Positions 1-64,000 of a stretch of 64,000 nt of DNA are shown one piece after another. Below the pieces are notes generated by a model. That model had not been told where the DNA came from, did not search any database, and worked only from the letters and a program-made list of their open reading frames with translations. The stretch comes from Spizellomyces punctatus DAOM BR117 (lineage: Eukaryota). Position numbers and translations under genes: made by a program. Each line of letters begins with the position of its first letter. The stretch's first letter is position 1. The stretch is taken from NCBI GenBank assembly GCA_000182565.2, contig KQ257457.1. The stretch is one strand, 5' to 3'.

Positions 1-53
1 AGGAACGGAAAAAGTTGCAGCGAAGACTGGATGAATTGGAGTTGGGTATTTAA
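1..53 (+). CDS. Probable 3' end of a gene entering from the left edge (…ERKKLQRRLDELELGI*)
   Basis: Open frame 3..53 with coiled-coil-like composition ending in TAA, followed by AT/T-rich 3'UTR-like sequence; too short to identify. Confidence 0.35.
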   Translation, partial: ERKKLQRRLDELELGI

Positions 54-486
54 ATGTGACGGTAGACAAATAGTTTTTAGGAATAGGTTGAGAGTGTCGG
101 CGGGGAAGGGTATCCATCCTATAAGGGCAAGGAAGGATATCTCGTTGCTTCCTGTATCTTTTAGTTCCGCATTTTTTTTTTGATTTTCTAATTTTATTTT
201 GGAGACAGACTGCATTGTTTGGCTCAAGGAGTATGTCCACATTATCTAGTGATGTGCACGGTTACAGTTGTAGTATTGTGGATGGAGCGAGAACGGTGAG
301 GCGATTGGCCTCGTTGATTCACGTCAGCTTTGGGCAATGAATTCCTTTGCAGCCCTGATCACATTCGAGCCTTACGCCTGGTAAGGCCAAATGTATCTTT
401 GTTAATTATCAATATCAAGAGTAAAATCTCCCATCTCTACTATATACGAGTCAAACCCAATATCATGCATAAAAGCCCCCATTCTA

Positions 487-2394
487 CTAGTTAAACTGTT
501 GAACGCTTGTGATCCTTCCTGACCCACTTGCAGTCTCCACTATGGCATCAGTGGACTCTAGACGCGTTCTTCTATCGACAGCAGCAACGACCACATACTC
601 TGTTGACACCTTCTCCGCGGTAACCGTCACAACCATGTATCCATGGTCCTTCCCATTGCCAAACTTTAGATGAGGCTGGCTCATTCTCAAGCCAGCTACA
701 GCCACAGCGCCCGCACCAGGGCTGGTCACACTCGTGCCAACAAACTCCACCAACACCGATCCGCGCCCGGAAATGGGGCCGTATTTGAAGATATTGTATG
801 GGTCTTCTGGTACATCAAAGGCGAACGCTGTGTGAATGTCGCCAGTCAAGATGACAGTGTTTTGGATGTTATTGTCCGTAAGGTGCGACATGAGCCGAGC
901 TCGGGATGCGGGATATCCGTCCCAACTGTCTGCACCAGTCAACTGGCCCAGAATCTTCATTGGTGAAAAAGTGACTTGGTTGCCCAAAAGGCGCCATTGT
1001 TTGCCGCCTTGACTGGACTTTGAGAGTTCATTGTAAAGCCAGGATTCTTGATCCGCACCCAGGATCTAAAGTTCAAATGCAAGGATATGAGCCACCAGAA
1101 AAAAAAAAGAAACATTGCTGGAAATTGAGAAAAGTAACTCACAGATCGGCCGGGTGCATTGATTTCTTGTGTTTTCCTCAAATCCGTCTTATCTCTGCCA
1201 GCAATTCTCGTATCCAGCATTATCAAATCCAACAGCTTTCCAACATGGAAACTACGGTAAATCTTGCCCTTTCCATCAATCACGGCCGACCGAATGGGCA
1301 TGTATTCAAAGTATGCCCGCATGGCTGCAAGTTTGCGTTCTTCCCAAGGACCTTGCGTAGAAGGGTTGTGGTTCCCTGCGCCGTCTTTCCACGCGTTGTC
1401 GGCGAATTCATGATCGTCCCAAACGGTAATCCACGGGACGTTTTGGTGAGCGAGCTGTAGATCTGGATCAGTTTTGTATTGGGCGTGGCGGGTGCGGTAG
1501 TCTGAGAGTCTGTTGAGGGTAACATGTTGGCCGGTCTGTTGTAGTAAGACATGTCTCAAACCGTACACAAAACACTTACGTGACAATATCCTTGTCAGGT
1601 TGAGGAATGCGACCGATTGCTGTCCCATCACCGTACTTTTTGTTTGCATATTCATAGATGTAGTCCCCCAAATGCAGCACAACGTCCACATCTGTGCGGT
1701 GTGAGATGCCATTGTATGCATTGAAAAATCCATAAGGGAGGTTACTGCAGCTGACGACGGCCAATTTGTAGCTTTCAACGTCGGCATCCTCGGTAGGAAG
1801 CGTGTGGGTCTTGCCAATGGGAGATGTGGCAGTTCCGGAAGGGGTCTGAACCACAAAGCGGTAGTAGTAAGTAGTCGCGGGTTGGAGACCTTTTACGTCC
1901 ACTTTGACAGTGTAGTCCACGTCGGGGGTTGTCACCACTGTTCCATTCTGCACAAGCGAAGAAAATGCTTCTGTTGTTGAAACTTGGTAGGTTACTGGAA
2001 TGGCGGTATCTTGTGAGGTGACCTTTGTCCAGATGCTGATTCAAACAATGTCAGGAAGTGCTTACGACAGCCCTGGACGAAACAGCGTAAGAAACACTTA
2101 CATGACGGCATCTGACAACGGATCACCAGAGGCCACACCGTGCCCAAACTTCACAGTAGGAATGGGTGCCCCTTTTGACGGTCCTGATGGAGGAGGAGGC
2201 CGGGGTTTGGGCACTGGCTTACCAATCTGGATCTGTCGCCGCAGCAATTCATGATCGGGTTTTGTGACAGCAAGGGAAGGATAATTGACGATAGGCGAAT
2301 TGAAGGCCAGATTATCCTGGAACTCGACGGGGGATGCGACCGGAGCTGCCAAAGCCGCAACGGCAAAGAAGACGGGAACGAGTAGTACTTTCAT
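487..2394 (-). CDS. phoD: Secreted alkaline phosphatase D (PhoD family), multi-exon
   Basis: Signal peptide MKVLLVPVFFAVAALA, then a Pro-rich linker after LLRR. Motifs FGHGVASGDP, DYTVKVDV, HLGDYIYEY, WDDHEFADN, DSWDGYPASR and LTGDIH. Intron 2036..2101 restores VIIWTKV; further introns near 1500-1580 and 1066-1140. Confidence 0.93.
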
Positions 2395-3945
2395 GAGGTA
2401 TAAAATCCACCTTCTTGGTTTGCAAGATGCTGCAGAGAGGTGACAGGTCGACGTTGGTCTTACCGCTGCAGGAAAGGACACAAATTCAGGTCCGTCCTTT
2501 TTAAAGGACCCCACATTCTTCCCCCGTGGAACGTTCTCTTTTCATGAACCAACCAAGCAACAACAAAATGCGGACCACAAGTACTGGCAGTATGGAAGCA
2601 TGCATGCAATTTTGAATAATAATGGGCATTTGATCGTCTTTTGATTTTCTTTTTTTTTGGTCAGCTCAAGCGGTTTACTTTTGACATTTCACGCCTTTTG
2701 CTGGCATTTAACGGCCTTTGCACGCAGGCACGTGGAGCTGATTTCGACCGCTTTTTTCCTGTGCGTGCATTCTTTATGTGCCTTTTTCTGTTGATTGCCT
2801 TTATTGCCATGTTTTTACCATCTTTTTTTAGGGGGATTTTCCAATTGGGAACTTTGGAAAACGGGAAGTTTACGTTAGGACTAATTAAAGAAATTGACGG
2901 ATGGCAAAATGAAAAAAAAATGGGCAACACTCACCCATGCCATATGTATGATAAGAAGCCGGATTTGTTGTGGACAGTTCTAATGTCCTTTTTGCAGTAG
3001 AGCACGTTCGTGTTATTGGACAACGTCAAACCAAGATGCTGCATTGGAGGTGTTTACGATCATTGTCTTGTTCAACGTATGGGATGTCAAGTGGTATATT
3101 TATGATTCCGGGAACTTGGGGAACCCCGATGCGGGAACTCCGATTGAAAAAAAAAAACCTCATTCTCGTATGGAGGGAGACTCTAGGCGCCAAGGGTTCA
3201 CCAGCGAATACCTTGTGCACTTGGCCTCTCTTGCACGTTTTCTTTGATGCACGTGCTGTTTTAACAACTAGCGATGCTCGGCTACATATTTAAACGACTG
3301 ATTCCTTTGGCCCTTTGGCTACTGCATTTCCCTGCAGCATTCCTTGACAAGATGCATTGTTGAAAATGTCTTTTCTTCCATGTTATCGTTGCAGTTGAAA
3401 AAGTTCCAGCACCCAATAAACACTTATCAATCACGCGAGTCGTTCTTGCAACCTCAAATCCCGCGTTGTAGGTGATCACACTGTGCACACAACCTAGTTG
3501 GCACCTCAGCGTCGAAACAGTCTGGTCCATCAACAGTGGATGTTCATTCCCCTCGTAGGTTGTCGACATGAGTGATGCAGCAGCGCACTAGGGTAAGCCC
3601 TCGGACCCTTTTTTCAGTCCGTGACCGTGCATCGGCTGCTGATAGCAGGCATGTCTGCATACACAATGGACAAAAAAAAACGACAAGATCTGTAGTGAGA
3701 CAAGTCGTTTGGAAATAAGGAACCAATTTCACACATCCAAGATTCAATTCTAGAATGCATTCGAGTGTATGTGATCGGAAATTGGCCGCAGAAATTTAAA
3801 GCTTTGGGTGACTGTGCCTTCATTCAAGTAAGCGGCCGTCACACGACAAAAGAAGCGTTGAACTTTGAGTTTTCCAGATGTGTGCTTTTTGTTCCTTGTT
3901 AACGTCTTTTACTTACAGTTTTCTTTCTTCTGTACATTGTTGACG

Positions 3946-6231
3946 ATGGTCGCAGTTGGCGTCGTCGTAGGAATCGTGCTGGGGGTGGTATGCATCTTCT
4001 TGTTCGCCTTTGTTGTTCATCAAATGAGAAAGGGCTCAAAAACGATACAAAGCGATACATTGGCGGATGAGACTACTAGAGGACACGATACAGCAGAGAA
4101 GGGGCTAGTGGAGCATGGTACCAATGCACTGCAAGTGCAAGACAGGTCGCTGGAAAATGCTCCACGGTCAACATCAGAGCAGACATTGTCTGAAAACGAA
4201 AGCAAGGGAAAAAGTGAGCTGGTATCACTGACCCTTCAAAAGTCAGTACAACCAGAACAGAGCATTCCACGCACGTCCATCGACCGCTCCCGCTCCCCTA
4301 TCAACCGCGTACGTACTCCTACCTCTCCCCTATCCCAAGTTACGAATGGCACAACGCTCGCTTCGGACGATGACCGAAGAAGTATCACAACAGCAGCCTC
4401 TTCAATAACAACTCGCAAAAATAGTACTGGAAGTGTGGTGCTGAGGGCGTCCGTCGACCTTCCACGACGGACAGCAAGCCTGGAAGCAAATGCGGGGAAG
4501 GGTGGGGCAGCGGCCATTGTTGCACCACGATTGTTGGGCACGCAGCTTGCACTTCATTGGTTCAGAAGGAAAGTGTCAGATGAAATTACTGTCAAGGCTG
4601 GGGTGAGTACTGTGCATTTTTATTCATGAAATGACTTTATCCTCACTCACGTTATGCATGTCCAGGACCCAATGTCCATTTACCAAACCTACCGTGACGG
4701 CTGGTGTCTCGGAATGAACTGGCGCTCTGGACAGTCTGGAGTATTTCCCCTTGCTGCAATTTCTCCTGAAGAAGCACAAAAGTTGGCGTCTGAATACCCA
4801 GAACCAGACGCACCACCCACTGACTCCCCTCTGCCGTCTATCACGTCACCATCTCCTGTACCGCCGCCCTCATCACCCGATCCGGTCACGTCTTCACTTT
4901 TGTACAGTTTGAATTTATCAGGGGCAGCGCCAAATGCCTCGCATTACTCCCTAACATCGTCTTCAGTTCCGTCTTCGACGCATTGGGGTGTGAGGGAGCT
5001 GAAACCAAGAGGGTTCCGTCGACCGAGCGTAGACAGAGAACGGGCGAGTAATTCTGGGCGGATATCAGCAAGACCTGGCAGACCAGATGTGGTGGCTGAC
5101 CCGGAAGTCTCTGACCTCGCCGCTGTTTACTTGGCTGCTATGGACAAGATGGATGATGAAAGCAATGTTCTCTCTCCTATTTACCGAGACTCGTACACCT
5201 CCCTCCAAACTCACGCTGAGCGCCTGGCCATAAGCCTCAACTCGGTTTCTCCCCATCCGGTTGCATCGTCCCTGCAGAAACAAGCCGGCAAGCTGGTTGA
5301 AGATATATCGGTTGCTTCTAAAGAGATTGCTTCGGAAATACCCAAGGATCCTAAACGGGCCTCCCGAATGTCTATTCCCGAAGCGAGAAAATCGGTTCTT
5401 CAATTGCATAATGAAGTGACCAAATTCTTTGATGAAGTCTTCACAGATACGGATAACGTACCGCCTGTGCCGCCGATTCCAGACTTTGTGCGTAGAGTGT
5501 CGGGAGATGCACAACAAGACGATGCCGAAGGAAGTGAGCTGCTGGCTACGGAAGATGAGGATGAGCCCAGGAGGAACTCATTCGTAAATGAATCCAATGA
5601 TGGGTCACCTTTATCTGTCGTGTCCGGTACCGGCCCATTACACCCGTCCTCTGAAGACATCTCTCAGAGTCCGACGCACCAGGCACAATCTGAAAAGGTG
5701 GCCATTCCTGAAGACGATGACGCGGACGATGATATCCCATTGCATGTTATTGCGGAGCAGGCTAATGCTGTGCAAAACAATCAGTCGACTCCTGAAATAG
5801 CAGATACCGCGGACAGAACCTCTGCAGAGGATGAGCACCCGAAAATGGTGGAAGTGGAAGAACACAAAGCTCTGGAAGCGCAAGTGAATGACGATAATGG
5901 TCAACATGATCAACAGAATGAAGATGCCGCATTGGTAGTCATCGATGCCGACACTCAATCCGAGGATCTAGAACAGCCGGCGGGAGCAGAGCCATTAGCT
6001 GTTATAACTGCTACGATGGCTGACACCGAACCAGAACAGTTAACGCAGCAGATTGATGACCAGGAATCCCAGATATTAGACAATGAGCCCCCCTCCATAG
6101 TCAAAGTGGAAACAGCCTCTCAGGAGCCGCAAAGTAAAATCGATGACCACCTGATTTCGGACACCACACACCAGAAAACCACCCCCGTGTTAGAAGAATC
6201 CATCCTTCAGGCGCCTACTGCGACTGCCTGA
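3946..6231 (+). CDS. Single-pass membrane protein with SH3 domain and long acidic disordered tail
   Basis: N-terminal TM (VAVGVVVGIVLGVVCIFLFAFVV). Splicing about 4603..4666 gives SH3 ALHWFRRKVSDEITVKAGDPMSIYQTYRDGWCLGMNWRSGQSGVFPL. Pro-rich and D/E-rich C-terminal region. Confidence 0.82.
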
Positions 6232-6661
6232 TCCTGGCACGCTGGCGGCTACCATCCATGACACCTCGCTTCCAATATGACCTCTGCTGTTTTGGACCCC
6301 ATGTAGTAAACCATTTATTATAGATTCTAAATAGACCCCCAAAAGAATAGATTTTTTTTTTAGAATTGGTAGTTTGTTGAAAGCGTTTGGAAAATTAAAG
6401 TTGCGATTGCAAGGGCACATGATGACATAATACAAGCCACATTAGCCAGATTACGTGGCTTAAATGTTTACGCATGGGGGCAGTGAAGATATCAATGATC
6501 TCTCCTTCCTTCCGAACTGTATTTTAGGATATTCAGCCTTTCAACCGTGCTTGGCATCTTTTTGATTTTTTTTATACCTCATGATTGTACGGTGATAGGT
6601 TTCCTTTTCTCTTGTAAAGTTCTCCTTTTCTCTTTAAGTTTTTGTGGGTGGATTTGACGAC

Positions 6662-7991
6662 ATGGCTGAGGTGATCACATCTGTCGAGAATGGTCCCAGT
6701 AATCTCGAATCTCAACCACAAATCCAACCACAATCCGAATCCGCAACCCAAGAGGAGTCCAACACAACGGCCGCACCCGACTCTTCCGCAAATCCAAATT
6801 CGGCGCCCACTCACGGCCGTCGACGGACATTTCTGCAGAAACTGTGGCTCATTGTTGAAACCACATACAATGTCATCCACCTGCTTATCCTTATCATCTT
6901 TCTCTCCTTGTATCGATCATCTTGCGATGCACCGCTGAATGTTTACCTGATTGGTTTACTCGTCATGGAGGTGGTCTACGGGGTGCCGGCCAAACCCATC
7001 ATGTATTTCGTGGACCGGCGACCAGAATGGCGGACGAGCAATGTTTGGAGGAGAGTGAGAAAGTTGTGGGGGACTTGTGCGGGGGTGGATGTCGTGTGGT
7101 TTGTTGTTGGAAATGTGTGGGTTTTCAGGAGCCAGACTTGGTATGCTTTGCTTTGTGTCGTTTTTGGCCACCACTTGTGCTCGTACTGATTGTCGTTTGA
7201 TGCTTTATCTTAGCAAGACGCAGAATCCCCAGCTCTACTGGCTTACTTTTGCCGAAATTATTGTTCGATACGCCACGATTGTCCTTCCCCTAACCCTCTT
7301 CCTCATCCTTCTCTGCGTTTTCCGGGGCCGTGTTCGCCGAGATATGCTGGGGTACCCAGAACTCCAAACAGGGTTAACCCCTCTGGAACTCACCCGCCTC
7401 AAAACCTTTTCCTTTAATGAACTTTCCCTCCCATCTCAGGTTGAAATCATTGTAGATGACTCTTCACATACCCCAAATTCCCACTTGTGCTCTGTTTGTC
7501 TCACCGAATACGCCCCGCACGATCGATTAAGAGAGCTGGCATGTCATCACCGGTTCCATAAAGCATGTATCGATCAATGGCTGTTGGATGATCCCCGTAC
7601 GTTGACGGGTGGACATCGGACTTGTCCGCTTTGTGTACGGGAGGCGATAAAAGAAGAAGATCGGGATCCAGAATGGGTTGCGAGAAAGAAGAGGGCAGAT
7701 GAAATTGAGAGAACAGTTGAGGGGGATATGAGGAGGGCGGTGGAGGAGAGTAGGAGCGAAGCTGTGAGGAGAGCTGAGGCCGCCAGCGGAAGTGGGGAAG
7801 GTGGGGCACCTGCAAATGCAGGTAACGCCCCAGGATCTGAAGATACCGGTGGGGAGGTCAGTGGAAATCGGGAGAGTAGTGCCCCAACAAGGGCCGACGC
7901 TAACGGGCGGGAAAGCACAGAGTCAGTGGGAGAGTCTTGTGCTCGGCCTTCTGTGGAGGAGGTGCGGACAGAATCTATACAACAAACATAA
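6662..7991 (+). CDS. Transmembrane RING-H2 E3 ubiquitin ligase
   Basis: About four hydrophobic segments followed by CSVC…CHHRFHKAC…W…CPLC (C3H2C3); one intron at about 7141..7213. Confidence 0.88.
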
Positions 7992-8322
7992 ACGCGCAAT
8001 GTAACAAATATATACTATGTAGTTGCATACCTCATGCGTCGTAACCCTTAACAAGACCTAGAGGATATCTCTTCTCTAGTATGAGCCAACAGCGTTGATA
8101 ACTGATCCCGATCAGTGGAACTGATAGTATCTGTGAAAAGAACCCCACAGCCGCGCCAATAGCGCTGTCAAAAACAGCGTAGGATAGGCGACCTTTATAG
8201 GCACGAATATATGGTACACAAAGTACAATACAAAATGTATTCTGTAAATCATCCTAATAATGAACATGAAAAGAAGCATAAAAAAAAACCATAGCAGTCT
8301 ATATATCCAATGCAAGATAATA

Positions 8323-10164
8323 CTAATGTGCAGCGAAAACAATGCTCCCGCCACCAATGTCCTCTAAACAACGCCCCTTGGTCTCCGGGACTCTAATGTA
8401 CACGAAAGCCCATCCAATCACCACCGCACCAGCGTAAATCAAGAATGTGCCGGCGGGAGTAATGAGGTGAGTAATTGTAAGGAAAGTAATTGATATGAGA
8501 AAGTTTGTAAACTGTAAAGAAAAGGTGTCGGTTCGGTATTTTGCAATCAATAAAGAAAGGGAAAACTTACCCAGTTGGCTGCGATCGCAACACCGGCGCC
8601 CTTGCCGCGGATTTCGAGAGGGAAGATCTCAGAGATAATGATCCAGGGAACGCAACCTGAAAAATGTACTCATCAGTTTTTTGGTTAACCTTGAAAAAGG
8701 CACAGAGGAAATAGAGCGACATACCTAATCCAATCGCATAAAAGAACACATATAGAACCAAACTCAATAATGCAACCCAACTGACTCCAGACACTTGTCC
8801 CACTCGATCACCAGTAGCCAGGACGGTCCCCTCCACAGCTCCAGAACTCAACACATGAAATGTTGCGCTTAAAACTATCAATCCCGCCGCGACGCCTACA
8901 AGCGTTGTCAGTAGCAGCCATCGTCGGCCGGTTCGGTCAATGAGGCGCATTGCTGTTAGCGAGCCAAAACAGTTGGCTAGTGCAATGAAGGTTGAAAAGA
9001 GGATCGCAGATGATTTGGAGGGGAAGCCGGCCATACGGAGGATGGTAGCGGAATAATACATGATAGTATTGATTCTAGCCAAGGATTGGGTTAATGCTTG
9101 ACACAGCCGAAAGCCATCTAAAACACTATGAAACCCACCCACTAAATTGCTGCAGAACCTGCAATCCAACGGCTATCATCAACGCTGCTCGGTACTCTGC
9201 ATTCAAAAGCATCTCTTTAAACGGAACCTCCTCTACGATGTGACTCAGGCTCTGCTTTATTGACTCAACCTCAGACTCCAGCTCCTCACTCGTAGTCTTA
9301 CTGGGCCGGACACTCGCCAGAACATCATACGCCTCTCTTGTGCGTCCTTTCTGAACAAGGTACCTTGGGCTCATAGGCATCAAGCTCATGCCAAAACACT
9401 GAATTACCGCCGGAACGGCAGCAAGTCCCAACATCAGTCTCCAATTGCCGCTCGAATGGGGGTCATCTGGGGAATCAGATAAGGCGTAGGCAACGAGATA
9501 CGAAACAAGCTGGCCAAGCGCAATGAAAAACGCATTGAAATTGACCAACATCCCTCTGATAGCTGGTGGCGAAAGTTCTGCAATATACACAGGCACTGCA
9601 GCACCGGACCCCACAGCAGCACCTGCAATCAACCTTCCAAGCAACAATAGCCCCCATCCACCTGCCACAGCCATGATAACGGCCCCCAAAACAAACACAA
9701 CAGATGCTCCCACAATAACATATTTCCGCCCCCATAGATCTGTCATCTTTCCAGCCGCCAGACCACCCGCAACAGCACCCGCAATGACACCGGAAACAAT
9801 CAATTCTGTTTCAAAGTTGGAAAGCGAGAACTCGTCTTGGATGTACAGCGTTGCGCCAGAGATGATGCCTGTGTCGTAGCCTCCCAAGAATCCACCGAGT
9901 GCTGCACACGAAGAGAGAAGAACAATACGGACGTTGGACGGAATACGCCATTTGGAAGGAGCACTGGAAACAAGAGGTGTGGCTGGCCTTATTGAGTCGT
10001 CTGAGAAACATGGACAGAAAAGATAAGCCATTACGTGCCAAGGAATTTAAAGATTCATCATTAAGATTAGCCATTCTCCTACCATCATCCTGCTGCACGT
10101 TCAAGAGCGCGGCGCTTGACGTGTCTTGTGAAGAGGTCTCCAGCGACCGGTAGGAGGAAGTCAT
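8323..10164 (-). CDS. MFS sugar porter, myo-inositol transporter (ITR/HMIT)-like
   Basis: GGFLGGYDTGIISGA, DLWGRK, VPVYIAELSPPAIRG, QQFSG-INTIMYYS, IDRTGRR and PETKG motifs; introns at about 10002-10082, 9077-9137, 8658-8723 and 8514-8570. Confidence 0.9.
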
Positions 10165-10586
10165 GACCAACAATGTAGTCCTCGACAAAGGGACCAAATG
10201 CAGATACAACAAGTCAAGCTGCTGCGGGCTCCAGTTTTTCTCTTGTTACTGCTTATTCTTTTCTTGTTGAGCTCGTCCTTGGGTTATCGTCAAAGTGTGG
10301 ATAACAAGTCGTCTTGGAAAACTCAAAAGGTTCAAGAAGGGACCCGCACCAAAGTGGATCATCTGCCAGCCACACGCCACACGTAAGCCACATGGATCGG
10401 ATACAATATGACATAATCACACTTTCAAGATAGAGAGATATCAAGCAACGAATATCACACCTTCACGATGTATTGGCAATCACCTCCACACTATGCAAAA
10501 ATGCTTTACCTATACCATCATAACACAACCTCGCACACAAAATTACAGAAAATCAAGGAATAAATAATCACCCAACCCCCAATCCT

Positions 10587-13500
10587 CTAAAATTTGTAAA
10601 TCTCAACTTCATATTCTTCACCTCGCACATCTTCCACCATCCGTCTCCATCGTTTACCTTTGCCCTTATCCTTCTGTTCTACTTCACGCTTCTTCTCCTC
10701 AAAAATACCATAGAGCGGGCCTAAAAGTCGTGAGTTCATGATGGAGATCCGGGTGGTGTCATACGAGATGGTTTGGTGGAGGGTTTGAAGGAGAGATTCC
10801 AATTCGCGCGCGTGAAGGAGAGTAGAAAAGTGTGCATCTAACAGGAGCGTGAGCGTGTCGATTGCCTGGTCAAGATGGTTCAGTTAAAATATGGTTCACA
10901 ACGCCGGATGTCGGATTTAATACTTACCGTCGCCCATTCAGCAAAACTTCCAGGTTGAGGTCCAATATTTCCAGTAGATTTCTCGTCTGCCCACATCCAC
11001 CACAATGCAGTTCTCGACCCATCCAAGTCCATCTCGTCTTCACCCTTGTTAACCCTCAATACATTGGACACCCATCCCAATATGGTCCCCAAGTCCCTGG
11101 CTCCAAGTCGTTTCCGCATCGCCTGAGCCATAAATGTATCCGTACGTGGTCGGGAAAATACAAGACGGAAGAAATGCGCTTGACCGGGCGTGCATGCGGT
11201 TATGATGGGATCCAGTGCAGATGATGAAATTTCCGCCTGGTGGGCTCGCTGCTCAGCCTGTTCGAGTTTCTCAGCTTCTTCTGCACCATTCACTTCGACA
11301 TCATTTGCTTTGTCTTCTTCTTCGGTCTCACTCTGCCACTCTGCCACCTTCATGCGCTCTGGATGTGGAGTCCCAGGTACTACCTGCCGCGATTTTCTCG
11401 CATCTTTTTCTTTGGATTCTAACCAATCAGCTAGCTTCTTCGCTCGTATCGTCCGCCCAGAGGTCTTCCACCTTCCTTCTTCCGCCCCACACACATATCG
11501 GAGTACCTCTACTAGCTCGGTCTCACCCAAATCCGACACATGCTTCAAAGCAGCTTGGATAATATACAAGTCTTCTCGTTCCAGAGCCGCGCCAATGATG
11601 CCCCCTTCAACTGAACGGGATGTCGCGCAACCACTGCGGAGAAGGTATTGAATTGTGTGTCTTGGCCAAAACTTGGTTGGATTTGAAAAGCATCGACGTA
11701 GAATGGTGAAGAGGGCAGGGTAGGAGAGTTCGACGCGCGGGAGTTTGGAGATAACTGATCGATCTGGGGGACATGTCAAATACTTTGGAAGAGACTGTGT
11801 CTGGTCAACGTCAGTGTCCGCCTTCTGCTGGTCTTCTTGTGTCTTCTCCTTCTTAGGCATTACACCATTCACCTTTGGCACTGTTGACTGCGTTGTAACT
11901 GCGTCCCGTTTCCCGTTACCTTCCAAAGTTTCCAGCTCTCGCAATTCCAGTAACTTCTTTTGCATCCATTCACAAAACAACTTGTTGAACTGTCCCTCAT
12001 TCACAGCAGGATCCAGCAACTTTGCGACATACTCTCGACTCAGCTGATCCGAATCCGCAAGCTGCATATTCCAGGACTCAATCTCGGGTCCCGCTACCGG
12101 TGGAGAAACAAGTCCAACTGTCGCCATGCCCAAACCAACGGGTTCGATCACGTTGGCTTCGAGTTTGGATCCCAAGCTGTCGGCACCGTCCGCCAACAGA
12201 GGCTTTCGTAGCTTGCCCAACACAGACAGCATAGTTAGTGGAGAGCAGTGATAGGGGATAAATGTGACGGTTGAAGAGAAGGAGACCGGAGAATGATGGG
12301 AGATGACACTACTGGCGACACTGACAACGGGGCCGGTAAGAGGGGATTTGATCACTGTGGTGTGGAAGACACGAGACGAGGCGCCAACTTCGCTGCCAGC
12401 GGCATTTAAAACCTTCTCGTAATGTAGGGCCCCGTACTCTGTATCCCATATGGTTAACACCTCCTCTACTCCAGCATCTTTCCACCTTCTGTAGCCCACG
12501 ATTGAGATATAGCTAGCATCCAGGGGTGAGATGCTAATACTTGAAGGACCTCGAGCGCGGTGACTATTTAGATTCGACGGCACTTCGAATTTTGCAAGTT
12601 TGAGAGTAAATGACAGACTCTCTCGCAACAGCTTGCTAATTCCATCGAACTGATATACCCTGACTGCCGCATTGGAATATACTACAGTCAAAACATTCCT
12701 CTCCACCTGATACGCAAACGCCATGGGAATGACCGGACCCTCTTCCTGTCCCTTTACCGTATTCATATGCTCCACAGGTACACTCATCTCCACCTCTGAG
12801 AGTAATTCGACATGAACAGCTCCTGTTCGCTTCGCCGATACAGAATGGGTACGAATTGTGTAGCGACCTCTCTCGTGCTGCACAATGGAAAGGACGCGCA
12901 ATGATCGCCATTCCTCCTCCCCGTCGTCTGCCGTAGTAAACGTGGTGGACCAAACAACACGGGCGTTCGTGGTAGAAGGTGCTGACCAGGTTGTCAGCGT
13001 TTCGAGAGTTCTAGACGTTACGGTGATGCCGCCTTCGATATGTACAATGACCAAATAGCCGTCATTTGCCGAAGGAGAAGGAATGAACGTCGACAAGTGG
13101 TAGATCTCATTTTTAAACTTTGGGCATAAACACATCAGTCATTGCATGGACGGTGGCATACGGAAAAATGTCAAGCAACCCAACCTTTTTCGAACTATCC
13201 GGCTTTCCAGCAACCAGAGTTACCTCTTCCGCGTCCCCTTGCACCTCAGCAACCTTCCACATCCACACCAATCGCTTTTCTTCACGCGCCGCCACATCTG
13301 CTCCACAATCAATCACCGCATACACGTTCCCAGCAAGTGCACTCGAGAGTGAAAGATCTGTATCAGCATCTGCATCTATGGGTGTGATGTCTAGAGAGCC
13401 TGTATTTGGACCTTGTTGCGAAGACGGTGCTGGGAGATATCGGGCAGGAGAGGCGAAGAGATGGCCCGGTGGGACGGACCATGAATGAAGGCATTGCTGT

Positions 13501-13845
13501 CTTGCAAGCTGCGTAAAAAAAATGTTGGGTTACTACCATGCTGTGCTTGACTCTTCAGGTACTACATACGTCGTAAAGATATATTGCAGCGCCTTGCACA
13601 GTCACAACTGTCGCAGAGTGATCTCCATTATCGTCGCCAAACAAATGCTCCGGTACTGATGCAGCTAGAAACCCTTGAGGTAGAGACCGCTTAGAGGATA
13701 TGTCTCTCTCCTTTGTATTTTCCTTCTTTGTCGGTTGTGGTTTCGAGATATCCCTCTGAGAGAGGGATATCCGTTTGGGAAGGCCAACTGTATACGGGTG
13801 AGGCGTGAGTAAATACGGTTCTTGTATTCTGACCGATTGTGCCAT
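10587..13845 (-). CDS. UTP8: Utp8/NOL11-like t-UTP (SSU processome) subunit
   Basis: N-terminus IQEPYLL…VVTVQGAAIYLYD…LHSWSVPPG…FASPA. C-terminus IDTLTLLLDAHFS…YEVEIYKF resembles recalled Utp8/NOL11 C-termini (LLLDANF…YSIEVL). Central 751-aa open exon. Confidence 0.7.
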
Positions 13846-14146
13846 GTCTTTGTGCGGATGGGGGTCAATCTGTAATTGAATGAACGGCAACGATCTTCAA
13901 AATGCCCCACCACGACAGCGAGCTTTGAACTTCCACCAAAAACAATTCACAGCTGAAGTCTGCGCCTCTCACATGATATGAGTCACATGACTGATGGTAG
14001 ACTGATGGAGGGGGAAATCTCTGCCGTCTCGAAGGGCGTCAATCGTAGCCGACCACCACGCCGTGGCAAGCGAACCATCAAATAACGCTACTGAGGGATC
14101 TGCTCCTTGTTCAACCTGAAGCTATCCCTCTCTGACGCCGGACAGT

Positions 14147-16794
14147 ATGCCGTTCGCCAAGCCTCTTCCTGAGGCCATCTCGGCATTTCTAGACAAAGTC
14201 TCGTCCGCAGCGCTTCCGGCGGCTTCGACAGCTGCCACTATGCAGCTGCGAATCCAGCGCATTCGTCGTACGGCATTGGGTGTCGCGCTTGCTGGAGGTG
14301 CAATCTACTATATGCGTCGTCAAAAGCAGCGTGCTTCTATACGCGCCCTGGGTAAACCTGTAGAAGACGACGAAACAGCCACAATGAAGATCGACAAGAA
14401 TAAGATCAAAGTAGCAGTTGATAAACGGTTTCTGAGACAATTGAAGTACATTTGGGCTATTTGCGTGCCAAACTGGAGGTCGAAAACCGTGATGATTCTG
14501 GTTCTGCATACCACGTTTTTGATCCTGCGAACATACTTATCAGTTATCGTCGCGAGGTTGGATGGACGGTTGGTGAGAGATTTGGTGGCAGCTGATGCAA
14601 AATCATTTGGAAAGGGCTTGCTATACTGGTTTGCCGTTGCTATTCCTGCAACCTACACGAATAGCATGGTGAGTCCAGAACTTATTACTGGTGGCTGCAT
14701 CGCATACCTTATGGAAGCCCCTATACACCTTGATGAAATTCAATTTTGATTGTCGAATACTAACAGTCAGTTACTATTAGATTCGCTACTTACAGTCAAA
14801 GCTTTCGATTGCATTACGGACCAGCCTTACCCGTCACGTGCACGACCTTTACATGGAGAACAACACATATTACAAAGCTATTAACTTGGACAACCGCATT
14901 GATGGTGCCGATCAACTTATTACGACTGACATCAACCGATTCTGTACCGCGCTTGCGTCGCTGTACTCCAACTTGGGCAAGCCTATACTCGATATGATTA
15001 TCTTCAACTACCAGCTCGCACGTAGCATCGGAACATCCGGAATGTGGGGGTTGACTGTCAATTACTTCATTACCGCCAGTATTCTCAGAGCTGTAACCCC
15101 GTCCTTCGGAAAATTGGCTGCAGTTGAGGCAAAGCTTGAGGTAGGACTTTGGAATTGGCTTCTTAGTTGATCTGAATGAGCTTAAGTGTCGATATCATGT
15201 TCATAGGGAGACTTCCGTTCGGCCCATTCGCGCCTCATCACCAACGCGGAAGAAATTGCCTTTTATCATGGCGCCCATTTAGAAAAATCTATCTTGACCC
15301 GCACCTACTACCGCCTGATTAAGCACATCAACCACATTTATCGTATTAGGATCGCATACAACATGTTCGAGGACTTTATCATCAAATACACTTGGTCGGC
15401 GGCAGGATTGCTCATTGCCAGTATTCCGGTGTTTTACCCAGAGTTTGCTGGCGCCCGGTCGCGACGTGAAGAGGCAAGATTAGCTCAATTACAGGCATCT
15501 GATCCCGCGAATGCTCTTTCTCAGTTGGACAGAAAGACGGGAAGTAGAACACAGGGTTTCATTACCAACAAACGGTACGTGGTATGCTGCTAATGACAGC
15601 GGTGGGTGGAATGTCTAATACGCCACATGCCTACGTGTAGATTGATGGTGTCTCTTGCTGATGCTGGTGGTCGTATCATGTACTCATACAAGGAATTGAA
15701 CGAACTGGCCGGTTACACTTACCGAGTTTACAACATGTTACGCGTCCTGCAAGATCTCCACGACGATCGATTTGTTGACACTGGGAACACCGGTGCGGAG
15801 TACTCTTTGGAATCAATTGCAGGCAAATTGGAATATGACTTTGATGGTACTACCAGCAGCGTCGTGTGTTGTTACAGACGTATTGATGCTAATGTTTGCT
15901 GTCAGGTATCAAATTTGACAAAACACCCATCGTGACTCCGAATGGCGACACCGTCCTCATCCGTGACCTGTCCTTTGGAATTGGTCCTGGCGAGCATCTT
16001 ATGGTGACCGGCCCCAACGGAGCTGGCAAAACGTCGATCCTTCGTACCCTTGCAGGACTTTGGCCTATTTTCAGAGGCAAAATCTCGCGGCCTGCGCCCG
16101 GATTGGATTCAATCCTCTACATTCCTCAGCGCCCGTACTTGGCAATTGGTTCCTTGCGTGAGCAAGTCATTTACCCTCACACTGTGAAGCAAATGAAGCA
16201 GGCTGGAAAGACGGATGCGGATTTGGCCGAGATTCTGAAGAAGGTGTATTTGGAATATATTCCAGCAAGAGAAGGCGGATGGGACGCCGTCAAGGAGTGG
16301 AAGGACGTGTTCTCCGGAGGTGCGTGACCACTGTTTATGGAAATGTGAGAGGGATCTTAATATACAATTCCTGTACAGGTGAAAAACAACGCATGCAATT
16401 AGCACGTCTGTTTTACCACCATCCTCGGTTCGCCGTGTTGGACGAAGCCACCTCTGCTGTCTCGACTGATGTGGAAGCACTTCTCTACTCTACTGCAAAG
16501 GACGAAGGGATCACCGTCGTGACGATATCTCACCGCCCAAGTCTCTTCAAGTACCACAACTATCTCCTTCGAGTCGGTGAAGGAGAAAGTGGCGATGCAT
16601 GGGAGATGGAACGAATTGGTAGCGGCCATGGATTCATGGACTCTGTTGAGAGCGAGATTCGCAAATTGGAGGACCGGTTAGGCGATATTGGGCGGTTGAG
16701 GAGCCGGTTAGCAGACATCAACAAAGAGTTGAGTTTGGAGGTTGCACCAACCGGGGATAAAGATCTAAAGCATGCTAAACGGACTTTGATTTGA
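14147..16794 (+). CDS. PXA1: Peroxisomal ABCD half-transporter (Pxa1/ALDP-like)
   Basis: EAA motif (ITNAEEIAFYHG), SLADAGGRIMYSYKEL, Walker A GPNGAGKTS, YIPQRPY, signature FSGGEKQR, Walker B AVLDEATSAVS; about five introns. Confidence 0.93.
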
Positions 16795-16978
16795 ATGTGA
16801 TTGTGAGATTGTCTGTATGCATGTATGATTTGCCAATAGTGGTAATTGGTCATGTATCTTTGGGGGAAATGGTATCCTTTTCTGTAATATGCAGGTGTGA
16901 AGTATGTCGACATGGTAGTTTTTTTCTTTTGTGATGATGGGCTACGACATTTTCAGTAGGATTTTAAAAGATGATTCG

Positions 16979-17272
16979 TCATACAAGTTTCATGATTTCA
17001 TCTTGATGAGATCCTGCTTTTGCCTCCCCCACAAGGCTGAGCCTTGGGCTGGAGTTTGTCCCACCCCCCGCGGTATCCAAGATTTTGTATGATTCCCTTG
17101 CGTCACGACAAGAGTTTTCCTTTGTGGGGAGGAGATAGGGATCTAATAGGAAATGTTGAGAGGGATACGGGCAATTGTAAAACAAATTGTAAACCGCAAC
17201 GTACGTCATGAAGCCAAGCACAACAATGACTGCAAGTGTCCCCTTCCCCCAAAAGGAACGTTCGTTTTCCAT
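16979..17272 (-). CDS. Putative 97-aa single-TM small protein
   Basis: ATG in A-rich context (aaaagaaaATGG), one hydrophobic stretch (TLAVIVVLGFMTYVAVYNLFY), two Cys; fills the gap between genes. No recognised homology. Confidence 0.45.
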   Translation of the reverse strand: MENERSFWGKGTLAVIVVLGFMTYVAVYNLFYNCPYPSQHFLLDPYLLPTKENSCRDARESYKILDTAGGGTNSSPRLSLVGEAKAGSHQDEIMKLV

Positions 17273-17568
17273 TTTCTTTTGTTTTTTTCACACTTGTCTG
17301 TCGTGTGATCCACAGAACCTGACGTCATGTACGGACGCGACTCTTACGTAATGTGTCCGGACTCCCCAAAGGCTGCTTTCTTGGAAGGGATATAAAAGAT
17401 GCAAAGGGTATCGCTTTTCTCTCCTCTGCTCACAGTCACGACAGTTAAAGTGTCTTGTGGTGATTCCTTTTATACCCACCCTACACCCACGCAAACGCCC
17501 GTAAACTCTCATTTCTTGGCATTACACGCAATCGAATCTGTCAAAAATCCTACTGCGAGGCTATTTCA

Positions 17569-17576
17569 TATAAAAG
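17569..17576 (+). promoter_or_regulatory. TATA box of the 54-aa microprotein gene
   Basis: TATAAAAG about 80 nt upstream of ATG 17654. Confidence 0.5.
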
Positions 17577-17653
17577 TCGTCGAGACTCCCGCTATACTCT
17601 ACCCGTAGACTCTACTAGATCAATCAACGTCAACTCGAAATCAACCTTTATAA

Positions 17654-17885
17654 ATGGGTTCAGTCTTCTCTTGCCTGGCAGGAATCTGCAATGCTATTGC
17701 AAACGGCATCAACACAGTTTTCAGTGCCATCGGCAGTTGTCTAATGGTAAGAGTACCACAGTACTGTTGTTACTTCTTCAAGCTAAAGAGCTAATCTAAA
17801 ATATGCCTTTCAGGGCATTGTCAACGGTATCCGCAACTGTATCGCAGGGACGTTCGCAGCATGTGGAAGATGTTTACCGTGTTAG
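17654..17885 (+). CDS. 54-aa Cys/Gly-rich amphipathic microprotein with N-myristoylation motif (not in ORF track)
   Basis: Exon 17654..17746, intron 17747..17813 (GTAAGA…CTAAT…TTTCAG), exon 17814..17885. Product MGSVFSCLAGICNAIANGINTVFSAIGSCLMGIVNGIRNCIAGTFAACGRCLPC*. Confidence 0.8.
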
Positions 17886-18144
17886 ATTGCCCCCCCTCAT
17901 GGCGAAGGGATGAGGGGGGGTCGATTATGCCGAGTTGGATTTTGATGGGATTCTTGCGTTGGGACGTTGTACATACTATTCGAGATGTTTCAGTTAATAT
18001 ACACACAGCGTTATCAGACTTGTAATGAGATTGGTTAAATGAAATGGCATTCTGCAATTACTGGGAGACGGGGGCGCGTTACGTAAGCGACGGATCGTTG
18101 CTCTATCAGAATTATACCAAGCAGCTTGTAGTGCTAAAACAGAT

Positions 18145-21100
18145 ATGGCAGCACGAGATCCATCGCCTTTTAACCACCATATTAGTCTGTTCAACGATGC
18201 ACGCATCGCTCCTCACACTACCTCCCCATCGGCCCGCCCCGTTGTGACTCCTCGCACACCTCCAAATCTTAGACCACCCCGTCTAACGCTTAGTCTGTCC
18301 CATCCCACAAGCCAGCAAATCCAGCCAACGCACGAAACAATCCAACAAACATGGGCAGCGTTCGATGCCATGTCGGAAGCACAGCGGAACATGCTATTGA
18401 AGGGATTGGTGGCAAGATGTGGTGGAAAGCAGGTTGAAGGTCTCTGTACTTGGTTGAACTTGCGGATGGTGGACGGGAGTGTAAGTTTTAACGCTGTCAT
18501 CCTTCTCCACAAAACGACAATTCTCACGATTGTGTGGATATAATAGAGCCCAACTGTTTACCCAGAAAATGTCTCCAGCAAATACGCAACTGCTGTACAC
18601 AAGTCCAAAAGGATGCCCGCCAAAGGAGCATCACTTGCCGCTGTAGCAGCTGAGAGTACGACCGCAAAGACATCGGTGCTGGACACCGCGAGGCAGCTGG
18701 CTGGGTTTACCGGATTGAAAAAAGAGGTGAAATTGCCGCAGATTGATCGAGGGTAGGTGTTATCCCCAGACGTGGCGTCGCCCTTTCTAGACCAAACCTT
18801 GTACATTTCATAGAAAGTCAAGAGTAGCTACTGAGGAAGATGACGATTCTTTCTTTCCATCCGCTCATGCATTATCCAACCCTACCCCGAACTTGGCGCA
18901 AGATGGGGGTTTTGCGAGCCACCGCCTTCACAGTGCAGACCGACCCCACAACATAAACATTAATCTCTACACTAAACTCCTCCACACCCATCAGGATGCC
19001 GATACCCTTGCAAAGCAACTTCTTCGCGCTGGTCCGGAACCGACACGAACCTTTATTCACTTCCTCTCCAACCGACTCCAAAAATCCCAACATCTGATCA
19101 CAAGCATCACCGAAATCGCCATGGAGCCCGATACAGAAAAGGCCATGAACGATCTTCTCAACCATCTGCTGAATACAGTCGACGCCAGATATGCGACAGT
19201 CTACCTCCTTGAAGACACAATACCAGAAACGACCGTGGTCCGCGCTAGTAATTGGGCTCAAGTTGGCAACAGCGTCTCGCTCCAGAATATCTTCAATGGC
19301 CCTACACTCCAGAAACTCGGACAACCCAGCAATGCGTACAATGTAAAAACATCGGAACAGTATACCGACGATATTCAAGATGCGTACGCTTCGGTTAATC
19401 CAGACTGCATCCTTTCAGCACCAATCCTGGACAATGAAGGTCGATTCGCGGGAATATTGGAGCTTATCAACAAGACCACTCCAACACCTTTTTTTGAAGC
19501 TGAGGACGAAAGTGTAGTCAAACTTGTCGCAAGCCTGTGGACAGTGCTGATGAAACGGTCTCAAATATTGTTGGAGCAGACGCAGCAAACGGCGGATATT
19601 AGGGCTTTCCTAAATACCGCTTCAGTGATGACTTCTGAAATCGACTTGGGGGGTGCGTATAGACATCATAATTTTGTTTCTCACAAAAACCTATACTCAT
19701 TCCTCTGTTGTGGGTTAGCACAGACTTGATCAAAGTTATCATGCAAACATCTCAAGAGCTCCTCAAAGCCGAGCGATGTTCCCTGTTTATGGTGGACAAA
19801 GAGAAGCAAGAATTGTGGACTACCGTTGCGCAAGGAACGGAGGAGATTCGCATACCCATCAACAAAGGGATTGCCGGTGAGCACATGGCACGATCATAAA
19901 AAACCTGTCCTCAGGTATCTGATTAATCTGCAAATTTTGGTTGACCGTAGGGCATGTCGCCATGACCGGTACACTGCTCAACATCCCAAATGGTACGGTA
20001 AGGTGTCGTTGACCGGGCTGCACAATGAACTAACCGCCTGAGTGTTCATCCAGCTTACAAGGATCACCGCTTCAATCGCTCCGTCGATCTCAAAACCGGA
20101 TACCGCACCCGTAATATTCTCTGTATGCCCATGAAAAACAGTTCGGGGAATGTCATCGGTGTTACGCAAATCATTAACAAGTTGCCCGAATCGGCGGTGT
20201 TTAGTCGGGAGGATGAAATGCTAGGAATGAGTTTTGCCGGATTAGGTATGTGATCTCGTGCAGTCTCTTTTCAAAGTAATGCATTCTCTAATATGAATAT
20301 AACTCAGCTGGTGGGATGCTCGAAAAGTCTCTCCAATTCAAGGCCCTTCAAATCCAGCTCCAGAGCACCACAGCTGAGCGAGACTTGGTCAGTACCGCTT
20401 TTCAAAATACCCCCCACATCATCCTGGCTCTCGACCACGCTGGCAGACTGGTACGACTTTATCCAATCCGCAACTAGAGGGTTTTATGCTAACTTGTATG
20501 CTCCAGTTAACCGTCAATGATGCAGTGCCGTTGGGACTTCCTGATCTATCCCTCCTAAGACTTACCACCTACGACACCTGGCTTTCCCCAAATGACGTAC
20601 TCATATCTGACATCAAAGCCACGTATGAAACCAATCGTCCAGCGTATGCGGAGGGATATGTCTTTCGTACTGAGGATGGCGCGAACGTGGATGTGAATTA
20701 TGCTGTGGTAAAGATGGAAAGCGGGCTTATCATAGATGTGGAGGTTGTCGGGGACGATAGGAGACTTGCAGCAGATCTGGGAAGGTAGAGAGAAGGATTT
20801 TCCCTGGCCTTGCCGTTAACAGCTCACAAACCTCCTTCCTCCAGATATATGCATCTGGGGCTGGTGCGGGAGGTCCAAGGTGACGACGCATCGCTGCACG
20901 GGAAGAAAAGTCAGATGAGCGTGCTGGTTGCAGAGCTGAGAGAGTGTATGTAGCGGATAGTGGTTTGAAGTCATTTTTCCCGGTTGTTCATCATCTGTAC
21001 CGAACCTGCTAGTTGCATCCATTACCAACAACTTCCCACCATCCTCCGTGATTACATTGCTGAACGAGCACCACTCATCGATCTACGCCTCCATTTCATC

Positions 21101-21965
21101 GGAGAACGGTACTCGCCGGCGTCCAATTCCAGTCTCGCAACTATTACTAACCACATTACACATCTCACAGGCCTCCTTCAAACTCAAACTGGTCCCACCA
21201 CCCTCTCACTATTTGGTCTACCATACTGTTCACCCACAGATGCCGTAAGATGTGTTTCCTGTGCTTTAAAAATCAAAGACTCTATCTTGGAACGCAATGA
21301 AAAAAGCACAGTTAAAATGGAGGTTGGAATTGGGATTGCGACGGGGGATATGGTGTGGGGCCTGGTAGGACATCCGAAGCGAAGGGATGTTGTGGGTGTT
21401 GGCGGTCAGTTGACTCTTTGCGATATGCTCTCGGATATCCACATACTAACTACTGCCTTCTTGCGATAGATCCTCTCCATCTTTCAACTCATCTCCGCAC
21501 CATCATAAAAACTTACACGTCCAAAACATCCATCCTCATCTGCGAATCGACAAAGGAGGCCGTCAAAGAGCATTTTCATCTTCGTGAACTGGACGCTATA
21601 TCATGGGGTGATAAGCCTGATACCCCGGCATTGGTGATTTACGAGGTTCTACATCCCTCCACAATAGAGTTGGATAAGAATGTTATGACCGTAAGTATTA
21701 ACCCATTTTGTGCAGCAAACTACAATCCATCGCTCATTCGGATATCTCTCCCCTTGTTTTTCAACAGTCACTCATATGCTACGAACTAGGACTTTCTGAT
21801 TATCGCTCAAGAAATTTCGGAACTGCTTTGAATCATTTTCGAAAGGCGGTTCAAATGACCCAAGATGAGCCATCTAAAACAATGGTGGCGAGATGTCGAC
21901 AGGTGCTGGATGGACGGGTCGTTGTACCGCAGGAATGGGATAGTGTATGGAGGTGGGATGGATGA
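18145..21965 (+). CDS. GAF-GAF-PAS-class III cyclase homology domain-TPR protein (CyaB-like), cyclase apparently inactive
   Basis: GAF-A …ILELINK…[20 protein letters not shown]…GIAGHVAMTG…AYKDHRFN…[11 protein letters not shown]…INK…FSREDE. Cyclase fold LGRYM…[10 protein letters not shown]…FGLP…GIGIATGD…GD; TPR tail ending WDSVWRWDG. About ten introns. Confidence 0.85.
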
Positions 21966-22028
21966 TCTTGGGGCATTAAGCTTAAGACTTAAAAAATATT
22001 GTAAAATACTGTAATTGGTGCATTGGTT

Positions 22029-25000
22029 CTATTCATCTACTTCTTGACCAGCAATCGTTTCCATTTCCAACTTTGCCTCGAATCGAGAATGATGTAGAAT
22101 TTCCTAAATATGACAAAAAAGCGTTAGCAGCTTGCACAGTTGAGAAACTGTTGTCAGTATTTACCTTGACACGCTCCCTCAAGACCTGCTTCCGAAACTC
22201 CCTCCAGCGCTGTTCTTTCTGCTCCGCTACAAACTCTTTCCACAATCGTAGACATCGCCTTGGTAGGATTCGCTTCATTAGCTGATCAGCTTTCGCATTG
22301 AGAGCACGTTCGTGTGCTTCGCGGGTTTGGCTGGTGGTCAAAGCTTTACGTCGCCAGGTCTGAAACGTGCTGAGGATGACATGGTGCTTATGGTGTTTGC
22401 AGGCATCTGAAGTGTGGCATTTGTGCGTTTGATATGCCTTCCGTACATTGGGACCAAGTGAAGCGGATTCGTAAGGGATTGCAAAATATATGGAATTCTT
22501 AACCCTCAGGTCTCACCTCTTTCCATCGATCCCATCCTGATTTTACAGCTCTCTGATCCCACAGTTTTGATGCCATAATCTCCCTCTCTTCCCATCGTTC
22601 TCTGAACCTTTGTATCCACCCTTTGAACAAACAGCGAACCCAAAATCCAAGAGATGCTTCCTCGTTCCTCCGAACCGCACCCACAAAAGTCTTCAAACAT
22701 TTCAACCCCTTCCTCAACAGGCGTTTCCTGCTAAACGTGCACGCAAGAGCATTTACACGCCGTTGCTCGGCAAGCTGCTCCGCTAAGGCTTTCTCGGCTG
22801 CTTTACGGGACTCGATGAGAATACGACGCTCTTCTGCTTCTTGGAGAGCTTTTGCCTCTGCTTCTGCTGCCTTCTTGGCCTATTAGATGGACGGAATGAG
22901 ACTTTGGCGGGCAATGAATTCACTGATTGGTTACACGGACCTCCAGCGCTTCCTGACGCTCTTTGCGACGCTGTTCAAGCTGTTGGCGACGGTCTCTACG
23001 TTCTGCATCTCTCTTTTCCATTTCTGAGGGTTGGCATGACGCAATGTGAAACGGGGCTATTTAAATATGGAAATGAACATCCATACTAAAGCCTGCCTTA
23101 CCTGCAATCCACTTTTGGTCTTGTGCAGTTCGAATACGCCTGGGTTTCTGGGGCGATGGTGCCTTGCGGCGGATTGTCGACTGTTTTGGCGAATCGTTGA
23201 GCGTTGATGCGCAAGCAACTTTATTCTCTTCTGTTGGTGCCGGAGTTGGAGCCTTGGGTTCTTCTACATTTGTCGCTGGACCCTTGTTCACATCCTCCCC
23301 ATCTATAATGGCATTCATGTCTTTGCTGTCATCATTGGACAAGCTCTCCCCACTCGTACTTGCATCCAATCTCTCCAAAACCTTGCCCACTCTTCTCTCC
23401 TCAATCTCTGCCTCAACTCTCTGTCGTCGTTCCAGGCGCTCCAAGGCCTCTTTCATGCGCTTGGCCCGCTCTTCGTGTTGGCGACGGAGGCGTTTAGCTT
23501 CACCTGTCACAAAAGGAGAAGGAAATGGGCAGAGTTAATCTCGTTTTTGCATGGGTAGTTCACATAAGCAGTAACGTACGTTGAAGTCTCGTCCATCCCA
23601 GCCATGCGAGCACTACTTTTGAAAGTATTGTCGATCTCTGAAAGCGGACGGCCTTCAACTGGTTTTCATGGGATTTTTGGAGGGCTTCTTGAAGCGCCTG
23701 GGCTTCTCTAATCAAAAATGTTGTCACTACGTGCAATCATACTGCTTGCTGCATACCACGAGACGCTCATAAAAGATAGCATACCGTTTGGCTATACAAG
23801 ACTGCTTCAGTTTCCGCCAGGTCGCGAACGACCGATTCAAATGTCGCCAAGTGGTAATGACCTATAGATGTGTATTCAGCAAAGTGCCATCCAGAATCTG
23901 AAAGCTATGGACTGGTACTGACCTGAAACTGCTGCACTTGTTTTCGATATGTGGTGACAAGAGCACACCAGCTTGAGAAATGCACCTACCAATAAAGTCA
24001 GCAAACCTAATCACAGTCCAGAGCTCAAATTTCTCGCACTTTGAGGGCTTTCAACCGACGAACAGAAAATAGCTCGTCAGCTCTGGCGCGGGATTGAGCC
24101 AGTTTTCGCTCGATTATCTCATTCCGCCGTTTTTCGTCTTCTTTTTGAGACTCTGTCTTGAGCTGAGCTTCACTGTCATTCAAGTCCGTCTTTTCAACTT
24201 TCACCTTTCCTGTTTCAACATCGGAGATCGTCGGTACGTCAGCCGTGGTGCGCATTTTCGCATACTCTTCGTCACTAGTTAAAATTAAATGGACAGTTTG
24301 CCAAATAACAATTCAGTATAGACTCACACCACCAGCTCGCGTGCTCGCTCAAAATCCTCATTTCGCGGTCCATATGGCTTATCAGAACGCTTCCTCCCCA
24401 TATCTTCGTCGAGCGCCGCTCGTGCCGCTCGAAGGGCAATGTCCATTTTCCATTGATCAATCTTGGAATGTTTTGGTCTTGGGTGACCCAGATACTAATA
24501 AGATACTTTATTCTATCTAATTTACAGACATTTGTCGGACGCTCACCTGGCTCTCTCAACATGTTTCTGTCGCAAGGAAGATAGCAATTTTTGCTGTTTG
24601 CTCTCTATTTGGCGCTCAAGGGCTTGTATGCGATGTTTATGATGTTGTTCCCGGCGCTCGCGCGCGAGAGCATGACGAGTTTGAGTTTCTGAATGGCGTG
24701 AATACGGGCTGATGGAACCTTGGTGGGTGCGTGAGTATAGAGCGCTTCCCTTTATGCATCAAGGTTGACAGAATGTTATTTTCAACATACGGTAACCCCT
24801 TCCGCATAAACAGGCGCCTACCCTGATATCTCCGTATCCCACAACCTCCTCAACCACCTCCCTGACAGCCTTCCGATCACTCGCTCCACATAGTTTTTCT
24901 TCCAAAGACATAAAGGCACCCAAGTTTAGATTCAGCTTTATGCGATTAGAGGCGTCGTCGGAAGGCTCGGGTGGTGCCGGATTTGACACCCACTGCGTTA

Positions 25001-25284
25001 AAAGAGCTCTTGCTGAAAGACAATGGAATTGAACAATGCGGCAATCAGGCTGGCATATGGTCTGATTTACCTTCGATCATAACATCATCCTCATTCTCCA
25101 TAACCAAATTTGAAAACTGAAGAGCTTCGGCGGCATTTGAAGGTGTGAGTGAGGGCTTTGATGTAAAAGCAGAGGAAGTTCGAGCATGATGTCTTGCTGC
25201 CGAAAAGAAATTTGATGTATGGGGAGCGTAGGATGATTCAATGTCAGGAACATCATCGTGATCGTCATGAAGATGAAAGGAGGC
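22029..25284 (-). CDS. CCDC191-like coiled-coil protein with Sfi1-like Trp repeats; 5' end unresolved
   Basis: EDDVMIEARALLTQWV, RHALARERRE, repeated F/W-x-x-W units and C-terminal WKEFV…FRKQVLRERVKEIL resemble recalled CCDC191. Many short introns; start codon not identified. Confidence 0.6.
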
Positions 25285-25635
25285 CTGCTTAAGATCTTGA
25301 ACAGACTAGAATGTAGGGCATATATGTGAGTTTAGGTAGATCTCGAAATGTAAAACTATTTACGATCAAGGGATAAAACCTGGTCGATGTCGAAAGCCAC
25401 CGGCTGTCTTCCGGGCCAATCACTCCAACTAGAAGGTAAAAATTGAGGTTAATAAAGAAAACCTTGCATTCTTCAGCACGCCTTTCATTCAAAGGAGCTA
25501 CCTCAACATTGTTTTCTGGATATCGATCTGCTGCAGGAAGAAACTACAAGGTTGCAAACGCGCCTCTAAGCCACGATTATCTAACCCCGGAGTGAAGCCT
25601 CCAGCGAACAGTGCATGTAGCTGCCTACTCCAACC

Positions 25636-27281
25636 ATGTCAACTCTCCTCCATCTCCTTGTCCGATCATCTAATGAAACGGTATCGGAAGAAGATGAATG
25701 TGCGGCTCTCAAAGGACCGACCTTTGACCCAAACAGTGATGAATATACGGCTGTCATGATTGCGTGGTGTGTGACGATTGGACTGGCAATTTTGGCTTCT
25801 GCTGCCAGTTTTTGGCTATGTGTTAGTTTTCCTCACTTTGCTCAGATATCGGTAAACTTTCTTATTAACCCTTCTTGTCAGTTCCGGCACTTTCAGCACT
25901 ACCACAATCCCGTCCATCAGCGCCAAATCGTCAGAATACTTCTGTATGTGGCTCGTGGCACACTTGTTTCCCAACGCATAGCTAATAGCCTTGTAATCCA
26001 GAATGGTTCCCGTGTACGCATTTTGCTCAACTCTGTCCTTCCGTCTAATTCAATATACAGTCTACATTGACATTGTTCGCGACTGTTATGAAGCGTTCGT
26101 CCTTTATTCGTTTTATATTCTTCTGACAAACTACCTGGGCCCAACGCTCGAAGCGCAACATGAGAGAATGCAAGGCAAACCGAAAATGAGATATCCGGCA
26201 CCATTGTGTTGCTTGTGGTACAACCCAAGTGGATATGCCTTTCTGTTGAACACCAAGTTTCTGGTGTTGCAGTACGTCGTCGTTAGGTAGGATTGTATCC
26301 GCAGGCGAGTGATTACTTCCGAACTTGAGAAGCTTACAGCACAAATGACAGGCCAGCTACCACAACGCTCGCAATGATCCTCAGTGCATTCAATCTTCTT
26401 TGCCCCACCTCCAGTTCGCCCAGTCATGGCCAATTTTGGATCACCTACATCAACCTTATCAGCAGCACGTTGGCAATGTACGGCCTCTTCACGTTCTATA
26501 TTGTCGTTCATCATGATATTAAAGAGTACAAACCCTTATGGAAGGTAAATGCCGCCAAGCACTAGTAGTATTACGTTTAAGCTTCCAGACTGATGAATGA
26601 AACAATCATTGGCAGGTTATAGCAGTCAAGTTTATTGTCTTCTTCACATTCTGGCAATCTCTTCTTCTCGACGCCCTTGTAGCCATGCACGTCATCAAAT
26701 CTAGCACAACCTACAGTTCAGAAAACGCTACCGATCTGATCCAATCGTTCCTCATCTGCACTGAAATGGTCATTGCGGCCCTGCTGCACATGAAAGCATT
26801 CCCATATTCTGAGTTCACCCAAGGGACGCCGGGAAGTCGCACTCGGGTCCTACCATCGATGCTAGATGCATTGAGTCCCATGCATATCCTCTATGACATC
26901 ACTTCTGCCCCTGGGGACGTGCGTGCACAACGAAGAAGACGAAAGGCAAAGAAGAGAAACAGGATATTGGGACAATTCGATGACGCATTCGAAGACCGTA
27001 TCAGCATGATCGACGTAGAGTTGGGATCGCCGAGGACGGCCAGTGGGGGCAAGTCTCCCGGAAAGGGGCGCATGGATTCGCCATTGAGCCCATTGAAAAC
27101 AGCTGTCGGGGTAAATGATATAAGAGAGGAAAGCGAGGATGATAGCGAGTACGAGAGTGGAAGTGACGAAGGAGCATTAGTGGGTGCACGCAGTCGGGAT
27201 TTTCAGAGCCACGATCCTCTGTATATGGGCGACGTCAGTTTGGAGGACTTCCAGGGAGATGTCAAGCGAAGTGATCTATGA
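25636..27281 (+). CDS. TMEM184/OST-alpha (Hfl1-like) organic solute transporter family protein
   Basis: HYHNPVHQRQIVRILLMVPVY, RDCYEAFVLYSF, LQYVVVRP, KFIVFFTFWQ and FLICTEM…HMKAF motifs after splicing. Confidence 0.92.
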
Positions 27282-27478
27282 GAGGAATAGGTGGAATATA
27301 GAACCTTGTGGTATATTTCGTTTGTACTTTATCTTGCTTTGACGCGCAGTATGTCATCAACAAGTGAATCCCGAACATGGGATTATGGCGCTGAAAGCTA
27401 CCAAGACGTATACGGCCAAGATCATTCACATGGTTCACAATCTGACCCCTGTTCAGATGCTGTATTTCTCTAAGGATC

Positions 27479-29584
27479 TCAACGTTTATCTGTCGGTAGT
27501 CGCCGCTCTACCGTCTCTTTCTTCACTTCAACGTACTCTTTTTTCACTTCAGGTAATTGTCCTCTGTCTTTGTCCTCAACGGCCAGATTCACTCGCCTAA
27601 GCAAGCGATATAACATACCACCCATCGCTTGGGGTTCCGTTTGGAGGAACGACTTCAGCCAGACAGTTAGCTTCTGTTGACATGGAGCATAGCAAAGCAC
27701 AAAGCCGTGCACACTTACGATAATCATTCCCATTCCCATGGAAAACTTTGCGCAAGAAGGGATGGGTTTAAGCAAGCAGCATGAGGAAGGCAAACGACTG
27801 CGACCTCACCATAAATATTTCGAAATATTTGATCTTTGGCACCAAATCTCGATGTCTTAGAACACGATACAACGAGTCCACTCCGCGGGGGAGGACGTAC
27901 CTACGAATACCAACACATTAGCGGGAGAAATCACAGAAACAGATGTCATTCAATGTACATAGCCAATTCTGCCCTCCGCTTCCCATCTTCAATGAAAATA
28001 GACAAAGATGCCAGTGCACCTATAATCCAGTATGCCAGTTTGTGGTCTCCCGACAGGAAATTGAGCTTGATCAGGTTTCTTTGTCCGCAGATAAGCCACT
28101 TCAGGTTAAAAAAACAGGATATTTAGTTAAGCTGCGACTGATGAGCAAGCTGTACCATTCCGCACCTGGTAGGAGGATACAAAAACGGACAAGAATATCG
28201 AGCTACGCAGAGCATTGGAGAGGGCACGACGACCTAGAGGTACTGGTCTGATGCGACAGCAATAAGAAAACTACAACAAGAGGATAAGGCAGAAGCAGGG
28301 AGTACTCACTGTCGGATAAACTCTTTCAATTTGAGCAATGCCATCGGTACAAAGGTCAAGGTCAGGTATACGGGAAGGATTTTCTTAAAAACCTGCGACA
28401 GCAATGATGCCACCAAAGATCAAGTAAGTTAACATGCAATGACATGGAGAATCAAGCTCACCAGCCGCTGGATCTGACATTCAATACAGTGACCGTTTTT
28501 CGGCATTCCTCTGCACATACCTTTTTGAATACCCATGCACTGTTTAAGTTACAGGCTTGCGTCCAAGGATGCAATACTGTGCATGGAATCGCTTTCGGAA
28601 GCGCTCCCATCCGCATAACCTCATCAACGGCCTGCACAGTAGCGTGATGCTTCTGGATGGTTTGGACCACGTCGCCCACATCAAGAGCATCGCCTGCGTT
28701 ATTCATCCGAACATATTGGAGAACACGCTCCGGTATAGGTCCAGTGGTTAAGATGAACTTGTAAAATGATTTGGGGATCGTACTAGGGTGGAGCGAATAG
28801 GCGTACATGATTTGGGCTGAATGACTGTGTTATCTAACTCTTCCATATATTGAAAAAGATTCCACGTAACTTTGTACATACCAGAAGCAAGAGCAAATAT
28901 TAAACTGTCGCCGTTAGGAAGATGAAAGAGATTCCGTGCCTTCAATCCGCTGAAAACACACTAGCCCACGATCATTAGTGTCCAGAGCCATCGACTAACC
29001 GGCTGCATCTACCCACTTGAAGACCTCGGACCAGAAACTGCTGTGCGATGGCCACTCTCCGTCCTTTCTCCTCGAATGCCAAACTGACGCCCGCACAAGC
29101 TCCCGCAACAAATCCATTCAACTTGTCGTCCACTCCCCTCAACAATCGAAGAGTATCGTTCACACCCTTCCATACGGCACCAAAGGATGCAAAGAAGTAC
29201 GCAAATAGACGGAGCTCTTTGGAAGTCAGCGTACGTCTTATGCTGTCCACCAGGGTGGCTTTTCTGGGGCGCAAATCGATTGTTGAGTTTTCTCAGAAAA
29301 CGAGGGCGGGAAGGTCGTCCGCCAATCTTACCCCTTCGCAACTCTCACAAGCCTTAGTAGAAACCCAATGCCAGCACGAATGCCTATCGGTTAAAGCATA
29401 AGCATGCCGTTCCCAGCTGGCCCAACTGCACCTGGAACTCACTGAATCCCAGCAAACCCGCTCGGATGCCAACCCTCAACATGTGCCCAGGAATCTTGGA
29501 GGCAGATAAAGGTGCTGGAGAAAGACCCTCAAGCTTTGCCGTATTGATTCGCGCATAAGGAATCTGGTCATCCTGCTTAACCAT
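27479..29584 (-). CDS. TMEM135-like peroxisomal membrane protein
   Basis: DDKLNGFVAGACAG, RRVAIAQQFLVRGLQ, GDSLIFALASA…MYAY, IPCTVLHPW and SIFIENGKRRAELAMY motifs; multi-exon. Confidence 0.85.
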
Positions 29585-29823
29585 AGTGACTGGATGGGAG
29601 GTAAATGTTTGCAAATCACCGCCGTCCTACTTATTACTTGGATCTGCCCTATCATCAAAATCCGGCTAAACGCGCCTTTACCCCTTTATCCTGAGCCACA
29701 TCGGAGCCGATCATCAACCTTAAAACGTACAATTAAGGCCCAAAGATGTCATGTGCAGATACGCAAAAGTGAGATTATCAACAAAAGGATTAAATATACA
29801 TATGCCCATCACAAGGCAGCAAG

Positions 29824-31133
29824 TTAAATGGCCTCTAATGCTTCTTCCAGCTGTTTGATCAGGTCTAATGATACCATGCCCGAGTGGCTTTGAGGCCCAA
29901 ACCGCTCTCGAACAATAGGTATGATTTCGTCTCTTATTCGGACCAACAGATCGATGAGTAGTGTGCTGCGGTACTTGGTGACAAGAGTGAAAAGCAATTC
30001 CAAGCACTGAGGAGACACGCAAGTAAGTATCCTGTAAAAGGCCACCCCCGTTCGCCAAAATCGAGAGACTGGACGCTATACCTTCTCCACCAAGTCTGCA
30101 TCTTCTGTCTCACCCGCCGTCTGATCCAAAGCCATGGCAGGGACCCCGTTTTCCTGTGCCGCTTGGACAGCGCGGGATGCTACCTCTGGTTCCTCTTGTT
30201 CGATCAGCGACCGCCATAAGAAGACTACCCTCTTTAGTAGTGCGGGATTGGCATCGCCAGCCACTGACGCAAGTGTTCTAAAGCCATTGCCATCAACGAA
30301 GGCATCAAAGAGGGCACGGTTGTGTCGTATAGCGCCTTTAAGCTCAGAATTAGCAAAGTACTGACTTTGATGTCGTACCACATACATACCAGAGACACAG
30401 TACAGTGCCTTTGCGCGAACCTCCTCATCAGGATCAGATGCAAGGACTCGTAAAATTGGCCCAAGACCACCAGAATCCAGAAACTGTCATATCACCGTGA
30501 GCACATGCACCCACAACCCAGCACAGAATCCCAACGGGTACTCACATCTGTTTGCGATCTGGGATTATTCTGCACTGCGGTTCCAAGCACCCATGCTGCG
30601 TACATTCGCATCTTGGGCTCTTGACTTGATAGTTGATCAATTATGGGAGTCCATAAACTTAGTGGTCGCAGATCTGGTGATAACGCGATGAGCCCATTGT
30701 ACGCTTTGCTATTGTTCACAGCTTCGACAAGTCACGAACCATTCGCATTGTCCAGTGATTCGACGAGCATTTCCAATTCATCAAAAGCAGCCAATTTATC
30801 GTCAAGGCTCTTTTCAGTACCCCGTATGGTCTCCACACATTCTAGAATCACTTGCGAGTCAGGAAAAGGCGACGTGGGATTGACCAACGACCATAAACAG
30901 CTTTACCCTTCATCTTCACCGCATCGTCTTTTCCCAATATTACATCAATCCACTTCGGATCCTGAATTAGGAAACGGCTCGTTAAGCAAATAGACGGAAG
31001 GTTTTGACGATATATATGTTCGACGCACAATAGGTTCTCTTGTAACCGGTCGCTCAGGAATGGCCGATGACTCGTCAGTGGTGTGTGTTACGGCCCACTG
31101 AAGAAGCTCTGACTGGGTTGGCCGATTTGGCAT
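29824..31133 (-). CDS. FES1: Hsp70 nucleotide exchange factor Fes1/HspBP1
   Basis: ELLQWAV, DPKWIDVILGKDDAVKMK, AFDELEMLVESLDNAN, AAWVLGTAVQNNP and AIRHN armadillo motifs. Confidence 0.92.
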
Positions 31134-31367
31134 AATGTTTAGTTTATCGGGGTGAAGAGGTGGCTCGGGATAGCTGTTATGGGCCGGACCGTTGAGCTGT
31201 TGAAAGGGTTCAAATGTGTGATCTCGCACCTTCTGGAACTACAAGCAGTACATTGGTCGGTTGTCACCAGCAACAAGTTGCGCAGCACTTGATCACGTGC
31301 TAACCTGAGTCATCAAGCAAGTCTCGCCAGCAAGCTGAGGCTGGAGTCCAAGATTGCTGCCCGAGAC

Positions 31368-33115
31368 ATGAGCGAAAACATGCCCGTGCAAAGCAACGGC
31401 GGTGTGGCAGATTTAGAAGGGTAAGACCAGTCATTGTGACAAATGCGCGTCAAGGATTTACTAGAACGTCTATACTGGACAATAGACGGTGGCGAGATAT
31501 CTACACATATCTCGAACGACCAGGCCCACTAGCGAACGACGGCTTCGAACCAGGCGATCAAGTATGCGTGCAAATACTGGCCGATCTGCTGAGGGTTCTT
31601 ACATCTTTCACCTAGGTGAAAGAATTTCTGCATACCCTCAAAATCTTAGTGATTGGCGCTGGCGGCCTTGGATGCGAGTTATTGAAAGACTTGGCACTCA
31701 TGGGATTTACGGACATTCACGTCATTGATATGGATACGATAGACATTTCAAATTTGAATCGGCAATTCCTGTTTCGGTGGGTACTTTGATCCGTAGATGC
31801 GTGAGGTATTCCAACTACTGTAACTAATGACCCTTATGTGTGTGTCAGTGCGTCAGACGTGGGAAAGCCAAAGGCAGAAGTTGCCGCCAATTTTGTCATG
31901 AAACGAGTACCAGGCGTGAAGATTACGCCGTAAGTTATGCATGAAAGCCCGAGCCCATTCCGCGAACCTTAGTAAAACAACGCCCACCATCACAGCTACT
32001 TTGGCAAGATCCAAGACAAGGATGAAGAGTACTACAATCAATTCACAATCATCATCTGCGGATTGGACTCTGTAGAAGCCCGACGATGGATAAACGCAAC
32101 CGTCATTACCATGTTTGATGAAGAAGACCCGGAAACCTTCAAGCCGATTATCGACGGCGGTACCGAAGGGTTCAAAGGCCAATCTCGTATCATTCTTCCG
32201 CGAATGAGCGCTTGCTACGAGTGCTCTTTGGACATGCAAACCAAACCCACTACATATCCGATGTGCACAATTGCAAATACCCCGCGTCTACCGGAGCATT
32301 GCATCGAATGGGCGTCAGTCTTGGAATGGGCGAAAGAATTCCCAGGTACAGCTCTTGCAAGTTGTTTGGCAATTTGATCGCAAAATTGAGATATATGGTA
32401 TCATATAGACAAAAAGCTTGATGGTGATGACCCAGAGCACATTAAATGGTTGCTTGATAAAGCATCAGCCCGGGCGAAAGAATTCAATATCACCGGTGTC
32501 ACCTACACGCTAACGCAAGGCGTTGTGAAAAACATTATCCCTGCCATCGCTTCCACTAACGCCATCGTCGCTGGTGAGCTTTTCTAGTTATAGCATATTC
32601 CGTATCTCATGCTGATGACCGTACTGTGCGCGTCGCAGCATCATGCGCAAACGAAGCCTTCAAAATCGCAACGAACTGCGCAACCGCAATGAACAATTAT
32701 ATGATGTACGTAGGAGATCAAGGTGTCTACACGTACACTTTCGAACTGCAAAAGAAGGAAGACTGCCCTGTCTGCGGAGGGAAGGCAATCAAAGTGGAAA
32801 TCAACCCAGCGCACACGTTGGAAGATTTGATGGATCTACTGATGGATCGCAAAGATATGTACGTGGCATTTCATGGGTTCAATGGCATTATGGTTTGGTG
32901 TCTGAACCTCCCCGGGATATAGTCAACTGAAGAAACCATCACTGCGAACGGGCACAAAGTCATTGTATATGCGAGCCCCTCGCATGCTGGAGGAGGCCAC
33001 TCGACCAAACCTCGGAAAGCAGATCCGAGAGTTAATGGAGGATGGGGAGGAGGTCACCGTAACAGATGAAACGTTGCCAATTAGTATTCAAATGACGGTG
33101 CGATTTACAGAATAG
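31368..33115 (+). CDS. UBA3: NEDD8-activating enzyme E1 catalytic subunit
   Basis: [52 protein letters not shown], catalytic [30 protein letters not shown] and C-terminal E2-binding domain. Confidence 0.96.
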
Positions 33116-33309
33116 GGGAAGCTACGATTTCTAGCAATGTTGAATTATTGGATTTCCTATTCCACACTGTCCCGCAACTACACCAAATCTTGCTAAATGT
33201 GTACAAATTGCGTCTCCACCTATAGTAATGATCACTTGAACCTTGCTCAGCGGCTCCTCCGCTCCCACTCCCGATGCTAAGCATGCGAACAACTTCAATG
33301 CACCCAGTC

Positions 33310-34837
33310 TCAAAGCAAGAAGGGAATGATAACTTTGCGACTTCGGGGATACGCAGCTCCGAAATCCTTCTTGTAACGGATATGCTTCTTGACCGCCCAC
33401 AGATACATTTGGCCAAAGCCAGCGACCAGGAAGAAGTATGCTTTGTGATAGAGGAAATCCAATAAGATCCATCAGGAAAGTTTTTTTGTAGCGCGTTCTG
33501 AATATCAAAGTACATACCGGAAGCAGACCCGGTTAACAGGGCTACGGCAAGCCAACCCATAACTTCAAAGAAATAGTTGGGACAAGAGACCCAGTTGAAA
33601 CCGTACCCATGGGGAATCTGGTAGTCACCATTAGTATCTGATCATATTTCAGATTGTAACTGATGTTTACCTTTCGGACCCTTGTTCCGGGGGGTCGAAG
33701 ATTACGCAGTGTTACGTGCGTCAGAAAGTTTGAAACTTCGGCCCACTAGGGAGAATTACCATAAATAAAATAGTTCCGTGGTCCCGCTCAATTCAACCAG
33801 AATAGTTACCGCCCAAAACGCCAGCAAAGAATTCACAAAAAGATCGGAATGGGCTCCACCAAACAATCCACCATTGAACCCGGGGCGGTAAACAGGGTAT
33901 GCGATGGCGAGGCCGCCAAGAATCCAGTAGTGCGCGCAGTTTTTGGGTAAATTACGAATAGGCATGGTATCGTTACTAATCAGGGAGTACTCAGAATAAC
34001 ATGCGAATAGACCACAATTCGAAATGCAAGCGCAAACCTAAATCGGTGAACAAAGACCGTTTCATACTCGCGCTTGAGAAAGTGCAGAATGGTCAGCAGC
34101 AGGGTGAGCCTAGACAGGAAATGAGAGTTAGCAGACAGCTCTGTGGGTTATCTATGGCTTCATCATAATAGTCACACGGTACGTTTGTATCCGGGTGTGA
34201 GGTTGAGCTGCAACGCCAGGGTAAAAGACTTGCGGGAAGAAGTAAAATAGTGGGTGGATCAAGATGGGCCCAAAGTATTCGATCAAGAAAACGGTGGTCC
34301 AGCCAATTTGCGGTCCTGAATGTCCAAGGATAGTTTGGTACCAATGAACTAGAGATGATAACACGATAACTCTTGCATACCAAGATCCTTGAAAACGATT
34401 GCATCTAATGTACATTTGTTTGAACGAATGATTCACGATGTAAGGCAAAGGGCATTCAATAATATACCTCCGGCCTTGATTCCATATTGTTGCAAAGTCT
34501 GCCCCTTCTCCAAAGCCTTGTTATCTAGGGCAAAAAAAACAAAACGGGTCGGGAACGGCTATGCCATCGTTGTGGGCAACATCCATTGAATGAGAGTAGC
34601 ATACCAACGGTTAACCTTTGACGAGACGGGTAGTACTTGGGAACTTTTTGGTTCGGTCAAAATGAGAACCATGTCAGTCATTTGCAGCACAAGTCAAGAG
34701 CTTCCATCTATATACGCACAAGCCTTGTGGATGGCTGTCTTGAGATCATCTACGGTTGCATTTGTGACGTCTTTGCCGAGGTCTAGCTTCTCTTTCAATA
34801 GGCGGCCCGATCGTGCTTTGAGCGTAATGGTGCTCAT
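33310..34837 (-). CDS. TSC13: Very-long-chain enoyl-CoA reductase (TECR/Tsc13)
   Basis: Ubiquitin-like N-terminus (RQRLT), FKDLGPQIGWTTVFLIEYFGP, HFLKREYETVFVHRFS, KNCAHYW, VSCPNYFFEV and WAVKKH…YPRSRK…IPF; very intron-dense. Confidence 0.95.
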
Positions 34838-34980
34838 CTTTATTAAATCTATGGTGTGAAATTCGCTAACGTCAAACGGAGGGTTTTTGCCGCTGGATGA
34901 ACGGAAGGGACGCGACCAGAGCTGTCCGAAGCGTCATTTAACCTTTATGGGCTTCGGACTAGCTCATCACTTGAGTTGGG

Positions 34981-34992
34981 TTTCGCGCGTTT
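34981..34992. promoter_or_regulatory. Overlapping E2F (TTTCGCGC) and SCB-type (CGCGAAA) element upstream of BIR1
   Basis: tttcgcgcgttt about 40 nt upstream of the BIR1 ATG, inside the TSC13/BIR1 divergent promoter. Confidence 0.5.
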
Positions 34993-35029
34993 CTTGATGG
35001 TCGCGACATCTCGCAAGAATCTGACCACG

Positions 35030-36623
35030 ATGGAATGCTTCGACTTGCGGTTAGAGACATTTAGAACGGTCTCTCCAGCTTGGACACATAAACGGAAGAA
35101 AATATATACGAATCAGGTATGTTGTTAACGGCATTTTCAAGGTGGAGAGTCGTAGGAACTGGAACTAAATTCACTGCAGGTGGCAACAAATGGCTGGTAT
35201 TTATCAAATGGACCTGCCGAATGTGTATGTGGATGGTGCAACGCAGTTAGGAGCACATGGAGTGGAGTAGACGACCCTGCCTTGGGACATTCGAACACTT
35301 GTGTACTAGGACAATTTTGGACGCGGTTTGGACAAGACAAGTCCGGCACAGGGTCTCTTGATGCAAGACAGAAAACATTTGATGAATCGTGGCCACATCA
35401 GAATGCGGCGGGATGGGAGAAGCTTTCTGGTCAAAAGGTGTGCTTTCCTCACACTTTTTCAGTGTTGATCCTGACGACCTACTGCCTGGCGACTCACTCT
35501 TTATTATATTTGACAAGATGGCCGCCGCGGGCTTTATTTACTTTCCCTTGGCTGAATCGAGAGATACAGCCATGTGTCCCTACTGCAAGCTTTCTCTCGA
35601 CGGTTGGGAACCAGAAGACGACCCAATGTACGAAACTTGTTTGCTGGGACATTAACTTCGAGACTGGCGCCACTCACTGCTCCATTACTTTGTAGCATAG
35701 AACATGAAAAGCGTCAACCAACGTGTCAGTTTCTTAAAGCGAAAAGAAAGCAAGCAAAAACGCAAAGTGGTGCACCTACAGCGACAGCTAGCAGGGCCAA
35801 GACTCGGAGAGCTGCACCACACGCCTCAGAATCTGAACCGGAGATCATTCCTCCAAAGAGGCAACGAAATAAGGCCAAAAAGTCGGAGACGGCAGTTACC
35901 TTGGTCGTACCAGAAGTTGAAGCCGACGTGGTAAACGAAAATGCAGATGGAAAGGAAAACTCACCAGATCTCACACCAACCGAAGCACCGCGAAAAGGAG
36001 GACCGAGACCTCGCCGTGAAAGAGCCAAAAAGGTCTGTTATTCCGAGGACTTGCTTGACCTAGACGGAAAACCGAAGCCGGGACGTAAAGCAAAGACACG
36101 AACCGCGAATGAGAAGGTGGAAGAAACGGATACGACCGGGAAAAGTAAAGGACGCCGTCCACTTAGAAGAGCTGCAGCAGCCAAGAAAGAAACAAACTCT
36201 ATGGAGACTACTCGTGAGAGTGGCATAGAGACAGCTGATGAGGCAGAATCAGTAGCAATGACAGACATTGGCGAGGGCGGGTCAGAATTGCATCTGGAGG
36301 TGGACATGACGCCCACTCCTTCTGCCATCGACAATCAATTGCCTGCTGTGTCTGAAACCATCCCGCCCTTCATCAATGGTGTCCCCAATGACCCGGGGTT
36401 TGTGGGAAAAATTACCATCGAGAAGCTATCTGCCCATAAAACCTCGATGGCACTGACTAACGAGCAAAAGAGCATGACCGTCGAGGAATATCTACGAAAC
36501 GAAGCCATGAGCGTAAGAGCGGAGTTTCGCAAGAAGAGGGTCGAGGCATGGCAAAGCGTTGAACGAGAGTTTGAAAAATTGATCCATTGGATTGAGAAAC
36601 ATCCGGGAGACGACATGGGGTAA
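35030..36623 (+). CDS. BIR1: Bir1/survivin (two BIR domains, chromosomal passenger complex)
   Basis: BIR1 RLETF…W…CGWC…DDP…H…C; BIR2 RQKTF…WPH…MAAAGF…CPYCKLSLDGWEPEDDP..EH…C; basic disordered middle; C-terminal helix MTVEEYL. Confidence 0.9.
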
Positions 36624-36778
36624 AGGGAATACGGAGCTCCTTTTGATGGCCTTATGTATATAATATTGTTATTCATTGTAATGGGGGTGTGTATCGCAGA
36701 TCAAAATGTACAGAATTTGTCTTAAAACCCTAGTCATTTATCTGAATAGGTTTTGCTGAATTGATGCCCTACAATGTC

Positions 36779-37362
36779 CTACAACTTAGCCTTCACCTCC
36801 TTAATGATAACTTCAGGCGCTTTTACAAGCGACCGGTGGAAATGCACATTCCTCCATGCGCCCTCCTTTCGGTCCAGCTCCCAAACCCTAGTCTCCTGCG
36901 AAGTGGTAGTTACTGGCTCCAACGTTCCTTCGGGAGTCTGTTTAACACGCTGGACAAGACGCACGTAGGTGATGAGCGCCGAACAGCGGTCTGAAGAGAG
37001 AATACGGACATGGGGGGAGACCAGGGTTGTTGTTGCTGGTGGAAGACTTGCGTAAGGCGGTGGGGAAGTAGCACTTTGGGCGTGAGCAAGGGAAAAGTAG
37101 AATTTGTGGAAATCTAGGCCTTGAACCTTTTGACAAGAATATATGGTGAGCCTGGCAGACCTCTTCTTTTCTCCCCAACTCTGCGAAATGATAATACCTG
37201 ATGTTCGCCCGATTCTGGTTCAAAAGCCGTCATATCGTGGGACACCAGAGACGCATATGTTTCCCAATCACCTTCCGCCACGCTTTGCACGAGGCGAGTA
37301 GTGAGGTTGACGATAGTTGTTTCTAGTTTTGTGTCAGTGAAAATGTGCGGTAGCGGGGGCAT
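36779..37362 (-). CDS. Stand-alone CaMKII association (hub) domain protein, 170 aa, C-terminal PTS1 (AKL)
   Basis: Exons 37362..37198 and 37126..36779 (intron 37127..37197). Product contains GDWETY…MTAFEPE…VQGLDFHKFYF…PHVRIL…ITYVRLVQ…ETRVW…WRNVHFHRS…KAKL*. Confidence 0.9.
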
Positions 37363-38743
37363 GTTGCTTTAGATTGTAGTGAAATTGCAGTAGAGCAGGG
37401 AATCAACTTGCTGCGAAACGATGGGAGATCTATCTGTGAAGATGTCGATCTGATGTCACGTGCCAAAGAAGCCAATATGAAATGAGCATCAGGCGAGGAC
37501 GTTTGGCATCACCTCGTTCACCCGTCAGATGGACTTGCCAAAAGATAGAGAAAGACGGCAGACAAATGTTTCGAGAAGTGCATGGATGATTTTAAAAGAA
37601 TGTATTTTTTATATACCAAATGACAAGCAAGAAACAACAAGAACGAGTCAAAAACAGAAAGAAATGCAACAGTCGGTCCTCAGCAAACAAATTGGCATCA
37701 ATCTCCACCAACCCCATATAGGCTAGGCATGCCGTGAGTGGTGTTGTCAAACGCAAATTACATGTAAACCATCATAGGACCGACCGCTAATATACAAACC
37801 GCATCGCAGACATTCACTCATTGTGAGCGAGAGACACACCGAATCGTAGCACATCATGTACTCGACAAGGTGTCATATCGCCAAGAGTCCCAGGAAGCCC
37901 AGCCGCACAAATTGCCGTGAGAGCGTATAGACTAGTTCGCATTCTCAGGACAAATCCGGTGGTGCCCTATTAGGAAAAAAAGAGATTCTCATTAGAACCT
38001 ATGTTTCTCTCTTTCAGGTCTCCCCATCTCCCATATCAAGGCCATCAGTGAATTGTAGTTTAGAATTATAATATCCAACATGGTGCGTCTCTGGTCTCAA
38101 TTTTCCTCCTCGGCCACTTCTGTCCTACACCTATTTACGATACTCACATGCGTAACCCGGCCTTGACATGCCCTGAATCAACAATAGGTTTCTAGAAGAA
38201 GAGTGACACTGTCAGCCTTCAAGCGACATACAATGATATCAGAAAAGAGAGTCGAGAGGAACTCCTCAGCGATCTTGGTGATATAATAAACTGTCCTCAA
38301 ACCGCGAAGGTCAGGGTCGAGTTTTTGCTCATCAACGAAGCTCCTCATCCCAAAACTCCAACCACAGAGGGAACTATACTACATACCTGGTGTGAAACCT
38401 CAAGAGGGTTAGACCGTTATGCAGAGAATCTCTAGCTCACGATCCACCCTTTGAAAGGACTAAAAGAAGTGAAAGATGCAATTCCGCGAATTTATAGGCC
38501 ACGACCCAGAAAAATTCATTTTTTGTTGCTATGGTAAAGCTAAGTAAGACCCCGACCATCGTCGTCGAATCCTCACATTGCTATTGGAAAGAAGAGTAAA
38601 CCAAGAATATACACAGAGCTGCTACTACCAACTCGGGGTAAATCAATCGTATACATAGTAATCGGCCGAGAAACGTAAAGTCTTTGGTTTCGACGCCGCA
38701 AAAGACGCTGCAAGCACCGAATGTCCGCTGTCGTGCGGTGCTT

Positions 38744-41258
38744 TCATTGGCAAGGAACTGCGTTATATTTGAACGATTTCTTCTAAGAGAAATTAGACGC
38801 AAGATGTCACAAAATGGACGGGAAAAGGCTTGTCGAGACCAATGCCTACTTGATAGCCATTCTCCATATGCTGCGGGTAGTACGCCGAATAAGCTACTGG
38901 CGACCAAGGAACCATTGGAGGGGAGAGAGGTGGCTGCGACGGTGTCCAGTAAGAGATCGGGTATGGAGATGCAGGCGCCGGGGGGGTCATGCATGCAGTG
39001 TCGTATGCTGGCGTTGGAACATAGGTTGGAGAGTACATCAACCTGATAACTGGCATGAGCATTGCTGCCAGGTCTGGAGACTGACCAAAGAAATGAAAAA
39101 CTCACACATCATAAGAAAGCCCGTTTGTTTTCAACGGCTGAAGCGGCGGCAGCCGCTTCTTGTTGGACCGGGGACTATGACCGTTCGAGTATTGAGGAAC
39201 TTTCGCACAATCAATGGGCTTGTCGATGAACTGCATGATTTCAGACTCAGAAGATCCGCTTTCCGCATGCGGAACATCACCCTCTCTGCCTAATCCATGT
39301 AACTCGCGCTGGTAATTGTTTTCTTCTGAGCGCCGGACCTCATCCTCAAACTCCTGGAGGAGACGCTTTCCAATTGAAGTTTCAACCTCAATCCCGTCGC
39401 GACTGACTTTCACTTGTTTATTTGCATTCCAAGCGTTACGTAGATGCTGTATCCACCGTACACATGTTAGGAGATGAATGGCATGTTGTGTTGATGACTC
39501 GTGTCTTACCTTCACACGCGAGAATGGCAAGGGATGGCTGCAAATCGATGTTAATCGGTCATTGACAGATCGCGTAGCTAAACCACGCAGAGGTTACACT
39601 CACATGACCATCCAGTTGACTTTGAACGGGGTTCCCCACTTTGGCAGTTGGTATTCGTCGCTAGTCGGCCAGCTTCCATCACTGTTGCTGTAGGGCGGCG
39701 AGTCGAAGGGTGCCTCGCTGCGATGCGGCGGGGGATTGGTGACCGGAACCCACTCGACCGACTCGGCCTGGGCCGGATCAATGCTGGATTCCATCCTTTG
39801 TTTTGACAGGTGAGCATGTTTGCAATAACTGTAAGACATTTAGAAATTTACCTTGCATATCCGTAAAATTCGCCGCTTTTATTAGCACTAAAAATGAGAT
39901 ATACGTTGCGAGTGTTCTAGGTAATACCGTAAGTAAAGTATATATATTGTGCTGCAAGATCCCAAAAAGACAAGTTACCCCAAACGCTTTGTTCAAGATA
40001 GGTTCGTTTTTGACTTGAGTAGCCCAATATCCACGCTCCCTGGCAATTTCCAGGTCGTCCTTGGTGAGAGACTTGAGAATAAAAAAGCGTTCTTCGAACT
40101 TGTATTTCGGCTGCCCCTCAGCGCTGGTGGATTCTTCTTCAGTTATGTTAGCCTTGCGAACGTTTTGCTGCGAAGCGGTTGTTTCCCTCATCACTTCGGT
40201 GGATGCGCGCTGCTTTTCAACGTGATTCTATATCGCAGGATGGTTCAGTCAACGTGACCGATTTTTGCAAATGTAGATGACTTACTTTGCGTGAGCGGCA
40301 AACTAGCATGCATCCGTTGAAGATCGAGTCATTGTACGTCTTGACAGCCATGTCCACCTCAGCTTGTGAGGTCAAATTAATAAACGCGCAGCGAGAGCGA
40401 GTCAAATTGGCGATGCTCTGGGTTGATCAAATGGTCAGGTAGCTCTTACAATAGCTACAGCAGGACAATACTTACTATGATATCGCAGAGGTTAAAATAT
40501 TCTTTGATTTCATTTTCGGTGACGTTGGGCGGTAAGTTGCCAACCCACATTGCTTTGGCATCGTCGTGAGGAATGCGCTGCTGTCTGGATGGAAAATGGC
40601 CACCTCCTTCGCCTCCAGCGTATGTGGACGAGGACATATGGCTACCATACCCCTTTACTGCATCTGCCGTGAACGCCTTTGCTCGCTGCTTGCCGTTACC
40701 CGAATAAACGCATCCGTTATTGTAAGATCCGTAAATGTCGTAGTTAGGCGCCTGATAAACTGTGGACAGGAATCCCTCTGTGTTGTCCATGCGTGGGGTC
40801 ATGTAGGAACCGGTCGGCGAGTTGAGCGAACCGAATGCGGTACTTGCAGTGCCAGGTCCGTTGTACGGAGGACTTGCTGGGATATCATAAATGGTTGAAT
40901 AGTAAGGCCAGTATCCAACAGAATTGTAAGATGGCATATCAGGTGCTGCAATGGGAGCCCGCGAGTTGGACGAGCGACGTGGGCCGAAGAATTGATAATC
41001 AATTTTGGAGCGTTTAATGGACGACGACGGCTTTTTTTCAAGCTCAGCTGGCCTCTGGATTGTTGTCATATGTGACGACGGTGCCTTGGAAACATTTTCT
41101 GACGGATCCGTGCCCACTCTTGTTTCCTTGAAAACTTTATCAGCTTCCGGGTTGCAGATGTGTGGAGGAGTTACTTGCAAGCCCAATCCATGTTTTGTGA
41201 AATCCACATTTTGTGCTGTCTGCCCAATGCTAGACGGTGGTAATGCCTCGCTAGTCAT
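38744..41258 (-). CDS. RRM + YTH domain RNA-binding protein (YTHDC1-like m6A reader)
   Basis: RRM WVGNLPP…CAFINL; YTH RFFILKS…GYWATQ..NE..LNKAF…YLIFSANKSGEFYGYA…WGTPFKVNW…LPF…HLRNAWNANKQVKVSRDG. The last exon and stop are tentative. Confidence 0.88.
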
Positions 41259-42084
41259 CGTTTGTTATCGGACGTTTCAAAAGAACTTATCACAGGCAAA
41301 CATAAAATCCTTTGGGGGATATAGGTGGAGAGGAGAGTTTAAATAGGGAGCGGCTCGATTATAAGAAAAAGCTTCTCTCAGAAGCTACTCGGCTACGCTG
41401 TACTTGAATGGATACCGTAGGGTCCTTGCAAATAAGTTCAGCTCTTTTGGCCATTGTTTAAGAGGTTAACCAACCATGGTTATGGGATGATGTAACAAAC
41501 CCATTTAGGTAACAAAAGTAAACCTCGAGGGCTTTTGCAGGATGCGGGCCATGGAAACTTGGTTGATAATTATGATAATTACGTCCGTTCGTGAAGGGAC
41601 TAAACTGAGAAGGCCGTCACGTCTCGACGACTTCTTACTCCCCCATCCATGTGGCTTCACTCGGATCGTGTCAAGTGATGGCACTGGACAGGAATCATCA
41701 AGGATTGAAAATATAAAAGAGGCTTCGTAATATGCAACCCTGATCGTTGCCCTGTACCGGTCGCTCATTGGCTTTTTACGATATTTCCCAATTCGCACGC
41801 TGGATGGACGTACCTAGGCGAAGCCAATTCCTGCAATCGCATGCAAATATGATGATAGTGAAATGCGCCCAAATTCAAGCCGAATTCTGCATTTAACCCG
41901 CAGGACAAGGTTTTTTTTTAACGTAAAGTCACAATATAACAATAACGAGAGCAATTCCTAGTTTCAGCAGCTAAAGATTTAGAACATTCGACATTCATTA
42001 ATCCTGGATCTGGATGATGACCAATCACACAAGCGGCCGCTCTGTGACATCTGCCAGTCGATTGCATTGTCAACACAAAACACA

Positions 42085-42903
42085 ATGGCCAGTCCTGCAT
42101 CCCCAATTATTGTCCACCACCTGAACAACTCGCGTAGTCAGCGCATCCTTTGGCTGCTTGAAGAACTTCAACTGCCGTATGAGATCAAGCGATACCAACG
42201 GAATGAGGACCAGCGGGCTCCTAAAGAGCTGGAGCAGGTAACCACCCAAGCATACAGTCATGTACTAGTATACCTCGTAAATGGACGTTATTTATAAATG
42301 TGTGATTCAAGGTTCATCCTCTCGGAAAGTCACCTGTCATTACTGACGGGAGGCACACGATAGCCGAGTCTGGAGCCATTGTTGAGTATCTGGTAGAAAC
42401 GTACGGGAACGGACGATTGCGGCCAGCTGTAGGCACGGATGAAAGGATTCTCTACACGTACTGGTTGCACTTTGCTGAAGGTAAGTTCATACCGCAGAGT
42501 CGCGCTCGCAAATGTCTCGGTCCAACTGAAGTTCTTACAAAACCAAGGAAGCACAATGCCCCCTCTCCTCCTCACCCTTGTATTTGGTCATGTGCAAAAA
42601 TCAGTTCCGAGGATCGTCAAACCCGTTGCAAAGGCCATTGCCGGTGCTGTGCACGAAAAGGTCATCGACCCAGATCTGACGCGCATTTTCAATTACATTG
42701 AGAAAGTGCTTACGGAGCATGAATGGTTTGCGGGCAACGAATTTACGGCTGCTGATATTCAAATGAGCTTTCCATTGGAAGCTGCGTCACACCGAGCCCC
42801 CAAATTCCTGGGTCCCAAGACTAAGGCCTTCCTCACAAAGATTCATGACATGCCTGGGTACAAGAAGGCATTGGAGAAGGGCGGGAAATACGATTATGCG
42901 TAG
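42085..42903 (+). CDS. Glutathione S-transferase (Gtt1-like)
   Basis: HHLNNSRSQRILWLLEEL, VHPLGKSPVI, AESGAIVEYL, WLHFAEGS and FTAADIQMSFPLE; two introns. Confidence 0.94.
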
Positions 42904-43204
42904 CGTCTGCTTATTAACAAACTGATTCCGATTTTTGGTTTAGTGAATATGTTTGATCATCACTGTACGTAGGTATCGATTATAGCGGGCATATAAACCG
43001 ATTGTTACCAGTATCTCTAGAATATAAACATTCTCATCAGATACAGTTCATACCAGGATAGATTCGCAACTTCTATTATATAACTTGCAGCACATATCTA
43101 GAATGCTACGTCAACCATCCGCTCATCAAGAAAGGATAGTACAGATTCTCCTGAACATGAGTTATATCTCTTGTGTATTTTGTGCTACGAGACGTAAAAG
43201 CGAA

Positions 43205-43277
43205 GCCCGGTTAGCTCAATCGGCAGAGCGTGAGGCTCTTAACCTCAAGGTTGCGGGTTCGACCCCCGCATCGGGCT
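43205..43277 (+). tRNA. tRNA-Lys (anticodon CTT)
   Basis: Cloverleaf with acceptor GCCCGGT/ATCGGGC, anticodon arm TGAGG-CTCTTAA-CCTCA and T-arm GCGGG-TTCGACC-CCCGC; T-run terminator about 20 nt downstream. Confidence 0.97.
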
Positions 43278-43558
43278 GTAGATAAGTAGAACTGGTGATT
43301 TTTTTTTTCAACCTGCACTTATTGTATTTTTCGCGAGTGGCCGTCGTCAATCTGACAGTCAGAAAGTGTCGCGGCGGCACCTGTGATAGGGTAGGTACTA
43401 CTTTTATTTCGAATGTTCAACATGAAAAAAAATGTTCCATAACCACATACAAAAACGTGAGAAAAAAATCAAAGGATCACTACACGCCACCTAAAAATAT
43501 AACTATGTACAGAATATTCTCGCACCAAGGGATGCGATTACCGATGATCCATCATCGT

Positions 43559-45044
43559 CTAGTCAACCGAAACCACGGTCCCTTGTCCACTGATCCACTC
43601 ATGTCGCAGCACGTCATCCATGGTAGCACGTTTGGCCACATTCGGTTCTAATAGACAACTCAGAAGCCCAAGTAAAGGAGAGCTCCGCGAGAATCGCGGT
43701 GTAGCATATCGTCCCGTCATGATGCCGGCAGCATCCTTAAATGGTGTCTGGGAGAAGGCTAGTGTGTAGAGCAACACGCCTAGAGCCCACACATCCTGTT
43801 CAGGCCCCCGGTATTTTTCTCCACGAAGTATCTCTGGGGCGGCACAATGCATCGTTCCATAAAATCGATCAAAATAGTCGCGTTCGGAACGAGGTATGAA
43901 GGCAGCGTTACCGAAATCGATAAGCTTGACGTTCTTGTAGAGATCAATGACAATGTTCTCGTCCTTTATGTCGCGATGCACAATGTTGTTTTGGTGAAGA
44001 TACGCTACCGCTGTAGCGATTTGGGAGAAGATGTGACGAACATCGCGCTCTTGCATAAAAGGATTTTGCTCGATGCATTCAAACAAGTCCTGGGAAGCAC
44101 GTCGACTGGGTCTTCTTGCTTTGAGTGCAGCCGCAGTAGTTGTTGGTGAGGGCACTGTGTTTTCGTCTTTGAAGTTCACCCATGGTATACCATGTGTTTC
44201 CATCACCAGGTAAAAGAACTATGATAGGGAGAGAAATAAGTAAGATGTCATCACAGTTGCTGGGGGATGTGAAAATTCGCCTTACCTTCTTGTCTTCATA
44301 AAAGTCTAGATAACGGACAATGTTCTCATGATCCAGTCTCTTTAAGATGAAAATCTCTAGTGGCACGGTTCCCAGCTGCCGATCCCGCAACCAATTTTCC
44401 ACGGGTATTCTGTCCTTGAACATGAATTTAACCGCCACCGCCTGACCGTCCTCCAGCCGCCTCGCCGCCACGACAAATCCCGTCGCCCCAAAACCCAGCT
44501 CGCCCTGAATAGAGTACTTTGCCAAAAAGCGAGGGTGAAGTGGGTTGTTGGCAAATTCTCGCTCACTCATTGTTTGTGGTGATGCTGTATTTATTGGATC
44601 TGGTGCAGACCGGCCATAAACCGAGAACGACCGGGGTGTGGATACCTCAGTTACCTGATAGCTCCTGGGCATGGGTATACTGGTACGGGTGACGGTACAA
44701 GGTGCAGGTAACGGTGCATCTTCATCTAGCGACAATCCAAGACTGGAGCTACGTGGTGGCGGTGTTGCGCGTTCGGCAGAGCTCGGGACACCCGAGTAGT
44801 AACCTGAATCCACTCTTCTGCATTCCGGGGCTTGTACGCGGACACGACGTCCTGTCTGCCCGTTCTCAGAATGTAATGATTCTAGAGGATTTGAACTTAT
44901 CGCGGTAACGTTGGCATGCAGGACACGAGCGGCTCGTTTGCCCTCAGTTGACTCCAAGGCGCATGGATTTGCAGATGGGAGGACGGATTTTGCAACTGCT
45001 CCGTATGCGTGCATGCTGTTTGAATGAACCGAGACAACCGTCAT
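43559..45044 (-). CDS. Ser/Thr kinase with PAS-kinase/PIM-like catalytic domain, no PAS domains
   Basis: GELGFGATG, VAVKFM, WLRDRQLGTVPLEI, HRDIKDEN, IDFG, APEIL.GEKYRGPEQDVWALG; one intron at about 44220..44286. Confidence 0.92.
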
Positions 45045-47879
45045 GTTTACGTGGGATTGAAGGCAGTGTAAAGGAATGATAGGCTTTGTCGGAGTTATGA
45101 GCGGCAGACGGATGAATATTGGTCGAGAGCAAAATCAACTGAGAGCGGAACGAGAACCGCCGAAGGTTGCCAGATGCGGATGAGAAACCCTGTCACGCAG
45201 CAAGCGAACTGAGCAAGATGTGGGGAAGACGTAAAAAACGATGCCAATATAAGGGTCGCGAGGCGAAGCAGGCGGGATCAACGCTGGATTTCTAAAGTTT
45301 GAACCGGACCCAGAATTAGCAGATATTCTAGAGTTGTCCAGTGGTGCCACACTGAGTGATTGATGGTGCTCAATTTTGGGCGGACATTAAGAGTCGCCCG
45401 TCACTAAAAATAGCATAGTTTCCCATAAGCAACTAAACCCAAAAAGTAAGGGTTCAATTTGGCATCCACCATTCATTTTGCCCATATCGCCCACAGTCTC
45501 CATTTCACTGACCAAACCTCGACATACCTCTATCACAAGTGAACCCGCACGTTCTATTCTTAACGTGAACCGTGGTCGGTGGTGGTGAGGAGATAGCTAT
45601 GTTAAGTTGCCTTCACCAAGGCGAGCGAGGTGATGGGAGGACCAACAGGACGTTTAAAGAGACGGAATCCCTTTTATGAACTTTGAATTCGCTCAACAAC
45701 AGCGTGCCGAGTTGACTGGCAGGGAAGGGTGCGCGGTCGATATGACGCAGGGCCTACTGTGATTTTTTCTGTTTTTTAAAGGCCCAGCCGGCGGGCGTTT
45801 ACACTTGAACACGAGGCAGCCCTGATATCGATCTATCTTGCAAATGCCATCGAAACTCAAAAAAGAAACCTCTAGGGAAAACAAGAAAACGCAGAAGGAT
45901 GAAAAGGTCGAAGGCGAAGGCAAATCCCTCCGAACGCAGGTGACCACGTGAGTTCATTGCCAAACAAGTTGTTTTATTAGTGTCATGTGAATTAGAAAGG
46001 CGATCATTCGCTGAATTTGGGAATTTTTCATTCATTTTCAGCCAATCACTGTACTTGCATGTGATATCATGTGGGGTCATGGGATGGTTTCATTGCTTCA
46101 AAAGCCCCCCTTCGATCTGTCTCTCCAGCATTTTTGTGTGTTTGACCCTCTCCGGATCCTGGAGGGCCATTTCGTTTGTCGACGTACTAAAGTCCCTCTC
46201 CTCCAATCTACACAACATAATCAAGACGAGACAGACTTGGGTACATCTTGTATGAAGCAGGTTTACTATGCTCAGTAGTGCTTCCCTCTCCGCTGGGTCT
46301 TGATTTACCTGCAAATGGAGTACGGCCAACGATATAGGCACACTGTTGAACGGAGGGGAAACGGTGTAGTATGACGATGGTCGTTCATTTTGCATTGATT
46401 CATGGGATGCAGATATTCTCGCCTTGTCTATTGTTGATGCGACATTGTTGTTGTTTCCTTTGCATCAATTTGAAGCAAACAAGGTACACAGAGCAGCGCT
46501 TTTGTTTCGCACTACTGCTTTTGTTCAAAATATAGGTTTGCAACACAAAGTCTTCCAGCAATTTAGGCATCGCTCGGTTTGCCCATGTGCTTTGCGGTGT
46601 TGTATTATGTTGGGACATCTCTCAAACACGAAATATACATGACTAAGAAGTACTGCTTCCTTCTTTCTCATGTATATTTCTTACTTTGAACGTTTTGCGA
46701 GGTCAGATAGCGGCTTGAATCCTTTCTTGTACTCTAGTCGTTCAAAATCCTTGCAATATGGACATGTTCAGCCAGTGCTGTTCTGCGCCCCTCGATGTCT
46801 TTAGTGCGAGTGGCGCTTTGAATGCCTGGCACATTCCTCTTGACAGTATAAACCAAGGATGGGGTACGGAAATGAGCTTAGGTTAGGACATCAGGTAACT
46901 CGATAGCGGGTTGTACCACCGTCAAAGTGACTGCAACACCAGCATCAGGAAGCATGTCTTAGTCTGTAAAATGCGCGGCTATAGGTCGAGATACAACAAA
47001 GAGTAGCCAGTTGAGTGTCTAGGTGAAGACATTGCGGGATTGTTTTCAATAGTAGTGTATTAGGTGACCGAAACTGGCACTAGCTACTACACCAGGGAAT
47101 AAACCGGCGACAACCGGTTCGGAAAAGCTAACTAACTAAGCTACTACTAGGCAATTATACACGCAATACGTAACGGTTGTTCTAACCGGATAATTGCCCA
47201 CCACCACACGCGGTCCCTACTAGGCCTTGATCCAGAACTCTTGATGGCATTGAAGCCAGAGTCTTCGCAATATTGGGGAGACTCGCAAGCTGGGGGATTT
47301 TCAGTGACAAGGCTTGGAGACTAAAAAACTGCATGTCAGAAGATGACCAGATGATAAGAAATGATGCCATCGGTACATACCAAGCAAGCTCAACTAATGT
47401 GGCAGCATAATAGTAGGTTTTGTTATCGGATCCGATTGGTTGCCGCTGGTTCTGATCACGGTTGCTGTCGGGCGGTCAAAGAGGGCAAAGGCTCCCTTTT
47501 ATAGACCTTTGGCATGCGCCTCACCGCAGTTTAAAAAAAAAAACATTACAATACATGCCACGCCGCTTTGAGCGTTAGATGGGGGTGCTGATTATGCGAT
47601 ATGATTAACCGGATTAATCCGCATAATATTGGTCCTAGTGACATTTTCAATCACCTCCACACTATGTGCCTCACGGTTGTTATACCTAAATTTGTACAAT
47701 CTATGCCAAAACGTGTTGAGATTCGGGACCGTAACTCCCGCAATGGGCATTTTTCAGATCACTCTTTTTATGCGGAAACAACGATATGTGCGATCAGTGT
47801 GAATGGGCTGAGAATTGGGATCATACGAAAACGCATACAGTAAAAGGTTCGGCTAAAAAATTCCGTTACTAGGGAGGAA

Positions 47880-47952
47880 AGCCCGATGCGGGGGTCGAAC
47901 CCGCAACCTTGAGGTTAAGAGCCTCACGCTCTACCGATTGAGCTAACCGGGC
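47880..47952 (-). tRNA. tRNA-Lys (anticodon CTT), second copy
   Basis: Reverse complement is identical to 43205..43277 except one D-loop base (GGTAG vs GGCAG); T6 terminator downstream. Confidence 0.97.
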
Positions 47953-48118
47953 GACACTAATTTAAGGGGTAGAGATATTGAACAATGTAGATGACATGTA
48001 GGAATGGCAACCTGCGAAATAGCAAATTGGGGGCAACTGGATCTGCCATCTTTACGTTCATCATGAACACAATGTATATTGTTGGGCACAAGCTTTGGCA
48101 TGGGGAAGTTACATCGAA

Positions 48119-48660
48119 TTATCCCAGATGCAATATCGCATCCACAAGATCAAACCCGTTATTCCTCAAGGCCTTGATGGCTGTATTCCGATCTACACCC
48201 AGTTGTGCTATACATATACAGTCAGACCACAATTTTCATGACGGTATATTGACAATGCATTAGTTGAAACAATACCCATCAAAACCTCAATATCCCTTGG
48301 ATGACACCCATCTGGATTTTCATCCCTTGGTCCAAGGGCTAGGAGCGTCGTACAGACTGGGAAATCTGCGAATGTGCTTGTTGGAGATAGTTTACGTCCT
48401 GCGTGGACTTTTCTCATATGAGCCGGAGTGCTTGAGATTTGAGCTTGGAAGAGCTTACTCAGAGTCAGTTTTGTTGGTGGGATTTGGAGCGTTTTTGATA
48501 CTACTGGGTGGATGAGGGCTGTTGAGTGGTGGCAGAACTGAAGGTTCAGTTAAGCAGGGATCATCGTATGAATCCTCAAGAGAACGACTGGCGCAGCCTG
48601 TACCTCTTGAATATCCTTGCCGTGCTTGACACGTACAGTATGCAAGGTTTCGGCGGACAT
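48119..48660 (-). CDS. 118-aa ubiquitin-like + UBA (NAC-alpha/HYPK-type) protein, four exons (only a fragment appears in the ORF track)
   Basis: Exons 48660-48604, 48537-48459, 48407-48276 and 48207-48119 sum to 357 nt, all GT-AG. UBL TVRVKHGK…LQIPPTKLTLIHAGRKL…LLALG; UBA DIEVLMAQLGVDRNTAIKALRNNGFDLVDAILHL. Confidence 0.85.
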
Positions 48661-48799
48661 GGTTACGCGGTGGATGAACACACGCTCCTTGGTTAACTCA
48701 CGAGGCTCTGATGGGGGCTGACGTAACAAGCTCCGACTTTCGACGGCATGCTGGAATTACACCACGGAACTGATCCAACAGATAATTCATCAATAAGCC

Positions 48800-51590
48800 A
48801 TGCCAAACTACAAACCCCTTATCCAACACTGCCGCGCCCTTTTATCACTTCACCACGACTTTGCTCGAAAATCCTTCGGGACTGGTCTAGCTGGAATACA
48901 TGATGTAGGATCGACCAAAACCGATGTGCAAACTGATGACGACGGGATTGGATTGGACTTTAAAAACCCAGTTGTGAGAACTGAGGAAGAGATTTTGGAT
49001 GATTACTGTAAAGAGCATCAGGTCACAGATGACGCTGAGCGAACGTTTCTGGAGGAAGTTTTCAATGGGTGCGTGAGACAGCGGAAGGCATTAGAGGTAT
49101 TTTTTGCCTTGCATTCGCTGGTTATGTAAAATGTTCATTGAAGTTATTCTGTATGATATTTTTATGAAAGGATAGGTAGCACTTTTTTTGTTTTATACAA
49201 CAACGGGAGGACGGTACCTTCGAAATGAGTACAATCTCTTTGCAGGTTGGATGGCACCCGCTGAATTTCTACCCTTAATCCGGCCTAATGTAATTACCCC
49301 TCAGCACTGTTTTACCTGGCACTCTTTCGCTTGGAAGATCTAAGTTTCCCGAAGCTCCGCGCCATTCTATTGTCATATGATCCCGCAAAGATGGCACGAT
49401 TTGTGGGGTTCCTATTTGATGATGCTATGCTGCAGGGAAAGCTACGGGAAGGATGGGCGGAGATTTTGGATGCAGAGTGGGTAAAGGTACGGTATTAGGA
49501 GGACCGGAGTCCATGGAGGGGTGCTCACGTTTATTATCGATCCAGGAGCGGATGATTGATCCTCTTTTGAGGAACATGGAGAATGGCATAAGCCTTGCTG
49601 GAGAGCTGTGCGACAAGGCGGAAAAGGGAATGGTTCCGAAGAAGGGAACAAAAGCTCCTACAGGTATTGTATCTCTCCTCTGATCTGCGTAAAAGACGTT
49701 TCTCATGTTTCGGTCGGCTGAACAGAACCGGAACCGTTTCTACTCACACGACCAAGGCCGAGAGCATTACCTGAACCAACTGAAATAGTGTCCAATGTGA
49801 TGAAGGTACGGTGTTATCTGGCGCGTTCGATTATCCTTCGTCACTGATCGATGATGGCAGGCTCGTCCTGTTCCGAGATCAGTCTATCAGGGAAGCGGCG
49901 AGCGCGAAGCGCTGGAAAAGATTAAAGCTGAAAAGCGGGAGCAGTTACGAGTATGTGATTTTCTCATTCCTGAAATTACGCAGAATTTGCTACTTACAAA
50001 ATAATGATGAGTATAGCAAATCTATCTTAAAGCTTCTCAGACCCAATTCAGTGTCGCAATCCGCAAACCGTTGTCCAAAACCGGAACTCTTCGGGAAGAA
50101 CAAAACTCTCCACCCCCGCGCACCCACCTGCACAGACCAGTACCCGCGAATTTGCGCAGCCACGTTCCCGTCAAGCTCACCGCTGCTGCTATCTTGCGTG
50201 AAGATGCCTTAGTGAGACGGCAAAAACAGGAAGAAGAAGCTTGGCTAAATGAAGTGGAGATGGGATTGAGAGATGGTGGGGACTTTAAAGAGTGGAGAGA
50301 GGACGCGAGAGCTAAAGGTAGATTGAATTCTTCGGGACTTGTTCAAACTGGTTGTGTATTGACGCGACTTAAAAGAACAAGAAGAACGTCGAATCGAACT
50401 GGAACGACGACACCTGGAAATACAGCTCATTCATGAAGAAGCCTATGAGGCAAAGCAAGAACTTCTCAAAGAAAACCGGTACGGCATCACTTAACCATTT
50501 ACTTCAGCGCGATAAAATCTAATTGAATATTTAGGGAACGTGCAGCCGAGATTCTGGCAGAACGAGAATCTCTCCGCATGCAGGCTGAAGCTACCCGAAA
50601 ACAACAGGAATTGCTCAATAAGAAAATAGTAGAAGAAGTGCAGGAGATCCAGGAATGTGTACAGAAGGCGAAACAAAAAGTTGTTGAGAATAACTCGCGG
50701 AAGGGTACGATGCCATTCGTTATTTCCCAAAGTCAATTAAATCATTGACGTTTCTCTAGCGGCGGAGATTATCCAGCAAAAAGTGGCCTTAAAAGAACAA
50801 GCAGAGAGAGATGCAGAAGAGGAACGAGCACGTAAAGCTGAACTCATTGCACAGATTCGACTGTTGGAGCGGTGCGTGCCGCCTGTGGGATCCATTGTGA
50901 AAAGTGTTGATCCCACCGAAACGTCCGGATTGGGATTGCTAGGTGAAATGTCACTGGTGGAGGTATGTGGGCTGCGCTTAAGACTCCCTGAACTTCTGGA
51001 CTCACGAGGGATGATTCTGGCAGCTCCAAGAACGTCTGGTGCTTGCTAAGCACCATCACCAGGAACAAGAGACTCATCGGCGGCAAGAAATCCGGACACA
51101 AAAGCAGACCCGACTAGATCTCATCACTCAAAAGCTCGCTGAAATTGATCGCGAACGCGAAGAGCGCCGGCGAAGGCGGAAGCAGCGCGAGAGAGAAGGA
51201 GTATCACGCTCTACATCTGCGTTAAGCACTTCTTCTGAGGATACAAGAGACCGCGAGACAGACCCGGTTCTTCTTCAACTGCGTAAAAAGCTCTCAGCCA
51301 AACGAGCAGCCAGACTGGGCGCATCTCAGAAGCGTCCTTCACAGACCCTCACGACCCCATCTACGTCACGTCCGTCACTGGGATCTACCACCCCTTCATC
51401 ATTAGATTGGCAGGAACTGGATGATGCTGAGCGAGAATATGAGCGCAAACGGCGGGTGCTTGATCAACCACGGATAAGAATTTTGAAAGAGATGGAAGGG
51501 GAGATGGATACTTTGAGTGAGGGAATAGACGAGGACAATGCGAATACTGAGTCGGGCTGGGGAATTGAGCCGGTTGCCGTGGTCGTTTGA
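48800..51590 (+). CDS. CFAP99: Cilia- and flagella-associated protein 99
   Basis: FLEEVFNGC, YLALFRLEDLSF…KMARFVGFLFD, PEPFLLT.PRPR, VKLTAAAILRE, ELIAQIR and GLLGEMSLVEL.ERL match recalled CFAP99 motifs; coiled-coil. Confidence 0.8.
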
Positions 51591-51884
51591 GGTTTTTTAT
51601 AAATAATAATATCGGTCGAAAGGTCTTTTTGATGAAGGTCTCAATTCTCAACCCTGCTATGGACTCGATAAAATGTTCCTATTCCAAACCTTAAAGTTAA
51701 GGGTCAGAAATCGAGATGATCGGGTGGCTTATACTGCCTTAGCTAATACGTACAAATGAGGCTTTTAAGCTTAGTGAAGAGGGCGGGCCTCACCAAAGCG
51801 CACCAGCCCGAACTTTTGCAGGAATCTCTTTCACATAAAGCTGATAGCGCGGCCGGTGAAAGGTCACAGAGAGCTTTGGTAGAG

Positions 51885-54800
51885 ATGGATTACCAGGCCG
51901 CGCAGGCACGTTTCGAGCAGGCATGCACGGAAATGACGGTACATGGTCGACAGCTCTGGTGATGTGCGGCTTTCAACTGATCGGTTTCAATGCAGCAACC
52001 GGCCACCCGCGAGGCGGGAACCAAGGTCATGCTCGAGTTCCGTAGCACCCCAAACGTCTTGCCTCTCTGCAAACATATTTTCGGTAAAAGTCTGCATGTC
52101 TTGCAAAAACCTTCACGAAGATCGTTCTGAAAGTCCTTATTGCTGCACGTGAATAGAAACAACCCAACGGGACGATGTCCGGTTCCACGTTGTCACTGCT
52201 ATTAAGGAGGTTGCGGCTCGCGAGTATGCACTGCATCCAAAAGTCGAAATACACGGCCTACGCGATTGGCTCCTTGAATATGTAGTCGGGAAGTACGACC
52301 TGTGAGTCACCTTATCATCTCCGAACTTTCGTAATGAGGGCAGTGCGCCGGACAGACGATCGATTATGCTATCGTTGTAGGCTACCCCCATATGTCCGCA
52401 ATTCCACCCTTTCGACTGTAGCGGTCATCGTCAAGCGCGGCTGGTTGGAAGAATCAAGGCCAGATAAGGAGACGTTTTTTGGTCGAATTCTGGCCCTGCT
52501 CAACGGTGAAATAACCCACGTAAGAGAGGAATCTTTTGGGAATTTAGTGAAGCGGCCACATCGTAATCATACCCTGCCTTTTCGTCAAGCGTCAAACTGG
52601 CGTCGCGTTGTTATCCTATATGCTGGACGAATTCTCATCTGATCGCTCAAGTGCCGTTGGTCTTCCATATGATTTTCACATTAAAAGCCGTAGGTCTTTT
52701 GAGGTACGAATGAGAAATGATGCGTTCTTTAAACTTCAAATGTGGCTTACCAATACTTTCTTTGTCGCACATTAGGAAGGAGAACTACGACATATCTTTC
52801 AGATATTAGTCCAAATTATTCAGCATACGTTGCAAGTTGGACCACAGATTGACAATCCTCCCGAGTTTGATTTCTTTACTATGAGCGTCGCGGCTACTGA
52901 AAAGATCCTTGGCTGGGACTTTGTCAAACCTTGTGAGTTTCAGTGGTAGTTTGGTCATGACCGTAGAACGACGGTGCTGACACTTCCACCTAGGCGATAA
53001 TGCGCTCCAAGGACGATTTGAACGGAGGCAACATGTCCGCGATTATCTGATTACTGCCAATTTCCCCCTTAGCTGGCGAGAATTCATCGTACGACCTGAT
53101 ATCATAGACATGTTTTTCCAGGTGGGTAACATGGGACCTATCTAGTGGGCCTTTTGTCTAACATATAAACATATATGGTGTGAAGCTCCATCATACGATG
53201 CAAGAGCATGATCGTCTATCCGATCACACACGACAGTGCCTGATTCATCTGGCGGGACTGCATGGCTCAGTATTTTGTTCCGCCAATGCAAATGGTGTTT
53301 TAGTTGAGGATCAGAATGGACAACGTGGATACGTGGCGCATTTCCTGAAATCTTTTCTGAAGCTACTCACAAGGTACAAGCATTGCAGATGTTGCGTTTT
53401 TATTTAAAATGGGGCTATTTATTGACATCAATTCAGGTTTTTATCCACAACAACCTTCGACCCAGATAGTGGCTATGGTCCGGAGTTGGTTGGAATAACA
53501 TCCATGGCAAAGCGGGTCCTACAAAACTTTCCATTAACTATAACTGGAGCTGTCCCGGAATTTCTACCGTTTCTGAACGAACTGGGAAAACTGACTGTAA
53601 CATGTTCACGTAATACGGTGGGGGATTCGGAAGAGTATTGTACTGAGGCCGCCGATGAACTTTTGGATCTTTGGGCAGGGCTAAGTAAGGAGCGCACACA
53701 GGTCATTGATTTTGAAAGTTCCACTCATTTTCATGCACTTCGCTAGTTCGGCAGATTGAGGATTACATGCATGAGCAAGCTGCACTGAGAACTACGGGAG
53801 CCGCTCCTGGGTTAACGTTTGACTTGGCCACCCTGATGACCTTTTTGACAAGTGTTGCGTATCATGTTTTCGACACGTATGTGGATTCACGTCTGGAGCT
53901 TGCGAAACTGTCTGTGGAAGATGAGGTGGACAACATGAAGGATGAGGTATAAAGATTAATATCGTTACCTCAAAGAGTGGTTGATGATAATGCGAGTTGT
54001 GCGTAGTATCTGTACGAAGATCAGCTCTTGGCTGTGGCTATCATAGGTCGTGTGGAGCCTGGAAAATCGATAGCCAAGTTGCAGCAGTTGATTGCGGATC
54101 GAATGGCCAGATTACACGAAGCATTTGCCGGAAACCAGGAACAAGGTGAGTTATAATACAATCATTTGAGTGGCAGATTCAGAGTTAACCAGATCTCGCT
54201 CCGCGCAGCAAGTCAGATTCCTATTCTACTTGAGCATATTCACTGGCTGTCGTTGCTCTCAGGCCACTTATTGGCTGACTCGGGCCGAGGCGAGAAACCT
54301 GAGATACCTCGAACTTTGAAAGGGTTATCGGTGAGCAGACATCGTATTTATTCGTCTTCCTAATTGATATTTGACAAACGTGTAGTTGCATTCACGAGTA
54401 GACGCTGACCCCGTTGTCACACTGGCCATGACACTTTTCAAAGTTTTCAAACTTGTGTCGGTGGAGCCAGATAGCCCGCAGGTGTGAAGAGCAGGGGATA
54501 CTTTGCCGCACAGGTCGCTGAAGGCTAACACTTCTTCAGTTCGCTCTGTGCAGTCCTTTGGTTAGCGAGACGCTCCTGTGGTTTGTCGAGCGTTGGACCG
54601 AGACGTACCTCTTTCTCGACTGCAGGGAGGCGGCTTCCCCGTCCTTGGTCAGAGCTTTCGGTAGACAAGAAGGTGGACAACACGTACTTGACTTCATCCT
54701 TACGATGGTGCAAAAGAACTTTGTTCTATGGCATGGGGAGACGGACGTGTTGTTACAGGTTCGTATTAGGGCCAGTGGCCTTTGGTGATAAAGGTGGGAT

Positions 54801-56730
54801 AGTAAGACGCGTCGCCCTTTACAGGTAGTCAATTTGCTTAATGCTTTCTCGCGGAACACGGAGGTTCGCAACGCCTTGCTTGTGTCTGGTATTGCAACAT
54901 TGTAGTTTGTAAGGATGATTCCCGATATGCTGACGCCATGATCCAAATGCAGAAACATTCCAAGGCATGATATCCTTCTTCTTGGATAACCTTAGTCGAC
55001 TACCCGCAGATGTGCACAGGTGACTTATATCTGTTACTTCCACCGGTATTTGCAAATGGGCTAATAACAGCTTATGCTCTGTAGTCCTTTAATAGAAAAC
55101 ATTGCAACAATCGCAACCCATGCCACGAGCGCTGATGTCAGATCACATTACTTTAGCGGCCTCAGTAATGCGATCGAAAAGCGGCTACTAGGCATCCTGA
55201 ATCATCCCCAATTTCTGCAGATCTATCAGCTTCCGGAGAGCATCGAGTCGGTCATGAGCACAATGGAGATGTACGGTGGACTGGCCCTAGCTGCTGACGA
55301 ATCAAATACGAAGGAAATTTTTGCCACCATCTCAAAGTACTTTGATGCCTTTATTAAATTATTGGAAGTGTATCGGAATGTCACGGAAGTGGAAAAGTAT
55401 ATCCTGTTAGTTTTTGCGAACTTGATTCGATGTCAGGTATGGGCGCAACATATGTGCATGTCGAATAGGAATCTGACTCATTCAATATGTATGTTGATGC
55501 AGTCCTTCGAAGAACTGACTCCAGCGGACTGCCAGAAACTGTACACTGCTGTTCTCGAATTATTGAAAACGTACGCGAAAAACGAAGTTGGTAAGTTTCA
55601 GCTGTTGAGAGTTTAACATCACTTGCTGCTACTGAACAGTGGTCGCAGGCAAAACACGTGTGCTGCAGGCCGAACGGGAGGAGGAACTATATGAAGATGT
55701 TTCATGTATACTAGAGCTGTTGGCCCAACTTATGGCATCGCAGTACGAAGGCCTTGGTATGACACGGTCTCTTTGTTTCCATGCGTCGCCGTGTTGACTC
55801 ATGTTTCGTTTGGTAGCTTGGAGCGACATTTTAGTCAAACGCAAAAACAAAGCTACCGTGGATGTGGCAGACGTCATTTTCTATGGTGTCAATGTTGTAA
55901 TACCGCTGATCACTGATCAGATGTTGCAGGTGCGTAGGGAAAATGGAGTTTTAAATTCCTAACTTAACTCATTGTGGTTGCAGTTCCCTGAACTCTGCAA
56001 GGACTACATATCCTTGGTAAGCAACCTGGTGCGGTACTTCCCAGACAAGCTGTCGAGCCTTCCTTCGGAACTTCTTTCCAGTTTGGTAAGATCTCTGGAG
56101 TTTGGTATGCACAATGCTATCTCGGAAGTAGCCAGGAGCGCGTTTGAAGCAGTGACAGCGCTGGCGCTTTTCGGATGGGACGAACAAGCCAGCAGCGGTG
56201 CGGTTCCCGTAATGAGTTCATTTCGTCCCTTGCAACTTTGATTGATTCTTTTGTCGAATTAGGAATGTCACTCGAGTTTTTGCATCCATATTTGGATGGA
56301 TTGCTGCAGCAGACACTAGAGATGTTTTTGTTTCGCGATTTTGATTCGGGACTGATGGAATCCGCTGGAGAAGCACTCTTTGCATTGGCTTTGTCCCGAG
56401 GAGTATGTTTCTTTTCTTCTTTGCGCTTAATGGTTAGGCAGCAACCATGTATTCAACATCCATCCCCAACAGGATCATTACAATACCCTTACACAGCATC
56501 TTATCAGCCAGCAGTCGCAACCTCATTTCGCAAGAAGGCTCAGCGACGCCCTGCAAACTCTAAACACGGCAATTGCAGAAACGGCGCAAACTCCTGGTGC
56601 AGCGGAACGACTGAGGATAGCACGAGTTGAGGGATTCATTGGTGGACCCAGTGCAGCGTGGTTTTCTAGATATAGGGAGCGATTGGAAGCATTTCTCATG
56701 GACGTTCGGGGGTTTTTGAGGGTGAAATGA
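51885..56730 (+). CDS. XPO4: Exportin-4 (karyopherin-beta family)
   Basis: FEQAC…EFRSTPN…CKHIFE, AVIVKRGW, QCLIHLAGLHG, HWLSLLSGHLLAD, SPLVSETLLWF..RW..TYL, LQFPELC..Y and C-terminal FLMDVRGFLRVK*; about 18 introns. Confidence 0.85.
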
Positions 56731-57060
56731 ATGTAAATTCAAAGTCTTTTAGGCAATTTGGTAGCTAATATGTATACGATAGGGTTTTTGTTCGTCTATA
56801 GTAGATCTGAAATTAATGGCAGTATTTGGAAGTGAAGCATCGAAAAGCTAGTAAGGCATTGTAGTATCTTGCTCATTCTGCTTCCCAGACTTTGAAGCAA
56901 TGGTTCAGGCAAGGACGAATGAAATCAGAGGCACAGAAAGAATAATGTATGAGATGTTATAATGGAGGACTACCCGTATAACGTCTACCACTTCCGGCTT
57001 AGGGTTAGGATAACGACCAGCCAACTCCCAGTACCAGCAAAGAAAGAGGATCTTGCAGTA

Positions 57061-57459
57061 TCACTCCGTCTGTGCAGCTTCCTGAATCACTGCATTCGTG
57101 TCCGGAGGGCTTTCAAGTGGGATCGCCCCAACCTTTTCAAACGGAATCAATCCACCCGTCTTCTTTGTATTGACGGGCGGCGTGGCAGCAGCCCAATCCC
57201 CATACTCCCGTCGAACCTCCTCCATAACGCGTTGATCATACTCTCTAATCTCTCTCATTTTGCGAACGTGAACTCCGTACCAAAAATAGTACCTGCATAT
57301 TATTGGGAAACCATTTGTTGGGAATAGGAGAAGAAAAAGCAATCTGAAGGCTACCAACCCAATCCCGAAACCCAGCGCAGTGCTTCCAATAAGATCGCGT
57401 ATGATGCGCTTTCTGAAGCGGGCAGTTATGGGAGCTATAGCTGAGGCCGCATATGCCAT
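57061..57459 (-). CDS. COX9: Cytochrome c oxidase subunit Cox9 (fungal VIIa) with C-terminal extension
   Basis: AIAPITARFRKRIIRDLIGSTALGFGIG|YYFWYGVH matches Cox9 (IAPITG…D…YWWWGFH) after removing intron 57293..57358. Confidence 0.82.
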   Translation of the reverse strand: MAYAASAIAPITARFRKRIIRDLIGSTALGFGIGLVAFRLLFLLLFPTNGFPIICRYYFWYGVHVRKMREIREYDQRVMEEVRREYGDWAAATPPVNTKKTGGLIPFEKVGAIPLESPPDTNAVIQEAAQTE

Positions 57460-58198
57460 GAGGAATGCCTTGGTCTGGAACCCTTTGAGTATTTCCTAGT
57501 CCTTATGTGCGTAACTCTTGATGCGAGCCGTTGAAGCTTTTGGTCCGGTAACCCCATGTACTTCACTGATATTACGTAGCAGGATAATCACGCAGGCACA
57601 TGATTCCTCCAAGCCCAGGGCTGCTTTCAATGCAGGCTTGCTTCCTGCACGAGACTGGTACTCTGTAGATTTGGGGGCATGTATGGATTATAACCATAAG
57701 TTAAGCGTAACACACGCTTTGGGATATCCTGGCGGATAGTTACCCAAGACTGCCTTTTGTTTAGATCAATGGCCAAATAGAAGAGAAGGCATTGGCAGCC
57801 ATCCCAATTACCACGTGGGCCATAGACCATTCGCAACGGGGATTTGGTATCATATTAGAATAGAATTCAATGCCATGTAGAAAAGAATATGGAAAGGATA
57901 AAAGAAATTGGAAAGATGTATTTTGAAGTATGATCCTCCATCCTCCTGAGCAATGCGTTTGGGTCCGCGGAGACCCACAATCTTGTGTGATGCGGATTTA
58001 GGGATAGCAGTATTTGAGACCCTATTTTATCATAGTCTCCCATGCCATGTTTATATCTCGGCTGCATCTGATCCAAAATTATCCTCGGCAGCCAGATGTA
58101 ACGTAGTAATAACAGTGTCTAATACGCAGTTCCCTGTTATTAGACATTGGACCGGACCAACCTCCCCAAAATCGTCACCGCCCACCACCATATCTATT

Positions 58199-59242
58199 AT
58201 GCCCATCGACGACCCAAACTGCCAGTTTTACACGGACAGCAACGGCACCTCTGTTATATCGTACACTGGCTTACTGTCGAAATGGGACAAGCCAGAGTCC
58301 CCGTGCACAGGAATCAATCTGCTCAGTGTAAACCTGTTCTTCTGTGTGCTCGCCATTTGTATACAACTAGGGACTGCTACGTTCGTCTATCTTATCCTTC
58401 TTCGCCATCGCAAAACAAAGCACAACATTCTTATTTTTATGGCACCTGCGGCATTAATTCCTGGATCCATACTTGACACCATATCGGCATCAACTTACTT
58501 TCAATTCTTTGGATATCCGGATGGGACTCAATTACCCAAGATCTTCTTTTTTACGGCATGCACATTGTTGGCATGTGTTGAAGGAATTCGACTCGATTTT
58601 TTAATCATGATCATCGGGCAGGGGAAAGTGAAGAAGGAATGGGGAAAATGGTTTATGTGGTTCACGATGGGAGTTGGAACAATACTGGGGGTTCTCACTA
58701 TCGCGTTGTTCATATCATCGGCAAAGGGAGAGTCAGCTAGTGCGAGCTGGAGCTGGTAAGCTCTGGATGATCGTTATGTTGCTGATGATCATACAATTGA
58801 TATCATTCTTTGCTCAACCAGGCCTTACACTCTGTGGTTCATGTACGTCGGCGCCTTGGATATTTCCATCAGTATAGCGATTCTGCATCTCGCATATCGG
58901 CAGACTGCTCTCCTTGCAGCCTTCGCGAACGGCAAACTGAACATTGCCCAAGTCGGCGCTCTGGCAGGACGATTTAAACGTCTTGCGTTTCTCCAGTTAG
59001 TCATGATTTTGTGCACGGCGTTACTCTTCAATGTACGGGTTGGATATTCGTTTGGCCTCTTTGCGACTGTCGGAGTATCATCACAGATGTCGACAGTAGT
59101 ATACTCCGTGCATCTGCTGCAAAAGATACAACATCTGAAAAATGCGAACATGAAGGGAGAGGAGGATAGTAGCTCCGCTCGAAAGAGCCATGGAACTGAC
59201 CGTACCGGAAGTCATGCAACTGAGCGTACGACGGTGCCGTAG
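58199..59242 (+). CDS. Orphan multi-pass (about 7 TM, GPCR-like topology) membrane protein
   Basis: N-terminal NGT sequon and two Cys, about seven hydrophobic segments, Ser/Thr-rich polar tail; intron 58756..58821 joins two ORFs in frame. Confidence 0.72.
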
Positions 59243-59648
59243 AAGTGCAGTTATATTTGAACGTAATAGAGTCTACTGATAGGCCTTGTTCCAAGGCGGC
59301 AAGTAGTAGAGTGCTTTATCGCGCTTATCTACACACATCCACTTAAAAATGGTGATCCTCGTTCACTATCGGCCTGTTTCGCTCTTAACTGGTACAGATG
59401 TAAACATACTACCAAATTTTGCCATAGTTCCTTCATGCTGGGCAATTGGGTAAACCAGATTTGTCATGCGAACCGGCAAACCGGTTGAGTTCAAGAAAAG
59501 TACACCTATTGCAGTAGATAGGTTGATTTCACGAAAAGTACATATATTGCAGTATGTAGTCCATAAAATGCTATGAGACGCAGGAGCACAGTATTTTCGA
59601 AGCTACCTGATCTTTCACTCTATGGACCAGTTGAATTCTATGCTGACC

Positions 59649-61054
59649 TCAGAGTTTCGAGGCGTTGGGATTGACTGCACCCGTCAAGCGTCCACCCGCA
59701 GCAATGTCAGCGACCCGATGGGCGCAAGGTTGAAATAGTTTTGCAGCTTGTCGGGCATTGGCGGAACTGGCTTGCTTCCGCTTGATCCGTGCGGCAATCC
59801 CCTGAGCAATAACCGCAAGCTAAAAAGAAAAACATGAGCTACAGCTGTTGTTTATTTTTGCCAAACAGCCTGGAACCCACTCGGAAGAACGCAAAAGCAA
59901 CGCAAAAGTCCCATTTCGGAATTGGGTACTGTCTCCCTGTCAATCTGCAGTACTCTTGGACGAGTTCCTCAGCCTCTGGTATGTCCAATGGTCGTTTCAT
60001 TTCCATCACAGCCATTCCTTCAGGGAATACTCCGGGAGTATAAAACGGTAACAACAAGTTTGCTAGATCACTCAAAGGATGTCCGATGGTTGACAACTCC
60101 CAATCAAGCAGACCAATTACAGTAGATTGAGTGGGATGAAACACCACATTGTCCAGCTTGAAATCACCATGGCAGATAGTGACTTCGTCAGCCACCATGT
60201 TTTTCTTGAACCATTCAATGGAGGATGAGAGTTTGTAAAGAGGTCCCACAGCTTCCCCCGCCTCGTCAGTGACGGAAGCTTGAGCGTTAGAGACTTGCAG
60301 AAGGCGGCGAATCTGACGCTCGTAGAAGCCTCCCGCTTTGCCGTAGTTCTCCAACCCAATCTCCCTGAATGGGGCCTTGTGAAGACGAGCTAGAGTGTCG
60401 ATGATGGAAAAGTAACTTGAGCGGAAAACAGAGTCAGCTCGCGCACACACGTGATGAGGGAACCAAAGAAGGACTCACTAAGCCCTCCTGTCCTGCTTCG
60501 GCACCGTTGACAACAAATTGTCCGAGAATATCCTTCCCTCCAGAAACTCCATAACGTAGAATGGCGTTCCAAGTATTTCCTTGTCTTCGCACAATACATA
60601 GACTTTCGGAACCGGGACATTTGTACGCGTGCCCAGAGCGTGAAGAACTTTGTATTCTCGTTCCACGGCGTGGGCAGTTTGAGAAATGAGCGTTCCCGGA
60701 GGCTTCTTACGAAGCACATAACGAGTCGAGCTATGTGATGGTCAAATTGAGAACCACATGATATTCCGGCTGCCAACCCAATAGGACGTACTTTGCGTCT
60801 TTGAGGAAATACGTGGGGTTACTTTGTCCAAGTTGGAATTGACGAACTTCAAGCGGTGCTCGGAATCCTTCCGGCATATGTTTTTGGAGATAAGCGGTCA
60901 ACTTGCCAACATCGATTTGCATGCTAAAAGCCCACAGAATGGTAAGTTGAAAACATGATGGTGGAGTGGAAAATTAGACTCCACTACACGCCACTTACCC
61001 TTCTCTGACAGCACTCGTGCCTTGCCCATGCTCGTTTCCTGGCTGGTTGAACAT
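59649..61054 (-). CDS. APH-family phosphotransferase (stand-alone ACAD10/11 N-terminal kinase), peroxisomal PTS1 SKL
   Basis: QFQLGQSNPTY, VLRKKPPG…AHAVEREY, GTPFYVMEFLEGRIF, HGDFKLDN, LDWELSTIGHPLSDL and AQGIAAR…QASS; ends NPNASKL*. Confidence 0.93.
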
Positions 61055-61540
61055 TCTAACAACCTTTTCTTTAAATTCATCAACTGGGATGAGGTGTGGT
61101 CGACGGGGAAACTCGTTGGGATGGAGAGTTGACCTTGTCACGTGTGGCGATGCTGGGGTAATCAAATAACCGGAGTATGATGACTGTGCAACGCGGAGGG
61201 CGCAGCCGAGATCGGCAAGAGTTTAAGCAACTTGCAGTAGACGGACGATATTGATGTCCTTGAAGGGTCACGAAGATGCTGCGTTTCGCCCTCGTCGGCT
61301 ATTGCAAACTGCTCTCAAACCTGATCGGCAGGCTGTCCAAGTTGGGGCAACGTTTTTTATTAACATCATATAAGTTACATAAGTGTGAGTTATAGGTTAT
61401 ATAATGATTCAAGTAATAGATAATCAATAATGGATTCGTAGTAGCAAGCAGCAGGTAATAGGTAGTCAGGAATAGGTAATCAGGCGGTATGTCTTCCTCC
61501 TTATTGTCTTTGGACGTTTGAAGCGAGACCCACCATAAAT

Positions 61541-62879
61541 CTACTTGGCGTTGGCCAAGAAAAATTCGATTCCTTGAGTAAAGGCAGGGCCACGAATACT
61601 GTCGACCTCTGTAGCAAGAGAAGACTGATGAGCCTTTTGCACAAGCTATTGCGTATCGTGTTGACACATACCATTGAAAATTTCATGGCGAGATGTAGGC
61701 CATTTCACCAAGTTGCAGTTTGGAGCAGGCTGCACAGCCAACGCGCTAATACCTAGGAATCCCTGGCTTCCTTGGCAGAAAGTGTTCTGTCCTTCTGGTT
61801 CGACGTACTTGTGGAAAAAGTTAGCAACATAAATCACAGTATTAGCTTCGATCTGGTGAACTTACAGCATCCATGCCGGCCTGATAAAGTAGAATTGGAG
61901 TCTTGGCTTTCCTGGCATTTTGAACCGTTTTGGCAACTGCAGACATTGATTCCGTCATCCAACGGGCATCAATTCCAGCGATTTCTGCAAGTAATAAAGC
62001 AGTGGTAAGACACAATATTTGGATAAGCTGGCCATAAAATTACGTACGGGCTTCAGGAAAGTTGGCATATGATTGCGTATTCAGGTTAAATCTAACACGA
62101 CTGCTGGTGGTGTTGGCCGCGACAAAAGCATCGTCAGACCAAACATACGCGGTGGTTGCGGTCTGCCCAGGGAGTAGTGTACAGGGGCCTTGAAGGAGGC
62201 TAATGGTTCCTGCCAGGCCAAAGGCGACAAGGTTGGAGTAGGGATCGGTATTTATTTGGAGCATCGGTGCTGTCAAAAGTGCAGCTTTGAAGGTGTTGGG
62301 GTATTGCTCCAAATACATTGCGCCGATTCCACCGCCCATGCTGTGACCCCAAAGGAATAAGTTTTTAGGAGAGGTAGCGGCGACCACAGAGATCAGGGTC
62401 TGCATATCATCGACATAGTTCTGGAATTGATCAACGTCGGAAATGGTTTCTGGCTGGCAGCCAAGACGAGGTTTGGAGAAACCTTGGCCACGGTGGTCCC
62501 AGGTAAAAACATTGAAACCCTATTTCAATGGCCAACATTAAGGGACTACAAGAGCGGAAACTTAAATAGGAAGAAAAAAACTCACATTCTGGTTAAAGTC
62601 GTAGATCAACTCGCGGAATTTGATGAACGACTCCGTGTGGCCATTCACCAGGACGATGGTGTTGACAGATCCTCCTGGAGCAGCAAAGTACCTCCACGGG
62701 ATATTGATACCAGCGGCTCCAACAATAGTACCGTTCTGAGAACTGACGAAATTGTTGTACATAGCCCCAGTGTAGAGACTAGGGAGCTGGTTCTCGGTGG
62801 TGAACTTGACCATAGCCGCAGCCGACTGCATGCTGAGAGCGAGCACTGCGGACGTCGCGAGGAGGAGTGTCGCTTTCAT
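61541..62879 (-). CDS. Secreted alpha/beta hydrolase, lysophospholipase L2 (PldB)-like
   Basis: Signal peptide; VNGHTESFIKFRELIYD, WDHRGQGFS, nucleophile GHSMGG, LLYQAGMD and SRHEIFNEVDSIR; four introns. Confidence 0.88.
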
Positions 62880-63910
62880 GATGGTTGCAGCTATGTAGGG
62901 CAACGTCACAATCTATAAGTCTATGTTTATTGTGGTAGGAATGCTGGGCCAAGAGACAAGACATTCTATCAGCAGCTTTTTATCTTGCATTTCTCAACCG
63001 CTGGCGTGGATTTCCTGTACTTTTATTTACATTGCAAGAAGTTCTAACTTTAGACGAGCCGGCAATGTCTTCAAAATAATAACTTGCGATAGCACTTTCG
63101 CAAGCAGCCGTCTTGCTGTCAACATTGAAGATTGTTATGGAAAAGAGTTGTAAATATCTAAAAATAGACGTAAAGCCTTGTGGTTAAGCTTAAGTTAGGC
63201 CAAATGTTGGCTCGGATCAGGGATGAATATCAGCCAGCGACTGTCAACATGGTTCATTCAGGAATCTTCGACAGGTCCAAATAGTCGCCGCAACTTTCCA
63301 AGTAATCCAAAATATTAGACTAGGAGGCAAATATTGTCCAAAATCGCTAAGCCCTACCATGCGTATCTTCCAAGTTTTTGCAATCCGTGGAGTTTGTCAA
63401 TGGTGAAATCAAACATCCCATACCGCTGCCAAACAGATTGCATCAGGATGCCAGCACACACCAGCGGCGTCATGCTGAGCGATCACTGATGGTCTCATAG
63501 CATGGTGGCTTTCCCTAAATGCCTGGTTACATGATGGTCGATTTCATTCAGTCGTCAACAATATCGAATTGGGTTGTTTACGGGTATTCCAGGTGATTTG
63601 ATGATTCAGGATATTTTCTTACAGTTGGGTTAGGTGTTCCGCTGGTTCAATAAATGAATATTCAAAGGACTTGTTTAAGGATCATCAAGAACACACACAT
63701 GCCTGTGTTCAAAAAACCCATAGTTTGAAGGTTGGGCGGACAAGGTTGACATTCAAATATTCCGGGATAAATACGAAGTGCAGCTTTAGGTTTGTATTGT
63801 GATCAAAGCATTGCAGGCGCTAATCCCATATTCAAAATCACTGAATAGAATAGAGAGTTATAGCTGCTGGTATTTGAAGCGGGCCCTGGTCCAGGTTTCC
63901 TCTACACCAA

Positions 63911-64000
63911 ATGGCATTTCGAAATCGATTTTTTTTATGCGCTCTACTGCTGCTTGTCACCCTGGTGCAGGCTCAAGCACACTATCTTCGAAGAAGCTCA
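63911..64000 (+). CDS. 5' end of a probable secreted protein (runs off the window)
   Basis: MAFRNRFFLCALLLLVTLVQAQAHYLRRSS: basic n-region, hydrophobic h-region, VQA/AQA cleavage motif. Confidence 0.6.
   Translation, partial: MAFRNRFFLCALLLLVTLVQAQAHYLRRSS

Follow-up and report, generated by a model that had tools for sequence, protein, structure and literature searches.

A conserved GAF-cyclase family protein of Spizellomyces punctatus that lacks the catalytic residues of class III cyclases

Gene Structure and Transcript Evidence

The window, a 64,000-nucleotide stretch of contig KQ257457.1 of Spizellomyces punctatus DAOM BR117, carries on its plus strand a gene whose coding sequence spans 18145..21965. 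Spliced by hand, it comprises 13 exons and 12 introns and yields a 3039-base open frame encoding a protein of 1012 amino acids. The introns are 56–77 nt long and bounded by GT and AG in every case. The start codon (18145-47) is the first in-frame ATG past a stop at 18040-42, and the frame closes with a TGA at 21963-65. The first-pass annotation had placed the start at 18893, which lies inside exon 3; the true start of the coding sequence is 748 bases upstream, and that model lacked two upstream exons, the N-terminal 250 residues, and a conserved N-terminal motif. Its description of an intact frame with canonical introns holds for the gene as it is now delimited.

Transcript contigs (X4) cross all 12 intron joints at exactly the predicted borders, as had been proposed for checking the exons. 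This dataset is recorded as 'DNA?', but we read it as cDNA, since none of the 12 introns is present in its contigs; the contigs span 18309-22100 and show a single spliced form. Raw RNA reads (X19) cover 2 of the 12 joints, namely 21690>21768 (three reads) and 20782>20843 (one read). Fifteen X19 reads carry poly(A) after 22039, which sets the 3′ untranslated region at 21966..22039, and read depth is maximal at 21836-21972. Transcript support starts at 18309, where the X4 contig begins, so that the first 164 bases of the coding sequence lie outside it; the N-terminus of the predicted protein aligns with that of a 96%-identical homologue, P0001.

Domain Architecture and the GAF Tandem

Structural statements below refer to an AF2 model of P0001, not of the window's own protein, in which pLDDT exceeds 90 over both GAF domains, a PAS-like region, the cyclase domain, and the C-terminal tail. 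Exon 1 (18145..18480) encodes a disordered N-terminus and a three-helix motif (aa 62-103, 18328-18453) whose helices are modeled at a pLDDT of 62–78. The motif has no Pfam match at E ≤ 0.1. An HMM of it matches 27 of 300 sequences, and every named one belongs to the chytrid-only family described below (family A), none to its sister (family B). Likeness to Beta-TrCP_D or Vts1 appeared only as Atlas leads of 0.76–0.78, below the reliability mark, and was set aside. Exon 2 (18547..18752), whose joints 18480>18547 and 18751/2>18813/4 are seen in X4, encodes a low-complexity linker (pLDDT <50 over aa 107-227).

Exon 3 (18814..19652) continues the linker and encodes a helical lead-in and the first GAF domain, GAF-A (aa 291-430, 19142-19561). 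Pfam recovers GAF-A only weakly (GAF_3, E 0.064 with the window exon), and the domain is identified mainly by its predicted fold, with tandem-GAF Foldseek matches to 1mc0, 1ykd, and 3lfv. GAF-B starts in exon 4 (19724..19876); exon 5 (19951..19992) follows, both with their joints in X4, and the domain continues in exon 6 (20054..20245). It matches Pfam GAF above the cut-off (E 5.2e-6, 27.5 bits). The first-pass annotation had credited both domains with an NK..F...DE motif and had called GAF-B CyaB/PDE-like. The motif is indeed present twice, at aa 400-413 (19469-19510) and aa 567-580 (20176-20217). The tandem matches CyaB2 (1ykd, 4.7e-49) and PDE2A (3.9e-33).

The best solved matches of GAF-B are all cyclic-nucleotide-binding GAF domains or their close kin. 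Among the GAF tandems of PDE2, PDE5, PDE6, and PDE10, the GAF-B of PDE2A is about 50% identical to ours in the ligand-binding core; the output domain there is a phosphodiesterase, whereas here it is a dead cyclase. Six cAMP contacts of CyaB2 GAFb are named in PMC4411481. Two of them, Arg291 and Asp356, are identical here (Arg478, at 19774, and Asp537, at 20086), and two are conservatively replaced (Thr293 by Ser480 and Ile308 by Val495). Of the remaining pair, Thr309, a backbone contact, is Ala496, and Asn359 is Thr540 (at 20095), as in PDE2A. Since the cyclic-nucleotide specificity of GAF domains depends on their tandem context (PMC4411481), the identity of the ligand cannot be read from sequence; that GAF-B binds either cAMP or cGMP seems to us slightly better than an even bet.

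The competing possibility is that GAF-B, GAF-A, or the PAS-like domain binds some other small molecule and that the protein has left cyclic-nucleotide signaling altogether. The range of ligands bound by GAF domains is wide (PMC4411481), the protein departs nonconservatively from CyaB2 at two of the six contact positions, and GAF-A and the PAS-like domain are strongly diverged. Against this, every family A member has a GAF-B that is 39–49% identical to its counterpart in canonical cyclases, unaffected by catalytic loss, and GAF-B keeps the NKFDE motif, the Arg and Asp contacts, and the structural kinship just described, which makes a departure from cyclic nucleotides decidedly unlikely.

A connecting helix and the start of the PAS-like domain (aa about 605-725, 20352-20770) are assigned to exon 7 (20308..20450) from X4 joints and predicted structure, and the domain extends through exon 8 (20507..20784). 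P0001 has no Pfam PAS match at E ≤ 0.1; 34 of 54 aligned homologues match PAS_4, and the model has a β2-α3-β3 topology in this region. Exon 13 (21768..21965) encodes the tail, modeled as three helices (those at aa 943-994 with pLDDT >90). As to tetratricopeptide repeats, TPR_2 matches at E 8.4e-4 (19.7 bits) with exon 13 and at 0.032 with P0001, neither of which reaches the cut-off of 27, and 12 of the 54 homologues have a TPR match at E ≤ 0.01.

This domain order, in so far as the PAS-like region is a PAS domain, is that of the cAMP-activated GAF-GAF-PAS-cyclases CyaB1 and CyaB2 of Anabaena, with an NKFDE motif in both GAF domains here. CyaB1 carries a TPR-like tail. The present protein differs in its extra N-terminal three-helix motif, in about 230 disordered residues, in being encoded by a eukaryotic gene with 12 introns, and in the replacement of all six catalytic residues. 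The cyanobacterial likeness drawn in the first-pass annotation thus stands for the architecture but not for ancestry: in our tree the protein lies closest to a fungal sister family and to protist proteins, and bacterial sequences branch outside these. Direct gene transfer from cyanobacteria is not supported, as protist and fungal homologues separate family A from the bacterial rows.

A Cyclase Domain without Its Catalytic Residues

The cyclase homology domain starts in exon 9 (20845..20945), runs through exons 10 (21013..21108, joints in X4) and 11 (21171..21404), and ends in exon 12 (21470..21690, its last joint seen in both X4 and X19). Exon 11 alone matches Pfam Guanylate_cyc (PF00211) above the cut-off (E 1.9e-6, 28.1 bits), and P0001 does so at E 9.8e-11. 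The closest solved cyclase domains are those of the Synechocystis guanylyl cyclase Cya2 (2W01; sequence match E 1e-17) and Pseudomonas aeruginosa CyaB (3R5G; 2.9e-5), and Foldseek superposes the P0001 model on them well (2w01_C, TMt 0.85 and rmsd 2.0; 3r5g, TMt 0.84). The domain is homologous to those of class III cyclases by sequence and by fold, the latter being predicted confidently.

Both of these solved enzymes are active and canonical at the aligned positions, whereas in the window protein all six class III positions are replaced, giving the set ETPVHH. In alignments to solved cyclases, the metal-binding Asp pair has become Glu760 (20933-35) and Pro804 (21194-96). The substrate-defining Lys (or Glu) and Thr/Ser/Asp (or Cys/Gly) have become Thr800 (21182-84) and Val870 (21392-94), and the transition-state Asn and Arg are now His877 (21478-80) and His881 (21490-92). 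The local sequences VAELREF, LQTQTGP (Gly-Pro at 21191-96), and DPLHLSTHL (from 21404/21472) lie, residue by residue, opposite sDlrgF, DefmGD or DkfvGD, and evNlasRl of 2W01, 6FHT, and 3R5G. Five of these replacements had been named in the first-pass annotation, and its coordinates for the substitutions are exact; Val870 is a sixth. The canonical sets dominate among homologues, DKDTNR occurring in 146 and DKDSNR in 36 of the 228 that have the cyclase stretch. Alternative splicing that would restore D/K/D/N/R was looked for and not found: four canonical cyclase motif patterns are absent from all plus-strand frames between 20700 and 21800, and no alternative exon encoding them is present there.

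Neither half-site set is retained: the Asp pair is gone, and so is the Lys/Thr/Asn/Arg group. To judge from these residues, the protein very probably makes no cAMP or cGMP. It is expressed, conserved, and without catalytic residues, which is the operational definition of a pseudoenzyme, and that label, already applied in the first-pass annotation, is justified by the loss of both sets in an intact, spliced, polyadenylated, and maintained gene.

Cyclase homology domains are likewise kept without full competence, and serve as partners or regulatory units, in chytrid RGC/NeoR, in the C1/C2 domains of mammalian membrane adenylyl cyclases, and in soluble guanylyl cyclase. In such complementary pairs the metal-binding Asp residues come from one chain and those for substrate and transition state from the other, which leaves one working site. 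Here, by contrast, both sets are gone and no working site could be formed with any partner; given how class III enzymes work, the earlier statement that the protein could not complement a heterodimer holds.

Two Sister Families in Zoosporic Fungi

The gene belongs to family A, which is restricted to chytrids and distinguished by an N-terminal three-helix motif peculiar to it. In a tree of the homologues, family A forms one clade (SH-aLRT 100), as does family B (96), and the two are sisters (81). Cyclase residues are noncanonical in 15 of 16 sampled family A rows. The family runs from intact (Chytridiales JEL 0842) through the loss of one residue (Batrachochytrium salamandrivorans) and partial loss to complete loss in Spizellomyces. 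In the Spizellomyces-type clade all or nearly all six positions are lost in seven of seven rows, the set ENASTA keeping a permissible Ser. Over the family as a whole, a single loss accounts for the transition-state Asn, and the remaining residues were lost two to four times. Catalytic loss is therefore a family-wide, stepwise process in chytrids and not a peculiarity of the window gene. Orthologues share the loss itself, but at the five positions other than the first metal Asp the replacement residues differ among close relatives (ETPVHH, ENASTA, ENPCTH, ETSIAV, ETSMQA, ISTAHL).

That last observation also bears on whether a new chemistry has been acquired, with Glu760 and the two His forming a different metal site that catalyzes some reaction. 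Glu does occupy the first metal position in eight of nine Spizellomyces-type sequences, but the other five positions vary, so no new constellation is conserved, and the second metal position is a Pro; we give residual or altered catalysis very little credence.

Family B shares the architecture from GAF-B to the tail and occurs in the same genomes, but it keeps the catalytic residues and lacks the N-terminal motif. Its members have short branches. They include S. punctatus SPPG_00950 and P0193 and P0194 from the same genus, all DKDSNR, as well as homologues from Blastocladiella, Catenaria, Gonapodya, and Rozella, and the catalytic set is kept across zoosporic fungi in every complete row that we examined (DKDTNR in Rozella). 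A search of protein databases for an active paralogue, as the first-pass annotation had suggested, thus led to SPPG_00950 and P0193; because the family of SPPG_00950 keeps DKDSNR throughout the zoosporic fungi, S. punctatus appears to possess an active paralogue. Family B is, to our knowledge, uncharacterized, its members being named 'hypothetical protein' or 'guanylate cyclase domain-containing' in the sources. Our literature search found no paper on this GAF-cyclase family; the term 'GAF' is absent from the main text of PMC9730499, whose supplement may list a Blastocladiella family B gene. The two families co-occur in at least seven species: Spizellomyces 'palustris', P. arcticum, Cladochytrium replicatum, B. 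salamandrivorans, Boothiomyces JEL0838, Entophlyctis luteolus, and Lobulomyces angularis.

Among family A orthologues, conservation is highest in GAF-B (56–77% identity) and the C-terminal tail (52–75%), with 38–80% in the N-terminal motif, 26–39% in the cyclase domain, and 12–46% in the linker. No other folded domain evolves as fast as the cyclase domain, which is 29% identical to those of 39 canonical nonchytrid homologues, as against 45% for the intact family A member. Because of this rapid divergence, the cyclase domain may be only a spacer.

Between the window protein and P0001, 41 of 1012 residues differ; 10 of these changes fall in the cyclase domain (208 residues), and GAF-B and the tail have one each. 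Synonymous change was counted in exon 1 only, from 40 of the 289 differences of a relative (X9), all 40 lying before 18494 (exon 1 pS 0.196, pN 0.043). Ten changes over about 474 nonsynonymous sites of the cyclase domain amount to approximately 0.02, about a tenth of pS, a rough ratio that sets amino acid differences to P0001 against synonymous change in exon 1 of X9. The domain is still far from neutral, and the selection check proposed in the first-pass annotation comes out, within the roughness of that figure, on the side of constraint. Between the same two species the cyclase domain has accumulated about twice as many changes as its counterpart in the active paralogue (10 versus 5), as a decaying, functionless gene might. 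However, at least 16 species from several chytrid orders retain an intact frame, the transcript is spliced and carries poly(A), and GAF-B shows a single change in 151 residues against a pS of about 0.2. Neutral drift is hardly credible on these grounds, and the gene is very probably maintained by purifying selection.

We propose, with a probability of roughly 0.55, that the gene encodes a noncatalytic, cyclic-nucleotide-sensing regulatory paralogue of the family B GAF-regulated class III cyclase. Such a protein would produce no cAMP or cGMP, alone or in a mixed dimer, and would still bind a cyclic nucleotide through its well-conserved GAF-B. Binding would be relayed through the PAS-like domain and the dimeric pseudocyclase domain, the latter serving solely as a structural, dimerizing relay, and the output would be protein–protein contact made by the tail, which is strongly conserved, and by the N-terminal motif peculiar to the family, which may be the real output module. 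The active paralogue could be among the partners, though we think the chances are against it.

A more specific alternative makes that paralogue the target: the family A protein would form mixed dimers with family B and act as a cyclic-nucleotide-gated brake on a self-activating cyclase. Because each site needs the Asp pair of one chain and the Lys, Thr/Ser, Asn, and Arg of the other, both sites of a mixed dimer would be dead. Active paralogues with the same domain order exist in the genus (P0193 and P0194), both families are found together in several species as sister clades, and chytrids offer a precedent in RGC/NeoR, an obligate heterodimer in which the NeoR cyclase alone is inactive (PMC7655827, PMC10622942). 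Yet the cyclase domains of the two families are only about 25–30% identical, the N-terminal motif points to other partners, and the partly degenerate family A members (DKDTLR, NKDTCQ, DQDQKE) lack consistent complementarity, so that we regard silencing of this kind as doubtful. It is unlikely in its fuller form, in which the messenger that switches on family B would also load the GAF-B of family A, and family A would then form catalytically silent mixed dimers with B or sequester it through the N-terminal motif and tail. Were the brake real, chytrid cells would have a pulse generator in place of a positive-feedback switch, and the stepwise decay of the active site across chytrid orders, starting with one loss of the transition-state Asn, would record its evolution from a duplicate enzyme.

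What is known of cyclic-nucleotide signaling in zoosporic fungi comes mostly from rhodopsin-guanylyl cyclases. S. punctatus is reported to lack these and to keep the cGMP-gated channel BeCNG1 (PMC9616733). Chytrids carry a conserved and apparently active GAF-regulated cyclase in family B, together with a sister family, confined to chytrids, that has persisted very long after catalysis was lost. Genome annotations in which every 'cyclase domain' is taken for a cyclase will give too high a number in chytrids. Family A presents a natural series from sensor-enzyme to pure sensor or regulator, and since S. punctatus has been reported to be genetically transformable (PMC7213984), this series could be tested there.

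Gene model, transcript support and neighboring genes

The gene comprises 13 exons on the + strand (CDS 18145..21965) that join into a 3039-base open frame of 1012 amino acids, running from the ATG at 18145, the first in frame following a stop at 18040-42, to the TGA at 21963-65. The window is eukaryotic DNA, and the gene's 12 short introns are 56-77 nt long and all GT..AG. The first-pass annotation had correctly described an intact frame with canonical introns; its start, at 18893, falls within exon 3 and missed about 250 N-terminal residues. Between the window protein and its orthologue from Spizellomyces sp. 'palustris' (P0001, 1012 aa) there are no gaps and 41 differences in 1012 residues.

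Contigs of sequencing run X4 span 18309-22100 and skip 12 of 12 introns at exactly the predicted joints. This run, on record as 'DNA?', is most simply read as cDNA, because its contigs are without any intron. Transcript coverage of the CDS starts after its first 164 bases. Run X19, raw RNA reads under the same species label, has a strong 3' bias; two of the 12 joints are seen (in three reads and one read, respectively), and 15 reads end in an A-run behind 22039. Run X1 holds the unspliced sequence of the gene with 0 differences.

Downstream, a convergent gene on the - strand (22033-22879), whose open frames measure 159 and 126 aa and draw no Pfam match at E ≤ 0.01, ends within a few bases of the poly(A) site at 22039. 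The 3' ends of the two genes probably overlap, since opposite-direction X19 reads cover 21699-22100 at a depth of 3-6. The upstream neighbor (14120-16794, + strand) resembles ABC transporters with an ABC_membrane_2 domain (matched over 14120-14749 at E = 1.2e-16; ABC_tran matches weakly over 16162-16794).

Domains, predicted fold and catalytic positions

In P0001, two stretches match Pfam GAF (1.1e-24) and one region matches Guanylate_cyc (9.8e-11); TPR_2 reaches 0.032 only, and PAS gives no match. Among the individual window exons, exon 6 matches GAF (5.2e-6) and exon 11 matches Guanylate_cyc (1.9e-6), both above the cut-off, whereas the TPR_2 match of exon 13 (8.4e-4) is below it; GAF-A yields GAF_3 at 0.064 only. 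The solved structures recovered by sequence are the CyaB2 GAF tandem (1ykd, 4.7e-49), a GAF-HD-GYP protein (4mcw, 1.3e-34) and PDE2A (3.9e-33), and the one nearest to the cyclase part is Cya2 (2W01, 1e-17). The NK..F...DE motif is present in both GAFs, as the first-pass annotation had noted. Compared with the cAMP contacts of CyaB2, as named in PMC4411481, GAF-B has Arg291 and Asp356 identical, conservative changes at Thr293 (Ser) and Ile308 (Val), alanine at Thr309 (a backbone contact) and, at Asn359, threonine, which is the PDE2A residue. The NKFDE motif and these contacts indicate that GAF-B retains features of cNMP-binding GAFs.

The fold was modeled for P0001, rather than for the window's own protein, from an alignment of 54 sequences. 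The model averages a pLDDT of 79, exceeding 90 over GAF-A, GAF-B, a PAS-like unit (beta2-alpha3-beta3), the cyclase domain and, at the C-terminus, three helices. Disorder is predicted for residues 1-62 and 107-227, and 62-103 form three helices (pLDDT 62-78). Foldseek matches the model to the GAF tandems found in PDE2A, CyaB2 and PDE5A, and its cyclase domain to 2w01_C (TMt 0.85, rmsd 2.0) and 3r5g (TMt 0.84).

The C-terminal part of P0001, with which the window protein agrees at all six catalytic positions, was aligned by phmmer to 2W01, 6FHT, 3R5G and photoactivated cyclases, and the replacements fall opposite the canonical residues. The first metal Asp is Glu760 (20933-35), the substrate Lys is Thr800 (21182-84), the second metal Asp is Pro804 (21194-96), the substrate Thr/Ser/Asp is Val870 (21392-94), the transition-state Asn is His877 (21478-80) and the transition-state Arg is His881 (21490-92), all on the + strand; the substitutions and coordinates reported earlier, to which Val870 is an addition, were correct. 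Together, the structural matches and the replaced residues argue for a cyclase fold that is retained and a catalytic chemistry that is lost. Alternative splicing that restores the canonical residues finds no material to work with, as none of the + frames of 20700-21800, read through exons and introns alike, contains a canonical cyclase motif. The class III active site spans the dimer interface, with two Asp from one chain and Lys, Thr/Ser/Asp, Asn and Arg from the other. Because the chain carries neither half-site set, it would form no active site, whether it pairs with itself or with another chain, which upholds the earlier claim that it could not complement a heterodimer.

A degenerate family and its intact sister

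The window gene belongs to a chytrid-only family (A), represented across many Chytridiomycota by a single orthologue in each species and collected by word-indexed and exhaustive searches (45,624 representatives, E ≤ 0.001) and name look-ups. The six positions, read off an HMM alignment in the order above, are DKDTNR in 146 and DKDSNR in 36 of the 228 collected proteins that include a cyclase stretch. Within family A they read DKDTNR in Chytridiales sp. JEL 0842, DKDTLR in B. salamandrivorans, NKDTKV in Cladochytrium, NKDTCQ in Lobulomyces and Clydaea, NKEITQ in Chytriomyces MP71, DKQLEY in Entophlyctis, NHESAL in Polychytrium, DESSEQ in Boothiomyces and DQDQKE in Globomyces; in the Spizellomyces-type clade they read ETPVHH (window and 'palustris'), ENASTA (P. 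arcticum), ENPCTH (Gaertneriomyces), ETSIAV (Thoreauomyces), ETSMQA or EASMQA (Geranomyces) and ISTAHL (Powellomyces). The JEL 0842 protein, the sole member with all six residues, has the shortest branch and carries the N-terminal motif; it may represent the ancestral, still active state.

That motif, three predicted helices at 18328-18453 (aa 62-103; a 21-residue stretch leading to QVE..CTWLNL), is conserved in all named members of family A, whether or not their catalytic residues survive. An HMM of P0001 residues 60-112 matches 27 of 300 sequences, all named ones being family A (P0048 and P0072 are unnamed), and the motif is not present in family B or the other homologues collected. It has no Pfam match, and Atlas leads are weak (Beta-TrCP_D 0.78, Vts1 0.76).

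The first-pass annotation had proposed a search for an active paralogue. A P. arcticum protein (P0040, DKDSNR) led to a second family (B), whose catalytic residues are intact and which includes P0193 from Spizellomyces 'palustris' (1293 aa) and P0194 from S. punctatus DAOM BR117 (SPPG_00950, 925 aa). Most of the sampled chytrids contribute further members, as do Gonapodya, Blastocladiella, Catenaria and Rozella. All complete rows have DKDSNR, or DKDTNR in Rozella; a few rows are gapped or partial (D-DSNR, DKA---). Among relatives with intact residues, precomputed Pfam lists give a phosphodiesterase (PF00233) in Entosiphon sulcatum P0019 (1936 aa), a cyclase-phosphodiesterase fusion worth a look, ankyrin repeats in Cladochytrium replicatum P0197 (1600 aa), and WD40 and other domains in Gonapodya P0213 (1887 aa).

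A quick IQ-TREE analysis (SH-aLRT only) used 49 chosen rows, namely 16 of family A, 20 of about 40 of family B and 13 others, omitting near-duplicates, strain copies, fragments (e.g., P0018, P0031) and most bacterial matches. SH-aLRT is 100 for family A, 96 for family B and 81 for A+B; protist proteins (Entosiphon, Clastostelium, Diphylleia, Planoprotostelium) adjoin A+B, and bacterial proteins lie outside. The stem of family A is long (0.58), as are its branches, among which that of the intact member is the shortest (0.21). Parsimony places one loss of Asn, two of Arg, three each of the first Asp and Lys, and four each of the second Asp and Thr/Ser, a pattern that fits a single early hit followed by independent decay. 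NCBI taxonomy places P. arcticum in Chytridiales; because both its A and B proteins (P0003, P0040) cluster tightly with Spizellomyces (SH-aLRT 100), we suggest that it belongs with Spizellomycetales.

The 41 differences between the window protein and P0001 are distributed as 18 in residues 1-230, four in GAF-A, one in GAF-B, seven in the PAS-like unit, 10 in the cyclase domain and one in the tail. A contig of X9, a relative's DNA, shows 289 differences and 39 gaps against the window over 4101 bases; among the 40 of the 289 that were listed, 27 lie in exon 1, 16 synonymous and 11 not (pS 0.196, pN 0.043), and the 11 residue changes are those of P0001. The 10 cyclase-domain changes over about 474 non-synonymous sites give roughly 0.02, a tenth of exon 1 pS, as a rough estimate made with no codon model; the family B cyclase domain has five changes in the same species pair. 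Over deep time, family A members share with P0001 56-77% of residues over GAF-B, 52-75% over the tail, 38-80% over the N-terminal motif, 26-39% over the cyclase domain, 29-38% over the PAS-like unit and 12-46% over the linker. In a comparison with 39 canonical non-chytrid homologues, identity of the cyclase domain is 45% for JEL 0842 and 22-29% for the Spizellomyces-type clade; that of GAF-B is 39-49% throughout. These counts and identities point to a cyclase domain under relaxed, not absent, constraint and a fully constrained GAF sensor.

A proposed non-catalytic regulator

Databases name these proteins 'hypothetical' or 'GAF domain-like', and our literature search found no description of the family. 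CyaB1/2 are described as GAF cyclases activated by cAMP (PMC4411481), and chytrid RGC/NeoR as obligate heterodimers in which the NeoR cyclase is inactive (PMC7655827, PMC10622942). Of the CyclOp system, S. punctatus is reported to have BeCNG1 only (PMC9616733), and 'GAF' is not in the main text of a report of 17 cyclase genes in B. emersonii (PMC9730499). Degenerate cyclase domains are already known as a kind; what appears new is an entire orthologous family with both half-sites erased, an intact sister alongside and a new N-terminal module.

The observation of a dead cyclase was confirmed, its interpretation is supported in part, and a cNMP-sensing or partner role remains a proposal. Because the site would be dead in any dimer and GAF-B has cNMP-binding features, we propose that the window protein acts as a non-catalytic regulator, dimeric and loaded with cNMP. 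Its output would be contact with other proteins, made by the tail and by the N-terminal motif specific to the family. An obvious candidate partner would be the active family B paralogue; mixed dimers would be silent, and the window protein may thus act as a brake.

What the first reader, a model, noticed from the sequence alone, without database searches (positions are those of the whole stretch)
48119..48660. Hidden four-exon gene for a minimal UBL-UBA protein
Seen: four exons, each under 60 codons, splice in frame to MSAETLHTVRVKHGKDIQEFCHHSTALIHPVVSKTLQIPPTKLTLIHAGRKLSPTSTFADFPVCTTLLALGPRDENPDGCHPRDIEVLMAQLGVDRNTAIKALRNNGFDLVDAILHLG. Splicing intron 2 creates the ubiquitin-like LIHAGRKL. 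The C-terminus resembles the NAC-alpha/HYPK UBA rather than Rad23/Dsk2 UBAs. Known shuttles (Rad23, Dsk2, Ddi1) are much larger with central domains. Inference: a 118-aa adaptor that may link NatA/NAC-type co-translational machinery or ubiquitin/NEDD8 to the proteasome; I do not recognise it as a named family.
Basis: partly seen in the sequence, partly recalled or inferred. Interest (0 to 1): 0.7.

Follow-up and report, generated by a model that had tools for sequence, protein, structure and literature searches.

The report
Ancient ubiquitin-like/NAC-arm adaptor protein family
A tiny chytrid-fungus gene, already annotated but never characterised, joins a ubiquitin-like domain directly to a copy of the docking tip of the ribosome chaperone NAC, and belongs to an apparently undescribed family shared with animals and distant flagellated protists that may link protein-maturation enzymes or chaperones to the proteasome.

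Summary
The four-exon model is exact. It is not hidden: it is Spizellomyces punctatus SPPG_04997 (XP_016607649.1, identical 118 aa; a 135-aa intron-2-retained model also exists). RNA reads show intron 1; introns 2 and 3 rest on annotation, read depth and the family alignment. AlphaFold2 (pLDDT 94.7) gives a beta-grasp plus a three-helix bundle. The UBA is NAC-alpha type, not HYPK or Rad23 type, and the acidic linker also aligns with NAC-alpha. The protein belongs to a family I could not find described (140 sequences held, 80 non-redundant): chytrids, Syssomonas, Hemimastix, a heterolobosean, cryptists, Ancoracysta and many animals. UBL-UBA spacing is invariant (14 residues, 140 of 140). The N-terminal add-on varies: zf-MYND (animals, Ancoracysta), an Hsp70/90-type TPR (cryptists) or none. 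NAC-alpha residues that bind NatA/B/D and SRP54 are mostly kept (D205, V207, I210, M211-like); the MGF ubiquitin-binding loop is absent (0 of 140). Best reading (0.35): a rigid, ribosome-free mimic of the NAC-alpha arm that couples NAC clients or chaperone complexes to the proteasome. No binding was shown. New variant of the UBL-UBA kind; interest 0.58.

The parts
48604..48660 (-). Exon 1 (codons 1-19; UBL strands 1-2)
   Evidence: NCBI model
48538..48603 (-). Intron 1, 66 nt, GT..AG
   Evidence: RNA joint 48537/48604, 4 reads, 3 starts
48459..48537 (-). Exon 2 (codons 20-46; UBL helix and strand 3)
   Evidence: frame test against S. 'palustris'
48408..48458 (-). Intron 2, 51 nt, in frame and stop-free; retained in the 135-aa NCBI model
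   Evidence: no family member has an insertion here; joint not listed
48276..48407 (-). Exon 3 (codons 46-90; rest of UBL, linker, UBA helix 1)
48208..48275 (-). Intron 3, 68 nt, GT..AG
   Evidence: depth dip; joint not listed
48119..48207 (-). Exon 4 (codons 90-118 and stop; UBA helices 2-3)
   Evidence: aligns without gaps to human NAC-alpha 184-213
48331..48645 (-). Ubiquitin-like beta-grasp domain, residues 6-71, basic (net +4), no C-terminal GG
48301..48330 (-). Fixed-length linker, residues 72-81; acidic in the family and homologous to the NAC-alpha stretch before its UBA
48125..48300 (-). NAC-alpha-type UBA three-helix bundle, residues 82-117
48661..48799 (.). 139-nt gap to the head-to-head neighbour (CFAP99/FAP99 homologue, + strand from 48800); leaves no room for an upstream MYND exon
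   Evidence: none of the 16 zf-MYND matches in the genome is on this contig

Best explanation
SPPG_04997 encodes a compact two-domain adaptor. [quoted passage not shown] It lacks the NAC dimerisation domain and the Naa15 contact helix, so it would act off the ribosome. The UBA would bind a NAC-type client through helix 3, and the basic UBL, fixed close by, would dock on the proteasome, most likely Rpn1 as BAG1, USP14 and UBLCP1 do. The client or its cargo would thus be tethered to the proteasome without ubiquitin. In other lineages a MYND finger or TPR clamp would tie the same module to the Hsp70/Hsp90/NAC chaperone network. Shown: gene, folds, NAC-alpha type of the UBA, family, fixed spacing. 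Inferred: every binding partner and the function.
For: Family profile versus PDB: NAC-alpha E 1.8e-11, archaeal NAC 2.4e-7, HYPK 1.7e-5. Family UBA HMM scores the genome's own NAC-alpha 52 bits and its HYPK 11 bits, the latter read across an intron. NAC-alpha and HYPK are separate genes in this genome, so this is a third, distinct gene. Interface residues from paper passages (PMC13356037: D205, V207, M211; PMC12992615: E177, D180, L183, D205, I210) map without gaps to D109, V111, L115, H81, D84, V87, I114. In 140 rows: hydrophobic at 111 in 137, at 114 in 140, at 115 in 134; D at 84 in 127; D/N/E at 109 in 120. UBL: I44 and G47 equivalents kept (I/V and G in 140 of 140), family net charge median +5. 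Best single-UBL hit of the profile is BAG1 (E 1.2e-5), which binds Rpn1 T2 (PMC12922752, passages). Add-on domains point to chaperones: the Palpitomonas TPR keeps HOP TPR1 K8/N12/N43/K73/R77 (their clamp role is recalled). MYND fingers keep the PHD2 PXLE-binding positions (R 26, Q 30, K/R 28 of 31; PMC6916684), and NACA is a PXLE ligand of PHD2 (PMC12813663, passage).
Against: No interaction was tested. Conservation at the D205 position shows a D/N/S/T/C pattern (D in only 52 of 80) that fits a helix cap as well as a salt bridge, and some helix-3 hydrophobics may be core. N208, an SRP54 contact (PMC10462106, passage), is D in 134 of 140, as acidic as HYPK and archaeal NAC, so specificity may differ. 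E177 is H here. The UBL cannot be placed in the BAG1 subgroup by structure: BAG6, plant BAG1, ubiquitin, SUMO and Dsk2 tie within 1 Z unit. The S. punctatus protein has lost several family-conserved residues (K44T, K48A, E72P, E77P). The MYND positions are probably generic to MYND fingers (not controlled). A universal NAC-linked role does not explain why no named member comes from yeasts, land plants, insects or mammals (only 29 of 140 rows are named).
Confidence: 0.35

Rival explanations
1. A chaperone-linked cofactor specialised for cilia/flagella (assembly or turnover of axonemal proteins), with the NAC-type UBA repurposed for a non-NAC partner. Compatible with part of the best explanation.
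For: Seven of the eight named non-animal carriers are flagellated or zoosporic (names; life styles recalled; heterolobosean BB2 uncertain). The gene is head-to-head, 139 nt apart, with a FAP99/CFAP99 homologue (E 9e-5). The top PDB hit of a member's MYND is ZMYND10, and SPAG1 and RPAP3 are among the TPR hits; their role in dynein assembly is recalled.
Against: Head-to-head pairs are common in a 24-Mb genome and synteny was not tested. MYND and TPR hits are generic. Absence from non-flagellated lineages was not tested by a profile search. No named member from ciliates, green algae or mammals, which have motile cilia.
Confidence: 0.25
2. A minimal ubiquitin or NEDD8 shuttle of the Rad23/Dsk2/NUB1/HYPK kind: the UBA binds the chain and the UBL binds the proteasome.
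For: UBL-UBA order as in shuttles; top Foldseek hits are ubiquilin UBLs; HYPK UBA binds NEDD8 (bioRxiv 10.1101/780379, passages) and its D94 and L113 equivalents are kept (127 and 140 of 140).
Against: No [ML]G[FY] loop (0 of 140). NAC-alpha UBA is stated not to bind ubiquitin (PMC13356037). The kept HYPK residues are the structural ones; the surface ones, E101 and G118, are Q91 and F108 here. The invariant 14-residue span leaves no flexible reach, unlike shuttles.
Confidence: 0.15
3. The two domains act as one self-contained surface (closed UBL-UBA unit or homo-oligomer) that binds a partner unrelated to NAC clients or the proteasome.
For: Invariant spacing; conserved acidic linker beside a basic UBL (net -4 versus +5); linker predicted ordered (pLDDT about 92; pTM 0.73); family-specific conserved residues N97 and D112 differ from NAC-alpha.
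Against: Linker length and acidity may simply be inherited from NAC-alpha. The search favours members with like spacing. Interdomain contacts could not be inspected.
Confidence: 0.15
4. In Spizellomyces the gene is a decaying remnant that has lost its N-terminal add-on and its function.
For: No MYND or TPR; loss of K44, K48, E72 and E77; intron-retained model on record.
Against: Transcribed and spliced; 66 of 72 residues identical in S. 'palustris' with silent-biased differences; orthologue in Phlyctochytrium; add-on-less forms also in Hemimastix, BB2, Syssomonas and a rotifer.
Confidence: 0.07

Closest known systems
NAC-alpha (NACA/Egd2) C-terminal arm and UBA
   Same: UBA 43% identical to the genome's own NAC-alpha over 37 residues (family median 41%); preceding acidic stretch aligns; D205, V207, I210, D180 kept and M211 hydrophobic.
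   Different: No NAC dimerisation domain, no QQAQLAAAE-type contact helix (0 of 140), N208 is D, and a UBL is fused in front.
HYPK (NatA regulator; NEDD8-binding UBA)
   Same: Same Pfam class (PF19026); small protein ending in the UBA; acidic residue at the N208 position.
   Different: Weaker match (E 1.7e-5 versus 1.8e-11); a beta-grasp replaces HYPK's long Naa15-binding helix; E101/G118 not kept; the genome has its own HYPK.
Rad23 / Dsk2-ubiquilin / Ddi1 / NUB1 UBL-UBA shuttles
   Same: N-terminal non-conjugatable UBL with I44-type patch, C-terminal UBA.
   Different: No central Sti1/XPCB/protease domain, no flexible linker, no MGF loop, UBA of another class.
BAG1 (also USP14, UBLCP1): UBL-bearing proteasome cofactors
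   Same: Basic UBL ending in a hydrophobic-Gly strand; BAG1 is the best single-UBL profile hit and an Atlas structure neighbour of a member; BAG1 couples Hsp70 to Rpn1 without ubiquitin (PMC12922752).
   Different: No BAG or catalytic domain; structural scores do not single out BAG1.
PHD2/EGLN1 MYND finger (binds PXLE in p23 and NACA)
   Same: Animal and Ancoracysta members carry a MYND finger with R32/Q47/W51/K55-equivalent residues.
   Different: Absent from the Spizellomyces protein; no hydroxylase; specificity for PXLE not shown.

Membership tests
Ubiquitin-like (beta-grasp) domain | Beta-grasp fold | tested here: met
   AF2 pLDDT 94.7; Foldseek E 2.8e-6 to UBQLN3 UBL; VIA Z 10.3, rmsd 2.1 A over 71 residues to BAG6 UBL, tied with many UBLs
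Type I conjugatable UBL modifier | Di-glycine after strand 5 | tested here: not met
   GG in 0 of 140
NAC-alpha/HYPK-class UBA (PF19026) | Pfam score above cut-off; three-helix bundle | tested here: met
   31.9 bits versus 27; helices 82-92, 96-105, 110-117
NAC-alpha | NAC dimerisation domain and contact helix | tested here: not met
   No NAC domain by Pfam or in the model; contact-helix motif 0 of 140
NAC-alpha | Client-binding residues of the UBA (D180, L183, D205, V207, N208, I210, M211, E177) | tested here: inconclusive
   D180, D205, V207, I210 identical; L183 and M211 conservative; N208 to D and E177 to H
NAC-alpha | Binding to Naa15, Naa25, Naa40 or SRP54 | not tested
HYPK | Long Naa15-binding helix before the UBA | tested here: not met
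   The region before the UBA is a beta-grasp
HYPK | Surface NEDD8-binding residues E101, G118 | tested here: not met
   Q91 (123 of 140 in family) and F108 here; G in 78 of 140 family rows
Rad23/Dsk2/Ddi1 shuttles | Canonical UBA with MGF-type loop (criterion recalled) | tested here: not met
   0 of 140
Rad23/Dsk2/Ddi1 shuttles | Long flexible linker or central domain | tested here: not met
   G71 to D84 span is 14 residues in 140 of 140, and 80 of 80 non-redundant
Rad23/Dsk2/Ddi1 shuttles | Ubiquitin-chain and proteasome binding | not testable with these tools
   Needs binding assays
BAG1/USP14/UBLCP1-type Rpn1-binding UBL | UBL closer to these than to other UBLs | tested here: inconclusive
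   BAG1 E 1.2e-5, BAG6 2.6e-5, ubiquilin-1 3.4e-5; Z scores tied
Hsp70/90-binding TPR clamp (cryptist members only) | K8, N12, N43, K73, R77 of HOP TPR1 (set recalled) | tested here: met
   All five kept in Palpitomonas P0094 (alignment); by eye three kept, one K-to-R and one lost in P0067

The most novel reading that the evidence does not exclude
An ancient (possibly last-eukaryotic-ancestor) family of free-standing NAC-arm mimics: a third user, beside NAC-alpha and HYPK, of the surface that recruits NatA/NatB/NatD/SRP. It would compete for these enzymes off the ribosome and deliver them or their clients to the proteasome without ubiquitin. In animals its MYND finger could dock on the PXLE motif of NAC-alpha itself, giving NAC a second UBA and a proteasome handle.
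Probability: 0.2. Interest if true: 0.85.

Novelty: new variant of a known kind. Interest (0 to 1): 0.58.

Why it matters
Papers of 2024-2026 show the NAC-alpha UBA as the hub for which NatA/E, NatB, NatD and SRP compete (PMC11372111, PMC12716425, PMC12992615, PMC13356037; passages read). Only NAC-alpha and HYPK figure there as carriers of this UBA class. A third conserved carrier, fused to a proteasome-type UBL and present from chytrids and protists to amphibians and the coelacanth, would be a candidate regulator of that competition or a link from it to degradation. At 118 residues it is easy to express, and the key residues to mutate are already known from NAC-alpha. If it proves ciliary, it adds an unrecognised cofactor to flagellar protein quality control.

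Tried and rejected
Complex prediction of the UBA with the organism's own SRP54 NG domain: tool not available, nothing folded, no verdict. ESM Atlas with the 118-aa protein: no usable hit; with an animal member it returned only the family's own unnamed cluster (65 members, mostly Mollusca). Run search: no RNA holder listed; contigs of X1-X3 (kind unknown, one sample) run unspliced through the gene and intergenic DNA without differences, so they confirm the DNA letters and say nothing on splicing. Viral contigs: 43 pattern matches, none a relative. NCBIfam: only sub-threshold archaeal NAC. Tree of 22 members: 3 of 19 branches well supported, so no order of domain gain or loss and no vertical descent is shown. 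Pfam HTH_36 and UBA_SIK3 matches are below cut-off and rejected. 46 of 149 phmmer hits (polyubiquitins, NAC-alpha pieces, tandem-UBA proteins, UBA-only fragments) were dropped before the family counts, as were the two intron-retaining Spizellomyces models. Literature searches found no description of the family: MYND + ubiquitin-like domain + UBA domain, 3 unrelated papers by listing; SPPG_04997, 0; six member identifiers, 0; Ciona MYND zinc fingers, 0; PF19026/IPR044034 terms, 4 unrelated by listing. These cover open-licence main texts only; no supplements were searched and subscription papers are missing. Earlier scan notes: nothing similar; two unrelated notes on this window.

Full report
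1. Observation. The four exons and three GT..AG introns give exactly the quoted 118-aa protein. Many other open splice models exist between the same start and stop (10,363; 886 with consensus-like sites), so the model needed outside support. The genome is Spizellomyces punctatus DAOM BR117 and the gene is annotated as SPPG_04997: XP_016607649.1 is identical to the finding, and XP_016607650.1 (135 aa) retains the in-frame intron 2. UniRef names it only by its NAC-alpha-like UBA. RNA run X6 (about 6% read, reads up to 60 nt) shows the intron-1 joint in 4 reads. Joints for introns 2 and 3 were not listed, although intron 3 lies in the best-covered part; depth falls to 6.8 in that bin between 28.7 and 15.3, as splicing predicts. 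The family alignment has no insertion at intron 2 (140 of 140) and keeps the spacing across intron 3 (139 of 140). The S. 'palustris' model reads exon 2 in another frame; 6 of its 9 differences there can be silent in the proposed frame, 5 unambiguously, against 32% expected (p 0.04 and 0.13).

2. Folds. AlphaFold2 with 60 sequences gives pLDDT 94.7 and pTM 0.73: a beta-grasp (6-70) and three helices (82-117). An unnamed longer member gives the same elements behind a mostly low-confidence N-terminus. Foldseek and VIA-align match the N-half to UBLs (UBQLN3 E 2.8e-6; BAG6 Z 10.3, plant BAG1 Z 10.2, many ties). Pfam ubiquitin scores only E 0.2, which explains why annotation missed it. The C-half passes Pfam UBA_HYPK. 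By family profile it is nearest NAC-alpha (E 1.8e-11), then archaeal NAC (2.4e-7) and human HYPK (1.7e-5). The genome has separate NAC-alpha and HYPK genes.

3. Family. phmmer over 1.84 billion representatives gave 162 hits at E up to 0.001, of which 150 were listed. Of the 149 besides the query, 103 have an adjacent UBL and UBA; with later hits the set is 140 rows, 80 non-redundant at 60%. Only 29 of 140 rows carry names: Spizellomyces, Phlyctochytrium, Syssomonas, Hemimastix, Heterolobosea sp. BB2, Teleaulax, Palpitomonas, Ancoracysta, Capitella, two scallops, several echinoderms, a bdelloid rotifer, Ciona ('zinc finger protein (MYND)-8'), Latimeria, Pleurodeles and Engystomops. This span suggests great age (inference; the tree is mostly unresolved). 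The distance from the UBL's last glycine to the UBA's first aspartate is 14 residues in every row; the search may favour like spacing. The linker is acidic and aligns with the stretch before the NAC-alpha UBA, so the protein looks like a UBL fused onto the NAC-alpha arm tip. N-terminal add-ons differ: a complete zf-MYND in 31-32 rows with partial tails in 31 more, a TPR in 6 rows from two cryptist-like clusters, and none in chytrids, Hemimastix, BB2, Syssomonas and the rotifer-like group. The Spizellomyces gene has no room for a MYND exon: a FAP99/CFAP99 homologue starts 139 nt upstream on the other strand.

4. Mechanism. Passages read state that NAC-alpha UBA recruits NatA, NatB, NatD and SRP54 through one face, does not bind ubiquitin, and needs D205, V207 and M211 for NatB (PMC13356037; PMC12716425; PMC11372111; PMC12830823). 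E177, D180, L183, D205 and I210 are predicted NatD contacts (PMC12992615), and D205 and N208 contact SRP (PMC10462106). These map without gaps onto D109, V111, L115, H81, D84, V87, I114 and D112. Most are kept across the family. Against: D205 varies like a helix cap, N208 is almost always D, and E177 is not kept here. The UBL keeps the I44/G47 equivalents in all rows, is basic, has no GG, and scores marginally best against BAG1, which binds Rpn1 T2 and feeds Hsp70 clients to the proteasome (PMC12922752). UBLCP1 uses lysines of its UBL for Rpn1 (PMC5451543). The Spizellomyces protein lacks two of the family's conserved lysines. The add-ons hint at chaperones: the Palpitomonas TPR keeps the five HOP TPR1 clamp positions (set recalled), and the MYND fingers keep the positions PHD2 uses for PXLE motifs of p23 (PMC6916684) and NACA (PMC12813663), though these may be generic. 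I therefore favour a rigid, ribosome-free NAC-arm mimic that couples NAC clients or chaperone complexes to the proteasome (0.35). Rivals: ciliary chaperone cofactor (0.25), ubiquitin/NEDD8 shuttle (0.15; no MGF loop, and HYPK's surface NEDD8 residues from bioRxiv 10.1101/780379 are not kept), self-contained unit with another partner (0.15), remnant (0.07).

5. Comparison and novelty. It works like a UBL-bearing adaptor but fails membership of the Rad23/Dsk2/Ddi1 shuttles, NAC-alpha and HYPK on tested features. Five literature searches found no description of the family; they miss subscription papers and all supplements, where expression data for members could lie. All papers were seen as passages or search listings, none in whole.

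6. Verdict. A real, annotated but uncharacterised gene, and a member of an apparently undescribed, widespread family with a specific, cheaply testable link to the NAC hub. Function is inferred only. New variant of a known kind; interest 0.58.

Noticed in passing
window 48800 to about 51600 (+): Head-to-head neighbour is a FAP99/CFAP99 homologue (one exon matches FAP99 at E 9e-5 and CFAP99 at E 3e-4); start codons are 139 nt apart, so the promoter is probably shared.
   Followed up: partly
window 47052-47667: Dispersed repeat of about 615 nt; its right end matches at least 40 places, this one included, at 89-96% identity on many contigs. Imperfect terminal inverted repeats by eye suggest a MITE-like element.
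   Followed up: partly
window 47880-47952 (-): tRNA-Lys(CTT) 166 nt past the stop codon, on the same strand; a second tRNA-Lys(CTT) lies at 43204-43278.
   Followed up: no
window 49086-49518: RNA reads (depth up to 25) lie in the same mate orientation as those of the minus-strand gene although the CFAP99 frames are on the plus strand, with a sharp end at 49086: possibly an antisense transcript.
   Followed up: no
P0003 (Spizellomyces sp. 'palustris' SpCBS45565_g04815): The orthologue's public model is mis-spliced: it reads through intron 1, takes exon 2 in the wrong frame and keeps intron 2.
   Followed up: yes
L005:1855-2190 (-), own NAC-alpha: The chytrid NAC-alpha N-terminus keeps a PXLE motif, the type bound by PHD2's MYND finger in mammals.
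   Followed up: no
P0070, P0079, P0093, P0113, P0123, P0137: Unnamed proteins with tandem repeats of the NAC-alpha-type UBA, some beside RING-like fingers; origin unknown.
   Followed up: no
window 43559-45134 (-): Protein kinase gene in at least two exons (Pfam Pkinase E 1e-41).
   Followed up: no
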